Below, one piece after another: positions 1 through 64,000 of a stretch of 64,000 nucleotides of DNA (positions within the stretch are counted from its first letter, which is position 1; every line of letters starts with the position of its first letter). A program made the translations under genes and the position numbers. Below the pieces are notes generated by a model. The model ran no database searches and was not told the DNA's origin. It saw nothing but the letters and a program-made list of their open reading frames with translations. Origin of the DNA: an uncultured bacterium (GTDB taxonomy: Bacteria; Patescibacteriota; Patescibacteriia; Patescibacteriales; UBA12465); contig OW818634.1 in NCBI GenBank assembly GCA_942492765.1, positions 217,159-281,158 on the forward strand. Direction: 5' to 3'.

Positions 1-1630
1 AGACAAGGTCGACATCGCTGTTCTTGAGGTCATTAAAGGCCTTAGGCAGGTCGTTAAAGTCGAAGAAGCTGATCTTATAGCCCCTTTCTTTCAAAGTTTT
101 CTCGACGTCTAGGCCTATGACCGTCAGATCTTTCTCAACGACCGTCTCCTGCTCTTCGCCGGTCTCTTCATAGAGATTACAGGCGATGCCGATATGGAGA
201 TTGCGCTGGTTAGAGATCGCCATCTTACGGATCTTCTCGATCTTAGAACGGCGCTTCAGGATATCGACATTGATAGCCGAAGCTGAAAACGGCGAGCGGC
301 GCGTCGTCTTGCCGATAGAAGAGGCGGGGTGAAATTTCGCTACTTCATAATAGATAGCCTTCTCCGCTTCATGCAGATTATCTTGAGCATCGAGCGGATT
401 ATGGCCGGAAACCAGAACCCAGCCCAAATATTCATAGCCGTCCGGCGGACAAAGCACAGAATCGCCGATCTTCTTCTCAAATTGGAATTCCTTAACGAAA
501 GGCCGGCGCTTCAGATCCTCATCAATATCCAGGTTGACGATGATGCCGGAATGATCCGAAGAAAAAGTTTCCGCGACTAGATATTCATAAGGGCCGGCCG
601 GAAAATCAAATTTAGGGATATAGATGCCGCAAGCGATCTTGACCATATTCTCTATCAAGTCGACATGCCAGGCAGCCTTGACGCTCGGATAGACTTCATC
701 GCCGCCGAGACGCAGGTTTATCTCTAGAGGAATCGGGCCGGTCGCGGTTGATTTAGCTTCGAAATGGATGCAGCCGTTGAGCACGCCTAATTTTTCCAAA
801 GTCTCGTCGGCCATCGCGATGAGCTCGGCCTGATGCTTAGGTGGCAAGCTGGATGGGGTCATACGCGTCGTCTCGATGAAGAAAGGCTCCTTAGTCTTGC
901 CATTATCGGATAAGGCGCAGAATTTGATCTTGCCGTTCTGAATAAGGATATCGAGATCGACTTCATCGCCATCGATATATTCTTCCGCAAAGACTTCTAA
1001 GCCGTCGGCTAAAGCCGATTCTATCTTCGGCGAGATAGTCTTCTTGATATAATCATAGCTCTCGCGGAATTCCTCTTCATTATTAACTTTTACGACAAAA
1101 GCGCTGGCCGCGCCGTAAGCCGGCTTAACGACTAGCGGAAAGCTCAAGAGCTTCATGGCTTCTTCTAGGTCCTTACTATTCTTCAGAGCCCTGAATTTCA
1201 ACGTCGGCAAATTATTGGCCGCGCAGAATTCACGGAAAGAATACTTGTTCCTGACCTGAGCCACGACTTTATAAGGGATATTGATGAGATGATACTTATC
1301 AGCGATCTTAGCGGTGAGCAGCACGTCGTCTTCCAAAAAGGTCAGGACGCCGTCCATCTTGATAGCCGGATTATTGCTCAGGAACTTATCGAGAGCGCCG
1401 AGCGATTCTCCATAATTAGAAGTATCGGCAGAGATGGAATAATCGACATAGGGCTGGAAGCTATTAGCTTCCTTACTGAGAATGATGATCTTCACCCCCA
1501 GGTTCTTAACCTTCTTGATAAAAAGCTTCTTAGAATGCAGGGGGTCATTCGCGCCAGAAGTATTGACTATCAGAACCGTCTTGCCGACTAAGGGACTACG
1601 GTTGGAATCCGAATTGCCGTTGCCATTCAT
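1..1630 (-). CDS. ATP-grasp domain protein, truncated by the window edge (L-amino-acid-ligase-like ATP-grasp module followed by the start of a second Ddl-like pre-ATP-grasp module)
   Basis: Absent from ORF track because it runs off the window. Hand translation from ATG at 1630-1628: MNGNGNSDSNRSPLVGKTVLIVNTSG...LSFPLVVKPAYGAASAFVVKVNNEEEF...AEEYIDGDEVDLDILIQNGKI...IHFEAKSTATGPIPLEINLRLGGDEV...NLHIGIACNLYEETGEE. Frame stays open to position 1. Confidence 0.75.
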   Translation of the reverse strand, partial: MNGNGNSDSNRSPLVGKTVLIVNTSGANDPLHSKKLFIKKVKNLGVKIIILSKEANSFQPYVDYSISADTSNYGESLGALDKFLSNNPAIKMDGVLTFLEDDVLLTAKIADKYHLINIPYKVVAQVRNKYSFREFCAANNLPTLKFRALKNSKDLEEAMKLLSFPLVVKPAYGAASAFVVKVNNEEEFRESYDYIKKTISPKIESALADGLEVFAEEYIDGDEVDLDILIQNGKIKFCALSDNGKTKEPFFIETTRMTPSSLPPKHQAELIAMADETLEKLGVLNGCIHFEAKSTATGPIPLEINLRLGGDEVYPSVKAAWHVDLIENMVKIACGIYIPKFDFPAGPYEYLVAETFSSDHSGIIVNLDIDEDLKRRPFVKEFQFEKKIGDSVLCPPDGYEYLGWVLVSGHNPLDAQDNLHEAEKAIYYEVAKFHPASSIGKTTRRSPFSASAINVDILKRRSKIEKIRKMAISNQRNLHIGIACNLYEETGEEQETVVEKDLTVIGLDVEKTLKERGYKISFFDFNDLPKAFNDLKNSDVDLV

Positions 1631-1660
1631 AATGGTTTAGTATTTGATGTTATTCGCTTA

Positions 1661-2461
1661 TTATTTGATCTTATAAGTCACTCCGATCTCGATGACCACT
1701 TCGCGGTCTCCGGCCGGGGTCTGCGGTGCCACCGCTCCGCCGCCTCCTAATCCGCCCTTACCGTAATCAGCCGTGCTATACATCGTAACCGGGTTAACCA
1801 TGTTCTCGTACCAGCCCATGATATCTTTCAGATGGACGCCAGCGCTATCAGCTAAAGCCGCGCTCTTCGCCTTCGCGTCAGCAATAGCTTTCACGCGCGC
1901 CTCTTGCTTCAGGTCGTTCATATTAGAAGCGTCGAAAGTCAGATTATTGACTTGATTGGCGCCGGCTTTAGAGGCAGCGGCGATTACCTGGCTCAATTTA
2001 TCCTGATTCTTATCATAGCCGCTGACCTTGATAATCAGCTGCTCATTAGCATTATAGCCGGAAACGGTCGAGATATTATCCTTATAGTCATACTGGGGGT
2101 ATAAGGAATAATTCTGCGTCTGGATATCGGCCGGCGAAACGCCGACAGCGGTAACGGCCGTGATGATATTGGATACTTTGGTATTAAGCTGATTCAAAGC
2201 GTCTTCCGGCTTGGCGACCTTGTCGATCTGGACGCCAAGATTAAGTATGGCTAGGTCTGGAGTATAAGTGACTTTTCCCTGTCCCGTGATAGTCACGGAT
2301 TTGAATTGTTCATTGACGATACGATCCCTTAGGATAGCGACAATGACGATCGCGGCTAACAAGATTATGCCGACGAGCTTCACGAAGCCGCGGCGCTTAT
2401 GGCTATGGCAGCTGCAAGCGCAGCCCTCTTTCTCTTCGCAACAATTCTTTTCATTTTTCAT
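1661..2461 (-). CDS. SIMPL (DUF541) domain membrane-anchored protein with Cys/His-rich N-terminus
   Basis: Track protein has one TM helix, then ITGQGKVTYTPDLAILNLGVQ and a C-terminal VVIEIGVTYKI typical of SIMPL/26-kDa periplasmic immunogenic protein family. Confidence 0.8.
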   Translation of the reverse strand: MKNEKNCCEEKEGCACSCHSHKRRGFVKLVGIILLAAIVIVAILRDRIVNEQFKSVTITGQGKVTYTPDLAILNLGVQIDKVAKPEDALNQLNTKVSNIITAVTAVGVSPADIQTQNYSLYPQYDYKDNISTVSGYNANEQLIIKVSGYDKNQDKLSQVIAAASKAGANQVNNLTFDASNMNDLKQEARVKAIADAKAKSAALADSAGVHLKDIMGWYENMVNPVTMYSTADYGKGGLGGGGAVAPQTPAGDREVVIEIGVTYKIK

Positions 2462-2486
2462 ATAAATTCTTAATTAAATTAATTAC

Positions 2487-2514
2487 TAAGATTTTTAAAT
2501 ATTTAAAAATCTTA
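2487..2514. repeat. 28-bp perfect palindrome TAAGATTTTTAAAT|ATTTAAAAATCTTA between alkylation-repair gene stop and SIMPL gene start
   Basis: All 14 arm positions checked base by base; symmetry breaks at 2486/2515. Confidence 0.9.
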
Positions 2515-2558
2515 TTTTATTATAACACTTCTCTAAAAAACCACAATAAAACCGGCGC

Positions 2559-3272
2559 TTATTTAGCCAAGTAATATTCCCTTTCCCGCGGACTGAGACG
2601 TTCAATAGCATAACGCAAAGCAGTTCGAGGTAGCTGGCGATAATGCTTATCTAAAAAATCAATTAATATCTTCTTATCTATCCGCTTGCCCATCTCTCTG
2701 AGCATCCAGCCGACTGCCTTATGCATCAAGTCATGTTCATCCTTAATGAGCTCCTCGGCAATACGCAAAGTCTTATCAGCCTGCCCCTGCCTGATAAAGG
2801 CATAAGTCGAAACCATGGCCATGCGCCGCTCCCAGAGATTCTGGGATCCGGCTAGGCGCCGCAATATTTTTAAAGCCTCCTTCTCCGCTAAAAGAAAATC
2901 TCCTAAAATCTTGTAGACCGACAGATCGACCAGATCCCAATTATTAACGCGATTGGCGTGAGCCAGATAAAAATCGACAATCTTCTTCTTGTCTGCTCTG
3001 CTTCCCGCCTTTTCATATTTATCCACCAGAATCAATAGGCCGATCAGCCGGAATTCATGGATTTTACTGGCCAGGAGCTTATCGACTCCTTCTAAGGTCA
3101 GATAGGCATATTTACGAGCTAAAAGACGCTGGAGGGGCACTTTCAAGCCTAGAAACAGGTCTCCTGCGCCATACTGACCCGGACCAGTCTTAAAGAAGCG
3201 CCGCAATATCGAAGCTTGCGGTTTATTTTCATGGCTTTTGATTTCCTTAGTCAGTTTTTGCAGATCAGACAT
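2559..3272 (-). CDS. DNA alkylation repair protein (AlkC/AlkD-like HEAT-repeat glycosylase family)
   Basis: FFKTGPGQYGAGDLFLGLKVP, NNWDLVD, GWMLREMGK strings typical of the DNA alkylation repair enzyme family. Confidence 0.8.
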   Translation of the reverse strand: MSDLQKLTKEIKSHENKPQASILRRFFKTGPGQYGAGDLFLGLKVPLQRLLARKYAYLTLEGVDKLLASKIHEFRLIGLLILVDKYEKAGSRADKKKIVDFYLAHANRVNNWDLVDLSVYKILGDFLLAEKEALKILRRLAGSQNLWERRMAMVSTYAFIRQGQADKTLRIAEELIKDEHDLMHKAVGWMLREMGKRIDKKILIDFLDKHYRQLPRTALRYAIERLSPREREYYLAK

Positions 3273-3280
3273 ATCGTTAA

Positions 3281-3751
3281 TTAATAATGATACTCTTTCC
3301 CATTTAAGATAGCGGCCGCGCGATAAAGCTGCTCTATCAGGACGACGCGCGCCAGCTCGTGCGGAAAAGTAAGGGACGATAAAGAAATCTGGGGATAGCG
3401 CTCATATAGTTCATCGGAAAATCCTAAGGCGCCGCCGACAATCAACACTAAAGGAGACTTCTTTTCCAGCCAGCTGGCCATGGCTAAAGAATCAAAAGTC
3501 CGGCCGCGCTCAGCCAAAAGATAAGTCGCCGGCGCTACGGATTCGCGACCCCGCCTTTCCAGATAGTCCATAATCCTTTGTCCCTCTATCTCTTTAGCTT
3601 TTTCTTTCCCGCTTTTAGAAAAAGGCGCGGGCTCAAGCTCGATAACTTTCAGGCGAGAATACGGCTTCAAACGCTTAGCATATTCTGCAAAGGCTTCGCG
3701 CCAAAAAGATTCTTTTATTTTACCGACAGCAACCAGTGTGATGTCTAACAT
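3281..3751 (-). CDS. rlmH: 23S rRNA (pseudouridine1915-N3)-methyltransferase RlmH (SPOUT)
   Basis: 156 aa; VAVGKIK...YAKRL...LVLIVGGALGFS...SLSSLTFPHELARVVLIEQLYRA matches RlmH end to end. Confidence 0.9.
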   Translation of the reverse strand: MLDITLVAVGKIKESFWREAFAEYAKRLKPYSRLKVIELEPAPFSKSGKEKAKEIEGQRIMDYLERRGRESVAPATYLLAERGRTFDSLAMASWLEKKSPLVLIVGGALGFSDELYERYPQISLSSLTFPHELARVVLIEQLYRAAAILNGKEYHY

Positions 3752-3755
3752 AGAT

Positions 3756-3784
3756 TTGACAAAAAGGCTCTATTGTATTAATAT
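3756..3784 (+). promoter_or_regulatory. sigma70-type promoter TTGACA-17-TAATAT
   Basis: TTGACA 3756-3761, 17-nt spacer, TAATAT 3779-3784, directly abutting the ATG at 3785. Confidence 0.6.
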
Positions 3785-4195
3785 ATGAACAAACAAAACA
3801 GCTTAACGATGGAAAAAACAACAACAGAACAAGAACTTAGAAAGTTCCTTCAACATGCCCTAGATTATCTGGAAAACTCTCAAAAGACTGAAGATGACTG
3901 TTATATGACATTATATCATATAAAAGTTATTGCTGAAGCTTTAAAAGAGGGGGATGAGAATCTAGCCACCATCATATCTTCTTGGATGGCTGACAACAAA
4001 GAGAAATTTCATTTCTGTGCTACCGAAGATGATTTCTATCGGACAATCGGACAGATCGAGATGAATACCGGAAGAATCTTAGATACTGAAACTCCCAGCG
4101 GCTCAGGTACGGGCATCAGGCTTGATAAATTCATCCATTATCTGAATGAAACTTATCCCGGCTATCTCGAGAAAGGCCTGAAAAGGAATATCTAA
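3785..4195 (+). CDS. hypothetical acidic helical protein (true start may be Met9 at 3809)
   Basis: ORF track; no recognisable family; own promoter and terminator. Confidence 0.55.
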   Translation: MNKQNSLTMEKTTTEQELRKFLQHALDYLENSQKTEDDCYMTLYHIKVIAEALKEGDENLATIISSWMADNKEKFHFCATEDDFYRTIGQIEMNTGRILDTETPSGSGTGIRLDKFIHYLNETYPGYLEKGLKRNI

Positions 4196-4223
4196 AAAGA
4201 AAATCTGGAAAAATTAACAAAAA

Positions 4224-4247
4224 CCGAAGCGAACGCCTCGGTTTTTT
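4224..4247. terminator. bidirectional intrinsic terminator between convergent genes
   Basis: CCGAAGC-GAAC-GCCTCGG hairpin flanked by an A-run upstream and a T-run downstream. Confidence 0.7.
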
Positions 4248-4281
4248 ATTATAGATACCTAATTATAATTTTCTCAATCAT

Positions 4282-5202
4282 CTACCAACTGCCTGAAGAT
4301 CCGCCGCCGCCAGACATGCCGCCGCCGAAACCTCCGAAGCCGCCACCAGATGAACCGCCAAAACCGTTATGTCCGCCGCCGCCAAAGAACCAAAGATTAT
4401 TCCGGCCCTTCTTGATCGGGCTCGGCTGAGGCAAGACGCGAGACACAAGAAAATCGAATAATAAACCGAAGACGCCGATAACGGCCGGCAGTATTACCAA
4501 AATTAATAGAGTCCTGAAGAAAATAAGAGCGATGATAAGACCAATCGCTCCACCCAGCACTCCTCCCTGCCACCAGCTCTTACTCTTGGCTAAGCCGCGC
4601 CATAAGGCGGAAAGTAGATAAAAGATGGCGATGATAATAAAGAAAATCGCGTTAAAACTCATGTTCTTGGCGAATTTGAAAGCGGTGCCAGTCGAGATAG
4701 GCGCATCAGCGCTGTATTCCCCTTTGGTCGCGGCAATAATATCATCGGTCGCCTGATTAAGACCTCCATAATAATCCTCTTTCTGGAAAGCTGGCTTCAG
4801 CGTCTGATTAACGATCTTGAAAGCAGTCGCGTCCGGCAAGGCGCCTTCCAGCCCGTAGCCGGTCTCGATCCGCATCTGCCGGTCGTTGAGCGCGACGAGC
4901 AGCAAGACACCATTGTCTTTCTTATCTTTGCCTATGCCCCAATCAGCAAACAACTTGACCGCGAAGTTCTCGATCGTATCGCCCTCTAGGCTCTTGATAG
5001 TCACCACCGCGATCTCATTAGAGGTCGTGGCATTGAACTGGCTCAATTTGCCGTTTAAAGCGCTAGCTTCTTCAGGTTTCAAGAGGCCGGCATAATCACT
5101 AACAAAAGAGGCCGGCTTCCCCGGGTTATAATAAGCCCGGGCCGAAAAACCGGCCGCCAAGAATAAAGCTAAGCAAAAAATTACCAAGACTCGGCGCAAC
5201 AT
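4282..5202 (-). CDS. TPM-domain protein (YgcG-like) with TM segments and Gly-rich C-terminal tail
   Basis: Signal/TM, SFVSDYAGLL...VVTIKSLEGDTIENFAVKLFADWGIG TPM-domain pattern, GGGFGGFGGG tail; sits downstream of lemA as usual. Confidence 0.85.
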   Translation of the reverse strand: MLRRVLVIFCLALFLAAGFSARAYYNPGKPASFVSDYAGLLKPEEASALNGKLSQFNATTSNEIAVVTIKSLEGDTIENFAVKLFADWGIGKDKKDNGVLLLVALNDRQMRIETGYGLEGALPDATAFKIVNQTLKPAFQKEDYYGGLNQATDDIIAATKGEYSADAPISTGTAFKFAKNMSFNAIFFIIIAIFYLLSALWRGLAKSKSWWQGGVLGGAIGLIIALIFFRTLLILVILPAVIGVFGLLFDFLVSRVLPQPSPIKKGRNNLWFFGGGGHNGFGGSSGGGFGGFGGGMSGGGGSSGSW

Positions 5203-5229
5203 AAGCGATTAGTTAGCTTGATAATTAAA

Positions 5230-5787
5230 TTATTTATTCAGATCTAAGTTCACCGTCGGAGCGACCGCGGCCGCTTCAGAGACCTCGAAATAATTCTTCT
5301 CGGAAAAACCGAACATGCCAGCAATCATATTGAGCGGAAAACGCTTGATCATGACGTTGAAAGTCTTGACTGCGTCGTTGAAACGCCCGCGCTCGACGCT
5401 AATACGATTTTCCGTGCCTTCTAATTGCGCCATCAGGGTCTGAACTGTTTCCATAGATTTCAATTGCGGATAATTCTCCATGATGACTAATAAGCGGCCT
5501 AAAGCGCTCTCTACTTGAGTAGCCGCTGCAGCCTTATCATTAACGCTAGTCGCGCCGCTATACTTCGTGCGCGCGTCAGCTAAAGCGCCGAAAACGGATT
5601 GCTCCTGAGTCATCGCGCCTTTAACGGTATTAACCAGGTTAGGAATAAGATCGAAGCGTCTCTGATATTGCGCTTCAACTTGGGCCCATTGATTGTCTAC
5701 GCCTTCGTTGGCGGTTACGAGGTTATTATAAGAGCTCCAGAACCAGCCGCCGATGATAACGATGACGGCAATAATGGCGATCCACAC
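5230..5787 (-). CDS. lemA: LemA family protein
   Basis: N-terminal TM, NNLV...QWAQVEAQYQRRFDLIPNLV...YPQLK...RFNDAVKTFN LemA signature; GTG start in track. Confidence 0.9.
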   Translation of the reverse strand: MWIAIIAVIVIIGGWFWSSYNNLVTANEGVDNQWAQVEAQYQRRFDLIPNLVNTVKGAMTQEQSVFGALADARTKYSGATSVNDKAAAATQVESALGRLLVIMENYPQLKSMETVQTLMAQLEGTENRISVERGRFNDAVKTFNVMIKRFPLNMIAGMFGFSEKNYFEVSEAAAVAPTVNLDLNK

Positions 5788-5888
5788 GGTTTTTTTTCAT
5801 ATTTGTTGTTGATTAGTAAATAAAAAGCGTCAAATAACGCTTTTAAAGCTGAAAATATTATAGCACAAAAATCGGGATTTCGCAATTA

Positions 5889-6794
5889 TCAATTCTTCTC
5901 TAACCACTTCGCAAATTCTTCCCCGCTCCTGCTTCCCGGGCGCAAGCGAGTGATGAGCCAACGATTTTCCGGCTTATGATTCGTGCCCGGAATGACAGAC
6001 AAAGCGCCAAGATAACCGGCATGCTTCATGATTTCTAAGATTTGATAATTATAATATCCGTAAGGATAAGCAAAAGTCAGGACTGGCTGACCGATCATCT
6101 TTTCCAGCTCGCCCTTGCTGCCCTTGATCTCGAAGACGGCGTCCGCTTCTTGCTTCAGGCGCAGATCCGGATGATTGAAAGTATGCGAACCGATTTCAAC
6201 AAAGCCGCTCGCGGCCATTTCCTGGAGCTGGGCTTTAGTGATATAGCCCGGCTTATCCAGCGCATTGATAATTACGTAAAAAGTCCCTTTCAGATTATAT
6301 TTCTTGAGCAACGGGAAAGCATTGATATAGAAATCTTCATAGCCGTCGTCAAACGTCAGAGCGATCGTCTTCGTAGTCGAAGCGCCACTCACGATAGCAG
6401 CCGCCATCTGAGACATAAAGACCGTCTGATAGCCGATTTTAGCTATCTCCTGAAGCTGATTTTCGAATATTGCCGGATGAAGATAGAGACCAGGCAGAGT
6501 CGTCGTGGCCGGAGCTGCGGAAATATAATGATACATCAGGATAGGTGCATGAACGAAAGCAACCCGCGACGGCGAGGGCGGAGTTAATATAGAAGACGCC
6601 GCGGCGCTAGAAGAAGCCGAGGCAGTGATTCCGATCAATGCGGATGAAGAGGCTTTAGAAACTATCAGATTAGCGCTATCAAGATTATTAGCGCGCGCGT
6701 AAAAATCCGCCAGCCAAAAAAGTCCGGCGGCGACGGTTAGAAAGATTATTATCTTTAGCGCTAAGAGCTTAGCGCTTGGCTTTGACACGATCAT
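5889..6794 (-). CDS. polysaccharide deacetylase (NodB-homology) family protein
   Basis: LTFDDGYEDFY...GSHTFNHPDL NodB motifs; N-terminal TM anchor. Confidence 0.85.
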   Translation of the reverse strand: MIVSKPSAKLLALKIIIFLTVAAGLFWLADFYARANNLDSANLIVSKASSSALIGITASASSSAAASSILTPPSPSRVAFVHAPILMYHYISAAPATTTLPGLYLHPAIFENQLQEIAKIGYQTVFMSQMAAAIVSGASTTKTIALTFDDGYEDFYINAFPLLKKYNLKGTFYVIINALDKPGYITKAQLQEMAASGFVEIGSHTFNHPDLRLKQEADAVFEIKGSKGELEKMIGQPVLTFAYPYGYYNYQILEIMKHAGYLGALSVIPGTNHKPENRWLITRLRPGSRSGEEFAKWLEKN

Positions 6795-8553
6795 TTTCCG
6801 TTAGATATTGCTTGCGGAGACGGATGCTCTTAGGAGTGATTTCTAAGTATTCGTCTTCATTCATGATGCTTAAAGCGCGTTCTAGGGTAAGTTCCAAAGG
6901 AGGAGTGAGAAGAATAGCTTCATCAGAACCGGAAGCGCGGACGTTAGTCAACTGCTTGCCCTTGATCGGGTTGACATTCATATCGTTACCCTTAGCAACA
7001 TTGCCGATGACCATGCCTTCATAGACTTCGGTGTTCGGAGAAATATAGATACTGCCTCTGTCCTGCAGGTTCCATAGGGAGAAGGCTAACGCCTTGCCGG
7101 TCGCCATGGATACCATGGAACCGAGGCGATTCTTCTCGATTTCGCCGGCATAAGGTTTGAAGCCGGAGAAATGGGTGCACAAAATGCCTTCGCCGCGAGT
7201 ATCGACGACGAATTCATTGCGATAGCCGAGCAAGCCGCGAGTCGGGATCTCAAAGATGAGTCGAGCTTGGCCATTATGATTCTTCATATCTTCCATGCGG
7301 CCTTTGCGCTTGGAAACCTTCTCCATGATGACGCCGGTCTGAGCTTCAGGAATATCAATAGTGACCTCTTCATAAGGCTCCATCTTCACGCCGTTCTCTT
7401 CTCTGATAATGACCTGAGGCTGTGAGACCTGGAGCTCGTAATTCTCACGGCGCAGATTTTCCAATAAAATCGCGATATGTAATTCGCCGCGGCCGAAAAC
7501 CTTATAAGAATTAGTATCGGAAAAATCGATCTTCAAGCCGACGTTAACTTCTAATTCTTTCTCTAGACGTTCCTTGATCTGGCGGTTAGTGACAAATTTC
7601 CCTTCTTTGCCAGCGAACGGAGAATTATTGACTAAGAAGCTTAAGGAGATAGTCGGTTCATCAATCTTGATAGCCGGAAGCGGGGATTGTTCAGATGATT
7701 CAGCAATAGTCTCGCCGATATAGATATCAGGCAGGCCCGCGACCATGACGATGTCGCCCGCGACCGCTTCGGCTACTTCCTGGCGGCCGATACCCTTGAA
7801 AGTGAAGAGCTTGGTCGTCTTGCCCTGGCGGGTTTCGCCGTTAAGATTCTCGACATAGACAGTCTGTCCAGTTCTGATCTTGCCTTCATAGACACGGCAG
7901 ATGGCCAAGCGTCCCAAGAAATTATCATAAGCGAGATTGAAAGGTTGGGCCAAGAGCTGCTTAGATTCCAATACCGGATCAGAAGACGGCTTAACATGCT
8001 CAAGCACTAAGTCTAAGAGCGGATCAAGATTATCAGATTCGTCAGTTAGTTGACGCTTAGCAAAGCCCTGTTTAGAAGCGGCATAGATGACCGGGAAATC
8101 TAATTGTTCATCAGTCGCGCCTAAATCCAAAAATAATTCATAAACCATTTCGGAAACTGCCTCCGGACGAGCGGCTGGCTTATCGATTTTATTGATAACG
8201 ACAATCGGCTTCAAGCCTAACTCTAAAGATTTCTTCAACACGAATTTAGTCTGAGGCATCGGGCCTTCCTGAGCGTCGACGAGCAGCAAGACACAGTCAA
8301 TAGAACGCAGGATGCGCTCAACTTCAGAGCTGAAATCGGCATGGCCTGGAGTATCGACGATATTTATCTTGGTATCACGATAAAAGACCGAAGTATTCTT
8401 CGAATAGATGGTGATTCCCCGCTCTTTTTCGAGGTCATTTGAGTCCATGCTGACGCCGCCGTCGTTCATGCCGGTCTGGCGCATCAAGGCATCGGTTAAA
8501 GTAGTTTTGCCGTGATCGACGTGAGCGATAATGGCGATGTTTCTGATTTCCAT
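6769..8553 (-). CDS. typA: translational GTPase TypA/BipA
   Basis: 594 aa; [31 protein letters not shown]-motifs and BipA-type C-terminus. Confidence 0.95.
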   Translation of the reverse strand: MEIRNIAIIAHVDHGKTTLTDALMRQTGMNDGGVSMDSNDLEKERGITIYSKNTSVFYRDTKINIVDTPGHADFSSEVERILRSIDCVLLLVDAQEGPMPQTKFVLKKSLELGLKPIVVINKIDKPAARPEAVSEMVYELFLDLGATDEQLDFPVIYAASKQGFAKRQLTDESDNLDPLLDLVLEHVKPSSDPVLESKQLLAQPFNLAYDNFLGRLAICRVYEGKIRTGQTVYVENLNGETRQGKTTKLFTFKGIGRQEVAEAVAGDIVMVAGLPDIYIGETIAESSEQSPLPAIKIDEPTISLSFLVNNSPFAGKEGKFVTNRQIKERLEKELEVNVGLKIDFSDTNSYKVFGRGELHIAILLENLRRENYELQVSQPQVIIREENGVKMEPYEEVTIDIPEAQTGVIMEKVSKRKGRMEDMKNHNGQARLIFEIPTRGLLGYRNEFVVDTRGEGILCTHFSGFKPYAGEIEKNRLGSMVSMATGKALAFSLWNLQDRGSIYISPNTEVYEGMVIGNVAKGNDMNVNPIKGKQLTNVRASGSDEAILLTPPLELTLERALSIMNEDEYLEITPKSIRLRKQYLTENDRVKAKR

Positions 8554-8623
8554 ATGATAAGGCTAAGATTAAATAAAATAAAAAAATTACGCACCTGACG
8601 TAATTTAAATTAGGTCTTTTGAG

Positions 8624-8652
8624 ATATTACCTTATTTCTTAATAACAGTCAA
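8624..8652 (-). promoter_or_regulatory. sigma70-type promoter TTGACT-17-TAATAT for typA
   Basis: Reverse complement of 8647-8652 is TTGACT; of 8624-8629 is TAATAT; 17-nt spacer. Confidence 0.6.
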
Positions 8653-8659
8653 GAGCAAT

Positions 8660-8686
8660 AAAAAACCCGTTACGAATAACGGGTTT
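8660..8686 (-). terminator. intrinsic terminator after IMPCH-like gene A
   Basis: AAACCCGTTA-(4-nt loop)-TAACGGGTTT stem, then a U-run on the minus strand. Confidence 0.85.
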
Positions 8687-8722
8687 ATTAAAACCTTAGA
8701 GTTTTTTTAACCTCTATCATGA

Positions 8723-9409
8723 CTATTGCTTGCCTATTATCTGATAGGATTTTTCGACATTGGAAAAATCTAAAGGGCTCAAATATTCAGCGATAGCTGT
8801 ATCATATTCGCTCAAGGCCTTGAAGGTGCGCTTAGCGGCGATAAAGCGCTGCTCTAAAGAGGTGCGGCCCCTGAAAAAATTAAGCTGCTGCACGAAAGCG
8901 GCATAGCTTTCAGGGTCAGTCAGGGTCATGACCCGATGGAAGTTCTTAGCAGCTGCTCTCAAAGCCGATGGCCCGCCGACATCGATATTGCCGCGGGCAT
9001 TCTCAAAATTACAATCTTGAGAAACGACTTTCTGAAAAGGATAGAGATTGATGATCAAGAGATCGATAGGAATAGCTCTTTCTCGGTTCATATCATCCTG
9101 ATGAGCTTCGCAATAAGTTTCCGTCAAATATCCTAGGAATAGCTTATGATGCAGAGTTTTAACTAGTCCACCCTCAGTTTCTGGCTGATGGGTATATTCC
9201 CCTACTTCAAATAGCTGAGCGCCAGCTGTCTTCTCGTCAAGCATCTGCTTGATGAAGCTATAAGTCCCGCCGCTAGAAATTATCCTGATGCCGGGACAGG
9301 CAGCCATCAAGGCTGGAACTAAGAACTCCAGGCCGTTCTTATCTGAAACCGATATGACGGCCGTTTTGACCTGGACAAGATCGTCCACTTTTTCTACTGG
9401 TCTAATCAT
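8723..9409 (-). CDS. stand-alone IMP cyclohydrolase-like protein (PurH N-terminal MGS-like domain only)
   Basis: 228 aa colinear with the first ~200 aa of PurH: SVSDK, SSGGT, KTLHHK, NLYPF, NIDVGGP, AAKN; no AICAR formyltransferase domain; AGGAG Shine-Dalgarno 9 nt upstream. Confidence 0.75.
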   Translation of the reverse strand: MIRPVEKVDDLVQVKTAVISVSDKNGLEFLVPALMAACPGIRIISSGGTYSFIKQMLDEKTAGAQLFEVGEYTHQPETEGGLVKTLHHKLFLGYLTETYCEAHQDDMNRERAIPIDLLIINLYPFQKVVSQDCNFENARGNIDVGGPSALRAAAKNFHRVMTLTDPESYAAFVQQLNFFRGRTSLEQRFIAAKRTFKALSEYDTAIAEYLSPLDFSNVEKSYQIIGKQ

Positions 9410-9475
9410 GACTTGGATCTCCTTTTTTTTGGTTAATAATCGAAATATTTATATTCAATTTTGAAAGAATGTTTA

Positions 9476-9504
9476 ATATTATAATTAAACGCTAAAGATG
9501 TCAA
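9476..9504 (-). promoter_or_regulatory. sigma70-type promoter TTGACA-17-TAATAT
   Basis: rc(9499-9504)=TTGACA; rc(9476-9481)=TAATAT. Confidence 0.65.
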
Positions 9505-9506
9505 AT

Positions 9507-9540
9507 AAAAAACCCGCTATCTTTGGCAGACAACGGGTTT
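9507..9540 (-). terminator. intrinsic terminator (pairs fully only in minus-strand RNA via G-U wobbles)
   Basis: CCCGUUGU...AUAGCGGG 8-bp stem followed by U6 on the minus strand. Confidence 0.7.
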
Positions 9541-9564
9541 AAGAATCTAAATATCAGATTCTTG

Positions 9565-10296
9565 CTATTTCTTTTTCCTTTTAGACTCTTCAGCTTTTTC
9601 GGCAGCCAAGAAGTCTGCGACAGTGTTCTGCATTTCATAGCAGGCTTCAGCCTCTTCAGCTTGGATGCCTCCTAAGAAATAATCGATTTCGGAACTATAG
9701 GCCTTTAGATAGCTAGAAGCTTTCTTGGCCATCTCCAGGCGCGAACTAAAGCTCGTCCGGCCCTTGAATCTTTTTATCTCTTCCAAGAAAGCGCCGTAAT
9801 CGTCAGGACTCGATAGGGTCATGACTTGACGCGGATTTGATCGAGCAGCGGATAAAGCGACTTGACCGGCGACATCGATACGCGTCGAGACGCTCTCAAA
9901 ATCGTTCGGACCTGTCTCTAAAATTATCGGCCGAAGATTTATGATCGCCAGATCAATAGGGATGGCCTGAGCATTCCTGATCATCTCCTGATGCTTAGAG
10001 CAATAAGTCTTGCTTAGCAAACCGAGAAAGACTTTCGGCTGTAAAGTTTCTAGAGCCGTGCCATTAACATCAAGATCTCTTACTAATTGTCCGAAGCTCA
10101 AGAGATTGTCCCAAATTTTTTCCCGCGGCATCAGCTTGCTGATGTTTGGGTAATTATTATCAGTCGCATAAATCACGACATTGGGGCAATGTTCTATGAG
10201 CCCGGGTATTAAACTGTCCAGACAGCTAGTGTCTGAAACCAGAATCATCACTTTCTTAACCTCAACGAGGTCGTCGATTTTACTTACCATTCTCAT
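9565..10296 (-). CDS. divergent paralog of the IMPCH-like domain protein with degraded signature motifs
   Basis: 243 aa colinear with 8723-9409 product, but motifs read LVSDT, ATDNN, ETLQPK, NLRPI, RIDVAGQ, AARSN; Lys/Glu-rich C-terminal tail. Confidence 0.6.
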   Translation of the reverse strand: MRMVSKIDDLVEVKKVMILVSDTSCLDSLIPGLIEHCPNVVIYATDNNYPNISKLMPREKIWDNLLSFGQLVRDLDVNGTALETLQPKVFLGLLSKTYCSKHQEMIRNAQAIPIDLAIINLRPIILETGPNDFESVSTRIDVAGQVALSAARSNPRQVMTLSSPDDYGAFLEEIKRFKGRTSFSSRLEMAKKASSYLKAYSSEIDYFLGGIQAEEAEACYEMQNTVADFLAAEKAEESKRKKK

Positions 10297-10367
10297 CTTA
10301 ATGATTTTAGTAAAACATTAAAGCGGTAAAGGCCACTTTTTCATTTGTGTTTTTAAAGAATTTTTTA

Positions 10368-10395
10368 ATTGTATTACTTTACGATATTTTGTCAA
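10368..10395 (-). promoter_or_regulatory. sigma70-type promoter TTGACA-16-TACAAT
   Basis: rc(10390-10395)=TTGACA; rc(10368-10373)=TACAAT. Confidence 0.6.
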
Positions 10396-10426
10396 TAGAA
10401 AAACCGCGCTAAGAGTGCATAAGTCG

Positions 10427-10451
10427 AAAAAAGACCCGAAACTTTCGGGCC
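10427..10451 (-). terminator. intrinsic terminator after ABC-F gene
   Basis: GGCCCGA-loop-UCGGGUC hairpin then U6 on the minus strand. Confidence 0.75.
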
Positions 10452-10482
10452 TTTCATCTTAATTCAGTATATTTTAAGCGGC

Positions 10483-11934
10483 TTATAATTTTCCTAGATC
10501 CAATTCTTCAGTCATCTTGATCTCTTTAACGAACTCCGGCATATGGCTGACCATAATGATCGGACCGTCATAGGCGTTGACCGCTTCGGCGATAACCGGA
10601 ATATGGCGGAAATTTATATGGTTAGTCGGCTCGTCGAGGATGAGTATTCCCGGGCGCATCAGGACCAGGCGCGCGAAGGCGAGCAGGCCTTTCTGTCCTT
10701 CAGATAAGTCGCCGATCTTATGCCCCATCAGGTCGCCGGTAATCAGGAAACCAGCCGCGATCGAACGGATATCTTGCTCTCCCCAGCCGTCGCCGGCGTT
10801 CTTCAGCGAATCAAAGACGGTCTCATTAAAATCCAGAGTCGAGAAGTCTTGGCTATAATAACCGACGCGGATATTCTTAGCGATGCTCTGCCCTTCCTGC
10901 TTGCCGCTGACGAGCGAGCGCAGGAGCGTGCTCTTGCCGATGCCGTTAGGGCCGACGACGAGCAAGCGATCCTTCTTGCGCAGGACCTTATCAATATCCT
11001 TCAATATCGGCTCGTGATTCTTAATGAGCCTGATTTTCTTTAAGACGACGATCTCGCCGCTCAGTTCTTCCTGGACAGGAATATCGAAATCCCTGATCGT
11101 CTTGTCTTCTTGGCGGACATCGACCATATTCTCTTCTAGATCTTCAGTTTCATCCTTGAGCTTCTTCGCGAGCTTGCGCATCTTGCCGCCCTTATGAGCG
11201 AAGAAGTTGACTTTCTCCTTGCGGTCGATGATCTGCTTCTGCAGCTGGGCATTCTCACGCTGTTCGCGTTCGACGCGACGACTGATCTCTTCAACGACAG
11301 AATAATAATCGCCGACATACATCTCGGTCTTATGCGTAAAATTATTGAGATAGATGACGCCTTCGGTAAAGCAATTCAAGAAATCAGCATCATGAGAGAT
11401 GACGAGCACGGTCTTGTCATACATGACAAGGAAAGTGATGAGATGGTCGATACCGTCCTTATCAAGATTATTCGTCGGCTCGTCGAGCAAGAGGATGTCC
11501 GGGTCCTGAATCAAGGCATAGGCTAATAACAGGCGCGCTTGCTGGCCGCCGGACAAGCCGCCGACTTTGCGATCCAAGGGGATATTGAAATTGACCGCGT
11601 CGAGCGCCTTACTGATCCGGCTCTTAATGTTTCCTGGAACGACCGCGAACGCCTTGGAAAAATATTCTTCTATATTAAGATCAAAGAATTCCCGAGACAT
11701 GGTCTGGGCGGCCGCGCCGATGGTCGCGTTGCTAGAAATGGAAATCTGGCCGCTTTTCGGAGTCAGCTCTTTCTTGATTAAGCCGAAGATCGTGCTCTTA
11801 CCAGCGCCGTTCTGACCCATCAGAGTCATTTTCGCGCCTTTGCGCATGCTAAAATCAGCCTCATCGAGGATGGGCTTCTTATGGAGATATTCAAATTTGA
11901 CGCTATCGAATCTAAGCACGACTTCTTCAGCCAT
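10483..11934 (-). CDS. ABC-F family ATPase (two nucleotide-binding domains, no TM domain)
   Basis: Two Walker A sites (GQNGAGKST, GPNGIGKST), two LSGGQ-like signatures (LSGGQQ, LSEGQK), charged inter-domain linker. Confidence 0.9.
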   Translation of the reverse strand: MAEEVVLRFDSVKFEYLHKKPILDEADFSMRKGAKMTLMGQNGAGKSTIFGLIKKELTPKSGQISISSNATIGAAAQTMSREFFDLNIEEYFSKAFAVVPGNIKSRISKALDAVNFNIPLDRKVGGLSGGQQARLLLAYALIQDPDILLLDEPTNNLDKDGIDHLITFLVMYDKTVLVISHDADFLNCFTEGVIYLNNFTHKTEMYVGDYYSVVEEISRRVEREQRENAQLQKQIIDRKEKVNFFAHKGGKMRKLAKKLKDETEDLEENMVDVRQEDKTIRDFDIPVQEELSGEIVVLKKIRLIKNHEPILKDIDKVLRKKDRLLVVGPNGIGKSTLLRSLVSGKQEGQSIAKNIRVGYYSQDFSTLDFNETVFDSLKNAGDGWGEQDIRSIAAGFLITGDLMGHKIGDLSEGQKGLLAFARLVLMRPGILILDEPTNHINFRHIPVIAEAVNAYDGPIIMVSHMPEFVKEIKMTEELDLGKL

Positions 11935-11969
11935 AGTAAAAGGGATTAAATTAAAATAATGACAATTCC

Positions 11970-11998
11970 ATACTATAAGAAAAAACCGTTACTGTCAA
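11970..11998 (-). promoter_or_regulatory. sigma70-type promoter TTGACA-17-TAGTAT for ABC-F gene, -35 lies in the loop of the upstream terminator
   Basis: rc(11993-11998)=TTGACA; rc(11970-11975)=TAGTAT. Confidence 0.6.
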
Positions 11999-12006
11999 AG
12001 TAACGG
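11980..12006 (-). terminator. intrinsic terminator after 138-aa gene
   Basis: CCGTTACT-loop-AGTAACGG stem then U6 on the minus strand. Confidence 0.8.
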
Positions 12007-12027
12007 CTTTAAAAATGTACGCTCTCA

Positions 12028-12444
12028 CTATTCTTCGCAATCGATTCTAACTTTACTGACGCCATTTTCTGCCAGCTCTTCCGGAGTGATCGCATTACCG
12101 AAGTAGATAACCTTGTCATCGCCTTCTAATAGAAACCAATGCTTATACTGCTTATCGTTAGGATCGCGAGGATTCAAACCGATACCAATATACAAAGCGA
12201 ATGTTTCACTGATCATCTGCGTGTTTATCTGGAATAGGTCGCCGAATAGTCCGATTGGAGACTGGCGCGCATCGATATGCGGTTTCTCGCTTCTTTTTTT
12301 CGGCCTAGGAAGATAAATCTTTATTGAACAGTGGTCAGAGATTGGAAAATTCCCAGCATATTCGCTCAGCGGCCTCATGATGACGCCGACGGTGTTCATT
12401 AATCTCTTACTGATTTCTCTGAAAGATTTGTTTTGTTCGCTCAT
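12028..12444 (-). CDS. hypothetical 138-aa protein (paralog of 12586-13014 product)
   Basis: ORF track; own promoter and terminator; shares KPH...GL, A[IL]Y[IL]G.G[IL].P and HWF strings with its neighbour. Confidence 0.55.
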   Translation of the reverse strand: MSEQNKSFREISKRLMNTVGVIMRPLSEYAGNFPISDHCSIKIYLPRPKKRSEKPHIDARQSPIGLFGDLFQINTQMISETFALYIGIGLNPRDPNDKQYKHWFLLEGDDKVIYFGNAITPEELAENGVSKVRIDCEE

Positions 12445-12489
12445 GGCTGATATTATTTTGGTTAATTTTGTTAAAAATACTATGATAAT

Positions 12490-12518
12490 ACTATACCATA
12501 TATTATATATTATGTCAA
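12490..12518 (-). promoter_or_regulatory. sigma70-type promoter TTGACA-17-TATAGT
   Basis: rc(12513-12518)=TTGACA; rc(12490-12495)=TATAGT. Confidence 0.7.
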
Positions 12519-12526
12519 GATATAAG

Positions 12527-12554
12527 AAAAGCCCCTACTGTTAAGTAAGGGCTC
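12527..12554 (-). terminator. intrinsic terminator after 142-aa gene
   Basis: 10-bp stem AGCCCTTACT/AGTAGGGGCT (one mismatch), then UUUUCUU. Confidence 0.75.
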
Positions 12555-12585
12555 TTTAAAGTGATTATACTAACGTGTCAGCGCT

Positions 12586-13014
12586 TTATAGTTGCGCCTT
12601 TCTAATTTTGTAACTAGCCGTTGATAACTGGCTCTGATTCTGCAGTCCGCCGAAAAAGATGGCGCCTAAACTGCCAGATCCGCTCTGAGAGAAGAACCAA
12701 TGTTCTGAGCTTTCAGAAGCAGGATCAATTCCTTTACCAAGATAGATCGCTACGGAGCGTTCTTTAGGAGTATCAAAGATAACGACATCTTCAAACGATA
12801 ATCCCAAATCAGAATCATGCGGCTTACTTTTTTTAAGGCTTTGCAGCGCAGTGGCGTTAGGTTTAGTGATTACCACTGTTTCTGAGCAAGAGCCCATGAT
12901 TGGAACTGAAAACGAGGAACCGAGCTTACTGTTATGCTTGGCCAATCTCTTTTTTAAATCTCTCGCAATTTGCGCAAATTGCGAGCTTTCTTCTTTAGAT
13001 GCAGCTGTCATCAT
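12586..13014 (-). CDS. hypothetical 142-aa protein (paralog of 12028-12444 product)
   Basis: ORF track; own promoter and terminator. Confidence 0.55.
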   Translation of the reverse strand: MMTAASKEESSQFAQIARDLKKRLAKHNSKLGSSFSVPIMGSCSETVVITKPNATALQSLKKSKPHDSDLGLSFEDVVIFDTPKERSVAIYLGKGIDPASESSEHWFFSQSGSGSLGAIFFGGLQNQSQLSTASYKIRKAQL

Positions 13015-13065
13015 TTGTAAGAAATTTTAGGGTTAATTTAATAATGTTAAGAAACTATTGGCTAT

Positions 13066-13094
13066 ACTTTATCACATATAATGAGAAGTGTCAA
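13066..13094 (-). promoter_or_regulatory. candidate promoter TTGACA-17-TAAAGT
   Basis: rc(13089-13094)=TTGACA; weaker -10 box. Confidence 0.45.
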
Positions 13095-13099
13095 CACTA

Positions 13100-13134
13100 T
13101 AAAAAAACCGTTTCTTTTAAGAAAAAACGGTTTT
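13100..13134 (-). terminator. intrinsic terminator after carrier-protein gene
   Basis: CCGTTTT..AAACGG hairpin then U7 on the minus strand. Confidence 0.65.
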
Positions 13135-13159
13135 ATTGGGGGCTTAGCGCTCTCAGGCG

Positions 13160-13459
13160 CTATTGGTTATTCATAGTAACTAATTGGCGGGCGATGTCTC
13201 CGACCGTCTTGAAATCATTCATATTGGTGCTGATTTCAAAACCGAATTCATGCTCGATAAATAGTACTACTTCGAAACGACTGAAGGAGTCCAGGCCAAG
13301 ATCATCTTCTAGATGGCTGGATAACTCCAGCTTGGGCTCGTCGCTGGAAACAGATAATTCATTGGCTTCCATGTAGCCTAGAATGCATTTTTTCAGCTTA
13401 TCGAAGATAGCAGCGATAGCTTCCTTGATTTCCGCTTCCGAGAGTTTTAGATCATTCAT
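13160..13459 (-). CDS. acyl/peptidyl carrier protein-like (phosphopantetheine-binding) protein
   Basis: 99 aa; DDLGLDSFSRFEVVLFIEHEFGFEI matches the carrier-protein helix II Ser attachment motif (D-S-L/F); GGAGG Shine-Dalgarno 8 nt upstream of ATG. Confidence 0.7.
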   Translation of the reverse strand: MNDLKLSEAEIKEAIAAIFDKLKKCILGYMEANELSVSSDEPKLELSSHLEDDLGLDSFSRFEVVLFIEHEFGFEISTNMNDFKTVGDIARQLVTMNNQ

Positions 13460-13508
13460 TTGTCGGTCCTCCTATTTTGTTGTTAGAGTTATTAAAGTTC
13501 GATAAAAA

Positions 13509-13538
13509 ATTGTATCATTATCGGCGATTTCCTGTCAA
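13509..13538 (-). promoter_or_regulatory. sigma70-type promoter TTGACA-18-TACAAT
   Basis: rc(13533-13538)=TTGACA; rc(13509-13514)=TACAAT. Confidence 0.6.
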
Positions 13539-13546
13539 TTCCTAAA

Positions 13547-13577
13547 TAAAAAGCCCCATCCTTAAGAGATAGGGCTG
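13547..13577 (-). terminator. intrinsic terminator after 89-aa gene
   Basis: AGCCCTATC-loop-GATGGGGCT stem, then UUUUAUUU. Confidence 0.7.
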
Positions 13578-13592
13578 TCTTGTTTAAAATAT

Positions 13593-13862
13593 CTAACTCT
13601 TCTTTTCCTTTAAGCGGAGCTTGTTAAGATCTTTGCAAAGCAATGAGCGATTAAGCCTGTTGCAGACCTCTGATGCGCCCTCTAAGAGCGCGTCGCCAGC
13701 ATGGTGATGCTCCAAACACCAATTTTTTATAAATTCCAATTCCCTGAGCCTTTCTTTTTCATTTAAAGAATCGGCAAAATTTATCGCGGTCATTACCCCT
13801 TTTTTATCTCCGGATTCTAACCAGATTTGGGTTACCCAGTTATTAACCATTACTGAACTCAT
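13593..13862 (-). CDS. hypothetical 89-aa protein
   Basis: ORF track; own promoter and terminator; no recognisable family. Confidence 0.5.
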   Translation of the reverse strand: MSSVMVNNWVTQIWLESGDKKGVMTAINFADSLNEKERLRELEFIKNWCLEHHHAGDALLEGASEVCNRLNRSLLCKDLNKLRLKEKKS

Positions 13863-13934
13863 GATCGATATATTTATAGTTATTGATTTTTAACGTTCAA
13901 AAAAAACTTTTTTTGCCAAAATAATCTTCAAGCT

Positions 13935-13963
13935 ATCCTATAATAATAGTCGAGATATGTCAA
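13935..13963 (-). promoter_or_regulatory. sigma70-type promoter TTGACA-17-TAGGAT
   Basis: rc(13958-13963)=TTGACA; rc(13935-13940)=TAGGAT; back to back with the greA promoter. Confidence 0.6.
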
Positions 13964-13979
13964 GGCCTGAAGCCAAAGA

Positions 13980-14008
13980 TTGATAAAAGCTCGAATCCGG
14001 CCTATTAT
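13980..14008 (+). promoter_or_regulatory. sigma70-type promoter TTGATA-17-TATTAT for greA
   Basis: TTGATA 13980-13985, TATTAT 14003-14008; only 6 nt separate the -10 box from the greA ATG. Confidence 0.65.
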
Positions 14009-14014
14009 TAATTC

Positions 14015-14515
14015 ATGCAGACTCCTTATCGTAAAAAAGAAACCTATATAAAGCCTAAAGCTGACCCGCATATCACGCCGGAAAAGTTCGCGACCTTAAG
14101 CGCAAAATTAAAGCGGATGACGGAAATAGACCGTCCGCGCCTAAGCGAAGAGGTCAAACGCTTAGCCGCCATGGGCGATTTCTCAGAAAATGCCGGCTAT
14201 CAGCTAGCCAAAGGGCGACTGCGCGGCCTGAACCAGCGCATCCTGGACGCCGAGGATTTGCTGAAGCGAGCAGAAATAATCGTGCCGAATCAAGATAACG
14301 GCCAAGTCGGACTCGGACATAGCGTGACCGTCGAAGTTAATGGGAAGCTAAAAACATACAAGATACTGGGTTCGGCTGAAACCGATCCTTTAAGCGGTAT
14401 CATTTCCCGTAGCTCTCCGCTCGGCGTAGCGCTTCTCGGACATAAGGTCGGGGACATCATCCCCGTCGCCCTCAGCGATCGCACGGTCGAGTATCGGATT
14501 GTCAAGATAGATTGA
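14015..14515 (+). CDS. greA: transcription elongation factor GreA
   Basis: 166 aa; coiled-coil N-domain with GDFSENAGY and a C-terminal FKBP-like domain; ends with TGA. Confidence 0.9.
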   Translation: MQTPYRKKETYIKPKADPHITPEKFATLSAKLKRMTEIDRPRLSEEVKRLAAMGDFSENAGYQLAKGRLRGLNQRILDAEDLLKRAEIIVPNQDNGQVGLGHSVTVEVNGKLKTYKILGSAETDPLSGIISRSSPLGVALLGHKVGDIIPVALSDRTVEYRIVKID

Positions 14516-14536
14516 TAAGATATCCAATAGAAATAA

Positions 14537-14570
14537 AAAACCGCTCTGATGTTTCTAGAGCGGTTTTATT
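14537..14570. terminator. bidirectional intrinsic terminator between convergent genes
   Basis: AAAACCGCTCT-loop-AGAGCGGTTTT. Confidence 0.8.
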
Positions 14571-14573
14571 TTC

Positions 14574-15206
14574 TTAGAATGGCCTTGGCGTTGCGCGAAT
14601 CATATCGGAGATGAGCTGATTCTTCAGCCTGATATCGCTGCGATTAACGTCGAAGAGCAAGTCTATCCTCAGGCTGACCAGATAAAGCCTCTTAGCTTCC
14701 TGATTGAAAGCCGGACCTTGGCAGCCCACTAACTCTCCTTGTTGAAAAAAGAGTTGGCTTCGGAAAGTCTGATACTCGATATTATCCGGATGATCTTCGA
14801 TCAGGCTATTGATGAAGGCTAGCGACTTAGCTAGAGATTCTCCAGCCTCTCGAAAGCGATTCATCATCCGGAGCAGAGATCCTTTTTCGCTGTAAGCCGT
14901 CGCCAGAGTCATGATGACTTCGGGCCGATAAGGCTGCTTCTCTCCCTGTCTGACTTTCCTAATGATCAGGCGTAAAGATTCCAAAAGCTCTTTTCCTTGA
15001 TAAGAATCTTCTAGGTCAAATCCTTTAGCTAGCATGACTCCGTGCTGAAAATATTCTTTGCGGATCATATTCAGATCCATCTTGGCATATTCTAATTTTC
15101 CCCTTAGGGAAATCTGGATGCTGCGCTTCTTCTCAAGCCGCGCAGCCAACATCCGGCTAATTAAAAGCCGTAATGATTTGAAAATCAAAGCTTTTGACCG
15201 TGCCAT
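14574..15206 (-). CDS. hypothetical helical (TPR-like) protein
   Basis: ORF track; helical-repeat character only; no family recognised. Confidence 0.5.
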   Translation of the reverse strand: MARSKALIFKSLRLLISRMLAARLEKKRSIQISLRGKLEYAKMDLNMIRKEYFQHGVMLAKGFDLEDSYQGKELLESLRLIIRKVRQGEKQPYRPEVIMTLATAYSEKGSLLRMMNRFREAGESLAKSLAFINSLIEDHPDNIEYQTFRSQLFFQQGELVGCQGPAFNQEAKRLYLVSLRIDLLFDVNRSDIRLKNQLISDMIRATPRPF

Positions 15207-15275
15207 GGTTTCTGTGTTTTATGTTATTTTAAAAGATCTATTATTGCGATTTTAACATTCGTATTTCAACACTAA

Positions 15276-15304
15276 AAAATATCATATTGGCTAATGTTTG
15301 TCAA
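15276..15304 (-). promoter_or_regulatory. candidate promoter TTGACA-17-TATTTT
   Basis: rc(15299-15304)=TTGACA; weaker -10 box. Confidence 0.45.
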
Positions 15305-15354
15305 TAGTAGGCATTAGGCAAAATAATAATATCTAAGTTATAATTACTAAAGAT

Positions 15355-16035
15355 ATGGAATCAAGACTCTCGATCATCGTCCCGATTTATAACGAAGAGC
15401 GCATCGCGGCTATTTCCCTGCCGCGCATTTTCGATCTGGCCGTGAATAAGGAAGTCATCGTAGTCGACGACGGATCATCAGATAAGACGCCGGAGATCCT
15501 AAAAGAAATGAAGTTAAGGCATGATTTCCGATTGATCAGCCAGCCAGTCAATCGCGGCAAAGGCGCGGCTATCCGGCGCGGCCTAGAAGAAATCAGCGGC
15601 GATTATTTCATCATCTGCGATGCCGATACCGAATATGACCCGGCTGATATCATCCCGATGTTTAAAGAGATAAAAGAGGGTGCGGGCAGATGCGCGCTTT
15701 ACGGTTCCCGCTTCTTAGACAAGCCAGGCTTTAGTTTCCACCGCGCGGTCAACGGCTTCCTGACCTGCCTGACTAACGCTCTATTCGGTTCGAGCCTGAC
15801 TGATATGGAAACCTGCTTCAAGCTGATTCCGGCTACCGCTCTGAAAGAGATAAGATTAAAAGGAGAACGCTTTGAGATCGAGCCGATCATTACAGCTCAG
15901 CTACTCAAGAACGGCTATAGGATCAAAGAGCTGCCCATAAGCTATGATCGCCGCAGCTATAAGGACGGAAAAAAAATCAGCCCGCGCGACGGGCTGATAG
16001 CGATGATCACTCTACTCAAAGAAAGACTAGGGTAG
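15355..16035 (+). CDS. family-2 glycosyltransferase (polyprenol-phosphate sugar transferase-like)
   Basis: SIIVPIYNEE...VVDDGSSDKT...NRGKGAA...CDADTEYDP GT2 motifs; TATAAT at 15339-15344 lies 10 nt before the ATG. Confidence 0.85.
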   Translation: MESRLSIIVPIYNEERIAAISLPRIFDLAVNKEVIVVDDGSSDKTPEILKEMKLRHDFRLISQPVNRGKGAAIRRGLEEISGDYFIICDADTEYDPADIIPMFKEIKEGAGRCALYGSRFLDKPGFSFHRAVNGFLTCLTNALFGSSLTDMETCFKLIPATALKEIRLKGERFEIEPIITAQLLKNGYRIKELPISYDRRSYKDGKKISPRDGLIAMITLLKERLG

Positions 16036-18075
16036 CTTCCCTTCTTTTTGCAAAGCCTCGATCTGATCTAGATAATATAAAGCATGAGCATTCTTCCTTT
16101 CTTGCCACAAAGCCGCGCGCCACTCGCCTGCGGCTTTTTTATATTCTCCCAGCTGCCAATAAGCCAAGCCCATTTCATTGCGCATTCCCGGCAGACCCGA
16201 ACCAGCTTCTAAAGCGCGCTGATAATAATATAAAGCTTTCCGCAGGTTAGCGGGATCGCCATAGCCAGCATAGAGGCCCGCGAGGCTATAAAGAGCCCGC
16301 TCTTGATCTGGAAAGGCAAAGAGGATTTCCCGATAGATCTCTTCGGCTAATTCCGGCATTCCGGCTAGCTGAGCTAAATTAGCTAAGCGGAACTGCGTAG
16401 CCGTGCTGGCTCCGGCGGTCAGCCCTCTCAGCTCGCTCTTGAAGGCCCATTTATCCAAGCTCAGGGCTTTTACTTCTGCCGGGCTATATTTATCGGTATT
16501 TATCAAAATGACCGTATAAGCGTCAAAATAGGCCAAATGCCATTTTTTGTCCCGCAGGATGCGGGCGAGGAATTGCTGCGCCCAAGGCGTGCCGTCGGTA
16601 TGGGTAAAGTAAATCGTCTTGAAATCATAAATCTTAGAATATTCATCCCACTTCGCCTGATCGCTCTGCAGCGGCTTATAGACTTCATTAAAGAAGGCGT
16701 TAGAATAAGCTTCCGGGCGATTATCGACAAAAACTTTCTCTTGCGGATAAAGCCAAAAGATAAGGGCGGAGCCGATATCATAGTTATTGAATATCGGACC
16801 GCTTAACCTCTTCTCTTTAAAGAAAGCGAGCGAGGCGTCATTACCGGCGCGCAAACCTAGGCCAAAGCTATTTCTGATTAGATAGTTATCGCGACGAGCA
16901 TCGGCGCGAAGATATAGGGCGATAACGGCGATGAGGATAAGGAGGCCGGTCAGGACATAATAATGAATACGAGGAAAAGGAGGGCGAAGACGAACCAGAA
17001 TTGGCGCCATATTCGCGCTGATGAGTATCAGGCTGACCAACCCGAATAAGGAAATATTACGCGAAGAGAATATTGCCAAGCCGCTGATAAGCAGGCTGAG
17101 AAAGATATCGGCTAGACGATCTTGAAAACGGGCGCGGCCGGTGCGGCTGAAAAAATAGAGCGCCCAGCTTAGCAAGAGCAACGCTCCGACTAGCTTGAAA
17201 AGAAAAAAATTATGATCGACCATCAGATGCTCCAAGAAGAAAACTGATTTATTCTCCGCGATCTCATAGCCGTAATTCTTAAAGATATTAAAAGGATAGA
17301 TCAAGCCGCGCCAGGTATTAGGATTAATGAGACAAGCTAAGGCCGAAGCGCTGAAGAGGCCTAGCCAGAAACGGCTGGCGCGCCAGGCTGATAAGAAATA
17401 AGCTGGCAGGCTCTTCTCTTTTTTCATCAAAGCGCCGATAAAAGCCGCGGCTGCCTTAAAGCCGACGAGCGCTAAGCCAATGAAGAAATAGATATGGATA
17501 TTCGCCCAGAGGACGAAAAGCGGCACTAAGAGCCAGAGCCGGCGATATCTTTTCGTCTCTTCTGCCGAATCTAGAAGCGCGTAAACCAAGAGGACAAAAA
17601 GATAGGAAATTATTTCTGGCCGGACTTCGACCCGTTCGCTTAATAGTAGTATAACCGGTAGCGACACTAGGCTTGCTAGGAAAAAACCGTCGACCTTAGC
17701 TCGCCCGAAAACATCTAGAGCATATAAGCTGATCTTCTGGCGAGCGATATAGAAAGCCAGGCTAAAGGCGGCGAGGATAATCAAGATATTAAAGATAGAG
17801 AGGCCAACAAAGCCGGCTAGCCGATAAATGGCGTAAACGATGACGCCATAGAGCCAATGATGATTAACGAAACGGAAATCCGGCTCGGTATAAGAATAGG
17901 CGTTATGGAATAAGATATCTGGCTCGCTCCAGACGGCGCGGCCGTTAGCAAGATGACGCCCTAAGTCAGAGTTCGTCAGGTCTATCGGCTGCAAAAAGAT
18001 AAGGACGACTAGGCCGAGGAGACCGAGAAAGACCAGCGCCTTTAATAATTTTTGCGATCTTAAGAAATCCAGCAT
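16027..18075 (-). CDS. polytopic membrane protein with C-terminal TPR repeats (putative GT-C-type glycosyltransferase)
   Basis: 682 aa; more than 10 predicted TM helices in the N-terminal two thirds; C-terminal TPR-like repeats (YYYQRALE, AYWQLGEYKKA). Confidence 0.65.
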   Translation of the reverse strand: MLDFLRSQKLLKALVFLGLLGLVVLIFLQPIDLTNSDLGRHLANGRAVWSEPDILFHNAYSYTEPDFRFVNHHWLYGVIVYAIYRLAGFVGLSIFNILIILAAFSLAFYIARQKISLYALDVFGRAKVDGFFLASLVSLPVILLLSERVEVRPEIISYLFVLLVYALLDSAEETKRYRRLWLLVPLFVLWANIHIYFFIGLALVGFKAAAAFIGALMKKEKSLPAYFLSAWRASRFWLGLFSASALACLINPNTWRGLIYPFNIFKNYGYEIAENKSVFFLEHLMVDHNFFLFKLVGALLLLSWALYFFSRTGRARFQDRLADIFLSLLISGLAIFSSRNISLFGLVSLILISANMAPILVRLRPPFPRIHYYVLTGLLILIAVIALYLRADARRDNYLIRNSFGLGLRAGNDASLAFFKEKRLSGPIFNNYDIGSALIFWLYPQEKVFVDNRPEAYSNAFFNEVYKPLQSDQAKWDEYSKIYDFKTIYFTHTDGTPWAQQFLARILRDKKWHLAYFDAYTVILINTDKYSPAEVKALSLDKWAFKSELRGLTAGASTATQFRLANLAQLAGMPELAEEIYREILFAFPDQERALYSLAGLYAGYGDPANLRKALYYYQRALEAGSGLPGMRNEMGLAYWQLGEYKKAAGEWRAALWQERKNAHALYYLDQIEALQKEGKLP

Positions 18076-18107
18076 GAGAAATTATCTTAAACTAGCCAGC
18101 TATTGCG

Positions 18108-18596
18108 TTATCTATTCAGGATCATCAAGGAAAAATTAAGCAGCGACGCAAAGCTGACCCAAAGGATATACGGAACCAAGAGCCAGGCCGCGGTTTTCGA
18201 TATTTTTCTAAAGACCAAGATAGTCCCAAGAATAGCGAGCCAGAGAATAATAACCTCGACAAAAGCGGCGAGCGGGCTATGCAGGCCGAAAAATAGGGCG
18301 GACCAGAGGATATTGAGGATAAGCTGGCCGCCGAATATGCCTAAGGCTATCCGAACTTCCCTCTTTTCCCAGCCTCTTTTCCAAACTAGGAAAGCAGCGA
18401 TACCCATGAGCAGGAAGAGCGCGGTCCAGACCGGAGCGAAGATCCAGGACGGCGGATTAAAAGAGGGCTTAATTAGGGTCGAGTACCAAGTCGAAATCGA
18501 TGGCGCCGTGAATAAAGAGCCGAGAGCGCCAGCGGCTTGCGGCACTAGGATCGCCACGATAAGCTTAGCTAGGTCATTTTTTTTCATATAGTGCAA
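18108..18596 (-). CDS. tspO: TspO/MBR family tryptophan-rich sensory protein
   Basis: KPSFNPPSWIFAPVWTALFLLMGIA and five TM helices; the mirror plus-strand ORF is spurious. Confidence 0.9.
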   Translation of the reverse strand: MHYMKKNDLAKLIVAILVPQAAGALGSLFTAPSISTWYSTLIKPSFNPPSWIFAPVWTALFLLMGIAAFLVWKRGWEKREVRIALGIFGGQLILNILWSALFFGLHSPLAAFVEVIILWLAILGTILVFRKISKTAAWLLVPYILWVSFASLLNFSLMILNR

Positions 18597-18732
18597 GAAT
18601 TAGAGCTTTATATTTATATATTTTACCAAAATAAGCCTGAAAACGCTAATATTGACATAAGTCGGGTATTTGCTAGAATAAAGACATAAAATGTTTTAAA
18701 GCATTTTTGTTTTTTGAAGGACAAAAACATAT

Positions 18733-18807
18733 TCCCGGGTAGCGCAGCGGTAGCGCAGTTGGCTGTTAACCAATTGGTCGTCGGTTCGAATCCGACCCCG
18801 GGAGCCA
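18733..18807 (+). tRNA. tRNA-Asn (anticodon GTT), CCA encoded
   Basis: Cloverleaf folded by hand: acceptor TCCCGGG/CCCGGGA, D-stem GCGC/GCGC, anticodon stem GTTGG/CCAAT with loop CTGTTAA, T-arm GTCGG-TTCGAAT-CCGAC, discriminator G, CCA at 18805-18807. Confidence 0.95.
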
Positions 18808-18815
18808 TATGGGAT

Positions 18816-18840
18816 GAGCAGAGCCAAAAGCTCTGCTTTT
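18816..18840 (+). terminator. intrinsic terminator after tRNA-Asn
   Basis: AGCAGAGC-CAAAA-GCTCTGCT then TTTT. Confidence 0.75.
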
Positions 18841-19008
18841 CTCTTTATCTACTGGCTTATTCAGATGTTCGAATATTTTATTTTGGTCTATTTTCTCTTC
18901 CATAAGCTCGCCTACTCGGTCAAAGATGATTTTAAACGCTTTGTGAAAGGAGGCCTCGACTTTTTTGCCGTATATACTTTATAAAAAATCAGCCATCCTG
19001 GAAGATAC

Positions 19009-19042
19009 AAAACCGCCCTCTATTTTCATAGAAGACGGTTTT
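19009..19042 (-). terminator. intrinsic terminator after DUF378 gene (wobble pairs only in minus-strand RNA)
   Basis: 10-bp stem CCGUCUUCUA/UAGAGGGCGG then UUUU. Confidence 0.65.
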
Positions 19043-19063
19043 TCAATCAGATTAAAAAAAAGC

Positions 19064-19270
19064 TTACTGTTTAGCAAGCTTCATGGATATAGCGGCGAGG
19101 TAGACAGCGGCAAGCCCGACGAGAGCGTACACGACTCTTGAGAGCGCGGACATATCACCGAAGATAGTAGCTACAAGGTCAAATTTCAAAATACCGACCA
19201 ACCCCCAATTTAAACCGCCGACAATGACTAATACCAAAGCGATCCAGTCGAAAGCATTAAATTTATTCAT
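19064..19270 (-). CDS. DUF378 domain small membrane protein
   Basis: 68 aa; FDWIALVLVIVGGLNWGLVG DUF378 signature; two TM helices. Confidence 0.8.
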   Translation of the reverse strand: MNKFNAFDWIALVLVIVGGLNWGLVGILKFDLVATIFGDMSALSRVVYALVGLAAVYLAAISMKLAKQ

Positions 19271-19411
19271 AATATTATTTTATTTTTAATGACTTAGTAT
19301 GCGTTTCGACCTCCAACACATATAAAATTATTATATCACAAATCTCGCAAAAGATGATATACTTAATGTACAGATTATGACTGCAAAAGCTAAATTACAA
19401 AATAAAATCTT

Positions 19412-19864
19412 ATGACAGTCCTATGGATTGATAGCATCGGACTATTTCTGTTGCTCGCCGGTTTTGTGATCGGCCTTGGCGCGGTGACAGTCATTGATAT
19501 CCACGGCTTTCTCGGACGAAAGTCATCATACTGGACCGAGGCCACGACCCGAACACATAAAGTTACCAAGCCTATGATCTGGGCTGGTATCATACTTGCT
19601 ATTGTCGGTGGCCTGATTTTTTACCGCGAACAAAGTTTCTCCGGCATTCCCCTTATTCATGCCCTGATTGCCCTCGCTCTCATAGTTAACGGCTATTTCC
19701 TCTCTTTCAAAGTCAGTCCATTTTTATTGAAGCGGGAAAAAGAGGGGTTGTCCGGAGAACTTTTGCCGGCTTCTTGGCAAAGGAAAATTATGGCGAGTCT
19801 TGTCGTGTCAGACATCGGCTGGTGGGGCGGATTGCTTCTCTTGGCCATATATCTTGTAAGCTGA
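19412..19864 (+). CDS. hypothetical 4-TM membrane protein
   Basis: ORF track; four hydrophobic helices; 12 nt upstream of the next gene. Confidence 0.6.
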   Translation: MTVLWIDSIGLFLLLAGFVIGLGAVTVIDIHGFLGRKSSYWTEATTRTHKVTKPMIWAGIILAIVGGLIFYREQSFSGIPLIHALIALALIVNGYFLSFKVSPFLLKREKEGLSGELLPASWQRKIMASLVVSDIGWWGGLLLLAIYLVS

Positions 19865-19876
19865 TAACAAATATTT

Positions 19877-20389
19877 ATGAGAAAAAAGGCCGTAAAAGTG
19901 AACGACAAATTCCAGAAAGGCTACAAATACGAACTTACCGAACCGGTGGAACGGAATTTCCATCCTGACTTTAAGCCGGAACTTACGCCAAAGCAAATGC
20001 TCGCGCTTGGCGTTTTTGGCGGCAAGTACATGACCGACTGCAAAAAGGAATTTCCAAAAGACTGGTTTACCCGCGCCAAGCTTTCGCCCGAGCATCACGA
20101 CGATACGCTGAACTACTTTCACAAACACGCCAGCCAGCCACTCCAAGTTTGGCAGAAAAAAGGATGGATCAACGAAGAGCACGATCCGCGCGGCTGGTTC
20201 CAGTGGTATTGCCGCTACTATATGGGTAGGCGGCTACCGGACGAAGACGAACGACAGATCAAGCGCTGGAAAGCCATCAGTCGGCACATCTCGCAGATCA
20301 AAAAGAATTGTCGTCCGAAAGATTTAACTTGCCGTCCTACTCAAAGGCAGGCAGTGCTCCACTGGGCATACGACAGCCGGAAAATGTGA
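19877..20389 (+). CDS. conserved hypothetical protein (PRGWFQWYCRYYMGRR...RQIKRW motif)
   Basis: ORF track; visibly GC-richer than its surroundings; the motif looks like a conserved family that I cannot name with confidence. Confidence 0.65.
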   Translation: MRKKAVKVNDKFQKGYKYELTEPVERNFHPDFKPELTPKQMLALGVFGGKYMTDCKKEFPKDWFTRAKLSPEHHDDTLNYFHKHASQPLQVWQKKGWINEEHDPRGWFQWYCRYYMGRRLPDEDERQIKRWKAISRHISQIKKNCRPKDLTCRPTQRQAVLHWAYDSRKM

Positions 20390-20558
20390 CCGGAATTTGC
20401 TTAACTTTTCAAAAATTAAGTAAATCGCCCCACGCTCTCAAATTTCGCATTACGGCTCGGCTGGTTTACAAACAGTGCCCAACGTCTAGACCGTCGGATA
20501 CTTATACTCTTTGATCCAGTCAAATGCTTAAAAATCAGATAGAAGGGCGAGCAAGCAT

Positions 20559-20585
20559 AAAAACCCTTGATTTACATGGGTTTTT
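20559..20585 (+). terminator. weak hairpin plus T-run (AAAAACCC-N11-GGGTTTTT)
   Basis: Read directly; only three G-C pairs. Confidence 0.45.
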
Positions 20586-20628
20586 ATTATACACCAGATT
20601 AGATTCGAACTAAATTAAAGTATAAAGA

Positions 20629-20657
20629 TTGACAAAAATATACTTAAATGCTATATT
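20629..20657 (+). promoter_or_regulatory. promoter copy P1: TTGACA-17-TATATT with internal inverted repeat AAATATA-N9-TATATTT
   Basis: Near-identical (~42 bp) to 21203-21231 and flanks. Confidence 0.7.
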
Positions 20658-20695
20658 TATTTATTACATAGATCATTGAAAAATAGGACTAACTG

Positions 20696-20743
20696 GGTTA
20701 ATTACTAAAGCTATCTTCTTTTAGGTGGGGTTAGTAATTAACC
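20696..20743 (+). promoter_or_regulatory. 13-bp perfect stem-loop in the 5' leader of the 99-aa gene
   Basis: GGTTAATTACTAA (20696-20708), 22-nt loop, TTAGTAATTAACC (20731-20743). Confidence 0.7.
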
Positions 20744-20770
20744 TAATATTAATCCTAAAACCAAATAAAA

Positions 20771-21070
20771 ATGAAAAAAGTAATAAATACGGTAGGCTAC
20801 GGCACTACGGAAGGTCTTGCCGATCAAATAACTTTACCTAATGGGCATTTAATTCATACTGAAATTGACTCATTACTTTCAGACGCAGCCGCAAAAAAAG
20901 GGTGTGCCGTAAAAACAGTTGAATTCTTTGGTGCTTGTATTTCCGCAAACCTTGACTACCGTGCTCATAGGAAATTTCCGATTCAGGTTGATGAAGTTAG
21001 CGTAGCTGATTTTATCGACAGAATTGCCACCTCAAAAGAACGCAAAGAGTTCATGAGACAAGTGATGTAG
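20771..21070 (+). CDS. hypothetical 99-aa protein
   Basis: ORF track; own promoter, long leader and terminator. Confidence 0.55.
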   Translation: MKKVINTVGYGTTEGLADQITLPNGHLIHTEIDSLLSDAAAKKGCAVKTVEFFGACISANLDYRAHRKFPIQVDEVSVADFIDRIATSKERKEFMRQVM

Positions 21071-21097
21071 TTGGATATCTGAAAAAAATAAAAATTT

Positions 21098-21127
21098 AAG
21101 CCTTGGAATATATAAAATCCAGGGCTT
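21098..21127 (+). terminator. intrinsic terminator after 99-aa gene
   Basis: AAGCCTTGG-N12-CCAGGGCTT (one G-U pair) then TTAATTT. Confidence 0.6.
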
Positions 21128-21202
21128 TTAATTTACCCAAACTAATCTTAACCGCTGGCTATATTCTATAAAGTTCAGTAAATATACAATCCACGGAACA
21201 TA

Positions 21203-21231
21203 TTGACTAAAATATACCTAAATGGTATATT
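21203..21231 (+). promoter_or_regulatory. promoter copy P2: TTGACT-17-TATATT with perfect 8-bp inverted repeat AAATATAC-N7-GTATATTT
   Basis: Near-identical to 20629-20657. Confidence 0.7.
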
Positions 21232-21274
21232 TTTTTATTACTTTAACAATTAATATCCACATAAAACTCGAAAA

Positions 21275-21445
21275 ATGTGTACCGGAGAAAAAGATTGCAA
21301 ATGCGATAATTGCGTTGCGAAAACACACCCTAAATGGTGCTGTTGCGCAATATGCGTAAGATCTGGAAATAATCAGAAGCCACTGAGCGCTCCAGATGGT
21401 CATGAAGCCTGGTGCCGCTGCGGCAAATGCGTAGGCAAAAGATAA
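21275..21445 (+). CDS. unannotated Cys-rich small protein, 56 aa, 11 Cys and 2 His (metallothionein-like or zinc-knuckle-like)
   Basis: Below the track's apparent size cutoff (no listed ORF is shorter than 60 aa). Codon-by-codon hand translation: MCTGEKDCKCDNCVAKTHPKWCCCAICVRSGNNQKPLSAPDGHEAWCRCGKCVGKR, stop TAA at 21443-21445; promoter upstream and terminator downstream. Confidence 0.55.
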   Translation: MCTGEKDCKCDNCVAKTHPKWCCCAICVRSGNNQKPLSAPDGHEAWCRCGKCVGKR

Positions 21446-21465
21446 ATTATCGTTTATCTAACATA

Positions 21466-21492
21466 AAGGAAGCCTTATAGACTTCCTTTTTT
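21466..21492. terminator. bidirectional intrinsic terminator
   Basis: AAGGAAG-N9-CTTCCTT then TTTT; sits between convergent genes. Confidence 0.7.
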
Positions 21493-21508
21493 ATTTCCCT
21501 TTAATATA

Positions 21509-22351
21509 TTATTCAACGCAAGTCTCGTAAATATCTTTTGGAATCTGGAGCTTAGCCATCAGGCTGCATTCTGGATCATTAGCCCCTCTATATACCTCTT
21601 CCCAGGCATCGCCGTCTTTCTTCATTATGACCGAACTAGTGGACGTCGGATATATTATGGTTAGCTTTATGGCTTCCTTCCCAAGCATAACCGGCACAAC
21701 TGTGACGATCTTATTATCTGTCTTCAAGCCTAATAGGAACGGCATCTGATTGGCGGTCGCCTGAATTGCGTCTTCATTATAGAAACATCCGACTTTAAGA
21801 TTCTTAGGCGCGCTGTCTTCTGAGGCCGTTATCAGGCAGAACTCTTCATTATCTAAGATATAGGCTCGAGTATAATCCTTAAAATCGCCTTCGAGCTTAG
21901 CCATGGACGAGACATCGGTCTTAGAAACCGAGGAATTAGCCTTATTAAGCTTGAAGCCCTTGCTTAAGAAGATATTTTCCGCGATATCCGCTAAATCCTT
22001 AGGAGAATCGTAATTTACATTTAAGAAACCGATATTATTCTGGACAAAGATATTATAATCCTTGCCTGTTATCCAGCGGCTCTTAGTTTTAAGATCTGGC
22101 TGTGCGCGCAGATTCATCTGCTCATCCAATATGCCCAGCTTCCCTTCTATCCCGTAGTTATCCTTGATCTTATTATAAATCTCGGTCAAGGCTGATTTAG
22201 CGGCCAAGCCCTTGGCTAACGGCGCCTGAGAAGTGTTCTCCTGGGATGGCTGGTTAGCGGCTGGCGGCTGGTTTCCTAAAATTGCCGGACGGCTGCAGCC
22301 CGCGACTAAGAATAAAGATAAGCTCAAGAAAGAAACAATGATCTTTTTCAT
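21509..22351 (-). CDS. putative lipoprotein, function unknown
   Basis: Signal peptide with lipobox LVAGC; no recognisable domain. Confidence 0.6.
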   Translation of the reverse strand: MKKIIVSFLSLSLFLVAGCSRPAILGNQPPAANQPSQENTSQAPLAKGLAAKSALTEIYNKIKDNYGIEGKLGILDEQMNLRAQPDLKTKSRWITGKDYNIFVQNNIGFLNVNYDSPKDLADIAENIFLSKGFKLNKANSSVSKTDVSSMAKLEGDFKDYTRAYILDNEEFCLITASEDSAPKNLKVGCFYNEDAIQATANQMPFLLGLKTDNKIVTVVPVMLGKEAIKLTIIYPTSTSSVIMKKDGDAWEEVYRGANDPECSLMAKLQIPKDIYETCVE

Positions 22352-22392
22352 AAGACGATCTTAAATGATTATACTATCATTATATTCTATTT

Positions 22393-23685
22393 TTAATAAT
22401 CCCTCAACTTTTCCAGTCCTTTGAATTTTCTGATCTTCTCTAAGGACTTGGATTCGATCTGGCGAATACGTTCGCGCGTGACTTCGAATTCCTGTCCGAC
22501 TTCTTCTAGAGTGTGGGCGACGCCGTCGACCAGACCGAAGCGCATTTCTAAAATCTTCTGTTCGCGCGGCGATAGCTGGGCCACGATATTCTTCACATAG
22601 TCTTTTAATAACTGTAAGGCAGCGGCGCGATCCGGCGTGACATTCTTCACGTCTTCGATAAAATCTTCCAAAGTCGAATCTTCGTCATCATCGCCGATAG
22701 TCGTCTCTAGAGATATAGTATCTTGCGAAATCTTCATGATATATCTGACCTTATCGATATCTTCTCCCATTTCCGAAGCGATCTCGTCAGCTAAAGGCTC
22801 GCGGCCTAATTCCTGAATCAGGTTGCGCTGGACTTGCTGGAATTTATTGATCGTCTCAACCATGTGGACCGGGATGCGGATGGTTCTGGACTGGTCAGCT
22901 AAAGCGCGCGTAATCGCTTGGCGTATCCACCAGGTCGCGTAAGTCGAGAACTTATAGCCTTTGCGATATTCGAATTTCTCAACCGCGCGGAATAAGCCGA
23001 TATTGCCTTCTTGGATAAGATCCAATAAGCTCATGCCTTTAGCGCCGGCGAATTTCTTAGCGATAGAGACGACTAGGCGCAGGTTTGCTTCGATAATCCT
23101 CTTTTCCGCTTCCTTATCGCCCTTTTCCTTGCGCTTAGCCAGTTCAACTTCTTCGTCGCCGCTCAATAACGGGACTTTGCCGATCTCTTTCAAATACATC
23201 TGGATAGAATCAGCGCTCAGTTTCGACAGGTCGACGTTTAGCGCGTTCTGATGCGCCAAAGCTTTTCCGGTCAAAGGCGGTTCAGCCGCTTTCTTCTCAG
23301 CTGTATCTAAGATGCGGCCGGAATCTTCCATGATCCTGACGCCGCTCTTCTGCAATTCGCCCAAAAAGACGTCGTATTCATAAACATACTCTTCCACTTC
23401 CGGGAAAAGGTATAACAATTCAGTCTCAGTGATGAAGCCGCGCAAGCGCCCCTTCTCAATCAGCTTCTTCAGCTGCTCTTCGGTCGGCTTAACGACCGGC
23501 TTAGCTTCTCGCGCTGGCGCGACTTTAACGCCTTTCAGGCCATGGCTTGAGAAATTCTTCTTCGCCTTTTTCGCCGTGCCGCGGACATTCTTTTTAGGCT
23601 TAGCCTTAGGGGCTGGCTTAGCTTTTGGCTTCGGCGCTGGCTTGCGAGCCGGCTTCTTATTTTTCGCTTTAGTGTTTTTAACCAT
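22393..23685 (-). CDS. rpoD: primary RNA polymerase sigma factor RpoD with ~70-aa Lys/Ala/Pro-rich N-terminal tail
   Basis: Regions 1.1-4.2 recognisable ([40 protein letters not shown]). Confidence 0.95.
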
Positions 23686-23701
23686 ATGACGAAGTGATTA
23701 T

Positions 23702-25531
23702 TTATGAAATAGTCGCGTTCCTGAGCTCGTCCATGAGCTCATCGAGTTTCTTAGCGTCTCCCGCCTTTTCCGCGAGCGCGATTTCGCGCTGCAGAGCCTG
23801 GACTTGGCGCTGGCGGCTGAACTTCTTAAGTTCGGAAATTATCTTAATAATCTCGGCTTTGACAGAATCAGCATTATAATCGTAGAAATCTTTTTCGCCT
23901 AGAAGCACGAGCTTGTCCAGGGTCTTTTCTGATTCTTCACCGCCTTCAGCCAAGAAGACGCGGAAGCCTTCATAGCTCAAAGAGGTAGATTTATTATAAT
24001 AGATAATCAGATTTCTGTAAAACTTAGCCAAAGGACCCTCGCTCAAAAGACTAGGGTCAAAATTACTGACGCTATAGGAGATGAATTCCGGAAATTTGAC
24101 TAGTAAAGACATCAGGAGCTCAGCCAGCTTATCTTCTCGGTTCATTTCCGGCAGTGCTTGTTCATTTTTTGGCTTATTTTCGCTATTTTTTATATTCCTA
24201 GATGTCTCTGTCTTTAATACGCCGTGTTTGGACTGCCACTTCAAGAATTCTTCGCGAGTATCCGACTCAGAAAATCCGAGCTCTTCGCTCAGCCGCTTGA
24301 GCCAATAACCCTGCTCCATCTTATTTACGACCAGATCTATCATCGTAAACATCTTCGCGCTCACGTCGCGCTTATTGTCGAGTTGAGTTAGATCTGATCC
24401 GGCGCTGACCTTCTCGAAATAATATTCCAACATCGGCTTAGCGCTCGCGACCGCTGTCTTAAATTCTTCCGGACTATTCTTCAGGCACTCGTCAGGATCC
24501 TTACCCGAGCTCAGGACGATTATCTTCAGGTTCATTTCCTGCGCGAGCACCTCCTTGATACCTCTATCAGCCGCCATCTGGCCGGCGGCATCCATATCAA
24601 AAAGCAAAGCGACATTATTCGTGAATCTCTTGATGAGCGAAACCTGTTCGGCTGTCAGCGCCGTTCCGGAAGAGGCAACGACGTTCTTAAAGCCATGGTT
24701 ATGGCAAGAAATAGCGTCCATCTGGCCTTCAACGACGATAGCCAGGTCTGCCTGCCTGATGGCGCTCTTGGCCTTGTTCAGAGCGAAGAGGACGCGACTC
24801 TTATCATAGATCTTAGTCTGCGGGCTATTGATATACTTCCCCATCTTCTCCGTCGCTTCCTTGGCCGGATTGACGCGAGCGGTAAAAGCGATAAGGTTAT
24901 TGTTCACATCCCAGATCGGAAACATGATGCGGTCGCGGAAACGGTCATAATAGCCGCGGCTGCCGGCCCTAGCCTCTTTCTTGATGGCTAAGCCCGCCAA
25001 GACGATCTCTTCGTCGCTATATTTCTTGCCGGTCAAAGGACGGGCTTTCAGGAAATCATATAAGCCGCTCCAGGAATCAAGGCTATAGCCCAGCTGCCAG
25101 TCGCTGATATTCTCGTCGCTCAGGCCGCGCTGCAAGAGATAGGCGCGCGCCTCGCGGCCGGTCGGGGTCGTTAGGATATGAGCATAATATTTTCCTGCCA
25201 GCTCCATGATGTCTAAAAGGCGGTTGCGCTCGGAATAATCCTGCTGGTTCTCATATTGCAGAGTCACGCCGGCTTTCGGAGCGAGCAAGCGCAGAGTCTC
25301 CATGAAGCCTAAGCCTTCCTTCTCCATGACAAAAGCGAAGACGTCGCCGCCGCGGCCGCAGCCGAAGCAATGCCAGATCTGCTTTTCCGGAGATATTACA
25401 AAAGACGGGGATTTCTCGTTATGGAACGGACAGAGCGCTTGAAAATTAGCGCCAGTCGCCTTAACGGGAATATATTCCCTGATGACTTCGACGATGTCCA
25501 ATTTTGATTTTATCTCCTCTGATTGGCTCAT
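23702..25531 (-). CDS. dnaG: DNA primase DnaG
   Basis: Zinc finger CPFHNEKSPSF...CFGCG, TOPRIM EGQMDAIS, DnaB-interaction C-terminus. Confidence 0.95.
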   Translation of the reverse strand: MSQSEEIKSKLDIVEVIREYIPVKATGANFQALCPFHNEKSPSFVISPEKQIWHCFGCGRGGDVFAFVMEKEGLGFMETLRLLAPKAGVTLQYENQQDYSERNRLLDIMELAGKYYAHILTTPTGREARAYLLQRGLSDENISDWQLGYSLDSWSGLYDFLKARPLTGKKYSDEEIVLAGLAIKKEARAGSRGYYDRFRDRIMFPIWDVNNNLIAFTARVNPAKEATEKMGKYINSPQTKIYDKSRVLFALNKAKSAIRQADLAIVVEGQMDAISCHNHGFKNVVASSGTALTAEQVSLIKRFTNNVALLFDMDAAGQMAADRGIKEVLAQEMNLKIIVLSSGKDPDECLKNSPEEFKTAVASAKPMLEYYFEKVSAGSDLTQLDNKRDVSAKMFTMIDLVVNKMEQGYWLKRLSEELGFSESDTREEFLKWQSKHGVLKTETSRNIKNSENKPKNEQALPEMNREDKLAELLMSLLVKFPEFISYSVSNFDPSLLSEGPLAKFYRNLIIYYNKSTSLSYEGFRVFLAEGGEESEKTLDKLVLLGEKDFYDYNADSVKAEIIKIISELKKFSRQRQVQALQREIALAEKAGDAKKLDELMDELRNATIS

Positions 25532-25857
25532 ATGAATAAATCCGGCAATATTAAGCTCTTTAAGCGGGCTAATTCGTTCTCTACCAAATCTCCATCGTAT
25601 TCCGCGTTATGGCGGCTGAAGCCCTGATAGCCTGGGCGCTTCTGATCTAGATGCAGATTAAAGGTGACCATATCCTGACCGCTATTATCTTTCGCCTCCG
25701 TAAAATATATATGAAAACGCGGATAGAAATCACGGCTCAAGCGGCGGGCAAAGCTTTCCTGCCCGTCTTCGCGCTCCGGAATAAAGACATAACCGGCATG
25801 GCGCAGCCAGATTGCGGGCACTTCTCCTAATTGTCTCTTATTAACAAGCAATTTCAT
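25528..25857 (-). CDS. hypothetical 109-aa protein translationally coupled to dnaG
   Basis: ORF track; its stop overlaps the dnaG start by 4 nt. Confidence 0.55.
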   Translation of the reverse strand: MKLLVNKRQLGEVPAIWLRHAGYVFIPEREDGQESFARRLSRDFYPRFHIYFTEAKDNSGQDMVTFNLHLDQKRPGYQGFSRHNAEYDGDLVENELARLKSLILPDLFI

Positions 25858-26326
25858 TTTTGTCTGTCCTAAATACTAAGAATTTATAAACTAAGAAGCT
25901 CCAGAAACCGAGGGAGAGATTAACGATGATCTGAGCCAAGAGATACCAGACTCTATATTTATTGACGAGCACGTGCATGAAGAAGCCGTTCAGATTCAAG
26001 CAGATAAAGGCATTGAGGATATAAAAGAATAATTGTCCGACGACCCGATCATGCCGATAATTCCGGAAGGTCCAGAACTTCTGCAGCGTGAAGCTGATCA
26101 GGAAAGAAAGAATGAAGGCGGCGCTAGTGGAGAATACCAAGCCCCATTTCAAGAGGCCATGGAAAAAGAATAGAAGTATCAGATCCGTCCCGCCAGCCAC
26201 GCAGCCGGCAAAGAAGAACTTGATGACTGACTTATGGCGATTGCAAAAATCATAAAGCCTAGGGCAGCGGCTGGCAAAATAATCTCGAAAACGGAAATAG
26301 AGGCGGTTGATCGCGGGCATAAGCAA
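25841..26326 (-). CDS. GtrA family membrane protein
   Basis: 161 aa, 4 TM, GtrA-like FFFAGCVAGGTDL and FLVYKFLVF strings. Confidence 0.8.
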   Translation of the reverse strand: MLMPAINRLYFRFRDYFASRCPRLYDFCNRHKSVIKFFFAGCVAGGTDLILLFFFHGLLKWGLVFSTSAAFILSFLISFTLQKFWTFRNYRHDRVVGQLFFYILNAFICLNLNGFFMHVLVNKYRVWYLLAQIIVNLSLGFWSFLVYKFLVFRTDKNEIAC

Positions 26327-26340
26327 ATTACTTAATAAAA

Positions 26341-27210
26341 TTATTTAGTCCAATCATAATTAGTGAAAACCCAATTAGCCAGGCTCTTGCTGTCCTTGAA
26401 GCGCCCGTTCTTATCCTGGCTATTAAGCACGACTGAAATCACTTCGCGACCCGCGCCGTTCTTCAGGCGGCCGACAAAACAATACCCAGCCTTCTCAGTA
26501 TAACCGGTCTTCCCTCCTAGAACAGTCAGAGTCTTCTCGCCCGAATCGAATAGGAGATAATCAGTAGACTCGATCTTTTTCTCTCGGCCGTTCACAGTCA
26601 TAAAACTATAATCAGCCCTAGTAGTCGCTTCGCTAATTTCACTGCGCTTGAAAGCCGCTTGCGCCAAGAGCGCGACTTCACGCGCTGTCGATAGGTTATA
26701 TTCGCTTAGGCCGATAGGGTCAGAAAACGAGGTCTGTTTGAGTCCTAGCCTCTCCGCTCGCTCATTCATCTTTTTAACGAACTCCTCTTCGCTCAGCCCG
26801 CTGGCATGGACCAGGGCTAGCGTCGCGCCATTATCAGAGGCTACCAAACTCGTATAAAATATGTCCTTGATAGTCACTTTATCTCCCAAGAAAAGGTTCA
26901 AGCGTCCGCCTTCGACCTTGTCCGCTTCGGTAATCGTATACTCTTGGTCCCAGCCCGGATTATTATCCAGGAAGACCAGGGCGGTCATGAGTTTAGTGAT
27001 GCTCGCGATCGGCTGCGGCTCGTCCGCTTTCTCCGTAAACAGAAAAAAACGGTCATTAGCGGCCAAAACCGCGCCTCTTTCCGCAGATATTTCCGCGCGC
27101 TTCGCGGCTGGATCCAAGACTAGGCTGCCAGCGCCAGCAGTGACCGCCGGAACGCCGTGAAGCCCGAAAAACAGGGTGGTGATTATATTGGCTATAGCTG
27201 TCCAAAACAT
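26341..27210 (-). CDS. D-alanyl-D-alanine carboxypeptidase (peptidase S11, PBP5-like)
   Basis: SITK, SDN and KTG motifs all present in order. Confidence 0.85.
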   Translation of the reverse strand: MFWTAIANIITTLFFGLHGVPAVTAGAGSLVLDPAAKRAEISAERGAVLAANDRFFLFTEKADEPQPIASITKLMTALVFLDNNPGWDQEYTITEADKVEGGRLNLFLGDKVTIKDIFYTSLVASDNGATLALVHASGLSEEEFVKKMNERAERLGLKQTSFSDPIGLSEYNLSTAREVALLAQAAFKRSEISEATTRADYSFMTVNGREKKIESTDYLLFDSGEKTLTVLGGKTGYTEKAGYCFVGRLKNGAGREVISVVLNSQDKNGRFKDSKSLANWVFTNYDWTK

Positions 27211-27220
27211 CTTGGTGTAA

Positions 27221-27769
27221 TTAATTTTTATCTTCCGTGGCGGCCAAAACCGTGTTCAGGGATTCGGCAGAATTAAGCTTGGTATAATCCGGCAGATCTT
27301 CTATACTTCCTAACCCGAGGAAGCGGACGAAATCATGGGTGACAGTATAATAATTCTCGTTCTTTGATTTTTCAAATTTCTCTTCGATCAAGCCGCGCAA
27401 GAGCAGATTGCGGATAATCAAACTGCAATTGACGCCTCTGATCCTCTCTAATTCGAGCTTCGCGATCGGCCCGCGATAAGCGATAATAGTCAGGGCCTCT
27501 AGGCTCGGCTGGGATAATTCCCCGCTGGTTTCATCCTTGAGAAATTCTTGGACTAGGGACGCGTTATCAGCCGCGGTCGTCAGCTGATACTGGCCGTTAT
27601 TCTTGATGATCGTTAAGCCGCGCTCGCCCTGAGCGTAATCGGCCATGAGTTCGTCCAGTGCTCCTTCTAAATCCTTGGCCGATGCGTTCATAGCCGCGGC
27701 TAGCTCTTTCAGGGACAAGGGCTTAAGGGAGACGAATAATAATGATTCTGCTTGTGATTTTAACGACAT
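27221..27769 (-). CDS. scpB: segregation and condensation protein B
   Basis: 182 aa; ESLLFVS...PLS...L and AYRGPI...E.IRGV ScpB pattern; follows scpA. Confidence 0.9.
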   Translation of the reverse strand: MSLKSQAESLLFVSLKPLSLKELAAAMNASAKDLEGALDELMADYAQGERGLTIIKNNGQYQLTTAADNASLVQEFLKDETSGELSQPSLEALTIIAYRGPIAKLELERIRGVNCSLIIRNLLLRGLIEEKFEKSKNENYYTVTHDFVRFLGLGSIEDLPDYTKLNSAESLNTVLAATEDKN

Positions 27770-27771
27770 AA

Positions 27772-28530
27772 TTAGATTTGATTAGTTAGGGCCGCGGCCT
27801 CATCCGGCCGGCTGATAAGGATCTCGCTGAACAGCTCGTCCTGCTCGAAGAATAATTCTTTCTGCTTCGCCAGTTCTAGGACGGCTAAGAAGCTCACGAT
27901 CACTTCCGTCCGCGTCGCGGCTGAAGCGAGCAGCCTCGAGAAATTCACCTTGATCTTATTGGAAATCATCTCCTTGATCGAAGCGATCTTGTCATCGATG
28001 TTTATTTTCGGCTCTAGCGTTCTCTCGGGCAATTTCTCTTCTTGCCTCTTCGCCAGCTGCTTTTCTAAATTATCGAGCAGCATCAGGAATTTCTCATGAA
28101 GCAAGGCGGAATTAAGCTTAGCGGGCGGGCAGAAGACCGGGAGATTAAAGCCGACGCGGCGATTCTTCGTCAGCGGCGGCAAGAAGGAGCGGCGCGGCGA
28201 CAAGACCAGTTCCTTGACCTTCTGGCTGGCGGCGACAAATTCCTTATACATCCGGAGCTGCCTTTCTAAGTCATTAATCTCTTCCTCTTCTTCGCCGGCA
28301 TAGAGATACGGCAGGAGGGCTTTTGATTTTATGAACAATAATTTAGCGGCGATAACGAGAAAATCCGCCAATTCTTCGGGATCTATCCCCTGATTGGCGC
28401 GGACATAAGCGACATATTCATCAGCGATCTTCGCCAACGCGATTTCGGTTATATCCATCTCTTCGCTCTCGATCAGGCTAAGCAGCAGGCCGAGCGGTCC
28501 GGAAAATTTTTCAGTCGTTACATCCATCAT
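27772..28530 (-). CDS. scpA: segregation and condensation protein A
   Basis: 252 aa; F.GPL.LLL.LI....DI.EI.LA.I...Y ScpA N-terminus. Confidence 0.9.
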   Translation of the reverse strand: MMDVTTEKFSGPLGLLLSLIESEEMDITEIALAKIADEYVAYVRANQGIDPEELADFLVIAAKLLFIKSKALLPYLYAGEEEEEINDLERQLRMYKEFVAASQKVKELVLSPRRSFLPPLTKNRRVGFNLPVFCPPAKLNSALLHEKFLMLLDNLEKQLAKRQEEKLPERTLEPKINIDDKIASIKEMISNKIKVNFSRLLASAATRTEVIVSFLAVLELAKQKELFFEQDELFSEILISRPDEAAALTNQI

Positions 28531-28532
28531 AA

Positions 28533-29462
28533 TTATCTGATTGTTTCTACGGCTTTAACGGCGTTATAGAGATTGCCGCGCAGGCATTGATAGCCGGCTC
28601 GATGTTCCTTGCTATTGACGTCCATGCCGACATAAGAAGTCGCCTGCTTGGCGTTCTCCTCGATCGAATCGATGCGGAAAGTCGCGCACATCTCGAATTC
28701 CTTCTCGCTGATCTTATTATAAGCTATCGGCGCTTTAGTTTCCGGATCGATCATGGCGCTCGCGTTGATATAGATATTCTTATCAGTCTTGAGCTCTTCG
28801 AGATTCAACGGCAATTTCTTATTGCGGTCATAATAGCTGTTCACGGCGTTCTCGATATTATAGATATTCTGGACTAAGGCTTGATCGAGGCGGCGATTGC
28901 GGGCGGTCTTCGGCGATTCGACGAAGAACCAGGCGGCGACAAAAGCGGCAATGACGCAAGCCAAGGTCGCGAAGAAGAAGATCTTCACGACTTTATCAGC
29001 CTTATCCGGATTCTCGCGCTTGATGTCATAGAAATAAAAAGAGAAGCAGGCTCCGGAGATGAAAAGCATAGTCAAAGCCTTGAAGATGAAGCGGCTGGTC
29101 AATTCGCCTGATAAGAAATTATTGATGACGCCGATGAAGACGCCCAGGATTATCATCGCAGATATGAGGATAATGAAATAAGTGAGCCAGCGGCGGATTG
29201 CGGAATCCTTTTCCAATTCCCCTTTATGCAGCCCGCGATGGATCAGATGAGAAATGAAATAGAAGATCGGCGCGGCGATGAAGAGCGCGGAAATCGCGAA
29301 CTTCAGCTGGCCGTCAACGCTGCTATAGCTATTCAGGACGTCGGGAATGACCTTGTCGATGATGCTGAAGATGATCATGCCGAAAGCTAGCGCCGTAAAG
29401 ATGAGCGCGACGAGCGACAGCAGGTAATAAAAAGCGTACTTGGCGTTGTGCTTGTTATTCAT
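28533..29462 (-). CDS. DUF5671 domain membrane protein (start placed at internal Met; track ORF extends to 29618)
   Basis: MNNKHNAKYAFYYLLSLVAL is the typical DUF5671 N-terminus; the longer track ORF would overlap the asnS 3' end by 44 nt; ATGATG at 29565-29570 is an alternative start. Confidence 0.7.
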   Translation of the reverse strand: MNNKHNAKYAFYYLLSLVALIFTALAFGMIIFSIIDKVIPDVLNSYSSVDGQLKFAISALFIAAPIFYFISHLIHRGLHKGELEKDSAIRRWLTYFIILISAMIILGVFIGVINNFLSGELTSRFIFKALTMLFISGACFSFYFYDIKRENPDKADKVVKIFFFATLACVIAAFVAAWFFVESPKTARNRRLDQALVQNIYNIENAVNSYYDRNKKLPLNLEELKTDKNIYINASAMIDPETKAPIAYNKISEKEFEMCATFRIDSIEENAKQATSYVGMDVNSKEHRAGYQCLRGNLYNAVKAVETIR

Positions 29463-29574
29463 ATGATTATTATGCCCTTCCCGAAGCGCCAAGATAATCG
29501 AGATTATCAGAAGCGCGGGAAGAGGTAAAATTATAAAAGCGAATAGCATAGAGCTCGGTGCCCACATCATAAGC

Positions 29575-30966
29575 TTAGAATTCGGCGTTCTTAGGCGTGC
29601 GCGGGAACGGGATGACATCGCGGATATTGGCCATGCCAGTCAGATACATTATGGCCCGCTCGAAGCCGAGGCCGAAGCCGGCATGCTTGACCGAGCCGAA
29701 ACGGCGCAGATCCAGATACCACTGATAATCTTCCAGCTTCATATTCATCTCCTCCATGCGCTTTATGAGCTTATCAAGATTCTCTTCCCTCTGGCTGCCG
29801 CCGATGAGCTCGCCGATGCCTGGAACCAATAAGTCCATAGCGGCAACGGTCTTACCATCATCGTTCAGGCGCATATAGAAAGCTTTAATGTCTTTAGGAT
29901 AATCAATGACGAAGACCGGCTTCTGAAAGACTTTATCAGTCAGATAACGCTCATGTTCGGTCTGCAGATCGATTCCCCATTTTACCGGGAAAGCGAATTT
30001 CTCGCCGGATTTTTCTAAGATAGCGATCGCTTCGGTATAAGTGACGCGGCCGAATTCGGCGCTAACGATATTGTTCAGACGTTCTAAGAGACCGGTGTCG
30101 ATGAACTTATTGAAGAACTCCATCTCTTCCGGCAATTCTTTCAAGACATGAGCGATCAGGTATTTCAGCATCTTTTCGGCGAGCGCCATATCATCTTCTA
30201 AATCGGCGAAAGCCATCTCCGGCTCCATCATCCAGAATTCGGAAGCGTGGCGGGTCGTATTCGAATTTTCCGCGCGGAAGGTCGGACCGAAAGTATAGAC
30301 CTTATTCAAGCCCATGACCAAGGCTTCGGCATTAAGCTGGCCGCTGACGGTCAGGCCGGCCTTCTTGCCGAAAAAATCTTCGCTATAATCAATCTCGCCT
30401 TTCTTGTCTTTAGGGGTATTCTTCAAGTCCAAAGTAGTCACCTGAAACATCTCGCCCGCGCCTTCGGCGTCACTCGTAGAAATTATCGGGGTATGGACAT
30501 AAGAGAAGCCTTCTTCCTGGAAAAATTTATGGATAGCGTAACTAAGGGAAGAGCGCAGGCGGAAGACAGCGGAAAAAGTATTGCTGCGGCCGCGCAGATG
30601 CGCGATCTCGCGCAAGAATTCAAAGCTATGCTTTTTTTTCTGGAGCGGATAATCTTCTGGGGCGCGGCTGATGACCGTGATGGTCTCAGCCTTGAGCTCG
30701 AAAGCTTGGCCGGCCGCGGGAGACGCGACGAGTTCGCCGGCGACTTCCAAAGACGAGCCGACGCTGATATTTTCCACTTCGGAAAAATTCTTCAGGCCGC
30801 CCTCGAAGACGATCTGCAGGCTCTTGAAGAATGAGCCGTCATTAAGTTCGATAAAGCCAAATTCTTTCGAAGAACGCGCGGTTCTGACCCAGCCAGCAAC
30901 ACCGATCTTCTTATTAAGATAAGCTGGCGTCTCTTTGTATAATGATCTTATAGAAGTGTAAGGCAT
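29575..30966 (-). CDS. asnS: asparagine--tRNA ligase
   Basis: 463 aa class IIb; [21 protein letters not shown] and C-terminal [27 protein letters not shown]. Confidence 0.9.
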
Positions 30967-30991
30967 ATGAAAAATAATAAATTACGGAAAA

Positions 30992-32293
30992 TTACGGAGT
31001 CAATCTCTTGACGTCTCGAGGCAGGAAGCAGGCTTCCTTGACGCTCGGCAGATCCAGCATCTTCATCACGATGCGCCCCGGCCCCATGCCGATGCCGCTA
31101 TGTCCTGGGCAGCCGTAGCGGAAGAAATTCAGATAATTCTCCAGCTCTTCCAGATTCATACCCTTCTCGACCGCTTGCTTCTCTAAGACATCTATTCTGT
31201 GCTCGCGCTGCGAGCCGGTCGTAATCTCTAAGCCGCGATAGAGCAAGTCGAAACTCTTGGTCAATTCCGGATTATCCTGATGGCGCATATGATAGAAAGG
31301 GCGAGCGGCAATCGGATAATCGGTCACGAAGACGAAATCATGGCCGGTCTCTTGCTTGATGATATTGCCTAATTCCTTCTCTTCTTCGGTCGAGAAATCA
31401 AAATCCTTCTCGCTCTTTATTCCGGCCGCTTTTAATTTTTCCTTAGCGGCCGCGAGAGTGATCTTTGGGAAAGGCTTGGACGGAACTTCAACGGCTAATC
31501 CCAAATCTTCCTTGACCTTGGTAAATCCGGAAATCAAGAGATCCTCCTCGATGCTCATCACTTCATTATAGTCGATGAAAGAGACTTCGAGATCCCAGCC
31601 GGTGAATTCAGTCACATGGCGGCTGGTAAAAGACGGTTCGGCGCGAAAGACCGTGCCGACCATGAAAACTTTTTCTAAGCCGGAAGCCATGGCCATCTGC
31701 TTATAAAATTGAGGGGATTGGGAAAGATAAGCCTTGCGGTCGAAGTATTTCACTTCAAAGACTTCGGAACCGGTTTCAGAAGCGGTATTCATGAAGCACG
31801 GCGTATAGATCTGGATAAAATTATTCTTCAGCCAATACTCGCGGCAGCCCGCTTCCAGCTTTGTCCAAACCTTGAAGATGAGCTGATGCTCTTCTTGACG
31901 CAAATCCAGCCAGCGCCAGTCAAAACGGTTTTCCGAATTCGCTTCATTATCCGCTTTTGTCAGGACCGGAATCGGCAGATTCTCGTTCGCTAAAGAAATC
32001 AGCTCCGCGCTGGAAGCGGCGAGCTCAAAATCTTTGACCGGATTCGGATCATTCTTCTTAGCTGGCTTTTCCTGCAGAGTTCCGATGACGGTGATGACGC
32101 TTTCGAGGGTCAATTTCTCCGCCAATTCATAACCGCCTTGGCCAGACACGAAAACGACCTGCATCGATCCGGAAATATCGCGCAGATCCACGAAGACTAT
32201 GCCTTTATGGGCGCGCAAATTCCTGACCCAGCCCGAGACAGTCACTTCTCCGCTGCCTTGTTTTTTAGCATCAGCAATCAATATCCTTGACAT
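30992..32293 (-). CDS. aspS: aspartate--tRNA ligase, archaeal/eukaryotic type (short form)
   Basis: 433 aa, lacks the bacterial insertion domain; FRAEPSFTSRH, GSQREH, GIGMGPGRIVM. Confidence 0.9.
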   Translation of the reverse strand: MSRILIADAKKQGSGEVTVSGWVRNLRAHKGIVFVDLRDISGSMQVVFVSGQGGYELAEKLTLESVITVIGTLQEKPAKKNDPNPVKDFELAASSAELISLANENLPIPVLTKADNEANSENRFDWRWLDLRQEEHQLIFKVWTKLEAGCREYWLKNNFIQIYTPCFMNTASETGSEVFEVKYFDRKAYLSQSPQFYKQMAMASGLEKVFMVGTVFRAEPSFTSRHVTEFTGWDLEVSFIDYNEVMSIEEDLLISGFTKVKEDLGLAVEVPSKPFPKITLAAAKEKLKAAGIKSEKDFDFSTEEEKELGNIIKQETGHDFVFVTDYPIAARPFYHMRHQDNPELTKSFDLLYRGLEITTGSQREHRIDVLEKQAVEKGMNLEELENYLNFFRYGCPGHSGIGMGPGRIVMKMLDLPSVKEACFLPRDVKRLTP

Positions 32294-32393
32294 AAATAAA
32301 AATAGTTTTTAATTTGCGTATGCCAAATTAAAACTTAGATTATGCGTATTTTTTTATACTTAAATATTAACTTATTTTCGAGATTTTAGCAAG

Positions 32394-32423
32394 AAAAAAA
32401 CAGCCTTATTACAGCTGTTTTTT
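32394..32423 (-). terminator. intrinsic terminator after recO
   Basis: AAACAGC-N9-GCTGTTT flanked by A7 and T6 runs. Confidence 0.7.
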
Positions 32424-32432
32424 ATGAATATT

Positions 32433-33176
32433 TTAGAAGTGGAAGATCATAAATTTATCTAGAAGCCCGCTGATTTCTTTCAGGGTCTTATTGTCTATCT
32501 TTAATTTTTCTACCGCTTTAAACCGGTTATCGCCCATAAAACGCAGCAATTTGATACAATTATCTGTTATTGTCAATAATTCAGTTCTAGGAATGCCCCC
32601 GGCCAGGCGGCCTTTCTCAAAACATTCGCCACAGACCAAGCCGCCGCTAGCCAGATTAAAATGATTCTTACCTGGAGCGATTGCCTGAGAGCATTCTAAG
32701 CAATGATGCATTTCTGGCTTATAACCTAATTCCGCCAATAATTTTATCATGAAGAAAGCTAGGGCTAGCTCTCCGTTCTCTCTCTTGAAGCCAGAAAAAT
32801 CGTTTAATATCTCAAGCCAGCGCTCCAATAAAAAAAACAAGCGTTCATCGCTCTGGTTCTCTTTAATAAGGCGGCTGAACAGGCTGAGCGCTTGACCGGC
32901 GTAATAAAGTTTATTCAGGTCTTCCCTGATTCCGGGGTACGAATTGCGCATGATAGCGCTGCCGATATAATCAAAGCCTTTGCCGCTGACGATCATGAGA
33001 TCAACGGCGGCTAACGGCTCGATATGCCCCGCTAATTTAGAGCCGGCTTTCTTAGTGCCGCGCGCGACCAGCAGCAATTTTCCGAAATAAGGAGTATAGA
33101 CGGTCACCAAGCTGTCATTTTCCTTATAGTCTTGGCGATTAAGTATCAAGGCTGGAGTGTTCTTTGTCTCATCCAT
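32433..33176 (-). CDS. recO: DNA repair protein RecO
   Basis: 247 aa; OB-fold N-terminus, zinc motif CLECS...CGEC. Confidence 0.85.
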   Translation of the reverse strand: MDETKNTPALILNRQDYKENDSLVTVYTPYFGKLLLVARGTKKAGSKLAGHIEPLAAVDLMIVSGKGFDYIGSAIMRNSYPGIREDLNKLYYAGQALSLFSRLIKENQSDERLFFLLERWLEILNDFSGFKRENGELALAFFMIKLLAELGYKPEMHHCLECSQAIAPGKNHFNLASGGLVCGECFEKGRLAGGIPRTELLTITDNCIKLLRFMGDNRFKAVEKLKIDNKTLKEISGLLDKFMIFHF

Positions 33177-33182
33177 AGTCTA

Positions 33183-33572
33183 TTATTTACTAGGTTTGTC
33201 CAGATAGCTTTGGAGTATTATTGATGCGGCGATTTCGTCTCGCCCGGCTGTTTCCTTGTCTTCTCCTCCCAAGGCGTCAGCCGCCAGACTGCTTAAGCGT
33301 TCATCGACAGTCTCGACTGGCAAGCCGCTTTTTTCCTTTAGCTGCGCGACAAAACTGACCCAAGCCGGATTATTAGCTGCTTCCCCGCTCATCTTCTGCG
33401 GCGCACCGATGATAATGACATTAGTTTCTTCTTCTTTGAGGACGCTGAGCAATTCCGCTAGATTAGCGACCGTTTTCAAAGGCAAGGCTAGCTTCACTTC
33501 GCTATCAGCCGTAGCTAAGCCGATCCGCTTCTCGCCCCAGTCTACGCCTAAATAATTTAAGATCTTATCCAT
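33183..33572 (-). CDS. ruvX: Holliday junction resolvase-like / pre-16S rRNA nuclease RuvX (YqgF)
   Basis: 129 aa; LGVDWGEKRIGLATAD...IIIGAP...DERLSS. Confidence 0.85.
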   Translation of the reverse strand: MDKILNYLGVDWGEKRIGLATADSEVKLALPLKTVANLAELLSVLKEEETNVIIIGAPQKMSGEAANNPAWVSFVAQLKEKSGLPVETVDERLSSLAADALGGEDKETAGRDEIAASIILQSYLDKPSK

Positions 33573-33590
33573 ATAGTTTTTTTATGCTTC

Positions 33591-34421
33591 TTATTTAGTC
33601 AGAACCTCTCCGCCCTTCTCTGTTACCGCTATCGTATGTTCGAAATGAGCGCTGAGCGAGCCATCGGCGGTCAAGACCGTATAATCGTTAGGGGCTATCT
33701 CCACGCGCCAATCACCCTCGTTTATCATCGGCTCGATCGCGATAACCATACCCGGACGCAAGACGACATTTTCGGAACTGCGCTCGCTGATCTCGAAATT
33801 GAAGACATCCGGCTTCTCGTGGGCCAGGTAGCCGACGCCGTGGCCGACTAAATCGCGGACGACGCCATAGCCATGGCTCTCAGCATAGCCTGAAACCGCT
33901 CGGGCGATATCATTGATCGTATTGCCCGGTTTTACAGCCTTAATGGCCAATTCTAAGCATTTTTGGGACACCTGCAGCAGTTTCTTGGCGCTGGCGCTGA
34001 TCTTGCCGACTCCGACCGTCGCGCACATATCTGTGAAAAATCCGCCATTCTTAGTATGGGAATTAGCCGGTAATTTATATTTCGCTCTTATTTCTGGATC
34101 AACCGGCCATTCCATGCCGATATCGAGATCGACGATATCGCCGCTCTTAAGGGTCCTAACCGGATAAGCCGCGCCGTGGACGACCTCGTCGTTAATAGAG
34201 ACGCATAAAGTCGAGGGAAAGAATATTCCGCCGCCCATAGGATAATTCTTAAAAGCAGAACGGCCGCCTTCCTTGGCGATGAGCTTATTAGCCATATCTT
34301 CGAGATAGCCGGTATCGACTCCGGGCTTCACTTCGGATAATAATTTTTTAAGGATAGACGCTAAGCGCTTCCCGCCCTCTTTGATAGCTCTGATCTCTGC
34401 GGCTGATTTTATATAAACCAT
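33591..34421 (-). CDS. map: type I methionine aminopeptidase
   Basis: 276 aa; VHG, DIVDLD, GHGVG, IEPM and EHT metal-site motifs. Confidence 0.95.
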   Translation of the reverse strand: MVYIKSAAEIRAIKEGGKRLASILKKLLSEVKPGVDTGYLEDMANKLIAKEGGRSAFKNYPMGGGIFFPSTLCVSINDEVVHGAAYPVRTLKSGDIVDLDIGMEWPVDPEIRAKYKLPANSHTKNGGFFTDMCATVGVGKISASAKKLLQVSQKCLELAIKAVKPGNTINDIARAVSGYAESHGYGVVRDLVGHGVGYLAHEKPDVFNFEISERSSENVVLRPGMVIAIEPMINEGDWRVEIAPNDYTVLTADGSLSAHFEHTIAVTEKGGEVLTK

Positions 34422-34426
34422 ATTTT

Positions 34427-35353
34427 TTATTTTAGGGCGATCGTTTCTTTCTTGCTGGCGCGCAGCGACATGACCAGGAATAGTCCCAAGAATATAACCA
34501 TGCTCAGAGGCGCGAGCCAGAATGGGAATTCATGGCCGAAGCTCTCTAAAGTCATGATCGCGCCGAGCACGCCGATCGCGTACATCGCTCCGTTCTTAAG
34601 ATAGGCGAACTTAGTGATCAAGTCTATCCCGCGGATAGTCATTTCCCGAACCACTAAAGCGCCTAAGCCGTTGCCTAAGATGATAAGAGGAACGCTGACA
34701 GTAAAAGCGAAAGCGCCGATGACGCCGTCGATAGAAAATGAAGCGTCTAACACTTCTAGGTAAAGAATCTTGCTCCAAGCGCTCATGGAAGAGCCTAGGA
34801 GCTGTTTTTCTTTCTCTTCGGCATTCTTCTTGAAGCCGTCAGTGATGAAAAAAGCGCTGACGCCGATAGTCGCGGCTAAGGCTAAGATAGGGTTGCGCTG
34901 CAGAGAGAAATAGACTACTGCAGTCGTCAGAAGCGAAGCCAGGGCGTAAAACCAGACTCCTTGGCGATGGATAAAGCCTTCAACCAAGAAAGCATATTTC
35001 TTCTCTTCCAGGAATAACCAGGACAGGAATACTAGAAAAAGATAGATGCCGCCGCCTAAGAGCAGGAGCGGCTTAGAGGCCTCGAGATAATTCCTGATTG
35101 CCGGGTCATTGGAGAAAGCGGCGGAGATGACCTGCAGAATAGACAAGTCAGGATTAGCTATCCAGACGATGATGAAGGGTAAGACGCCTCTGACTATGAA
35201 AACTGCAAATAATAAGCCCCAAAATAAGAAGATTTTACGGTATTTTTCCGACATCGTCTTCAAGACATGGGCGTTGACGACCGCGTTATCGACGCTGCTG
35301 ATGACTTCGAAGAGGCATAGTCCGACGATGATGATCAGGGTGCTCCAAAACAT
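34427..35353 (-). CDS. DUF475 / TerC-like integral membrane protein
   Basis: 308 aa; EVISSVDNAVVNA and SFSIDGVIGAFA repeats typical of DUF475. Confidence 0.8.
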   Translation of the reverse strand: MFWSTLIIIVGLCLFEVISSVDNAVVNAHVLKTMSEKYRKIFLFWGLLFAVFIVRGVLPFIIVWIANPDLSILQVISAAFSNDPAIRNYLEASKPLLLLGGGIYLFLVFLSWLFLEEKKYAFLVEGFIHRQGVWFYALASLLTTAVVYFSLQRNPILALAATIGVSAFFITDGFKKNAEEKEKQLLGSSMSAWSKILYLEVLDASFSIDGVIGAFAFTVSVPLIILGNGLGALVVREMTIRGIDLITKFAYLKNGAMYAIGVLGAIMTLESFGHEFPFWLAPLSMVIFLGLFLVMSLRASKKETIALK

Positions 35354-35412
35354 AATAATAAAAAAGATTAAGATTAATTCAATCTAAAAGGCTGGTATTA
35401 GAAACTTTGGGA

Positions 35413-35544
35413 TTAACGCTGTGGCTTGACGTTGCAGCAGCCGCGAGTCTTCCATTTTTCGTTATCTCTAGTGGCTGACTCGGACTTCTCTTTGAAGTTG
35501 ACCATACGGAGCTTCTGGCCGCTAGGGACGTTTTTCTTTTCCAT
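35413..35544 (-). CDS. possible 43-aa small ORF (MEKKNVPSGQKLRMVNFKEKSESATRDNEKWKTRGCCNVKPQR)
   Basis: Hand-translated; the only coding-like, GC-richer stretch in a 217-nt gap; no Shine-Dalgarno; no family recognised. Confidence 0.25.
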   Translation of the reverse strand: MEKKNVPSGQKLRMVNFKEKSESATRDNEKWKTRGCCNVKPQR

Positions 35545-35570
35545 AAATTTACTGATTATTGATATATTGA

Positions 35571-36125
35571 TTAAAGGTTGACGCGCTGATGACCGATCGG
35601 ATTACTATTCTTCTTATCATCCAGACCCTTATCATAGGTCTCGCCGCGGTTAGCGGCGACGCCATAATGGCTGCCGGTAGAAACGCTGCCGGAAGCTAAG
35701 CCGGTGCCATGCTCTTTATAAGTATCGACATTTCCGTAGAAGCTAGGATCGCGATTAGTCCTAGATAAGCTCGGGCGGACGCTCTTGAGAGTCGAGGTGG
35801 CCGTGGTCCTCTTCTTCTCAGCAGCCACTACCGCCCTTTGCAAGGACGACATCCGCGTTTCGGGCGTGACGCCCAGCTTCTGGAAGACTTTCTTGATATT
35901 ACGGGCTTCTTCGGCCGTTATGCCCTTATCCAGGGATTTAAGTCGGGACATGGCTTCTGAGGCCTTGAAACGGCCGCTGCGGATAGCGCTCTCAGAGCTC
36001 CGAACTACCTTTAAGATATTCTCGCGCTTATCTTTCAGGCTATTATACTTAGTGGCGTAGCCGAGCTTATCCTTGAACTTAGTTACGCTGAAGCCCTTGC
36101 CGCCAGTGATGCCTTTTATTTCCAT
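35571..36125 (-). CDS. hypothetical 184-aa protein
   Basis: ORF track; starts 6 nt after the stop of the 98-aa gene (operon); no family recognised. Confidence 0.55.
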   Translation of the reverse strand: MEIKGITGGKGFSVTKFKDKLGYATKYNSLKDKRENILKVVRSSESAIRSGRFKASEAMSRLKSLDKGITAEEARNIKKVFQKLGVTPETRMSSLQRAVVAAEKKRTTATSTLKSVRPSLSRTNRDPSFYGNVDTYKEHGTGLASGSVSTGSHYGVAANRGETYDKGLDDKKNSNPIGHQRVNL

Positions 36126-36131
36126 ACGGGT

Positions 36132-36428
36132 TTAATCTAAGAAGCCGTCTAAGAGCTTATTGATCTGCTCGAGATCATAGGGCGTCAAACCGAGCTTGAT
36201 CCGATTCTCGTAGAGATGATACTTATCCTCTCGCACGGTTAAGCCGGAGGGTTTGATTCCCTTCCTAATTTTTTCCTTATACTTCTTGATCAGGCTCAGC
36301 ACTAATTCCCGGTTAGCCCCGTCCAGATTCTTATAGTTAGGGTTAGTCCGCATCAATTCCTCCATCCGCTGGGTTATTCGATAATCGGTCTGGTCGGTCA
36401 GGTTTTTGGTTATGTCTTTTAAGTCCAT
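36132..36428 (-). CDS. hypothetical 98-aa protein
   Basis: ORF track; own extended -10 promoter immediately after the secY terminator. Confidence 0.55.
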   Translation of the reverse strand: MDLKDITKNLTDQTDYRITQRMEELMRTNPNYKNLDGANRELVLSLIKKYKEKIRKGIKPSGLTVREDKYHLYENRIKLGLTPYDLEQINKLLDGFLD

Positions 36429-36436
36429 ATCAATTC

Positions 36437-36465
36437 ATTATACCATAAAAAAAATCGGCTTTAAA
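36437..36465 (-). promoter_or_regulatory. extended -10 promoter (TGGTATAAT) with TTTAAA -35 inside the secY terminator loop
   Basis: Minus strand reads TTTTATGGTATAATGAATTGATATG; 8 nt between the -10 box and the ATG. Confidence 0.6.
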
Positions 36466-36475
36466 GCCGATTTTT
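36451..36475 (-). terminator. intrinsic terminator after secY
   Basis: AAAATCGGC-TTTAAA-GCCGATTTT, flanked by A and T runs. Confidence 0.8.
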
Positions 36476-36500
36476 ATTTTTCCTATCGGATAGATGAGAA

Positions 36501-37775
36501 TTAGAGGCCGTCGTATTCGCGCATAGTCATCTGAGCCTCGATCTGCTTGACCGTCTCGATAACTACGGAAACGACGATGAGCAGGCTCGTGCCGCCGACG
36601 GCGAAGGCCTGCATGCCGGTATAATACTTCATGATGAGCGGCAGGACCGCAATCAAGCCTAAGAACAAAGCGCCAGCCAAGATGATCTTATGAGTCGTAT
36701 AGGCTAGATAATCGCTAGTCGGCTTGCCTGGGCGTATACCCGGAATGAAGCCGCCCTGCTTCTGGAGGTTCTCAGCGATCTGCGCCGGATGGAAAATGAC
36801 TTCGGTATAGAAATAGGTGAAGGCGAAAACTAAGACGAAATAGATAATGCCGTAGAAAAGCTGGTTATTGAACAGGCTGATAGTATGAGTCGCGATATTC
36901 GCGATCCAAGCGGTCTTAGCATGAATCAGGAACTGAGCGATCATAGATGGGAACAAGACGACGGAAATGGCGAAGATGATCGGAATGACGCCAGCCATAT
37001 TCACGCGCAGAGGCAAGTGGGTGCTAGTGCCGCCATAAGTGCGGTTGCCGCGGACCTGGCGGGCATACTGGACCGGAACGTTGCGCTGGCCCTCATTAAT
37101 GACCACGACGCCGACGACCGTGATGATCGCGATGACGACGAAGCCGATCAGCATGAAGAGCTGGGTAGAGTCGAAAGTAGTGACAATCTGCTGCACAGTG
37201 GTCGGAAGGCTGGCGACGATGCCAGCAAAGATCAATAAGGAGATGCCGTTGCCGACCTTCTTCTCAGTGATCAATTCGCCGAGCCACATCAGGAAGATCG
37301 AGCCGGCGGTTATAGTCAAAATCATCAAGCCAAAATCAAAAGGGCTGACTTCGCCCAAGATGCCGGATGAACCGTTACGCAGGAGCGTGATCATGCCATA
37401 AGACTGAAGGATCGCTAAAGGCACGGTTGCCCAGCGAGTCCACATATTTATCTTCTGGCGCCCAGATTCTTCTTTCTGCATCTCTTCTATGGACGGAACG
37501 ATCATGCCCAATAGCTGAAAGATGATAGAAGAGGTGATATAAGGACCGACGCCCATCATGACGATAGAGAAATTTTCCATGCCGCCTCCGGAAAACAGGT
37601 TCATCAGGCCTAAGAATTGGTTAGAGGCGAATAAGCTCTTCAAGGCGATAGCGTTGACTCCCGGAACCGGGATATGAGCGGCTAAACGGAAGATGACGAG
37701 CATGCCGAGAACGAACAGGATGCTGTTCCTCAGATCTTTCGCCTTCCAGATTTGCGATAATTTATCAAATATCAT
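36501..37775 (-). CDS. secY: preprotein translocase subunit SecY
   Basis: 424 aa, 10 TM, canonical position after rplO. Confidence 0.95.
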   Translation of the reverse strand: MIFDKLSQIWKAKDLRNSILFVLGMLVIFRLAAHIPVPGVNAIALKSLFASNQFLGLMNLFSGGGMENFSIVMMGVGPYITSSIIFQLLGMIVPSIEEMQKEESGRQKINMWTRWATVPLAILQSYGMITLLRNGSSGILGEVSPFDFGLMILTITAGSIFLMWLGELITEKKVGNGISLLIFAGIVASLPTTVQQIVTTFDSTQLFMLIGFVVIAIITVVGVVVINEGQRNVPVQYARQVRGNRTYGGTSTHLPLRVNMAGVIPIIFAISVVLFPSMIAQFLIHAKTAWIANIATHTISLFNNQLFYGIIYFVLVFAFTYFYTEVIFHPAQIAENLQKQGGFIPGIRPGKPTSDYLAYTTHKIILAGALFLGLIAVLPLIMKYYTGMQAFAVGGTSLLIVVSVVIETVKQIEAQMTMREYDGL

Positions 37776-37819
37776 ATTGATAATTTTAGAAAAATCTTAA
37801 GTCTGACTTAAAAACGGGA

Positions 37820-38233
37820 TTATTTGACTTGTTCTTTGGCGCCGGCGGACATCTTGATCCTCTCGAAAGTAACCTTGACGGTCAGTTTTTCTTTGCCCAA
37901 TACCTTGACCGGCAAAGAAGCGGAGGAGATCAATTTCTTCTCAAATAAGGCGACCGGAGAGACGACATCGCCGTCCTTGAAGGAATTATTGATAGCCTTA
38001 ATGCCAACAACCTGATTCTTCGGCTTTAATGACTTGAAGCCTTTAGATTTAGGAATCTGCAATAACTGCGCTTTCATGCCTAAACGCTTCAGGCCGGAAA
38101 CGCCGGAGCGCTGTCCCTGCCCTTTCTGGCCGCGAGTACTGTAAGTGCCGTGGCCGGAAGCGTTACCGCGGCCGACGCGCTTGTTTGTCTTGGCTCTGCC
38201 TTTAGCTTTGGTTATGGTATTAAGTGATAACAT
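37820..38233 (-). CDS. rplO: 50S ribosomal protein uL15
   Basis: KRVGRGNASGHGTYSTRGQKGQ. Confidence 0.92.
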   Translation of the reverse strand: MLSLNTITKAKGRAKTNKRVGRGNASGHGTYSTRGQKGQGQRSGVSGLKRLGMKAQLLQIPKSKGFKSLKPKNQVVGIKAINNSFKDGDVVSPVALFEKKLISSASLPVKVLGKEKLTVKVTFERIKMSAGAKEQVK

Positions 38234-38260
38234 ATTATTATGAAGTCTAATTAAACGCTA

Positions 38261-38899
38261 TTATTTATCGCTCTGAGGAGCCTTGGCTTCCGCCTTAGCC
38301 GCTTTCGGCTCGCGCACGCGCAATTCTCTCAAAGCTTCTATAGTACAGCGGGCATTATTGATCTTATTGTTAGAGCCTAGGGCTTTGCTAGTGATATTCT
38401 TGACCCCGGCCAATTCCAGGATGATTCTGGTAACGCCGCCGGCGATGACGCCGCGTCCGGTCTTAGCCGGCTTGATCATGATAAGAGCCGCGCCCATCTT
38501 CTTAGTAACCGCATGCGGGATAGTCTCTTTAGCGATGACAACCTTGACCATGTCTTTCTTAGCGCGATTGACGGCCTTATTGACGGCCATAGTGACATCA
38601 GCGCCTTTGCCGACGCCGACGCCGACACTGCCTTTGCGATCGCCGATGGCGACGCAAGCGCGGAAATTCATTCTTTTGCCTCCGGCCATGACACGAGTGA
38701 CGCGCGCTACTTCAAGGATGCGCTGTTCCATCTCGTCTTTCGGCTTATCGTCGCGGCGATCGCCGCGTCCTTTGCCGCGTCCGCCCTGGAATCCGCCGCC
38801 GCGTCTTTTTTCGCCATATAAATCTTTGGCGACAGTCGCTGCTGCTCCCTGGCTAGCGTCCTTGGCTTTGGCTTCGGTTGTTGTTTTTTTGTCTTCCAT
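38261..38899 (-). CDS. rpsE: 30S ribosomal protein uS5 (N-terminal low-complexity extension)
   Basis: RVTRVMAGGKRMNFRACVAIGDRKGSVGVGVGKG. Confidence 0.92.
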   Translation of the reverse strand: MEDKKTTTEAKAKDASQGAAATVAKDLYGEKRRGGGFQGGRGKGRGDRRDDKPKDEMEQRILEVARVTRVMAGGKRMNFRACVAIGDRKGSVGVGVGKGADVTMAVNKAVNRAKKDMVKVVIAKETIPHAVTKKMGAALIMIKPAKTGRGVIAGGVTRIILELAGVKNITSKALGSNNKINNARCTIEALRELRVREPKAAKAEAKAPQSDK

Positions 38900-38927
38900 A
38901 TAATGATTACTAATTGCGAATGTTAAT

Positions 38928-39281
38928 TTAAAATTTCAAGCCGCCTTCGCGCGCTCCTTCAGCTGCCGCTTTCACCCGGCCGTGATATTTATAAGAGCCG
39001 CGATCGAAAACAACGGACTCGATCTTCTTAGTCTTGGCTTTAGTCGCGAGAATCTTGCCTAGTTCTTTGCCAGCTTCAGTCTTATTGACCTTCGCCTTAA
39101 TCTCCTTCATGCCGGCGCTCGCCAAAGTCTGGCCGCCGAGATCATCGATGAGTTGCAAGAACATACCTTTATTGGAGCGGAAAACGCTCAAGCGAGGGCG
39201 AGATTCTGTTCCAGAGATCTTAGCGCGAACGCGTCCATGACGTCTGTCCGCTCTTTGTTTATTGGCCTTGATTTTATCCAT
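38928..39281 (-). CDS. rplR: 50S ribosomal protein uL18
   Basis: [20 protein letters not shown]. Confidence 0.92.
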
Positions 39282-39308
39282 ATGATTAAAATTCTTATCG
39301 ATTTAAGA

Positions 39309-39854
39309 TTATTTGCCCTTAGCAGCCGCTTTGCCGGCTTTGCGTCTGATGATCTCATCAGCGTATTTGACGCCCTTTCCTTTATAAGGTTCCGGCTTGC
39401 GGATCTTTCTGATCTGGGCGGCCGTTTCGCCGACCAAAGCCTTATCAGCTCCTTCTAAAGTGATGACGTTAGCGGCCACAGAAGCGGTGATTCCCTTCGG
39501 CAGCTTGAATTCGATCGGATGAGAGAAGCCGAGGCTCATATTCAACTGGTTGCCAGCAACCGTCGCGCGGTAACCGACGCCGTTGATTTCCAATTTCTTG
39601 ACGAAACCGACGCTGACGCCTTCGACTGAATTCCTAATCAAGCTCCACATCAGCCCCCACATGGCGCTGGCGTTCTTGGCTTCCTTATCATGAGGAGCGA
39701 CGAGAATCTCGTTATTCTCAACCTTAGCGGCGATGAGCTTATTGATAGCCAAACGCAATTCGCCTTTAGGTCCCTTAAAGGTATATTCTTTGGCATCGGC
39801 AGTGAAGCTCACTCCGGCCGGCAATTTGATTGGCAGTTTTCCTAAACGTGACAT
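39309..39854 (-). CDS. rplF: 50S ribosomal protein uL6
   Basis: MSRLGKLPIKLPAGV; spc operon position. Confidence 0.92.
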   Translation of the reverse strand: MSRLGKLPIKLPAGVSFTADAKEYTFKGPKGELRLAINKLIAAKVENNEILVAPHDKEAKNASAMWGLMWSLIRNSVEGVSVGFVKKLEINGVGYRATVAGNQLNMSLGFSHPIEFKLPKGITASVAANVITLEGADKALVGETAAQIRKIRKPEPYKGKGVKYADEIIRRKAGKAAAKGK

Positions 39855-39887
39855 ATGGGATTGATTAAAATATTGAAAGATTAAAAA

Positions 39888-40298
39888 TTAATATATTTCG
39901 CCAAGAACTTCGCCGCCGATATTCTCTTTCTTGGCCTGCTTATTAGTCATCAAGCCGCGGGAGGTGGAAATGATGGCGATGCCGAAATTATTCAAGACCG
40001 TCGGGATCTCATCCTTAGAGACATAGATTCTCAAACCCGGGCGGCTGATGCGCTTGATAGAGCTTATCTGGGGCTTGCCATTCTTATGATATTTCAATTG
40101 AATTTGCAGCTGATCAAAATTATTATGGCGTCCGTTCAAGCCGCCGGCGATTATTTCCGCTTTCTTGACCCAGCCCTCGGTCTCCAAGATCTTGGCGATC
40201 TCGAGCTTGAGCTTGCTGAGCGGCAAAACAATCTCCGACTTTTTTACAGCGGAAGCGTTTCTGATTCTTGTGAACATGTCTGCGATGGGATCCATCAT
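39888..40298 (-). CDS. rpsH: 30S ribosomal protein uS8
   Basis: DPIADMFTRIRNA. Confidence 0.92.
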   Translation of the reverse strand: MMDPIADMFTRIRNASAVKKSEIVLPLSKLKLEIAKILETEGWVKKAEIIAGGLNGRHNNFDQLQIQLKYHKNGKPQISSIKRISRPGLRIYVSKDEIPTVLNNFGIAIISTSRGLMTNKQAKKENIGGEVLGEIY

Positions 40299-40326
40299 AT
40301 TTTTAGGTTAACTTAATTACTTATTT

Positions 40327-40512
40327 TTACCAACTGGACTTCGTGATTCCGGGCAAATCGCCATTATCGGCCAATTCGCGGAAACAGATACGGCATAATT
40401 TAAAATCACGCATGTAGCCGTGGTTGCGGCCGCAGCGCCAGCACCGATTGATCTTCCGGGTGGAAAATTTCGGTTTTCTCTTCGCTTTGACGATTAATGC
40501 AGTTCTTGCCAT
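40327..40512 (-). CDS. rpsN: 30S ribosomal protein uS14, type Z (zinc-binding)
   Basis: 61 aa; CWRCGR...CRIC. Confidence 0.92.
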
Positions 40513-40522
40513 ATATATTTAT

Positions 40523-41068
40523 TTATTTGGTATCTTTTTTAAACGGGAAGCCCAAAAGCTTGAAGAGCTCTAAGCCTTCAGCTCTGTTCTTGGCGTTGGT
40601 AGACAAGCAGACTTCGAGACCGAAGATATTATCGACTTCTTCCATATGGATTTCCGGGAAAGCCGTATAATCCTTGAAGCCGACGGTCATGTTGCCTTCC
40701 CGGTCGATAGCCTTATCACTGATACCGCGGAAGTCGCGGACGCGAGGGAAAGTGATATTGACGAGCTTATCGACAAAATCATACATCTGCTGGCCGCGCA
40801 GGGTCACTTTGGCGCCGATGATCAAGCCTTCTCTGATCTTGAAAGCGGAAATAGATTTCTTGGCGGCGGTCATGACCGGCTTCTGGCCGGCAATCTTAGT
40901 CAGCGCTTTTTCCACGCCTGCCATGAATTCCTTCTCCTTGAGATGATGGCCGAAACCGACGTTTAAGACTACCTTAGTCAAACGCGGAACGAGCATGTCA
41001 TTCTTGAAGCCGAATTCCTTCTTCAGGCTCGGAACGATTTCTTTTTGATATTTTTCTCTTAATCTCAT
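40523..41068 (-). CDS. rplE: 50S ribosomal protein uL5
   Basis: RLREKYQKEIVPSLKKEFGFKN. Confidence 0.92.
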   Translation of the reverse strand: MRLREKYQKEIVPSLKKEFGFKNDMLVPRLTKVVLNVGFGHHLKEKEFMAGVEKALTKIAGQKPVMTAAKKSISAFKIREGLIIGAKVTLRGQQMYDFVDKLVNITFPRVRDFRGISDKAIDREGNMTVGFKDYTAFPEIHMEEVDNIFGLEVCLSTNAKNRAEGLELFKLLGFPFKKDTK

Positions 41069-41072
41069 AGTA

Positions 41073-41396
41073 TTAGTCGATTATTTCCTGACATTTTTTA
41101 CAAACGCGCTGTTTTTTGGATTTATTGCCTTCGGTCTTGACGGTCTTGTGGCCGACTCTAGTCGCCTTGCCGCATTTCGGGCAGACGAGCGCCAGGTTAT
41201 CAGCCTTCATGAAAGCCGGAAATTCTATCCGCTGGCCTTTTTCACCGTTCCTATTCGGGCGCATGTGCTTGATCAACAAATTCAAGCCTTCGATGCTCGC
41301 CTTATTTTCAGACGGGATCACCTGCAAGACCTTGCCGGACTTTCCCTTGTCCTTGCCGGCTAAGATCTTCACTTTGTCATTCTTTTTGATATTCAT
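41073..41396 (-). CDS. rplX: 50S ribosomal protein uL24 (with C-terminal CxxC...CxxC zinc ribbon)
   Basis: IKKNDKVKILAGKDKGKSGKVLQV; CPKCG...CKKC. Confidence 0.9.
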   Translation of the reverse strand: MNIKKNDKVKILAGKDKGKSGKVLQVIPSENKASIEGLNLLIKHMRPNRNGEKGQRIEFPAFMKADNLALVCPKCGKATRVGHKTVKTEGNKSKKQRVCKKCQEIID

Positions 41397-41417
41397 ATAT
41401 TTCTGGCTTGATTTTTT

Positions 41418-41792
41418 TTATAAGACTTCAGGCGCTAAAGAGGCGATCTTGACGAAACCTTCGCGGCGCACTTCTCTGGCTACCGGCCCAAATATGCGGG
41501 TTCCCTTCGGATCCTTCTTCTCCGCATCAGTGATGATAACGCAGGCATTATCGTCAAAGCGGACATAGGAACCATCCGGACGGCGGATTTCTTTCTTGGT
41601 GCGGACGATAACAGCCTTAGCGACGTCGCCTTTCTTGATAGCGGCATGAGGCACGGCCGACTTGACCGCGACCACGACGATATCGCCGACATGGCCGTAA
41701 CGTCTCTTGTAACCGCCTAAGACGCGGATGCACATTACTTCCTTGGCTCCGGAGTTATCAGCTACTTTTAAATATGTTTGTACTTGGACCAT
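41418..41792 (-). CDS. rplN: 50S ribosomal protein uL14
   Basis: [20 protein letters not shown]. Confidence 0.92.
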
Positions 41793-41814
41793 ATGATTAA
41801 TTCAAATTTAACAA

Positions 41815-42093
41815 TTAGGCTTTGCTCGTTACTCTCCATCTCTTATCACGGCTGAGCGGGCGGCATTCGACGAAGCTGACCTTATCGCCGACATGGAATT
41901 CATTCTTTTCGTCATGAACCTTGTATTTGCGGCTGACGGTATAGCGCTTCTGATATTTCGGATGCTTCTTGACGGTCTCAACCTTAACCACTATGGTCTT
42001 GTCGTTCTTGTCGCTCACGACGACGCCATTAAAAGTGCGGCTGATGATTTCCGGCTTCTTGATCTCTTCTTTTTTGAGTCTGGCTGCGCTCAT
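41815..42093 (-). CDS. rpsQ: 30S ribosomal protein uS17
   Basis: GVVVSDKNDKTIVVKVETVKKHPKYQK. Confidence 0.92.
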   Translation of the reverse strand: MSAARLKKEEIKKPEIISRTFNGVVVSDKNDKTIVVKVETVKKHPKYQKRYTVSRKYKVHDEKNEFHVGDKVSFVECRPLSRDKRWRVTSKA

Positions 42094-42094
42094 A

Positions 42095-42280
42095 TTATTT
42101 TTTCTTATTTAATATAGTTAAAACTTGAGCGACCTGCTCCTTGACGGTTCTGATCTCGCGGACGTTCTTGAGTTGCTTGTTAGAATCCTTAAAACGCAGC
42201 TCGCGTAATTTCTCGCGATCCTGGCTCAGTATCTTATGCAATTCAGCTTCGCTCTTAGTTTGTAATTCTTTGAAATCCAT
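42095..42280 (-). CDS. rpmC: 50S ribosomal protein uL29
   Basis: 61 aa; LRELRFK; sits between rplP and rpsQ. Confidence 0.9.
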   Translation of the reverse strand: MDFKELQTKSEAELHKILSQDREKLRELRFKDSNKQLKNVREIRTVKEQVAQVLTILNKKK

Positions 42281-42307
42281 ATAGTTATCCTAATTTATTC
42301 TTACGAA

Positions 42308-42715
42308 TTATTCTTTGCTGACGAATTGGCACTTCACCGGCAGCTTGTGCCCGGCCAATTCCATCGCCTTCTTAGCGGTCTCCTTATCGAGTCCTTCCAT
42401 TTCGAACATGATCATGCCCGGCTTGACGATAGCGACGTAGTAGTCGACGGCGCCTTTACCTTTACCCATCGGGATTTCTCCGCCATGAGCGGTGACTGGC
42501 TTATCCGGGAAGATTCTGATCCAAATCTGTCCGCCCTTCTTGACGTACTTAGTCATGACGCGGCGAGCCGCTTCAATCTGGCGGGAATTGACCCAGCAAG
42601 GAGTCAGGGCCTTCAGGCCATAGCTGCCGAAGCTGATAGTCAGGTGGCGGCTAGCTTTTCCGCCGCGGCGGCGCTTCTGATCCTTTCTCCATTTAGTTTT
42701 CTTTGGCATTAACAT
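42308..42715 (-). CDS. rplP: 50S ribosomal protein uL16
   Basis: MLMPKKTKWRKDQKRRRGG. Confidence 0.92.
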   Translation of the reverse strand: MLMPKKTKWRKDQKRRRGGKASRHLTISFGSYGLKALTPCWVNSRQIEAARRVMTKYVKKGGQIWIRIFPDKPVTAHGGEIPMGKGKGAVDYYVAIVKPGMIMFEMEGLDKETAKKAMELAGHKLPVKCQFVSKE

Positions 42716-42739
42716 ATGTTTTGCAGATTTGTTTTAATT

Positions 42740-43420
42740 TTATTCGGCAATCACTTCACCCTTAGCCGCACCGTCTTTCTCAAAAACTTCTCCCTTATAG
42801 ACCCAAACCTTGATGCCGATGGCTCCGTAAGTGGTATGAGCAGCGCCGCGAGCGTAGTCGATATCGGCGCGCAGGGTCTGTAACGGCACTTTGCCCCAGA
42901 CCAATTTCTCCCGGCGGGCGATTTCCGCGCCATTCAAGCGGCCGGAGATGACGATCTTCGCGCCTAAAGCGCCGGCTCTCTCGATCTTGCCCAGGTTCTG
43001 CTTCATGACTTTTCTGAAAGGCATTCTCTTCTCAATATCCATGATCATGGTCTGGACGATTATCTGAGCGCTGAGGTTCGGACGGCTATACTCCTTGATA
43101 TTCAGGCTGATTTCACCCATGCGGAAATCCTTTAAGAATTTATCATGCAGCTTCTTCTTCAGGTCTTCGGCGCCATTGCCGCCGCGGCCGATGATGAGGC
43201 CCGGCTTAGCGGTCGTGATATTGATCTCGATCTTATTGATAGAACGGATGATCTCGACCCTATCGATGCCCGCTTCCTTGAACTCTCTGATCATGAATTT
43301 GCGGATAGCGATGTCCTGCTTGATATTCTTCACATACTTATCGCCGGATTCGAACCATAAAGACGCCCAAGTCTTGGTGATGCCCATGCGAAGTATTTTC
43401 GGATTAACTTTTTTACCCAT
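42740..43420 (-). CDS. rpsC: 30S ribosomal protein uS3
   Basis: MGKKVNPKILRMGITKTW, KH domain. Confidence 0.92.
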   Translation of the reverse strand: MGKKVNPKILRMGITKTWASLWFESGDKYVKNIKQDIAIRKFMIREFKEAGIDRVEIIRSINKIEINITTAKPGLIIGRGGNGAEDLKKKLHDKFLKDFRMGEISLNIKEYSRPNLSAQIIVQTMIMDIEKRMPFRKVMKQNLGKIERAGALGAKIVISGRLNGAEIARREKLVWGKVPLQTLRADIDYARGAAHTTYGAIGIKVWVYKGEVFEKDGAAKGEVIAE

Positions 43421-43460
43421 ATGAATTCAATTACGAATTAAGAATTTATTTTATGATAGA

Positions 43461-43967
43461 CTAGCCTGCCTTTCTTCTAAACATCTTAGTCTTCTCGCCG
43501 GCAGCCTTCTTGCCTTGTTCTCTTTCAGCCTTAGCTCCGGCTTTCTGAGCGGCGGCTTCGCCTTCCTTCGCTAATTTTTCCAGCTTGACCGGATCCGCAG
43601 CCTTCACGACCTTCTTCTCTTTCTTGCCGCTTTCCTTTATTTCGGCCAAGACAAGGGACAGGTGGCAGCCGCGCTTCCTGATGGAAGTGGCGCGTCCGTG
43701 GGCGCGAGGCATCCAGCGCTTCAACATTACGCCTTCGTCAGAACGGATTTCTTTGATATAAAGATTATCACGCTCTAAGCTATAGGTATTCTCGCCGTTA
43801 GCGATAGCAGACTTGATCAGCTTAGCGACCGGTTCGGCGGCTAGCTTATTCATGAATCTTAATTGATCCAAAGCGGCCTCGACCGGCATCTTGCGGACAA
43901 CGTCAATAGCCAAGCGGATCTTCCGCGGCGACATCCTCAAATGTTTTAAACTGGCTTTTACTTCCAT
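43461..43967 (-). CDS. rplV: 50S ribosomal protein uL22 (C-terminal Lys/Ala/Glu-rich extension)
   Basis: LRMSPRKIRLAIDVVR. Confidence 0.92.
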   Translation of the reverse strand: MEVKASLKHLRMSPRKIRLAIDVVRKMPVEAALDQLRFMNKLAAEPVAKLIKSAIANGENTYSLERDNLYIKEIRSDEGVMLKRWMPRAHGRATSIRKRGCHLSLVLAEIKESGKKEKKVVKAADPVKLEKLAKEGEAAAQKAGAKAEREQGKKAAGEKTKMFRRKAG

Positions 43968-44000
43968 ATTAGTTGGTGGTTAATTATTTCTTTAGCTCGA

Positions 44001-44288
44001 TTACTTCTTATCGGCGGCCTGGGTTTTAGCCATCTTTCCGCCGTGACCCAAGAACTTCTTAGTCGGAGAGAATTCGCCCAAACGATGGCCGACCATATTT
44101 TCGACGACATAAACCGGCAAATGAGTCTTGCCATTATGGACGCCGAGAGTGAACCCGACCATTTCCGGAGTGATCGAACATGAACGATCCCAAACCTTGA
44201 TAGCGGTCTTGTCGCCTGGTTTCAGGTTCTTGATCTTATTTAGTAAGCGCAGGTTGACGTATGGACCCTTTTTTAAGCTTCTGGACAT
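44001..44288 (-). CDS. rpsS: 30S ribosomal protein uS19
   Basis: MSRSLKKGPYV. Confidence 0.92.
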   Translation of the reverse strand: MSRSLKKGPYVNLRLLNKIKNLKPGDKTAIKVWDRSCSITPEMVGFTLGVHNGKTHLPVYVVENMVGHRLGEFSPTKKFLGHGGKMAKTQAADKK

Positions 44289-44293
44289 ATATT

Positions 44294-45130
44294 TTATTTG
44301 CGTTTAGCTCTTCTCTTAATTATTAAGCGGTCACTATGGCGCTTGCGTCTGGTCTTAACGCCCAGAGCTGGCTTGCCCCAAATAGTCTTAGGATGGCGTA
44401 AACCGATGGACTGCTTGCCTTCGCCGCCGCCGTGTGGGTGGTCGACCGGATTCATAGCGGTGCCGCGGACAGTCGGACGTATGCCTAAGTGGCGGCTGCG
44501 TCCAGCTTTACCCAGGGAGATATGGCGATGATCAGGATTGCTGGCGCGACCGACGGTGCACAAGCATTCTTTCTTGACCTGGCGGATTTCTCCGGACGGC
44601 ATCTTTAGCTGCGCATATTTTCCTTCGATACCCATGACATAGACGATATTGCCGGCGCCGCGAGCAATCTTAGCCCCCTGACCCGGTTCTAATTCAACAC
44701 AGCAGACAGGCATGCCCGCCGGGATAAACTGCAAAGGCAAAGCATTGCCAGTCTTGATCTCGATGAGTTCCTTGGAGCTCATGACCTTATCGCCGACAGT
44801 CAGATCAGCCGGAGCGACGATATATCTCTTAGCGCCATCAGCGTAATGAAGCAAAGCGACGCGAGAGCCTCTGTTCGGATCGTATTCAATAGACGCGACA
44901 GTCGCTTCGACGTTGAATTTATCGCGTTTGAAATCGACTAAGCGGATATAGCGCTTGGAACCGCCGCCATGATGGCGCACAGTGATCTTTCCCTGAGAAT
45001 TGCGTCCGCCTCTCTTCTTCTTGATGACGATCAATCTCTTTTCCGGAATAACCCGAGTGACATCCTTAAAATCGTCGAAGGTGGCTTCGCGTCTTCCAGG
45101 AGTATTCGCTTTTACTTTTTTGATACCCAT
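44294..45130 (-). CDS. rplB: 50S ribosomal protein uL2
   Basis: RGTAMNPVDHPHGGGEGK. Confidence 0.95.
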   Translation of the reverse strand: MGIKKVKANTPGRREATFDDFKDVTRVIPEKRLIVIKKKRGGRNSQGKITVRHHGGGSKRYIRLVDFKRDKFNVEATVASIEYDPNRGSRVALLHYADGAKRYIVAPADLTVGDKVMSSKELIEIKTGNALPLQFIPAGMPVCCVELEPGQGAKIARGAGNIVYVMGIEGKYAQLKMPSGEIRQVKKECLCTVGRASNPDHRHISLGKAGRSRHLGIRPTVRGTAMNPVDHPHGGGEGKQSIGLRHPKTIWGKPALGVKTRRKRHSDRLIIKRRAKRK

Positions 45131-45154
45131 ATATGCAAGCTAAATTTTATAAAA

Positions 45155-45637
45155 TTAAACGCCTTCGTAAATCTTGATCGCATCGCCCTTGGCTAGAGTG
45201 ACGATCGCTTTGCGCCAATCGCTTCTCTGACCGGTGACACGTCCGCGAGCGACTTTCTTTCCGGAAACGTTAACGACATTGACGTTAAGCGGCTTGACGC
45301 CGTAGGTCGCCTTGATCGCTTTAGCGATCTCGATCTTATTAGCGTTCTTAGCCACGATAAAGACATACTTATTCTCGCTGACGAGATTAGTCGCCTTTTC
45401 CGTGATTAACGGGCTGACGAGCACGCGATGAGCTTCGTTAGATTTAGATTCAGAAACAGCCGCCTTCTTCGAGCTGGAAGCCGCTTTGACTCCGCTATAA
45501 AGATCCTGCATGCTAGTCGCTTCCTCTTTTTTCGACTCATCTTTCTTGACTGCCTTAACCGCCGGTTTCTTAACCGCAGCTTTAGGAGCCGATTTCTTCT
45601 TGTCCTCGTCGATTTTCTTATTTCCGAATAAAGCCAT
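45155..45637 (-). CDS. rplW: 50S ribosomal protein uL23 (about 65-aa Lys/Ala-rich N-terminal extension)
   Basis: LVSPLITEKATNL core begins near residue 70. Confidence 0.9.
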   Translation of the reverse strand: MALFGNKKIDEDKKKSAPKAAVKKPAVKAVKKDESKKEEATSMQDLYSGVKAASSSKKAAVSESKSNEAHRVLVSPLITEKATNLVSENKYVFIVAKNANKIEIAKAIKATYGVKPLNVNVVNVSGKKVARGRVTGQRSDWRKAIVTLAKGDAIKIYEGV

Positions 45638-45645
45638 ATGATTGA

Positions 45646-46299
45646 TTACTTTAAGTTCTTGCTATAACGGTCCGTCAGAGTCTTAACAGCGGTTTCCGTT
45701 ACTAATAAATTTTTATAATTCAAAATATCGAGCAAATTGATATTTTCCAGATTGATGATCTTGACGCCCTTCAGGTTGCGGCCGGAATACTGGGTCTTCT
45801 CATTCTTAGAATCATTGATGACCAGGATATCGCGGCGGTCGGTAGACAGCACCTTCTTCTCCATGGCAGTCAACATCGCGTTAAAATTCTTAGTCTTATA
45901 ATCATTGAAATCAAGGCTGTCGAGCACGACTAGAGTGCTGGTCAGAGCCTTATCAGATAAAGCCATGAACATCGCCTTCTGCTTCATCTTCTGATTTATC
46001 TTCTGCTTGAAATTACGATCTTTTCTCGGGCCGAAAGTGACGCCGCCGCCGATCCAGATAGGAGAACGGCTAGAGCCCGCGCGAGCGCGGCCCGTGCCTT
46101 TCTGCTTCCAAGGCTTCTTGCCGCCGCCGGAAACTTCGCTTCTATCCTTAGTATGAGCTAAGACCTGGCGGGCATTAGCCTGCTGCGCGATGACGGCCTG
46201 ATGCAATAATTCATTGTTAGGCTTGATTCCGAAGACCTTGGCTGATAATTCTAAATCCTTAACAGCTTCAGCGGATTGATTATAGACTTTTATTTTCAT
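45646..46299 (-). CDS. rplD: 50S ribosomal protein uL4
   Basis: GGGKKPWKQKGTGRARAGS. Confidence 0.92.
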   Translation of the reverse strand: MKIKVYNQSAEAVKDLELSAKVFGIKPNNELLHQAVIAQQANARQVLAHTKDRSEVSGGGKKPWKQKGTGRARAGSSRSPIWIGGGVTFGPRKDRNFKQKINQKMKQKAMFMALSDKALTSTLVVLDSLDFNDYKTKNFNAMLTAMEKKVLSTDRRDILVINDSKNEKTQYSGRNLKGVKIINLENINLLDILNYKNLLVTETAVKTLTDRYSKNLK

Positions 46300-46324
46300 A
46301 CGATTCGTAATTCGCTATTTAATA

Positions 46325-47068
46325 TTATTTCGCTTCTTCAGCTTTCGCTTCTTCCTTAACTTCTTCAGCCGGAGTCTCTACGACCGGAGCTTCCTCTTCC
46401 TTAGCTTCTTCGACCGGAGCGGCGTTGGCGGCTTTCTTGGAATTGACCTTCAATTCGCCGTCGCCCTTAATCATGACGAAACCGTTGATAGCTCCAGGAA
46501 CGGCGCCTTTGACAAAGATGATATTCTTTTCTTCATCGATAGCGACGACTTCGAGATTGGTGGTAGTGACCCTGTCTCCGCCCATGCGGCCACCCATGCG
46601 AGTGCCTTTGAAGACGTGAGCCGGACCCTTAGCGCCGACGGAACCGCCCATTCTTTCCTGATCCTTATTGCCATGAGTCTTGCGGAAACCGGCGAAATGA
46701 TGGCGCTTGACGACACCCTGGAAACCTTTGCCCTTAGAGGTGCCGATAACATCAATCCGATCGCCGACAGCGAAAGCGTCAACGCTGACGACATCGCCGA
46801 TCTTAAAATCAGCGGCATTATCCATTCTGAATTCGCGAACATGAGCTGGCTTAACGCCTGCTTTCTTGTAGTGGCCTAATTGCGGCTTATTGATATTCTT
46901 TTCCTTGCGTTCGCCAAAGGCTAACTGCAGGGCTTCATATCCGTCCTTCGCTTTAGACTTCACCTGGGTGATGGTGCACGGACCAGCTAAAACCGGGGTA
47001 ACGGCCATAACTGTGTCTCCGGACCAGATCTGAGTCATGCTTAATTTTTTTCCGCTGATAAATTTCAT
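46325..47068 (-). CDS. rplC: 50S ribosomal protein uL3 (C-terminal acidic/Lys extension)
   Basis: GKGFQGVVKRHHF. Confidence 0.92.
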   Translation of the reverse strand: MKFISGKKLSMTQIWSGDTVMAVTPVLAGPCTITQVKSKAKDGYEALQLAFGERKEKNINKPQLGHYKKAGVKPAHVREFRMDNAADFKIGDVVSVDAFAVGDRIDVIGTSKGKGFQGVVKRHHFAGFRKTHGNKDQERMGGSVGAKGPAHVFKGTRMGGRMGGDRVTTTNLEVVAIDEEKNIIFVKGAVPGAINGFVMIKGDGELKVNSKKAANAAPVEEAKEEEAPVVETPAEEVKEEAKAEEAK

Positions 47069-47276
47069 ATAATTTTCGGGTTCTTATAAAACAAAAACTG
47101 GCTTAGAAACCAGCTTTAAAACCAAATAATAAAAAATGATTAACTCCCTATTTTTTATAATTGTGTTTCACCAGCTGATTTTCCTCCAAATTTAGCTAAT
47201 TTTCGCTTAAACACTTTCTATGGAACAGAGTTATTCAAGCGCCTCTTAACTAATTAAATATTACTTTTAAATTCTA

Positions 47277-47612
47277 CTACATTTTTATTTCTACGTCAAC
47301 CCCAGCCGGTAGGCTAAGGTTAGTCAAATCTTCAATGGTTTTCGCGGTCGGATCAATAATATCAATCATGCGCTTATGAATACGCATTTCATACTGATCG
47401 CGGGCATCCTTGTGAACGAAGGTGGAACGGTTGACCGTATATTTTCTCTTTTCTGTCGGCAACGGAATCGGCCCAAAAAACTGAGCGTCGCTGCGTCCAA
47501 TGGTTTCCACGATAGTCTTGGTGGATTGATCAATGATCTTATGATCAAACGCTTTGATCTTGATCCTGATTCTCTGCTTGAATTCTTTCTCGTCTTTTTT
47601 GTTTTCGGACAT
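47277..47612 (-). CDS. rpsJ: 30S ribosomal protein uS10
   Basis: [17 protein letters not shown]. Confidence 0.92.
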
Positions 47613-47638
47613 AATTATTATTTAAAATATACACTACA

Positions 47639-47666
47639 AACCCGCCCTTAAAGGTAAGAGCGGGTT
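47639..47666 (-). terminator. hairpin after tuf (terminator or attenuator before rpsJ)
   Basis: AACCCGCUC-N9-GGGCGGGUU on the minus strand; only a weak U-tract follows. Confidence 0.5.
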
Positions 47667-47673
47667 AAAGTGG

Positions 47674-48864
47674 TTACTTTAAGATCTTAGTAACGACACC
47701 CGCGCCAACGGTACGACCGCCTTCGCGAATGGTGAATTTCTGCTTGTCTTCAAGAGCGATCGGAGCGATCAGCTTGATAGTCAAGTTAGTGGTATCTCCA
47801 GGCATAACCATTTCGGTGCCGGCAGCTAAAGTGATGTCGCCGGTAACGTCAGTGGTCTTGAAGTAGAACTGAGGCTTATAACCGTTGAAGAACGGCTTAT
47901 GGCGTCCACCTTCATCCTTGGATAAGACATAAACTTCCGCAGTGAATTCAGTGTGAGGAGTGATGGTTCCTGGTTTGCATAAGACCTGGCCGCGCTCGAC
48001 TTCGTTCTTCTTAGTGCCGCGGAGCAAGATACCGGCGTTATCGCCAGCCATGCCTGAATCCAGGGACTTATTGAACATTTCGATACCGGTAACAGTAGTC
48101 TTCTTGGTGTCCATCAAACCGACGATCTCAACTTCATCGCCGACTTTGACCATGCCTCTTTCGATGCGGCCGGTAACGACAGTACCGCGGCCTTCAATTG
48201 AGAAGATATCCTCAATAGGCATCAAGTAAGGCAGATTGACGTCGCGAGTAGGCTCAGGGATATAGGAATCCAAGGTCTCCATCAGCTTCATGATCGGTTC
48301 GGCATCCGGACCGGTCGGGTTCTCTAAAGCCTTTAAGGCAGAACCTCTGATGATCGGGGTAGTGTCGCCCGGGAATTCATATTTCTTCAATAAATCGCGG
48401 ATTTCCTCTTCGACGAGGTCGATTAATTCCTTATCTTCAACCATATCGCACTTGTTCAAGAAGACGATGATATAAGGGACGCCGACCTGGCGAGCCAATA
48501 AGATGTGTTCTCTGGTCTGAGGCATAGGGCCATCAGTCGCAGCGACAACCAAGATAGCGCCATCCATCTGAGCGGCGCCGGTGATCATGTTCTTAACATA
48601 ATCGGCGTGGCCCGGACAATCGACGTGAGCATAATGTCTCTTTTCAGATTCATACTCGACGTGAGCAGTGGCGATAGTGATACCTCTCTCCTTTTCTTCA
48701 GGAGCAGCATCGATTTCACCGACGCCCTTGTGGGAAGCTTTCATGCCCTTGGCATTGAAAACAGCCAACATCGCGGCAGTCAAGGTAGTCTTCCCATGGT
48801 CAACGTGGCCGATAGTACCGACGTTAACATGGGGCTTGGTGCGTTCAAATTTTTCTGTTGCCAT
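47674..48864 (-). CDS. tuf: elongation factor Tu (start placed at [12 protein letters not shown], Met11 of the track ORF)
   Basis: [22 protein letters not shown]; canonical EF-Tu N-terminus begins at 48864. Confidence 0.95.
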
Positions 48865-48992
48865 GTTTTTTGGTGTTAGGCCCCCGTTTACCACGGGGTT
48901 TCTTTCCTAGATTAACCAGGAAACCAGCCGAACTTAATTAATTAATTGTTATTTAAATTATTTATAACCTTTTTAAACTCTTTTACCTATTA

Positions 48993-49376
48993 TTACTCGA
49001 TTTCTTGCGCTTTATCCTTTACTTTCGAAGGGATTTGCCAAGCCTTCTTAGGCTTATTCTCTTCCCCCAAGAAAACAGAATTTTCTCGATTTTTCCACAT
49101 CGAGATTTCGCGATTAATCTTATCAGTTAAATCTTCTTCTGTCAAATTTTCCTTTTCTTCGGAATTTGCTGATAAATCAGCCATAATCGGGGTATTCGCC
49201 GGAGTCTCCTGGATATTCACAGCTTTCGGGGACGGAGCAGAATCCAAACCAACGGCATAATTATCAAATCCCATGATTACGTAAGAATCATCCGGAGCGC
49301 TAGCGTCGAAGATGATCACCCGATCGCCCGTCTTCTTCACTAGGTTTAAGATTTTTTTTAACTGTTCTGAAAACAT
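48993..49376 (-). CDS. hypothetical acidic 127-aa protein inserted between fusA and tuf
   Basis: ORF track; starts 8 nt after the fusA stop; no family recognised. Confidence 0.55.
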   Translation of the reverse strand: MFSEQLKKILNLVKKTGDRVIIFDASAPDDSYVIMGFDNYAVGLDSAPSPKAVNIQETPANTPIMADLSANSEEKENLTEEDLTDKINREISMWKNRENSVFLGEENKPKKAWQIPSKVKDKAQEIE

Positions 49377-49384
49377 ATATATTT

Positions 49385-51463
49385 TTACTTCCCTTGCTTC
49401 TCTTTAATCTGCTCCAAGATATTCTTCGGAACTTCAGCGTAGTGAGAAAATTCCATCGCATAGTTAGCGCGGCCTTGGCTCATAGAACGCAAGCCGGTAG
49501 AATAGCCGAACATTTCTGATAACGGAACCTTAGCTTTAACCACCTTGATATTAGTGCGATCAGACATCTCCTCGATCTGTCCTCTCTTAGAGCTAAGATC
49601 GCCAATGATGTTGCCCATGTATTCTTCCGGAGTAGTGACTTCAACTTTCATGATCGGTTCGAGCAAGATAGCGCCGGCTTTCTGACAAGCTTCCTTAAAA
49701 GCGAAAATAGCTGCTAATTTAAAGGCGATTTCTGAAGAGTCGACTTCATGATAAGAGCCGTAATAAACAGCTGCTCTGACATCGACCATCGGATATCCAG
49801 CCACGGTACCGCTGAGAATCGCTTCCTTAACGCCCTTTTCAATCGCTGGGATAAACTCGCGAGGAATAACTCCGCCCTTGACTTCATCGGCAAACTCAAA
49901 GCCTTTGCCAGTTTCAAGCGGTTCGACGCGCAAAGCGCAATGTCCATATTGTCCCTTACCGCCAGATTGCTTAACATATTTATGCTCCGCTTCAGCCATT
50001 TTCGTGATTGTTTCGCGATAAGAAACCTGAGGATTGCCGACATTAGCTTCGACGCCGAATTCGCGCTTCATGCGATCGACGATGATTTCCAAATGAAGCT
50101 CGCCCATGCCAGAAATAAGAACCTGGTTAGTCTCCGGATCGGTCTCGACGCGGAAAGTCGGATCTTCTTCAGCCAAGCGCTGCAGGGCGACGCCCATCTT
50201 CTCTTGGTCAGCCTTGGTTTTCGGCTCAACCGCGATCTTGATGACCGGTTCTGGGAAAGTGATAGATTCTAATAAGACCGGGTTATTTTCATCGCATAAG
50301 GTATTGCCAGTAGTGGTGCTCTTCAAGCCGATAACCGCAGCGATATCACCAGCGCAGATCTCCTTGATCTCCTCGCGGTGATTAGCATGCATGCGGACTA
50401 AGCGGCCGACTCTTTCCTTATTGTCCTTAGAAGAATTGACGATATAAGAACCGGCAGTCAGAACGCCCTGATAAACGCGGACGAAACAAAGCTTGCCGAC
50501 GAAAGGATCGGTCGCGATCTTGAAAGCCAAGCCGACGAAAGGTTTGCCGTCGTCAGCCATGATGATGATCTTCTTATCAGCATCGTTCATATCGGTCACT
50601 TCTAAAGTTGGGACATCCAAAGGAGACGGGAGATAATCATTGACCGCGTCCAAAGCTAGCTGGACGCCGATATTCTGCAAGGCGGTACCGCACAAAACCG
50701 GGTAGATAGCATTAGCGATCACGCCTTTTCTGATGGCCGCTTTCAATTCTTCAGGAGATATTTCCGCGCCGCTCAGATATTTTTCCATTGTTCCTTCATC
50801 GCATTCCACGGCTTTCTCAATCAGCTCATTATGGAACTTAGAAACTTTTTCCTTCATATCTTCCGGAACTGGGATCTCTTCGATATTGACGCCGTTCATG
50901 CCGGTGAACTGATAAGCCTTCTGGGATAACAGGTCGATAACGCCGCTCAGATTGCTTTCCGCGCCGATAGGCAGCTGGATAGCGACGGCCTTCTGATTCA
51001 ATCTGGTCTTGATGGAATTCAAACTCATGTAAAAATCAGCGCCCATCTTATCCATCTTATTGACGAAGCACAGGCGAGGAACATTGTACTTATCAGCTTG
51101 GCGCCAGACAGTCTCGGATTGCGGTTCAACGCCGGCCTGACCGTCGAAAACGGCGATAGCGCCGTCTAAAACGCGCAAAGAACGTTCGACTTCGACAGTG
51201 AAATCAACGTGCCCTGGAGTATCGATGATATTGATCTTGTTCTGTTTCCAAAAGCAAGTGGTAGCGGCTGAAGTGATGGTGATGCCTCTTTCCTTCTCCT
51301 GTTCCATCCAATCCATTTCCGCGGCGCCCTCATGGACTTCGCCGATCTTATGCTTCTTGCCGGTATAAAACAAAACACGCTCGGTAAAAGTAGTTTTGCC
51401 GGCGTCGATGTGCGCCATGATACCAATATTTCTGATGTTTTCTAATGCGTAGTCTCGGGCCAT
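49385..51463 (-). CDS. fusA: elongation factor G
   Basis: 692 aa; [24 protein letters not shown], five-domain EF-G architecture. Confidence 0.95.
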
Positions 51464-51506
51464 ATAAAAAGATTACAAATTATTGAATGAAAATGTCTCT
51501 ATTAAT

Positions 51507-51974
51507 TTATCTGGAGAAATGAGCGAAAGCTTTGTTAGCCTCAGCCATCTTATGAACCGCTTCTCTCTTCTTAACAGCCGTACCTTCGCCGTTAGAAGCA
51601 TCGAGTATTTCAGTAGCTAATTTTTCAGCAGTAGAGCGGCCCTTGCGGTCGTTAGCAGCATTGATTATCCAATTGCAAGCCAAAAAATAGCGTCTTTCGC
51701 CGCGAACCTGAAAAGGAACCTGATAGTTAGCGCCGCCAACGCGTTTGCCTCTGACTTCGACGAGCGGGGAGACTTTCTTGATCGCCTTATTGAAGATATG
51801 GCGAGGGTCCTGCTTGGTCTTGTCTTTTAAGATTTCGAAAGCGCCATAGACGATCTTTTCCGCGCCGCTTTTCTTGCCGCGTTCCATGACGTAATTAATA
51901 AACTTGGCGATGTTAGTATCGTTATATTTAGCGTCGCCTTCGATTGTTCTTTTAGGAGCTGGTTTACCTCTCAT
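51507..51974 (-). CDS. rpsG: 30S ribosomal protein uS7
   Basis: VEVRGKRVGGANYQVP. Confidence 0.92.
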   Translation of the reverse strand: MRGKPAPKRTIEGDAKYNDTNIAKFINYVMERGKKSGAEKIVYGAFEILKDKTKQDPRHIFNKAIKKVSPLVEVRGKRVGGANYQVPFQVRGERRYFLACNWIINAANDRKGRSTAEKLATEILDASNGEGTAVKKREAVHKMAEANKAFAHFSR

Positions 51975-52005
51975 ATTTTTTATTTAAGAATTGAAAATTG
52001 AACGT

Positions 52006-52428
52006 TTATTTGGCTTTCGGCTTCTTCGCGCCATAGCAGCTTCTGCCCTGACGGCGAGCCTCGACGCCGGAAGCGTCAAAGACGCCGCGGACGATCTTAT
52101 AGCGGACACCAGGCAAATCCTTAGTCTTTCCGCCCTTAACGAGAACAATGGAGTGCTCCTGTAAGTTATGGCCCATACCCGGAATATAAGCGGTTACTTC
52201 CATGCCATTCGATAAACGGACGCGCGCAATCTTACGTAAAGCGGAGTTCGGTTTTTTCGGAGTGGTCGTAGTTACCTTTAAGCAGACGCCTTGTTTAAAA
52301 GGAGCGCCTTGAGCGGTAGTTTTCTTCTTACGATGCAGAGAATCAAGGCTGGAATGAAGAGCAATCGCGTTGCGTCTCTTTCCAAGAGATTTGCGTCCCT
52401 GGCGTACCAATTGGTTAATAGTTGGCAT
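52006..52428 (-). CDS. rpsL: 30S ribosomal protein uS12 (start placed at [12 protein letters not shown], Met9 of the track ORF)
   Basis: [10 protein letters not shown]; canonical N-terminus at 52428. Confidence 0.92.
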
Positions 52429-52504
52429 AAACGTTATGATCTTGATAATCAAAAATAATCCTGAGTATTCAGGATGACTTTTAGACTGTTTTTATTACTA
52501 ATTT

Positions 52505-52533
52505 AATTTAACAAAATATAAAACATAAGTCAA
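52505..52533 (-). promoter_or_regulatory. candidate str-operon promoter TTGACT-17-TAAATT
   Basis: rc(52528-52533)=TTGACT; rc(52505-52510)=TAAATT. Confidence 0.45.
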
Positions 52534-52588
52534 GGTCAGCCAAAAACTATCCGAATCGCTATTATTAGCTAAAACGCGATAAAACGTT

Positions 52589-53206
52589 CTATGCCCCGAC
52601 AATAACTTTAAACAAAAAATTAACTATTGGCATAATCAGGTTTCCCGCCAGCATCACGAAGAGGATTACGAAGATAAAACCGATCCTTTCGCTGCCCAAA
52701 TATCTGTCTCTCAGATTAGCCGGCAGAAAAGCTCCTAATATCTTCGAACCATCCAAAGGCGGAATCGGCACTAAATTGAAAACCATCAGGACTAGATTTA
52801 TATAGACGATTATCCCTAATAACCCGGAAAAATAAATATTCAAAAATGGTAAAAACCTTAAACATAAGCCAAAAAATACCGCTATTACTAAATTAGCTAA
52901 GGGACCGGCAAGAGCCACCTTAGCTTCCCCGTATTTCTTGTCTCGAAGGTTAAAAGGATTATAAGGAACCGGCTTGGCCCAGCCAAAGACGAACGGCATG
53001 CCCGAAATGATCATGACTAAAGGCAAAAACAAAGATCCGAACCATTCGAGATGGGCTAACGGATTAAGCGTTAGGCGTCCGGCATTCTTAGCGGTTTCAT
53101 CGCCTAAGCGGAAAGCCATCCAGCCATGCATATATTCATGAGCGATAGCTGATAATATTAGGACGATTATTTGGAATATTTCAATCATATGGGGATATTG
53201 TAGCAC
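52589..53206 (-). CDS. site-2 protease family (M50) membrane metalloprotease
   Basis: HEYMHG zinc motif inside a TM helix; multi-TM; PPLDGS. Confidence 0.85.
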   Translation of the reverse strand: MLQYPHMIEIFQIIVLILSAIAHEYMHGWMAFRLGDETAKNAGRLTLNPLAHLEWFGSLFLPLVMIISGMPFVFGWAKPVPYNPFNLRDKKYGEAKVALAGPLANLVIAVFFGLCLRFLPFLNIYFSGLLGIIVYINLVLMVFNLVPIPPLDGSKILGAFLPANLRDRYLGSERIGFIFVILFVMLAGNLIMPIVNFLFKVIVGA

Positions 53207-53209
53207 AAC

Positions 53210-53238
53210 TTGATTAATTTTAAAAATGCTGTTAGAAT
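53210..53238 (+). promoter_or_regulatory. sigma70-type promoter TTGATT-17-TAGAAT for rpmB
   Basis: TTGATT 53210-53215; TAGAAT 53233-53238. Confidence 0.6.
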
Positions 53239-53277
53239 AAAACCATTAAAAAATAAGAGTGAATAACCACAAGCAAT

Positions 53278-53529
53278 ATGGCGAAAAAATGCGATTTATG
53301 CGGACGCAGCGCGACTAAGGGTGCCAGCCGTTCCCATTCCAAGATTAAAACCTTGAAGAGACAAAATATCAATTTACAGAGCAAGACCATCGACGGCATG
53401 AAAGCTAAGTTATGCACGTCCTGTTTGCGCACAATCGACAAGCCGAAACGCGTTAAGGCTAAGAGAAAGCCAGGCAAAGCTCCGATCAAACCAATGAGCA
53501 AGACGAGAGCTAAGGCCGCAAAAAAATAA
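53278..53529 (+). CDS. rpmB: 50S ribosomal protein bL28
   Basis: MAKKCDLCGRSATKGASRSHS; the only plus-strand gene in the right half of the window. Confidence 0.9.
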   Translation: MAKKCDLCGRSATKGASRSHSKIKTLKRQNINLQSKTIDGMKAKLCTSCLRTIDKPKRVKAKRKPGKAPIKPMSKTRAKAAKK

Positions 53530-53550
53530 GATTTTCAAATCAGAAATATA

Positions 53551-53577
53551 AAAAGACGTCGCAAGACGTCTTTTTTT
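53551..53577 (+). terminator. intrinsic terminator after rpmB
   Basis: AAAAGACGTC-GCAA-GACGTCTTTT then TTT. Confidence 0.85.
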
Positions 53578-53594
53578 GTTATGGAGCGGATATG

Positions 53595-53623
53595 AAAAAG
53601 AGGCATGTTTATGCCTCTTTATT
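53595..53623 (-). terminator. intrinsic terminator after 253-aa gene
   Basis: AGAGGCAT-(4-nt loop)-ATGCCTCT then UUUU on the minus strand. Confidence 0.8.
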
Positions 53624-53644
53624 TATCTAGTCGCGATGAGATCC

Positions 53645-54406
53645 TTATTTCTGATCTATCAAGTCTGCGCCTAATAGATCCGCGTACTCAAAGCGCTTGC
53701 TGCTATTACCTATTAGAGACAAGGCTTGGATAGCGTCTTCCAATCTTCCCCGCTGCAAGCAAGATAAAAGAATATCTTCCCCATGGAAATAAATATCTTC
53801 CTCTAACTTGGCGTATTTATTCCCTATCGCCCTGATCGCTTCGTAATCACCCCACTTGATGAAAATGATAAGAAGCCTTCTAGCTTCACGCTCAGCAGCA
53901 TCCTCAGACATCAATTCTGAAACCTTGAAGATATCTCTACCTTCAAGATTCTGCACTTCCAGATAAGTCTTGATTACTTTCTTAAGAAAAATGTCATAAT
54001 TTTTCTCTTGCTTTGCTAATAAGCCGTCACATAATAAAGGATGCAAGAACTCAACCAGATCATTAACAGGGGCGCCGAGATTCTTGATATGCTCCAGCGC
54101 TTTGTTAATGATCTTCCTTTCATTGAGCCATTGACCGGTGCAATGACTAAGGGCAACAGCTTTGGCTGACTTAAAATTGTCCATTACATCCGCCCAGATA
54201 TCCGCCAAATCGGGTTCTAGTCCACCATTAAATAGGATAGGCCTTATCAGCGAGCTTGCTTGCTGCAAATAATAATCTAGAGCACTATCCAAAAACTCAT
54301 TCCTGCCCTGATTAAGCTCTAAATACATAATTGCAGATAAAGCCTTCTGCGGATTGTTGTTTTTTACAAACATCCAAGCAGCAGCTTTTACAATCTTTTT
54401 GTCCAT
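53645..54406 (-). CDS. hypothetical 253-aa all-helical protein
   Basis: ORF track; AT-richer than neighbours; own terminator. Confidence 0.55.
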   Translation of the reverse strand: MDKKIVKAAAWMFVKNNNPQKALSAIMYLELNQGRNEFLDSALDYYLQQASSLIRPILFNGGLEPDLADIWADVMDNFKSAKAVALSHCTGQWLNERKIINKALEHIKNLGAPVNDLVEFLHPLLCDGLLAKQEKNYDIFLKKVIKTYLEVQNLEGRDIFKVSELMSEDAAEREARRLLIIFIKWGDYEAIRAIGNKYAKLEEDIYFHGEDILLSCLQRGRLEDAIQALSLIGNSSKRFEYADLLGADLIDQK

Positions 54407-54525
54407 GACTTAATTCCTTTCATTAGTTAATATTGATTGATTGTTAATGTTCCTTTTCTATCAAATCAGGCCCTAAATGCGGCCTTAGATTTAATATTTA
54501 AAATTAACATAATATCTTATTTTTA

Positions 54526-55923
54526 TCAAGACTTTCCGTTGGAGCTGACTTTCAATATTTTTCTTGCCCAAACTGTGCCGATAATCAAGAATGAATAATA
54601 TATAACCCCGAAACGCCAAGTAAAACCGCTCACTTCAACCGCTGCTCCAGGCGGCTGAGCTAGGATTTCCGAAACGAGAAAAATAAATCTCAATAAGAAA
54701 TAGGCCGGCGCGAAAAACAATGGTCCTAACATCGGTATTAAGGCGGTAGCCATTAGACCGAGGATAAGCGCGGCTAGTAAGGGCGCGAATGTCCATAAGA
54801 CTAGGACATTAGCTAAGGGTGCGATCAAAGATAATTGCTTGAAATCTATCAAGGCTATCGGCAGGATGACTATCTGAGAGACGATTGTCAGAGTGATAGT
54901 GTCCATGATATTCTTGAATACATTTTTAAATTTAGCGCGCCAGCTTCTCTTCTCTAAAAATTTCCGCGTTATTTTCTCACCCAAAGGATAAATATAGATG
55001 ATGCCTAGAAGCGCTAAAAAAGACAATTGAAAGCCGATATCATCGCGCAGCAGGCGCGGATTAAAGGCTAACATGAGCGCAGCTGCGAAAATCAGCGCCC
55101 TTATTAACGAACTAGTCCGCTCATAATAAATTGCCAGGAAAGCCAGTGCGCCCATCAAAGCCGAGCGCACAGCCGAGGCGGATAAACCGGTAATCAGCGG
55201 GTAAATAAATAAGAAGCCAAAAATTATCTTCAGAGCGCGCCGGCGGTTGAGACCAAGCGCTAACAAGAAATTCAGCGCCATGGCGCTTAGGATCGTGATA
55301 TGCGAACCGGAAATAGCGATCATGTGGCTCAGTCCCACGCGCGCAAACATATCCAAATCTTCACGCATAACGGTGCGGCGATAACCGAGCAGGAGCGCAT
55401 CGGCCAAGCCGGCCTCAGGCTCAGGCAAGCTAGAATCTATAATCGATTTTAAATACTGTTTACACTCTATCAATTTACGATAAACTTCTTGCGGCCAAGT
55501 CAGAGTTCCGGTCGCTATCTTTAGCTTCGGATAATACATGACCGAATAGATATCATAGCGCGCCAGATAGCTCTCATAATCAAAGCCTTCGATAATGGGC
55601 GGCGCTTGCAATTCCCCGCTGATATTCAAAAAATCGCCGTAATCATAAGATGGGTAAAGATCGGCCGTCACGAGAACTTGACCTCTTGTCTTACCTCCAA
55701 CGCATAACGTCAATCTCCGGCTCTTATAATCGACATCGGCTTCTTCACAGACGCGGCCGATAAAAGTTATTCTCTGACCATTATAAGAGGCTAAATCGCC
55801 TGAGCTGATTTCTTTTTGAAAAACTTTAGTGAAAGAACCAAGGATAAAGATAACCACGATGAATAATAAATTTGCGGACAGTAAAATTCGCGATGGCGAA
55901 CGCCAGAACTTTGATTTCTCCAT
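54526..55923 (-). CDS. comEC: ComEC/Rec2 family competence channel protein, short form (no C-terminal metallo-beta-lactamase domain)
   Basis: 465 aa; N-terminal OB-like (DUF4131-type) region plus the polytopic competence domain (GLSHMIAISGSHI). Confidence 0.8.
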   Translation of the reverse strand: MEKSKFWRSPSRILLSANLLFIVVIFILGSFTKVFQKEISSGDLASYNGQRITFIGRVCEEADVDYKSRRLTLCVGGKTRGQVLVTADLYPSYDYGDFLNISGELQAPPIIEGFDYESYLARYDIYSVMYYPKLKIATGTLTWPQEVYRKLIECKQYLKSIIDSSLPEPEAGLADALLLGYRRTVMREDLDMFARVGLSHMIAISGSHITILSAMALNFLLALGLNRRRALKIIFGFLFIYPLITGLSASAVRSALMGALAFLAIYYERTSSLIRALIFAAALMLAFNPRLLRDDIGFQLSFLALLGIIYIYPLGEKITRKFLEKRSWRAKFKNVFKNIMDTITLTIVSQIVILPIALIDFKQLSLIAPLANVLVLWTFAPLLAALILGLMATALIPMLGPLFFAPAYFLLRFIFLVSEILAQPPGAAVEVSGFTWRFGVIYYSFLIIGTVWARKILKVSSNGKS

Positions 55924-55969
55924 AAAAAAATACCGCTATGAGTAATAACAGTATTTTATAGGATTAGAG

Positions 55970-55990
55970 ATGAAGAAAAGATAAAGTCCT
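55970..55990. repeat. direct repeat copy 1: ATGAAGAAAAGATAAAGTCCT
   Basis: Identical 21-mer at 56774-56794; overlaps the higA stop codon. Confidence 0.95.
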
Positions 55991-56312
55991 AATCGCAAAC
56001 TACTTTTTCGGAGTATTTAACAGTCTTGATGGAAAATCCTGGAAAAATTAAAGTCGCGCCGGTAGCATCGGCGATTCTCTTCAGGAAGCTCAAACTAGGC
56101 AGACCGACGTCGCCGCATTCCAATCTAGCAATGCTAGATTGCTTGGTATTCAACTTCTTAGCTAAAGCAGCCTGAGAGAAACCGCATTGTATCCGTAATC
56201 TTTTTACTTTTCTGCCTATTTCATAGGCTAAATCCGGTTCTGTATAGGCTTTGGCAAACTCCGGGTTCTTCATCAGCTCTCTTTTTACCTCCTCATGAGT
56301 TATTGTTTTCAT
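55989..56312 (-). CDS. higA: HigA-type antitoxin, XRE-family HTH
   Basis: RLRIQCGFSQAALAKKLNTKQSSIARLECGD HTH; lies downstream of the toxin. Confidence 0.8.
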   Translation of the reverse strand: MKTITHEEVKRELMKNPEFAKAYTEPDLAYEIGRKVKRLRIQCGFSQAALAKKLNTKQSSIARLECGDVGLPSLSFLKRIADATGATLIFPGFSIKTVKYSEKVVCD

Positions 56313-56325
56313 ATAAAGGATGAAC

Positions 56326-56670
56326 TTAAATTAAATTATTCAATCTTCTCAAAGCTAAATTAATTTCCTGTTTTTTAAGTTTTTGTTCTTTTTTATTAAA
56401 AATATTCAAAATAACAACATCTTCTCCGACAATACTGAATAAAGTTCTATAAATAATATTACCGGAACATCTAGTCCTTAGTTCCCAAAGATTTTTTACT
56501 CCGGTTACTTTTCCAAGATCCGCCGTCCGACTAAGATAACCCGATCCAAAATCTGCCAAAAGATTTATATCGATAACGATTGCAGCGGCTTGGCGCTGAT
56601 CGGATAATGTACTTATGTATTTTAAAACCGGAGCATTGCCCGAAGCATTACTATAATATTTTATCTCCAT
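56326..56670 (-). CDS. higB: HigB-type toxin, RelE/ParE superfamily (Gp49-like)
   Basis: 114 aa; LWELRTRCSGNIIYRTLFSIVGEDVVILNIFNKKEQKLKKQEI pattern of Gp49/HigB toxins; toxin-first gene order. Confidence 0.75.
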   Translation of the reverse strand: MEIKYYSNASGNAPVLKYISTLSDQRQAAAIVIDINLLADFGSGYLSRTADLGKVTGVKNLWELRTRCSGNIIYRTLFSIVGEDVVILNIFNKKEQKLKKQEINLALRRLNNLI

Positions 56671-56674
56671 ATTT

Positions 56675-56703
56675 ATTATAACAATATTGTTATATTAAGG
56701 CAA
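56675..56703 (-). promoter_or_regulatory. higBA promoter TTGCCT-17-TATAAT overlapping an 18-bp perfect palindrome (56677-56694, TATAACAATATTGTTATA)
   Basis: Palindrome checked base by base; the -10 box ends 4 nt before the higB ATG. Confidence 0.65.
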
Positions 56704-56728
56704 GCCCATTGATTAAGCCCTCCCCGAC

Positions 56729-56759
56729 AAAAAAATGCCGCTAGTTTAATAGCGGCATT
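56729..56759 (-). terminator. intrinsic terminator after GNAT gene
   Basis: AATGCCGCTA-N6-TAGCGGCATT then U7 on the minus strand. Confidence 0.85.
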
Positions 56760-56773
56760 CTAACAAATCGGAT

Positions 56774-56794
56774 ATGAAGAAAAGATAAAGTCCT
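56774..56794. repeat. direct repeat copy 2: ATGAAGAAAAGATAAAGTCCT
   Basis: Identical to 55970-55990; ends 3 nt from the GNAT stop codon. Confidence 0.95.
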
Positions 56795-56797
56795 TAC

Positions 56798-57235
56798 CTA
56801 CAATCTTTTTATCATTAAATATTCATCTTTTTCTATTTTGCTTAATTTTTCAAATCCAAACTTATTTATATAGAATTTGGGTATCTTAGCAGTAATTATT
56901 ACCATTTTAACTTTCTTATCCTTCTTTATCTCTTTAAGAGCGCGGGCTACTAGCGCCACCCCGATTCCCTGATTCTGATAGGTCTTAGCAACATTAACCC
57001 AAAATAATTCAGCAATGCCGTAATCAAACCAAGCGCCGCAGAAACCGACTAAACCGACTATCTGGCCTTGGCTTTCGGCAACCAGATAACGAGGCGGGTA
57101 AACGGGATTAGAAAACATCGCCTTGATCTCCTTACGAGCTAATTTCTTGTACTTATCATTATAATTATCGCCGACGATCATCGCGGCCTGATTTATCTCC
57201 TGATTATTCTTAATGAAACGCAGAGCATATTTCAT
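56798..57235 (-). CDS. GNAT family N-acetyltransferase
   Basis: QNQGIGVALVARA motif A; 145 aa. Confidence 0.85.
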   Translation of the reverse strand: MKYALRFIKNNQEINQAAMIVGDNYNDKYKKLARKEIKAMFSNPVYPPRYLVAESQGQIVGLVGFCGAWFDYGIAELFWVNVAKTYQNQGIGVALVARALKEIKKDKKVKMVIITAKIPKFYINKFGFEKLSKIEKDEYLMIKRL

Positions 57236-57236
57236 A

Positions 57237-58331
57237 TTATTTCTTCAACCACCTCAGATAAGCTTCCATAAAAGGCTCAAGTGCTCCATCTAGCACGGCG
57301 TCGACATTCGAAGTTTCATATTCAGTCCGATGATCCTTGATATAACGCTTACCATATAGGCAATAAGATCGGATTTGCGAACTCCAGGCTGCTTTCTGAA
57401 CTTCACCTTTCAAGCGCCGCTCTTCTGTCTCTCTCTCTTCCAGGGCACGCTGGTATAATTTGGCTTTCAATATTTTAAAAGCGTTCTCTTTATTCTGATG
57501 CTGCGACCGTTCACTCTGACAGGAAACGGTAAGGCCGGTCGGGATATGGACCAAGCGCACGGCCGAATCAGTCGTATTAACGCTTTGGCCGCCTGGGCCG
57601 CTAGAACGATAGACATCGATGCGCACGTCCTCATCCTTGATCACTATAGTGCCGTCGTCCTTTATTTCCGGAATCACTTCGACAAGCGCGTAAGAAGTCT
57701 GGCGCAGGCCGTCGGCATTAAAAGGCGAATTGCGCAGCAGCCGGTGCGGTCCGTTCTCGCTTTTCAGGTAGCCATAAACCCAGGCGCCGGATATGCGCAT
57801 AACTGAGCTTTTTACCCCAGCCTCATTGCCATAATTCCTATCCATTATTTCTGCTTTCCAACCCTGGCGCTCAGCAAAGCGCAGATACATGCGCTCGAGC
57901 ATCTGAGCCCAATCCTGAGCGTCTACGCCGCCCGTGCCGGCATGAATAGCTATCAAGGCGTTATCATGGTCATATTTCTCAGAAAAGAGCGAGACGAACT
58001 CCAGGTGAGTAAACTTATCTTCCAGCTCTGAATATTTTTTCTCCATATCTTCGGCCAGGCCAGCATCGCCCTCTTTATCGGCTAAAGCCAGGATCTCTTC
58101 CGCTTCCCTGATTTCTTTTTCCAAGGCGCGCCACTCCTTTGTTTCTAAGGATAATTCTTCCGCCTCCCGGCCGATCTTGATGGCGGTTTCGCGGTCGTCC
58201 CAAAAATCAGACTCAGACATCCTGAGACGCAGCTCTTTCTCCTGCACGAACTTGCGATCGATATCCAAAAGCGCTTTCGTCTTTAAAAAGCGTTCACGCA
58301 GTTCTTCTATTTTTTTTAGGAGATTTTCCAT
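57237..58331 (-). CDS. prfB: peptide chain release factor 2 (uninterrupted, no +1 frameshift site)
   Basis: SPF tripeptide (NSPFNA) and GGQ (SGPGGQSVN); 364 aa in a single ORF. Confidence 0.92.
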   Translation of the reverse strand: MENLLKKIEELRERFLKTKALLDIDRKFVQEKELRLRMSESDFWDDRETAIKIGREAEELSLETKEWRALEKEIREAEEILALADKEGDAGLAEDMEKKYSELEDKFTHLEFVSLFSEKYDHDNALIAIHAGTGGVDAQDWAQMLERMYLRFAERQGWKAEIMDRNYGNEAGVKSSVMRISGAWVYGYLKSENGPHRLLRNSPFNADGLRQTSYALVEVIPEIKDDGTIVIKDEDVRIDVYRSSGPGGQSVNTTDSAVRLVHIPTGLTVSCQSERSQHQNKENAFKILKAKLYQRALEERETEERRLKGEVQKAAWSSQIRSYCLYGKRYIKDHRTEYETSNVDAVLDGALEPFMEAYLRWLKK

Positions 58332-58348
58332 ATCTTTAGGCTGATCAA

Positions 58349-59572
58349 TTATTCAATGATATTATTATTACTGATTATCTTCTTTTTCACAAATATGCCG
58401 AAGACTAAGACTAAGATAGCCGCTAATAGCCCTAGAGAAACAGCCCAACCGGCTAAATCGCTGAGAATTCCAATCAAGATGATGCCGGCAAATCCTCCGA
58501 GGCCAGAAATCTCCTCTAAGACAGCGCTAATGCTGCCGAAGCTATAGTGGGTCTTCCAAAGCAAAAAATTATTCTTAACGTTAAAATCAGCTATCAGTTG
58601 ACGCCGGCACAAAGCAATTGTTTCTATGAATACTCCTACTAAGACTAGCGCTGACAAGCGCCAGAGGAAGCTAGTCCATAATATCGAACCGGCGATGACG
58701 GCGATTAATCCGAAGAGACTGAAAATCAAGCTACGGTTTACCTTTACTCTGTCGATTACCCAGCCCAATAAGTTGCCGCAGGCTTCCGGCAAAGAATAGA
58801 ATATGGCTAAAATGATGACCTGTTGCAAGCTAGATTCATCCTTCCAAACCTCGATCGGAATGAAGAAAAAAAACGCGCCAGAAACAAAACTGATTAAAAA
58901 GCTAGAAAGTATCAAAGTCCTTAATTTGACCGGCCAACGCAAAATCTCCTTGATCGTTTCTTGATAAGGGCGGAGGTTGAATCTTATCGGCTTTATTTTC
59001 TTTAATTTCGTGTCGTTCGGCAGGAAGAAGGCGATAATAATAGATATGAGAGCTGCTGGAGCTATCAGCAATAAAAGCTGATGGATAGCGAGCTTATTGA
59101 CCAAGAATAAGCTCAGACAAACAGCAACTATCCAGGTCATGACGCCCAAAGTGTCAAAAAAACCGAAAGCGCGCGCCATATACCGATGTGGCGTATATTT
59201 ACAGATATAGCTTTCGCGACTGACGCATGTCAATGGCCAGGCCAAGCCGTTCAGGACGCGGGCAATAACTACGAATACAGCCATTGCCAAGGCGCCGGCG
59301 AAATAATAATTTATAGCGATTAAAAAATATAAGACAGTGCCGACAAGCATCATTTTCTTGATCGAAATCTTGTCGGCGTAATAACCGATTATAGGGGTGA
59401 CTAAAAGCGCGACAATATCCAAGATAGATTTCAATAGGCCGGTTTCGGCATAACTATTAGCGAATTGATATAGGAATACAGGGATCAAGGCTTCGCCAAA
59501 ACCCCAGCCGAACCAGAGAACAGCAGTAGAGATGGAGACTATCTTTACTTCGCGCGAAACTTTAAAGCTCAT
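58349..59572 (-). CDS. MFS transporter
   Basis: 407 aa, about 12 TM helices. Confidence 0.8.
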   Translation of the reverse strand: MSFKVSREVKIVSISTAVLWFGWGFGEALIPVFLYQFANSYAETGLLKSILDIVALLVTPIIGYYADKISIKKMMLVGTVLYFLIAINYYFAGALAMAVFVVIARVLNGLAWPLTCVSRESYICKYTPHRYMARAFGFFDTLGVMTWIVAVCLSLFLVNKLAIHQLLLLIAPAALISIIIAFFLPNDTKLKKIKPIRFNLRPYQETIKEILRWPVKLRTLILSSFLISFVSGAFFFFIPIEVWKDESSLQQVIILAIFYSLPEACGNLLGWVIDRVKVNRSLIFSLFGLIAVIAGSILWTSFLWRLSALVLVGVFIETIALCRRQLIADFNVKNNFLLWKTHYSFGSISAVLEEISGLGGFAGIILIGILSDLAGWAVSLGLLAAILVLVFGIFVKKKIISNNNIIE

Positions 59573-59612
59573 ATATCAATCATTATAACTGGAAAACCGG
59601 CGATTTTCAAAC

Positions 59613-59641
59613 AAAAAACGCCCGAATGAACGGACGTTTTT
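59613..59641 (-). terminator. intrinsic terminator after rpsI
   Basis: AACGUCCG-N6-CGGGCGUU then U6 on the minus strand. Confidence 0.75.
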
Positions 59642-59665
59642 GTATATAGAGGTATATTTGGCAGA

Positions 59666-60175
59666 TTAACGCTTGCTCCATTGCGGGGCCTTTCTGGCTT
59701 TGCGCAGACCCGGTTTCTTTCTTTCAACCTGTCTCGGATCGCGAGTTAAGAAATCATTAGCCTTCAAAGCTTCCTTAGTGGCTGGATCAAGAGCGAAGAC
59801 AGCGCGGGCGATGCCTAAGCGAACCGCTCCGATCTGACCCTGCTTACCGCCACCTTGAGCGATGACAGAAAAATTATAATCGCGGCCATGTCCGGTCGCT
59901 TTCAGGGGCTGAGAGATTAAGCTGGCGCCTTCTCCCGGAAAATACTGGCTAGCGCGCATGCCGTTGATCATGATGATGCCCTTGCCGTCCTCATATAAGC
60001 GGACTTTGGCGACCGCAGTCTTGCGGCGGCCGACAGCCTTGATATATTTGCCTTTGAATTCAGCGACTTCATTCTTCGCCCATTCCTTCTCTTCTTCCAA
60101 AGGAGTTTCAGTTATCAGGACTTCCCCGATCTCAAGCTCTTTAGCTTTAGCTGGTTTTGCTTTTCTTTCTGCCAT
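59666..60175 (-). CDS. rpsI: 30S ribosomal protein uS9 (N-terminal charged extension)
   Basis: GRRKTAVAKVRL...C-terminal RKAPQWSKR. Confidence 0.92.
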   Translation of the reverse strand: MAERKAKPAKAKELEIGEVLITETPLEEEKEWAKNEVAEFKGKYIKAVGRRKTAVAKVRLYEDGKGIIMINGMRASQYFPGEGASLISQPLKATGHGRDYNFSVIAQGGGKQGQIGAVRLGIARAVFALDPATKEALKANDFLTRDPRQVERKKPGLRKARKAPQWSKR

Positions 60176-60176
60176 A

Positions 60177-60533
60177 TTATTTGATAATTAATCTTTTGAG
60201 CATATCAGTGCGCAGCTTCGTCGGCGGAAGCATCTCGCGCACGGCCCTGAATAAGACTTCACCCGGATCCTTTACGAAGACTTCAGACATCTTCTTGGTC
60301 TTCAAGCCGCCGAGATAACCGGAATAATGATGATACTCTTTCTGGCCGAGCTTCTTGCCGGTAAATTTCGCTTTCGCGAGATTAGAAACTTCGACGATAT
60401 CGCCCAAATCTAAATGCGCCTGATATTCCGGCTTCATCTTGCCTCTCAGGACGAGGGCAATGCTGGTCGCCATGCGTCCGATGGTCTTGCCGGTAGCGTC
60501 GATCTTGTGTAATTTTCTTTCAATATTTTTCAT
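60177..60533 (-). CDS. rplM: 50S ribosomal protein uL13 (short form)
   Basis: HKIDATGKTIGRMATSIALVLRGK. Confidence 0.9.
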   Translation of the reverse strand: MKNIERKLHKIDATGKTIGRMATSIALVLRGKMKPEYQAHLDLGDIVEVSNLAKAKFTGKKLGQKEYHHYSGYLGGLKTKKMSEVFVKDPGEVLFRAVREMLPPTKLRTDMLKRLIIK

Positions 60534-60540
60534 ATAGTAT

Positions 60541-60891
60541 TTATACTAATTCAATCTGGACCATTTCTGCGCCGTCGCCCTGGCGAGTTCCTAATTTAGT
60601 GGTGCGGGTATAGCCGCCTGGACGAGTCTTATAGCGGACGCCGAGCACTTCGATCGCCTTCTTAACGGCATTCTTCTGCAATAATACCTTGATCAGGCCG
60701 CGGCGAGCAGTCAAATCTCCGGCCTTAGAAGCCGTGATCATTCTCTCTACCAGCGGACGGACGGCTTGCGCCTTAGCCTTAGTCGTCTTGACTTTCTCGT
60801 ATATTAAAATACTAGAAGCTAGATTACGAAGCATCAATTCGCGCGGGCCTTTCTGGCGATCCAAGATCTTGTTTTTGTTTCTGTGACGCAT
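60541..60891 (-). CDS. rplQ: 50S ribosomal protein bL17
   Basis: MRHRNKNKILDRQKGPRELMLRNL. Confidence 0.92.
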   Translation of the reverse strand: MRHRNKNKILDRQKGPRELMLRNLASSILIYEKVKTTKAKAQAVRPLVERMITASKAGDLTARRGLIKVLLQKNAVKKAIEVLGVRYKTRPGGYTRTTKLGTRQGDGAEMVQIELV

Positions 60892-60915
60892 ATCAGTTCA
60901 ATTACTATTTACAAA

Positions 60916-61725
60916 TTATTTCTTAATTTTTTTAGCTTTCTTCTCTTTCTTTTCAACCTTCTCTTCCTTAGCCTCATCCGCTTCCTCGATTTCGGCTGCT
61001 ACGGTCTCTTCGACAACAACCTTCTCTTCCTTCTGGCCGGAAATGGTCAGGAACGAAGAATATTGATCGACGAGAATCTTAACCGCTTCGTTAAAAGCAT
61101 TTTCAGCGGTGATAGTGCCGTCAGTCTTGATATCGAGCACTAATTTATCCCAGTTAGTCATCTTGCCGACGCGGGTGTTCTCTACGCTGATGCTGACGAG
61201 AGTAACCGGAGAAAAGATAGAATCGATCTCGATATAACCGATTTCGCGCGCATCTTTCTTGACGTTCTCAGCCATCTTATAGCCGCGTCCTTCCTGAACG
61301 GTTATCTCAATATCCAGGCTGCCCGCTTCATCAGTGATATGAGCGATGACGAGTTCCGGATTCTTGATCTCGACTTCGGAATTCTTAGTAATATCCCCAG
61401 CCTTGACGGTCTTCTTGCCCTTGACCTTCAGCTCTAAGCGGACTTCTTCTTCTGTAAAGGTCTTCAGGCGCAATTGCTTGAGGTTCAATAAGATTTCCAG
61501 GACGTCTTCCTTAACATGAGGCAGAGCCATGAATTCATGACTAGCGCCTTTGATCTTGGCGCCGATGACAGCAGCTCCCGGGAGAGAGGATAAGAGGACG
61601 CGGCGCAAAGAGTTGCCCAGCGTCATGCCGTAACCCGGAAATAAAGGCTCGACCGTAACGATTCCCTCATGGAGATCCTTACCGGCCTTGAATTCGATTT
61701 TTTTTGGCAATGCGATGTTTTGCAT
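60916..61725 (-). CDS. rpoA: DNA-directed RNA polymerase alpha subunit, N-terminal domain only, plus Glu/Lys-rich tail
   Basis: 269 aa; TLGNSLRRVLLSSLPG, VKEDVLEILLNLK; sequence after about residue 225 is EEKVVVEETVAAEIEEADEAKEEKVEKKEKKAKKIKK. Confidence 0.9.
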   Translation of the reverse strand: MQNIALPKKIEFKAGKDLHEGIVTVEPLFPGYGMTLGNSLRRVLLSSLPGAAVIGAKIKGASHEFMALPHVKEDVLEILLNLKQLRLKTFTEEEVRLELKVKGKKTVKAGDITKNSEVEIKNPELVIAHITDEAGSLDIEITVQEGRGYKMAENVKKDAREIGYIEIDSIFSPVTLVSISVENTRVGKMTNWDKLVLDIKTDGTITAENAFNEAVKILVDQYSSFLTISGQKEEKVVVEETVAAEIEEADEAKEEKVEKKEKKAKKIKK

Positions 61726-61767
61726 ATTTTTTTATGTATACAGGCGAGCCGCCTATATTATTTGAGA

Positions 61768-62397
61768 TTATTTCGAGTAATACTCAATGATCACTTGGAC
61801 GTTCAGGTTCTGAGGCAAGTCTGCATCTTTCGGCTCATGCAAGACCTTAGCGCTCAAATCTTTGACATCGAAGTTCAACCAGCTCGGACGATCGGCCTTC
61901 TTCAGATGCTCGACAGCTTTCTTAAAGTAAGGGCTGTTCGCGCTATTCTTCTTGACTTTGATGGTTTGTCCGGCTTTGACAGAGAAAGAAGGGATATCGG
62001 CTTTGCGATCATCGACCGTAAAATGGCCATGATTGACTAATTGACGGGCGGCCGCGCGAGACGTAGCCCAACCCAAACGATAAACGACGTTATCTAAACG
62101 CATTTCCAGGGCGCGCAAGAAATTCTTGCCGGCGTCTCCTTGTTTCTTTGAAGCCTTCTCCAAAGTCAAACGGAATTGCTTTTCTAATAAGCCGTAGAAC
62201 TTCTTAGCTTTCTGTTTTTCCGCCAGCTGGGCGCCGTAATCGCTCAAGCGCTTGCGTCCTTTAGGACCATGAAAACCAGGAGCGTAGTTACGCTTGATCA
62301 TCGCGCATTTCGGAGTGGAACAGCGGTCTCCTTTTAAGAACAGCTTCTCACCGGAACGGCGGCACTGGCTGCATTTGCTGTCAATATTTCTTCCCAT
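61768..62397 (-). CDS. rpsD: 30S ribosomal protein uS4
   Basis: CSQCRRSGEKLFLKGDRC; S4 RNA-binding domain. Confidence 0.92.
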   Translation of the reverse strand: MGRNIDSKCSQCRRSGEKLFLKGDRCSTPKCAMIKRNYAPGFHGPKGRKRLSDYGAQLAEKQKAKKFYGLLEKQFRLTLEKASKKQGDAGKNFLRALEMRLDNVVYRLGWATSRAAARQLVNHGHFTVDDRKADIPSFSVKAGQTIKVKKNSANSPYFKKAVEHLKKADRPSWLNFDVKDLSAKVLHEPKDADLPQNLNVQVIIEYYSK

Positions 62398-62441
62398 AGC
62401 TTTGTATCGTTAATGACTTTATGTCTTTTTTATAATTATGA

Positions 62442-63008
62442 TTAGACTCTTCTCGGTTTCTTCGGACGGCAGCCGTTATGAGGGACAGAGGTGGTATCCT
62501 TGATCGAAGTGACATTCAAGCCATTAGCGTTCAAGGCGCGGATAGCCGCTTCGCGGCCGGTTCCGACACCAGAAACGAAAACGCTCACTTCCTCTAAGCC
62601 GTATTCTTCTCTAGCTTTCTGAGAGGCGATCTTAGTGATGATCTGAGCAGCGTAAGGAGTCGCCTTCTTGGCGCCCTTGAAACCGGCTAAACCGGCGCTA
62701 GCCCAAGAAATGACGTCGCCATTGGTATCAGTCAGAGTGATCATGGTGTTGTTGTACGTCGCCTGAATATAGGCGCGGCCAATCTTGACGACCTTAGCGG
62801 TCTTCTTCTTTTTCTTCTTGATCAGCTTTTTCTTCGCTCTGGCCGCCTTATTCTTTTCCAGTTTCTGCTTGATTTCTTCCGGCAATTCCTCGACAGCTGA
62901 ATCAAAAGAAAACTCGGGAGCCTCTTTTTCCTCTTTAGGCTCGCTAGCTTCTTCTTTATTGGTTCCGCCGATAATCGGGGTTTCTTCTTTTTTTACTTCT
63001 TCTGACAT
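62442..63008 (-). CDS. rpsK: 30S ribosomal protein uS11 (about 60-aa Glu/Lys-rich N-terminal extension)
   Basis: [30 protein letters not shown]. Confidence 0.92.
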
Positions 63009-63045
63009 AATTTAATTCTTAGTTCGTAATGCTCAAATTATTGGA

Positions 63046-63441
63046 TTAAGTCTTCTGTAAGCCGGCCTTGCTCTTGCCGCTGCCCATAGTCACGCGCTTA
63101 TTGCCTCTAACCGTGCGGCTATTGGTCTTAGTGCGCTGCCCGCGAACCGGAAGATGCTTAGCATGGCGCAAGCCGCGATAGCAGCCGATTTCTCTCAAGC
63201 GCTTGATATTGCTCTGGACCTCGCGGCGCAGATCGCCTTCAACCGTATACTTCTTTTCGACGATTTCCCGAAGCGTATTCACTTCAGTTTCTTTCAAATC
63301 CTTGACTCTGGTATCCTTATTGACCTTGGCGTCAACCAAAATCTTATTGGCGCGAGTAGTGCCAATGCCGTGGATATAAGTCAGAGCGATCTCGATTCTC
63401 TTGTCATTAGGGATGTTAACTCCCGCGATTCTTACTGCCAT
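63046..63441 (-). CDS. rpsM: 30S ribosomal protein uS13
   Basis: [27 protein letters not shown]. Confidence 0.92.
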
Positions 63442-63453
63442 AATATTAAAAGA

Positions 63454-63567
63454 TTAACCTTGTCTTTGTTTATGTTTAGGATTCTTGCAAATAACATGGA
63501 CGCAGCCTTTGCGGCGGACCACTTTGCAATCTTTACAAATTTTTTTAGCGCTGGCTCTTACTTTCAT
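63454..63567 (-). CDS. rpmJ: 50S ribosomal protein bL36
   Basis: Not in ORF track (37 aa). Hand translation: [37 protein letters not shown]. Confidence 0.92.
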
Positions 63568-63594
63568 ATTAAAGATTTATCTAATTAACGTGAA

Positions 63595-63858
63595 TTACAT
63601 GCGATAAGTTATCCGGCCCTTGGTCAGGTCATAAGGGCTGATCTGCAGCTTGACCTTATCTCCCGGAAGCAAGCGGATCTTATTCATCCGCATTTTTCCT
63701 GACAGATGCGCCAGAATCTCGTGGCCGTTCTCAAGACCGACCTTGAAGCTGGCCGCTGGCATCAGTTCCAACACCTCGCCCTGCATCTCGATGAAGTCTT
63801 TGGCGTTGAGAGTAGCGGAACCGTCGTTATTATTTTCTTTTTCGTTTGACATTAACAC
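63595..63858 (-). CDS. infA: translation initiation factor IF-1 (about 15-aa N-terminal extension)
   Basis: [49 protein letters not shown]. Confidence 0.92.
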
Positions 63859-63946
63859 AAAAAAATTTGATAAAGGCCAAAGAGCGTTTTATCAAAATTC
63901 TTTAAAAATTATTTAAGATATTTTTTCGCTTGATCTTAATAAAATT

Positions 63947-63975
63947 ATTATAGAGATAAGTTTGGAAGTTGTCAA
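63947..63975 (-). promoter_or_regulatory. perfect-consensus sigma70 promoter TTGACA-17-TATAAT heading infA-rpmJ-rpsM...
   Basis: rc(63970-63975)=TTGACA; rc(63947-63952)=TATAAT; 17-nt spacer. Confidence 0.75.
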
Positions 63976-64000
63976 TAGACTGGATTATTTCGTTAAGACT

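Follow-up and report, generated by a model that had tools for sequence, protein, structure and literature searches.

Two neighbouring genes of the analysed window (a stretch of 64 kb, to which all positions refer) encode stand-alone PurH-type IMP cyclohydrolase (IMPCH) domains, called A and B in the following. A looks, judged by its sequence, like an already known kind of unfused PurH2 enzyme, and B is a rare conserved copy in which the active site has been rebuilt. The explanation that accounts best for these observations, at a probability which we put at roughly 0.55, sees in A a working orphan IMP cyclohydrolase and in B a repurposed, independently acting paralogue, unable to perform that reaction. 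A would close FAICAR to IMP; B would descend from an old, clade-specific duplication of the A gene with its fold retained, and selection would keep it for another role, most likely that its remodelled pocket binds either another small ligand or a protein partner. The literature on IMP cyclohydrolase in Patescibacteria or CPR yielded no paper on these genes.

Domain identity and fold

The two adjacent open reading frames recognised by an earlier, sequence-only reading of this DNA are both present on the minus strand where they had been placed (Table 1). The public gene call begins B at the second Met, which would give a product of 241 aa. A and B share 36% identity over 223 residues (E 7e-51), and B can be aligned with A along its full length. 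In the comparison with the NCBIfam PurH equivalog NF002049, residues 13-221 of A corresponded to positions 4-204 of the 510 of the model (174 bits, E 4e-51) and residues 81-223 of B to positions 65-208 (61 bits, E 1e-16); neither score comes near the full-length cutoff of 402 bits because the AICARFT half is absent. The proposed colinearity of both proteins with the first ~200 residues of PurH was corroborated. The alignments end at model positions 204-208, and neither protein has the C-terminal AICARFT domain and the score over the cutoff that characterise a bifunctional PurH (NF002049 / TIGR00355). Among Pfam families A matched MGS and positions 1-59 only of AICARFT_IMPCHas, and B gave a sub-threshold match alone, to the same positions 1-59.

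[quoted passage not shown] The AF2 model of A (pLDDT 94.6) had PurH IMPCH domains as its best Foldseek matches (E 2e-17, TM 0.79), and that of B (pLDDT 93.5) matched PurH and ForH at E 3e-13. Both models contain the MGS-like Rossmann core with the C-terminal helices and, among MGS-like families, are closest to PurH. The methylglyoxal synthase and CPSase-type MGS families were considered as well and rejected, their Foldseek E-values being ~1e-2 versus 1e-13 to 1e-17 for PurH and ForH, in agreement with the profile scores; the placement of A and B in another MGS-like family, which the sequence-only reading had wanted checked, was thus decided in favour of PurH-type IMPCH.

Table 1. Position of the genes and of the putative transcription and translation signals in the window.
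Feature	Position	Strand	Basis
bipA/typA, translational GTPase, downstream neighbour	6769..8553	-	Pfam annotation of orthologues and gene order
Terminator-like hairpin and T-run 3' of A, 10-pair stem	8663..8686	-	scan
Gene A, predicted unfused PurH2-type IMP cyclohydrolase, 228 aa, Patescibacteria 'KTLHH' subtype	8723..9409	-	
Shine-Dalgarno-like AAGGAG 5' of the A start codon	9419..9424	-	direct sequence reading
Promoter-like site 5' of A, TTGACA-17-TAATAT, 10/12 matches	9476..9504	-	consensus scan
Terminator-like hairpin and T-run 3' of B, 13-pair stem then TTTTTATTT	9510..9540	-	scan
Gene B, divergent IMPCH-fold paralogue, remodelled pocket, 243 aa	9565..10296	-	
Small hairpin, presumed 5' leader of B	10320..10339	-	scan
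Promoter-like site 5' of B, TTGACA-16-TACAAT, 11/12 matches	10368..10395	-	consensus scan
ABC-F ATPase, upstream neighbour	10483..11934	-	syntenic with B in window, L013, L001, L004

Active-site residues

The residues are given in human ATIC numbering; Lys66, Tyr104, Asp125 and Lys137 are the catalytic residues of IMPCH (Vergis & Beardsley 2004, cited in PMC3261824). All motif strings that had been listed from the sequence could be located, namely SVSDK, SSGGT, KTLHHK, NLYPF, NIDVGGP and AAKN in A, and LVSDT, ATDNN, ETLQPK, NLRPI, RIDVAGQ and AARSN in B. A has kept K66, Y104, D125 and K137, and its 5'-phosphate clamp, consisting of K14 and the S/T34-G-G-T37 loop (SGGT), is intact. Of the four catalytic residues B retains only D125, the other three being replaced as had been suspected (K66E, Y104R and K137S), and its phosphate clamp is gone: K14 became Thr and G35-G36-T37 became DNN (loop TDNN). 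Among 121 unfused homologues K14, T37, Y104, D125 and K137 were invariant and K66 was found in 120. The B-type proteins (n=6) have Glu at position 66 in all six cases, Arg, Ala or Ser at 104, Ser or Ala at 137 and a degraded phosphate loop, and N37, I106, R123 and Q129 are new invariant residues common to them.

Lacking the phosphate clamp as well as K66, Y104 and K137, B is not expected to catalyse the conversion of FAICAR to IMP. A new enzymatic chemistry, rather than a non-catalytic role, is conceivable for B, because D125, N102 and N138 are retained and new invariant polar residues have appeared.

The activity of A is expected, since a member of the same family in Desulforapulum autotrophicum HRM2, encoded by a 'PurH2' gene, is located 4 bp upstream of an AICARFT-only gene, and since the archaeal unfused PurH2 of Archaeoglobus fulgidus, AF1811, showed activity in vitro and was able to complement E. 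coli (PMC6797443). With an active archaeal member, and with a Falkowbacteria member already annotated as 'PurH2', the unfused state is not new; the family is large and known. One residue deserves separate mention: Arg64 of the active-site loop of PurH, counted among the active-site residues (PMC9525906; Arg65 in C. neoformans), is replaced by Leu in A, as it is in each of the 121 unfused homologues. The handling of the substrate could thus differ from that of the fused enzyme; Leu at this position is probably compatible with activity, since the Desulforapulum split-purH member has it too.

Selection, distribution and gene order

The lost catalytic and phosphate-binding residues, the lack of an obvious Shine-Dalgarno sequence ahead of the B start codon and the faster evolution of B (57% identity between the window and L014, compared with 71% for A) might suggest a decaying pseudogene or a functionless remnant of tandem duplication, but this is hardly credible in view of the conservation of the gene. 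Six intact B orthologues were found (46-88% identity), and reading frames of 235-252 aa are maintained in six lineages, down to 46-48% identity. The dN/dS of B against its orthologues is 0.075-0.16 and that of A is 0.10-0.13, figures that are approximate since dS is high (0.9 to above 2). The promoter-like site of B is invariant in three related lineages (L013, L001, L004), in which the stem of the presumed leader hairpin is preserved by paired substitutions, as judged by eye from the alignment. Furthermore B has invariant residues of its own, it is retained where A was lost, and its confident AF2 model predicts a well-folded protein. The loss of catalytic residues is thus combined in B with purifying selection and lineage conservation, as in a pseudoenzyme, and the dN/dS similar to that of A, the conserved promoter and the length conserved in six lineages argue that B is functional.

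The family of A is large, with members in Patescibacteria, Desulfobacterales and among archaeal-labelled sequences, and B is limited to one narrow Paceibacteria clade. A-like proteins are counted in thousands, versus about four representatives of B at 50% identity among 1.84 billion proteins; a metagenome search with a B-type alignment recovered 3 loci only, 2 of them previously found, which confirmed the rarity of B. Most Patescibacteria A-type genes stand without B. The search of genome contigs with A gave L017 as the only other Paceibacteria contig. In a neighbour-joining tree B falls inside the Patescibacteria KTLHH subtype, its long branch being weakly placed. Horizontal acquisition of A was also considered and found no support: its GC/GC3 (0.46/0.49) is like that of B (0.45/0.50), both near the window average, and A diverges from its orthologues in step with B and BipA.

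bipA is syntenic with the IMPCH-like genes throughout the clade (L001, L004, L007, L009, L010, L013, L014), and the genes beside it vary. The order is B, PurM-like, A, BipA in L014/L019 and L007; A, BipA, PurM-like in L010; B and, further on, PurM-like in L020; and ABC-F, B, (PemK), BipA in L013, L001/L018 and L004, with no A at the locus. No purM-like gene is situated between B and A in the window. The A/B pair is probably the remnant of an ancestral block of B, purM-like and A, bordering the synteny block of bipA; the ancestral block would be under dismantling in this lineage: the purM-like gene would have gone from the locus of the source genome, and in the closest relatives A would have been deleted, apparently via recombination between two similar terminator hairpins. 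The terminators 3' of A and 3' of B have AAACCCGTT...CGGGTTTTTTATT in common, AAACCCGTT occurs in the window at these two terminators only, and the B-BipA spacer of L013 resembles a hybrid of the two terminator-containing spacers of the window. The absence of A in the closest relatives is established for this locus only.

These gene orders bear on the active/inactive A/B heterodimer that had been proposed from the sequence, in which the dead subunit would regulate or stabilise the live IMP cyclohydrolase. The genes are adjacent and paralogous, they occur together in the window, L007 and L014, and N-terminal domains of PurH share in dimer contacts (PMC12605026); such a complex, and an obligate one in particular, is nevertheless unlikely. 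At the locus of the nearest relatives B stands without A, which suggests that B is independent of A, and B is far rarer than A, most A-type genes of Patescibacteria being unaccompanied by it. Moreover, each IMPCH site is made by a single monomer (PMC9525906). A and B have their own promoter-like and terminator-like signals, and in relatives the PurM-like gene separates them. The separate transcription claimed for the two genes is supported by consensus signals only. Dimerisation is also said, from work of Vergis et al. in 2001, not to be needed for cyclohydrolase activity, which counts against the heterodimer. In an Rfam scan of positions 8400-10700 at permissive E-values no match came close to a gathering score, and riboswitches of the ZTP and purine classes were absent.

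It is possible, though doubtful, that we are dealing with an ordinary split purH, in which AICARFT (PurH1-only or PurP) and the rest of the pathway are unlinked, with A as the final, housekeeping step and B as a secondary matter. This would agree with the good conservation of A (dN/dS about 0.1), with the PurM-like gene beside A in relatives, with the occurrence of the same protein family in Desulforapulum, where PurH2 is followed by a 416-aa PurH1, and with a survey in which 32% of 399 CPR MAGs were scored complete for de novo IMP synthesis (PMC11608272). The locus argues against it. In tblastn searches the Desulforapulum PurH1 (AICARFT-only) and a PurM-like protein had no match in the 64 kb window, and Pfam scans of 30 of its non-ribosomal ORFs revealed no purine gene, in accordance with the earlier statement that the window contains no other gene of de novo purine synthesis. 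The same PurH1 query detected no AICARFT gene in the Patescibacteria loci L001-L004 and L007-L020, and there is none in the Pfam gene lists of L024/L025; the AICARFT-only gene near the PurH2 gene that marks a split purH operon is therefore absent from the window and from the Patescibacteria loci covered. Nor did the CPR loci covered around A-type genes contain another pur gene. The gene of 399-408 aa between B and A in relatives was considered as a cryptic AICARFT, and it proved to be PurM-like instead (PDB 3mdo and 3kiz at E 1e-38; TIGR00878 at 63-68 bits). Among the 120 PurM-like homologues listed there is not one from the source contig of 895,742 bp, to which both A and B trace. The disappearance of A from the locus in the three nearest lineages is unexpected for an essential pathway step, and several reconstructions of Patescibacteria contain no de novo nucleotide synthesis (PMC9530719, PMC12281837, PMC11809585). 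The earlier statement that CPR genomes are generally reported to lack the purine pathway is too general with respect to the survey and to relatives that carry the PurM-like gene. The purine-gene search covered the 64 kb window, and A may not be orphaned in the genome.

The neighbourhood allows yet another interpretation, by analogy with archaea, namely that IMPCH-fold proteins, chiefly B and possibly A, act on the 50S subunit as ribosome-associated partners of BipA and/or ABC-F, and so would correspond in bacteria to the PurH-aEF2 factor by which archaea dimerise 50S subunits (hibernation). In Methanosarcina acetivorans a heterotetramer of PurH and aEF2 bridges two 50S subunits (PDB 9ou7; PMC12605026), and in the present clade the IMPCH-like genes are always directly 5' of bipA, B is directly 3' of the ABC-F gene, and B survives the loss of the purine-related neighbours. 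We consider this role very unlikely, however: the adjacency to bipA is confined to one closely related clade (BipA 85-98% identical) and is not seen at A-type loci of Patescibacteria further away (L012, L017 and L024), so the gene order may have persisted by inertia; each gene has transcription signals of its own, and the archaeal complex is built from full-length PurH, both domains of which touch the 50S.

Significance and comparison with known systems

Automatic annotation (JGI names) labels such short proteins as bifunctional 'purH', which can inflate the completeness of the purine pathway in Patescibacteria, and the recognition of PurH2-only proteins without a linked formyltransferase is a practical correction to annotation. 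With B as a repurposed paralogue, its family would be a clean natural case of an IMPCH fold that has shed its catalytic apparatus under persisting selection, and that outlives the presumably active paralogue A in sister lineages. The ligand or partner of B, once identified, would show how ultra-small symbiotic bacteria have put this fold to new use, and the stepwise dismantled block of B, purM-like and A may represent a snapshot of purine pathway loss in genome reduction. The ribosome-partner role, if true, would explain why B was kept after its purine-related neighbours had been lost.

The methanogen factor PurH2-aEF2 (PDB 9ou7) resembles the present case in that an IMPCH protein is associated with a GTPase of the EF-G family; for A and B the link is one of gene position only, beside bipA. 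It consists of a full-length, catalytically competent PurH with aEF2, whereas the synteny of A/B with bipA is clade-restricted and seen as genes alone.

ForH (PDB 6nko) from the formycin cluster of Streptomyces kaniharaensis is, like A and B, a stand-alone IMPCH fold of ~200 aa, and gives TM 0.80-0.86 with both of them when normalised to the ForH length. Its sequence match is weaker than that of PurH (E 4e-17 for A, 9e-5 for B). It belongs to a C-nucleoside biosynthetic cluster (PMC7118188), and no genes of such a formycin/pyrazofurin-type cluster surround A and B, the neighbours of which are bipA, ABC-F, a polysaccharide deacetylase, LemA and a TPM-domain (PF04536) gene.

With the IMPCH domain of PurH/ATIC (human, avian, M. 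tuberculosis, C. neoformans) the fold is common (TM 0.76-0.80 for A, 0.67-0.73 for B), the order of the motifs is the same as in A and B, and the catalytic residues are those of A. Unlike A and B, these enzymes possess the AICARFT domain, and unlike A they have Arg at position 64 in place of Leu.

The closest likeness of A is to unfused PurH2 (AF1811, Desulforapulum): a single domain of ~227 aa, colinear with PurH from residue 1 to ~200, with the catalytic residues and the clamp, and with 48-50% identity between A and the Desulforapulum protein. B has no counterpart in either of these systems. A differs from them by having no linked formyltransferase, the archaeal PurH2 standing within a complete pathway, and it represents a Patescibacteria-specific KTLHH subtype, as opposed to the KTLDF subtype.

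Domain identity and active sites of A and B

The two adjacent open reading frames A and B encode proteins sharing 36% identity over 223 residues (E 7e-51), and both carry only the IMP-cyclohydrolase (IMPCH) half of PurH, as the sequence-only reading had proposed. Against the NCBIfam PurH equivalog, residues 13-221 of A cover model positions 4-204 of 510 (E 4e-51) and residues 81-223 of B cover positions 65-208 (E 1e-16); both scores fall far under the full-length cutoff because the formyltransferase (AICARFT) half is missing. Pfam recognized MGS and AICARFT_IMPCHas in A, the latter over its first 59 positions only, and gave a sub-threshold match for B, whose sequence matches to PurH and ForH entries of the PDB were also weaker than those of A. 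The AlphaFold2 models were confident (pLDDT 94.6 for A, 93.5 for B), and by Foldseek both fell with ForH and the IMPCH domains of PurH (E 1e-13 to 1e-17, TM about 0.7-0.8). Matches to methylglyoxal synthase and to the allosteric domain of CPSase reached only about 1e-2; assignment to another MGS-like family was thus rejected, and the PurH-type assignment stands.

The key residues of human IMPCH are Lys66, Tyr104, Asp125 and Lys137 (Vergis & Beardsley 2004, as cited in PMC3261824); Arg64, Thr67, Ile126 and Gly127 also line the site (PMC9525906). We aligned 121 unfused homologues and six B-type proteins with ATIC, the human sequence being checked against a printed avian alignment. A keeps K14, SGGT, K66, Y104, D125 and K137, while B has T14, TDNN, E66, R104, D125 and S137, so the suspected loss of three of the four catalytic residues in B was borne out. 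The Arg64 position is Leu in 121/121 unfused homologues, including A. All six B-type proteins have E66, with R, A or S at 104 and S or A at 137, and they share the new invariant residues N37, I106, R123 and Q129 (n=6), which on this alignment speaks for a remodelled pocket and not for decay at random. Two divergent B-like public proteins, P0252 (E66 and S137) and P0254 (K66 kept, but R104 and A137), may be intermediates in active-site degeneration.

B-type proteins are rare: a word-indexed search returned only five relatives, a sixth was found in locus L007, the B alignment retrieved three loci from metagenomes, and among 1.84 billion representatives searched exhaustively by profile, about four were B-type before A-type proteins took over. 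The dN/dS of B was 0.075 between the window and L013, 0.087 against L001 and 0.16 against L014, similar to that of A (0.10-0.13), with BipA and ABC-F lower (about 0.03); these values are approximate, dS being large. B nests within the Patescibacteria subtype in a neighbour-joining tree. Judged from these low ratios, the tree placement and the relatives in other lineages, B is a conserved, fast-evolving paralogue, and a pseudogene was rejected.

Gene order, transcription signals and history of the locus

Features of the window and of related loci
Feature	Position	Strand	Remarks
A	8723-9409	minus	ORF, 228 aa
B	9565-10296	minus	ORF, 243 aa
ABC-F ATPase gene	10483-11934		flanks the pair on the B side
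bipA/typA	6769-8553		flanks the pair on the A side
Promoter-like site 5' of B		minus	TTGACA-16-TACAAT, consensus match
Small hairpin, presumed 5' leader of B	10320-10339	minus	
Terminator-like hairpin 3' of B	9510-9540	minus	13-pair stem, then T-run
Promoter-like site 5' of A		minus	TTGACA-17-TAATAT, consensus match
Ribosome-binding site 5' of A		minus	AAGGAG
Terminator-like hairpin 3' of A	8663-8686	minus	own hairpin, then T-run
Hairpin in bipA leader	8582-8612	minus	then T-run (AATTACGTCAGGTGCGTAATTTTTTTATTTT); between promoter-like site and start codon
Class II (D/K/N-type) aminoacyl-tRNA synthetase paralogues, adjacent	29575-32293	minus	463 and 433 aa
ORF between EF-G and EF-Tu genes, str operon	48993-49376	minus	127 aa
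Gp49-like (HigB-type) toxin and HTH antitoxin genes	55989-56670	minus	
PemK-family toxin gene	L001:6922-7338, L004:6941-7354, L018:10925-11338	opposite	in place of A, in two related lineages
PurM-like gene	L014:8879-10090, L007:2175-3374, L010:10746-11972, L020:1718-2191		about 400 aa
B-BipA spacer	L013:4316-4466		
Tandem PEP-utilizers-only genes	L024:14-6803, L025:14-6803		five complete

Gene order in the window and in loci of relatives (identity of B in brackets)
Locus	Order
Window	ABC-F, B, A, BipA
L013 (88%)	ABC-F, B, BipA
L001/L018 (81%), L004 (46%)	ABC-F, B, PemK, BipA
L014/L019 (57%), L007 (52%)	B, PurM-like (399-403 aa), A, BipA
L020	B ... PurM-like
L010	A, BipA, PurM-like
L009	A, BipA

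In the PDB, the PurM-like gene matched two structural-genomics entries labelled 'putative PurM' (3mdo and 3kiz, E 1e-38); with TIGR00878 purM it scored 63-68 bits, under the cutoff, and no Pfam match at gathering score was found. The family is widespread in Patescibacteria (543 homologues), and since none of the 120 homologues among the matches listed came from the 895,742-bp contig bearing A and B, the gene is probably missing from the source genome. In L021 it adjoins a two-domain OMPdecase and Pribosyltran gene, apparently a PyrF-PyrE fusion, and a gene bearing the N-terminal domain of PRPP synthetase (Pribosyltran_N) is close by.

The simplest reading is that an ancestral block of B, purM-like gene and A stood at the edge of a conserved bipA block; the purM-like gene would have disappeared first, in the sub-lineage with ABC-F, and A afterwards from three of the four members sampled there. 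The motif AAACCCGTT...CGGGTTTTTTATT is common to the terminators downstream of B and A and occurs nowhere else in the window, and the B-BipA spacer of L013, the nearest relative, resembles a hybrid of the window's two terminator spacers, which suggests, from sequence likeness, that A was deleted there through recombination between these repeats.

Separate transcription of A and B had been claimed; each gene indeed has its own promoter-like and terminator-like signals, the B promoter being unchanged across three related lineages, but consensus matches do not prove transcription units. No riboswitch was detected around A/B. In L013, L001 and L004 the hairpin preceding B has substitutions that come in pairs and leave its stem intact. 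That of the bipA leader, which five lineages share with hardly a base changed, looks like an attenuator or terminator.

Elsewhere in the window, the paired synthetase genes probably encode AsnRS and AspRS, the ORF of the str operon had no match in Pfam, and a toxin-antitoxin pair was found.

Possible partners and roles

An active/inactive A/B heterodimer had been considered plausible. An obligate one is unlikely, because three lineages have B but no A at the locus, most A-type genes lack B, each gene has its own transcription signals, and each IMPCH site is made by one monomer (PMC9525906).

A connection with the ribosome was also weighed. The best PDB sequence match of A is the PurH of the Methanosarcina acetivorans 50S-50S dimer (9ou7), in which a ribosome dimerisation factor is built from PurH together with aEF2, a GTPase of the EF-G family (PMC12605026). 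BipA is likewise an EF-G-family GTPase, its gene always lies directly downstream of the IMPCH-like genes in this clade, and B follows an ABC-F gene. By this analogy the IMPCH-fold proteins might be ribosome-linked partners of BipA; however, the adjacency is gone in L012, L017 and L024, Patescibacteria loci that are more distant, and may therefore be inherited gene order with no functional link, and we regard such a partnership as very improbable.

Searching the window for purine genes returned only A and B, in agreement with the sequence-only reading. Its broader premise, that CPR bacteria lack the pathway, held in part: several Patescibacteria reconstructions report that nucleotides are not made de novo (PMC9530719, PMC12281837, PMC11809585), but in one survey 32% of 399 CPR MAGs were rated complete for de novo IMP synthesis (PMC11608272). 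From its residues A would be a working IMP cyclohydrolase, closing FAICAR to IMP. Given its loss in sister lineages, A looks like a gene in the course of being lost, and in the source genome it is probably an orphan or close to one; that an unlinked formyltransferase and the full pathway are present elsewhere in that genome seems doubtful.

B, with its substitutions, should be unable to bind the 5'-phosphate or to catalyse ring closure canonically. The new residues conserved in its pocket, and the fact that it survives without A, point to a role independent of A; our best guess is that it would bind some other small ligand or else a partner protein, while a new enzymatic activity is conceivable.

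The family of A and known systems

Every one of the best 120 homologues of A is 212-270 aa long; their sources are Patescibacteria, Desulfobacterales and some bins labelled archaeal. Two subtypes were recognized: KTLHH, with A and the examined Patescibacteria members, and KTLDF, made up of the Desulfobacterales members plus a single protein labelled Woesearchaeota. In another Patescibacteria genome an A-type PurH2 homologue adjoins the tandem PEP-utilizers-only (phosphohistidine swivel) genes, a sixth being cut by the locus end, and a PEP-utilizers gene lies near the A-type gene of L012 too.

GenBank already has a Falkowbacteria member under the name PurH2, and AF1811, an archaeal PurH2 that is likewise unfused, shows activity in vitro and complementation of E. 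coli (PMC6797443). In Desulforapulum autotrophicum the A-family gene is followed after 4 bp by a 416-aa AICARFT-only gene, a plain split purH. A is thus a kind of protein already known; B and the tandem A/B arrangement are a new variant.

Follow-up and report, generated by a model that had tools for sequence, protein, structure and literature searches.

The analysed stretch, referred to below as the window, comprises 64,000 nucleotides from an uncultured bacterium, whose best RpoD matches belong to Ca. Falkowbacteria and other Patescibacteria MAGs (72–80% identity), which bears out the patescibacterial origin presumed in the first-pass annotation. The gene under study (21275–21445, plus strand, stop codon included) encodes a protein of 56 amino acids, MCTGEKDCKCDNCVAKTHPKWCCCAICVRSGNNQKPLSAPDGHEAWCRCGKCVGKR. 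Eleven of its residues are cysteines (positions 2, 8, 10, 13, 22, 23, 24, 27, 47, 49 and 52), and the motif CxCxxCV recurs three times, at residues 8–14, 22–28 and 47–53, the second and third copies being directly preceded by H18-x2-W21 and H43-x2-W46, respectively. Translation reproduces the ORF, its sequence, the eleven cysteines, the three repeats and the two HxxW prefixes just as the first-pass annotation, made by a model from the sequence, had described them. Neither a signal peptide nor a hydrophobic segment is present in the protein. The density of cysteines and motifs is far above chance: when the entire 64 kb is translated in all six frames, the pattern C.C..C turns up three times, always inside this ORF, the extended pattern H...C.C..C was seen twice against an expectation of 0.02, and 100 Markov simulations of 56 stop-free codons averaged 6.2 cysteines and never exceeded 9, compared with the 11 found here. 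The coordinates of the features are compiled in Table 1; homologues and their loci carry our working designations (L001, P0012 and so on).

Table 1. Features of the 56-aa gene and of one multi-module relative, with the basis of each assignment (window coordinates, except in the last row, which refers to locus L090)
Feature	Coordinates	Strand	Basis
Promoter module, 40 nt	21202..21241	+	Promoter scan and sequence; putative promoter/operator function
Antisense ORF, 61 aa, spurious	21218..21403	-	Frame not conserved
Coding sequence, 56-aa Cys/His-rich protein	21275..21445	+	Translation, homologues, open frame, pN << pS
Module 1, C2-x5-C8-x-C10-x2-C13, residues 2-13, predicted Cys4 site	21278..21313	+	Alignments; putative zinc binding
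Module 2, H18-x3-C22-x-C24-x2-C27, residues 18-27, predicted HisCys3 site	21326..21355	+	Invariant ligands; spacing as in the putative TRPC5 site
Linker, residues 28-42, V-R-x-G-x-N-Q-K-x3-A-P-x2, candidate functional surface	21356..21400	+	Conservation; presumed role
Module 3, H43-x3-C47-x-C49-x2-C52, residues 43-52, predicted HisCys3 site	21401..21430	+	Invariant ligands
Intrinsic-terminator-like hairpin and U-run	21465..21497	+	RNA fold; terminators resembling it at L004, L094 and L095
L090 transglutaminase-like protein with four-module tail	333-1679	+	PF13369; tail covered by no Pfam model

The signals around the ORF support its reading as a transcription unit of its own, probably delimited by an upstream terminator, a promoter and a terminator. 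The putative promoter consists of a -35 hexamer TTGACT (21203–21208), a 17-nt spacer and an extended -10 element TGgTATATT (21223–21231); it reaches 10/12 in the promoter scan and is the consensus-like promoter to which the first-pass annotation had pointed at 21203–21231. Its -10 region is overlapped by a perfect 10-bp inverted repeat, AAAATATACC-N5-GGTATATTTT (21209–21233). The intrinsic terminator announced by the same annotation is also present: a hairpin AAAGGAAG...CUUCCUUU (21465–21489), followed by UUUUAUUU, folds with a dG of -13.1 and a z-score of -3.3, a stability attained by 0/200 shuffles. The pattern scanner missed this hairpin because of its loop of more than 8 nt, and it was found by RNA folding. 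The element sits between the 56-aa gene and a convergent gene ending at 21509, and a hairpin with a T-run also ends the homologous genes in L004, L094 and L095. Because the 99-aa gene upstream ends with a hairpin and U-run of its own, the 56-aa ORF is predicted to be monocistronic. A Shine-Dalgarno motif is absent before the ORF; this absence is uninformative since only 6 of 63 sizeable window genes show an SD-like motif in the 25 nt before their start, the upstream sequence being A/T-rich instead. Translation in this patescibacterial genome seems to start largely without SD pairing. The sequence GAGGAGG precedes the homologues in L005 and L093.

When 1.84 billion cluster representatives were searched exhaustively with phmmer, 6 small homologues with E-values from 1e-14 to 3e-7 were obtained, and a profile search lifted their number to 8; the small homologues are 48–82 aa long and show identities of 41–69%. 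Scanning JGI metagenomes with a DNA pattern restricted to the ligands returned 3 true members, among them the new member L093, together with the multi-module protein L090, and a cluster look-up added one fused member, P0012. Matches were found neither in a word-index protein search with the single 56-aa sequence, nor in a scan of the peptide against genome contigs, nor by tblastn against phage and plasmid collections; the ligand-only DNA pattern scan of the viral collection gave 0 hits, and a repeat profile search including the L090 modules retrieved no further members. The exact 56-aa product is absent from a collection of 15 billion proteins, in which a neighbouring 280-aa protein is likewise unrecorded. 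Large TPR proteins in the phmmer output (P0007–P0009) were rejected as a spurious fit to the TPR consensus 'KPDxHEAW'. The protein itself has no match in Pfam, PADLOC, PDB sequences or NCBIfam. NCBIfam gave one weak match (E = 0.036) in a single other family member, and a weak match to phrog_8483 (E = 0.002), confined to 2/12 sequences, was not relied upon. The family is thus new and very rare: some 11 members stand against 5.8 billion protein clusters, in which small ORFs are under-called, and it is without a representative in Pfam, NCBIfam or the PDB.

The homologous DNAs also disclose the strand and frame on which selection acts. The plus frame is open in 7/7 of them, and the frame equivalent to the antisense ORF carries 1–3 stop codons in 5/6 homologous genes; that ORF exists, as the first-pass annotation stated, and is spurious, as it also stated. 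In all 21 pairs formed by the 7 DNAs, synonymous divergence is saturated (pS 0.51–0.94) and exceeds non-synonymous divergence (pN 0.14–0.43), with pN/pS = 0.18 for the window versus L004, the closest pair, and 0.17 for L005 versus L093. The homologue search and selection test that had been suggested as a check therefore yield clear relatives and protein-level purifying selection on the plus frame, and two of the outcomes named beforehand as damaging, loss of the reading frame in relatives and conservation of the antisense ORF, were not observed. A chance ORF or a decaying, non-functional fragment might have been suspected because gene finders missed the ORF, its exact product is unrecorded, an SD motif is lacking and the family is extremely rare. 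SD sites are, however, lacking genome-wide in general, and the motif counts lie far beyond chance expectation; the homologues at E-values down to 1e-14, the saturated synonymous but low non-synonymous change and the intact frame effectively refute such an origin, which we consider scarcely credible. The 56-aa ORF is a genuine gene that had escaped annotation. It represents one uncalled case of the small proteins which annotation systematically misses, in the Patescibacteria, a lineage with reduced genomes and many unknown genes.

An alignment of 11 sequences defines the anatomy of the family. H18, C22, C24, C27, V28, K35, A39, H43, C47, C49 and C52 are invariant, D11, G31, N33, Q34 and P40 are kept in at least 90% of the members, and Cys23, the middle residue of the 'CCC' in the window protein, is variable. 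The core accordingly consists of two H-x3-C-x-C-x2-C modules, 25 residues apart and joined by a linker of the form V-[RK]-x-G-x-N-Q-K-x3-A-P-x2. Module 3 is an internal duplicate of module 2, and the corresponding DNA repeat (21335–21358 and 21410–21433) is still 79% identical over 24 nt. The N-terminal module, C-x5-7-C-x-C-x2-C, is found in 6/11 members and replaced by unrelated sequence in the others; the N-terminus is therefore the variable and dispensable part of the family, while conservation spans residues 18–52. Predicted ligands come in exact fours, namely 12 in three-module and 8 in two-module members, the latter containing 6 cysteines per 64 aa. The net charge varies between -7 and +5 across the members, and therefore no uniform nucleic-acid-binding surface is evident.

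An AF2 model of the 56-aa protein, built on a 9-sequence alignment and of moderate confidence (mean pLDDT 75), contains as its only helices residues 11–17, 25–30 and 50–53, each of which starts right after the second cysteine of a cluster. A Foldseek comparison of the model with the PDB and BFVD gave 0 matches. In the picture that we favour, the cytoplasmic 56-residue protein would be almost devoid of a hydrophobic core, and three consecutive four-ligand knuckles would hold the fold. Each knuckle is predicted to clamp one structural Zn2+, provided with ligands by Cys2/8/10/13, His18/Cys22/24/27 and His43/Cys47/49/52, respectively, whereby a short helix would have the second and third cysteines of each CxCxxC at its N-terminal end, with the fourth ligand located 3–5 residues upstream. 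The indispensable unit would be the two HxxxCxCxxC knuckles, spaced by 25 residues, together with the V-R-x-G-x-NQK-x3-AP linker, and the role of the protein might lie in binding or assisting a macromolecular partner as a zinc-scaffolded module rather than in storing metal. We give this reading as a zinc-scaffolded mini-protein (one Cys4 and two HisCys3 sites) acting as binding or adaptor module about an even chance. Zinc as the metal, its stoichiometry of one per module and the adaptor role are what we infer; three mononuclear sites are assumed because of the precedents in TRPC channels and small t antigen discussed below and because of the helix starts in the AF2 model, and the count of four ligands per module argues for such predicted sites without proving them. 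The His+Cys3 sites suggested by the first-pass annotation thus remain the most plausible, if predicted, interpretation, both ligand sets (H18/C22/C24/C27 and H43/C47/C49/C52) being invariant in the 11 sequences, and among its alternatives the zinc-knuckle mini-protein fits best. Bridged metal-thiolate clusters, too, are made from CxC and CxxC motifs, and the 56-aa protein may form such a cluster or hold a metal other than zinc (Cu(I), Cd or Fe). If the zinc reading is true, three Zn per 56 residues would place the protein among the most zinc-dense folded mini-proteins known and offer a compact scaffold on which HisCys3 sites could be studied or engineered.

The spacing of modules 2 and 3 has counterparts in eukaryotic and viral proteins. 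In human TRPC5 the HXXXCXCXXC motif formed by H172, C176, C178 and C181 constitutes a putative single zinc site, conserved throughout the TRPC channels, in which the four side chains point at one metal, although the Zn density at this position is not unambiguous, and the same motif coordinates Zn2+ in UHRF1 (PMC7683545). The identical H-x3-C-x-C-x2-C spacing of TRPC channels and UHRF1 (PHD region, PDB 3zvz) occurs twice in the 56-aa protein. The only PDB matches of the family profile are to residues 160–184 of TRPC4, with an E-value of 0.24 and a score of 14.7 bits, which is below significance, and the residues preceding the TRPC4 motif are also similar to NQKPLSAPDGHEAWCRCGKCV of the family. 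The TRPC motif is, in contrast, a single copy within a eukaryotic channel of ~900 aa, whereas here 2–3 tandem copies make up a whole bacterial mini-protein; convergence is at least as likely as homology.

A second precedent is provided by SV40 small t antigen, in which each of the CxCxxC clusters binds a separate Zn together with C103 or H122 and no binuclear cluster is formed; the second and third cysteines of the CxCxxC lie at a helix N-terminus, and the unique domain, stabilised by zinc, provides the surface to which the PP2A A subunit binds (PMC1945078). As in the family described here, the two small t clusters are 25–27 residues apart and each takes one further ligand, Cys or His, from upstream, and the position of Cys 2/3 at the helix N-terminus matches the secondary structure predicted for the 56-aa protein by AF2. 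The fourth ligand, however, lies 7–15 residues upstream in small t compared to 3–5 in the 56-aa family, and small t is a eukaryotic-viral protein carrying a J domain, whereas the family is bacterial. A comparison by hhalign gave a probability of 0.65% for homology to small t, and the PDB sequence and Foldseek searches were empty in this respect. Because homology is either not significant or absent, the family is not assignable to the TRPC/UHRF1 or the small t families; by analogy, it might work like these sites, yet as a member of neither family. If the zinc reading is true, its sites would give bacteria an equivalent of a zinc site so far encountered in TRPC channels and polyomavirus small t antigen. 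The retroviral-type CCHC zinc knuckle (PF00098) was considered and rejected, as the spacing C-x2-C-x4-H-x4-C is absent and Pfam gave no match.

Prokaryotes possess zinc-finger 'micro-proteins' such as YacG and the haloarchaeal one-domain proteins, which are shorter than 70 aa, stand alone, owe their fold to a zinc site and act by partner binding. The 56-aa family belongs to this known general kind of small zinc-finger-like proteins. It differs from the YacG type, built of CxxC...CxxC ribbons or knuckles, in its tandem (C/H)-x3-5-CxCxxC arrangement, and it matches none of their profiles. The finding, made in Patescibacteria, delineates a family of tandem (C/H)-CxCxxC knuckles that is rare and conserved.

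Further indications for the role of the domain come from its fusions. P0012 (277 aa) joins the two-module domain to an all-helical domain of ~213 aa, whose homologue in L092 is encoded by a separate gene, 27 nt upstream of a 48-aa member and on the same strand. Between P0012 and L092 the knuckle part is ~91% identical (4 differences in 47 aligned residues) and the partner domain 62%. The ~213-aa N-terminal domain of P0012 has no Pfam, NCBIfam or PDB match, and the single-sequence AF2 model of P0012 reaches a pLDDT of 35; its YHNxxH...WYHD motif looks HD-like. L090 is a transglutaminase-like protein (PF13369), the C-terminus of which contains four HxxxCxCxxC modules with spacings of 23, 25 and 25 residues. 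The P0012/L092 fusion and L090 speak for a module with a binding or accessory function rather than for a metal store, this evidence coming from single contigs of two lineages and the link of L090 to the family from a hit pre-selected by its ligand pattern.

The surroundings of the L095 fusion gene (4001–4834) were also inspected. It lies 363 nt upstream of a gene for a 522-aa retron-type reverse transcriptase (PADLOC RT_VI, E = 6e-25), beside which Rfam finds no msr RNA. The same region (4001–6765) includes an Eco57I-like methyltransferase gene and a 213-aa repeat protein read as pentapeptide-repeat-like, and it looks like a defence or accessory island. A radical-SAM/SPASM gene is located ~2.5 kb from the fused homologue and has its own 64-aa peptide gene directly upstream.

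Size and Cys/His content had led to a comparison with bacterial metallothioneins of the SmtA/BmtA type, and this likeness holds: both are small (~55 aa in SmtA/BmtA), with mixed Cys/His ligands and a cytoplasmic location. A new prokaryotic metallothionein class or metal buffer, storing or detoxifying Zn, Cd or Cu in a labile multi-metal thiolate cluster, would agree with a protein of 20% Cys and 2 His rich in CxC and CxxC motifs typical of metallothioneins, with a stand-alone gene behind a strong predicted promoter and its operator-like 10-bp palindrome, and with the position of the L001 homologue 120 nt upstream of a P-type cation ATPase gene. The Pfam domains of that ATPase, however, mark it as a type-II cation pump as opposed to one of the heavy-metal P1B group, and the pairing is not conserved. 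In SmtA, bridging thiolates are part of a Zn4Cys9His2 cluster. The family, in contrast, has discrete ligand sets in exact multiples of four, into which the unconserved extra Cys23 does not enter, only six cysteines in its 64-aa two-module members and a non-ligand linker (V28, G31, N33, Q34, K35, A39 and P40) that is invariant or nearly so; moreover, the domain occurs fused to enzyme-like proteins. Metallothio_Pro (PF02069) was not matched in a Pfam scan of the window protein and 9 aligned members at E-values up to 5, and the best profile, Metallothio_11, reached a non-significant E = 0.94 in one member, in line with the first-pass remark that no obvious sequence homology to metallothioneins is visible. 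Genes of the ArsR/SmtB family were found neither among the immediate neighbours in the window, which include no other Pfam-recognisable regulator either, nor among the called genes around 5 homologues. Metallothionein identity is therefore unsupported and, in our view, rather unlikely.

The other alternative raised, a Cys-rich RiPP-like precursor, whose maturase would be encoded elsewhere, draws on the small size and cysteine content of the peptide and on the radical-SAM/SPASM gene near the L095 fusion. That gene, however, has a peptide gene of its own, and an adjacent maturase (radical SAM, cyclodehydratase etc.), transporter or peptidase was found in 0/7 small-gene contexts, i.e. the window, where the lack of a maturase gene had already been noted, L001, L004, L005, L092, L093 and the P0004 contig. 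Conservation extends across the entire core including both histidines instead of being split between leader and core, and the domain forms the C-terminus of proteins of 277 aa and at least 449 aa. A RiPP precursor, such as one of the SCIFF/ranthipeptide type, consequently appears very improbable, and we return to the zinc-scaffolded module as the preferred reading.

The genomic setting of the gene is that of accessory DNA. No conserved neighbourhood emerged across 8 loci, the neighbours differing among the seven small-gene contexts just named. In the window the gene lies 950 bp from rpoD, and a family member beside rpoD was found in none of 80 related genomes. Synteny with Falkowbacteria-like MAGs is kept on the dnaG side of rpoD and lost on the side of the 56-aa gene; the block 18733–22392, which extends from tRNA-Asn (18733–18807) to rpoD, is lower in GC (0.41 compared to 0.46–0.49) and made up of hypothetical genes; downstream of rpoD, the closest MAGs offer no counterpart to them. 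The block has the appearance of a variable islet beside a tRNA gene. Because the 56-aa gene is without a syntenic counterpart beside rpoD and is part of this low-GC, lineage-specific block, we regard it as accessory. In L092, a 316-aa ORF read as transposase/integrase (890–1840, plus strand) is placed ~0.8 kb from the 48-aa member, which fits carriage of the family in mobile or accessory DNA.

The vicinity of rpoD might hint at a thiol redox or metal switch, in which cysteine oxidation frees zinc and thereby alters a partner, as in Hsp33 or the ZAS anti-sigma factors. The predicted HisCys3 sites indeed resemble redox-sensitive zinc centres, and the equivalent cysteines of TRPC5 are reported targets of glutathionylation (PMC7683545). 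The adjacency to rpoD is, however, unique to the window, no sigma factor gene is found beside other members, and the motif is HxxxCxCxxC instead of the ZAS motif HxxxCxxC, with no match to zf-HC2 or any other Pfam family. A ZAS anti-sigma factor was thus rejected, and for a redox switch in general we see a slim chance.

In its most extended form, the preferred reading of the domain as a zinc-scaffolded module would make the HxxxCxCxxC 25-residue knuckle a portable, undescribed prokaryotic zinc module. The free-standing proteins of 48–82 aa would dock in trans onto enzymes of accessory or defence islands, for example the L095 HD-like protein beside the retron-type reverse transcriptase, and the window gene and the 99-aa gene would form a co-regulated two-gene system in a symbiotic CPR bacterium. 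This far-reaching version is speculative and, taken as a whole, appears distinctly improbable to us. As long as neither a partner nor a phenotype is attached to the family, its biological significance is modest.

Two neighbours of the gene deserve mention. The 170-aa ORF at 19877–20389 (plus strand) has no Pfam match; a Moranbacteria MAG (L024) encodes a counterpart with 67% identity, and PADLOC weakly matches the ORF to a DruM methylase fragment (E = 6e-4). A relationship between the 170-aa neighbours of the window gene and of L001 was rejected, their equal length being coincidental and similarity absent. The 99-aa ORF at 20771–21070 (plus strand) is without a match in Pfam, NCBIfam, PHROGs, PADLOC and the PDB. 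Its leader of ~100 nt (20668–20770) contains a perfect 13-bp inverted repeat (20696–20708 and 20731–20743, with 22 nt between the arms) that might form a regulatory hairpin; Rfam gave nothing credible on window positions 20000–23000, which include this leader. The 40-nt promoter module of the 56-aa gene, comprising -35, spacer, extended -10 and a few bases beyond it, is present twice and has no other copy in the 64 kb: the second copy, 90% identical, occupies 20628–20667 in front of the 99-aa ORF, and the inverted repeat, perfect over 10 bp at 21209–21233, is imperfect there (7/10). On the sequence evidence, these paired modules suggest co-regulation or a recent promoter duplication.
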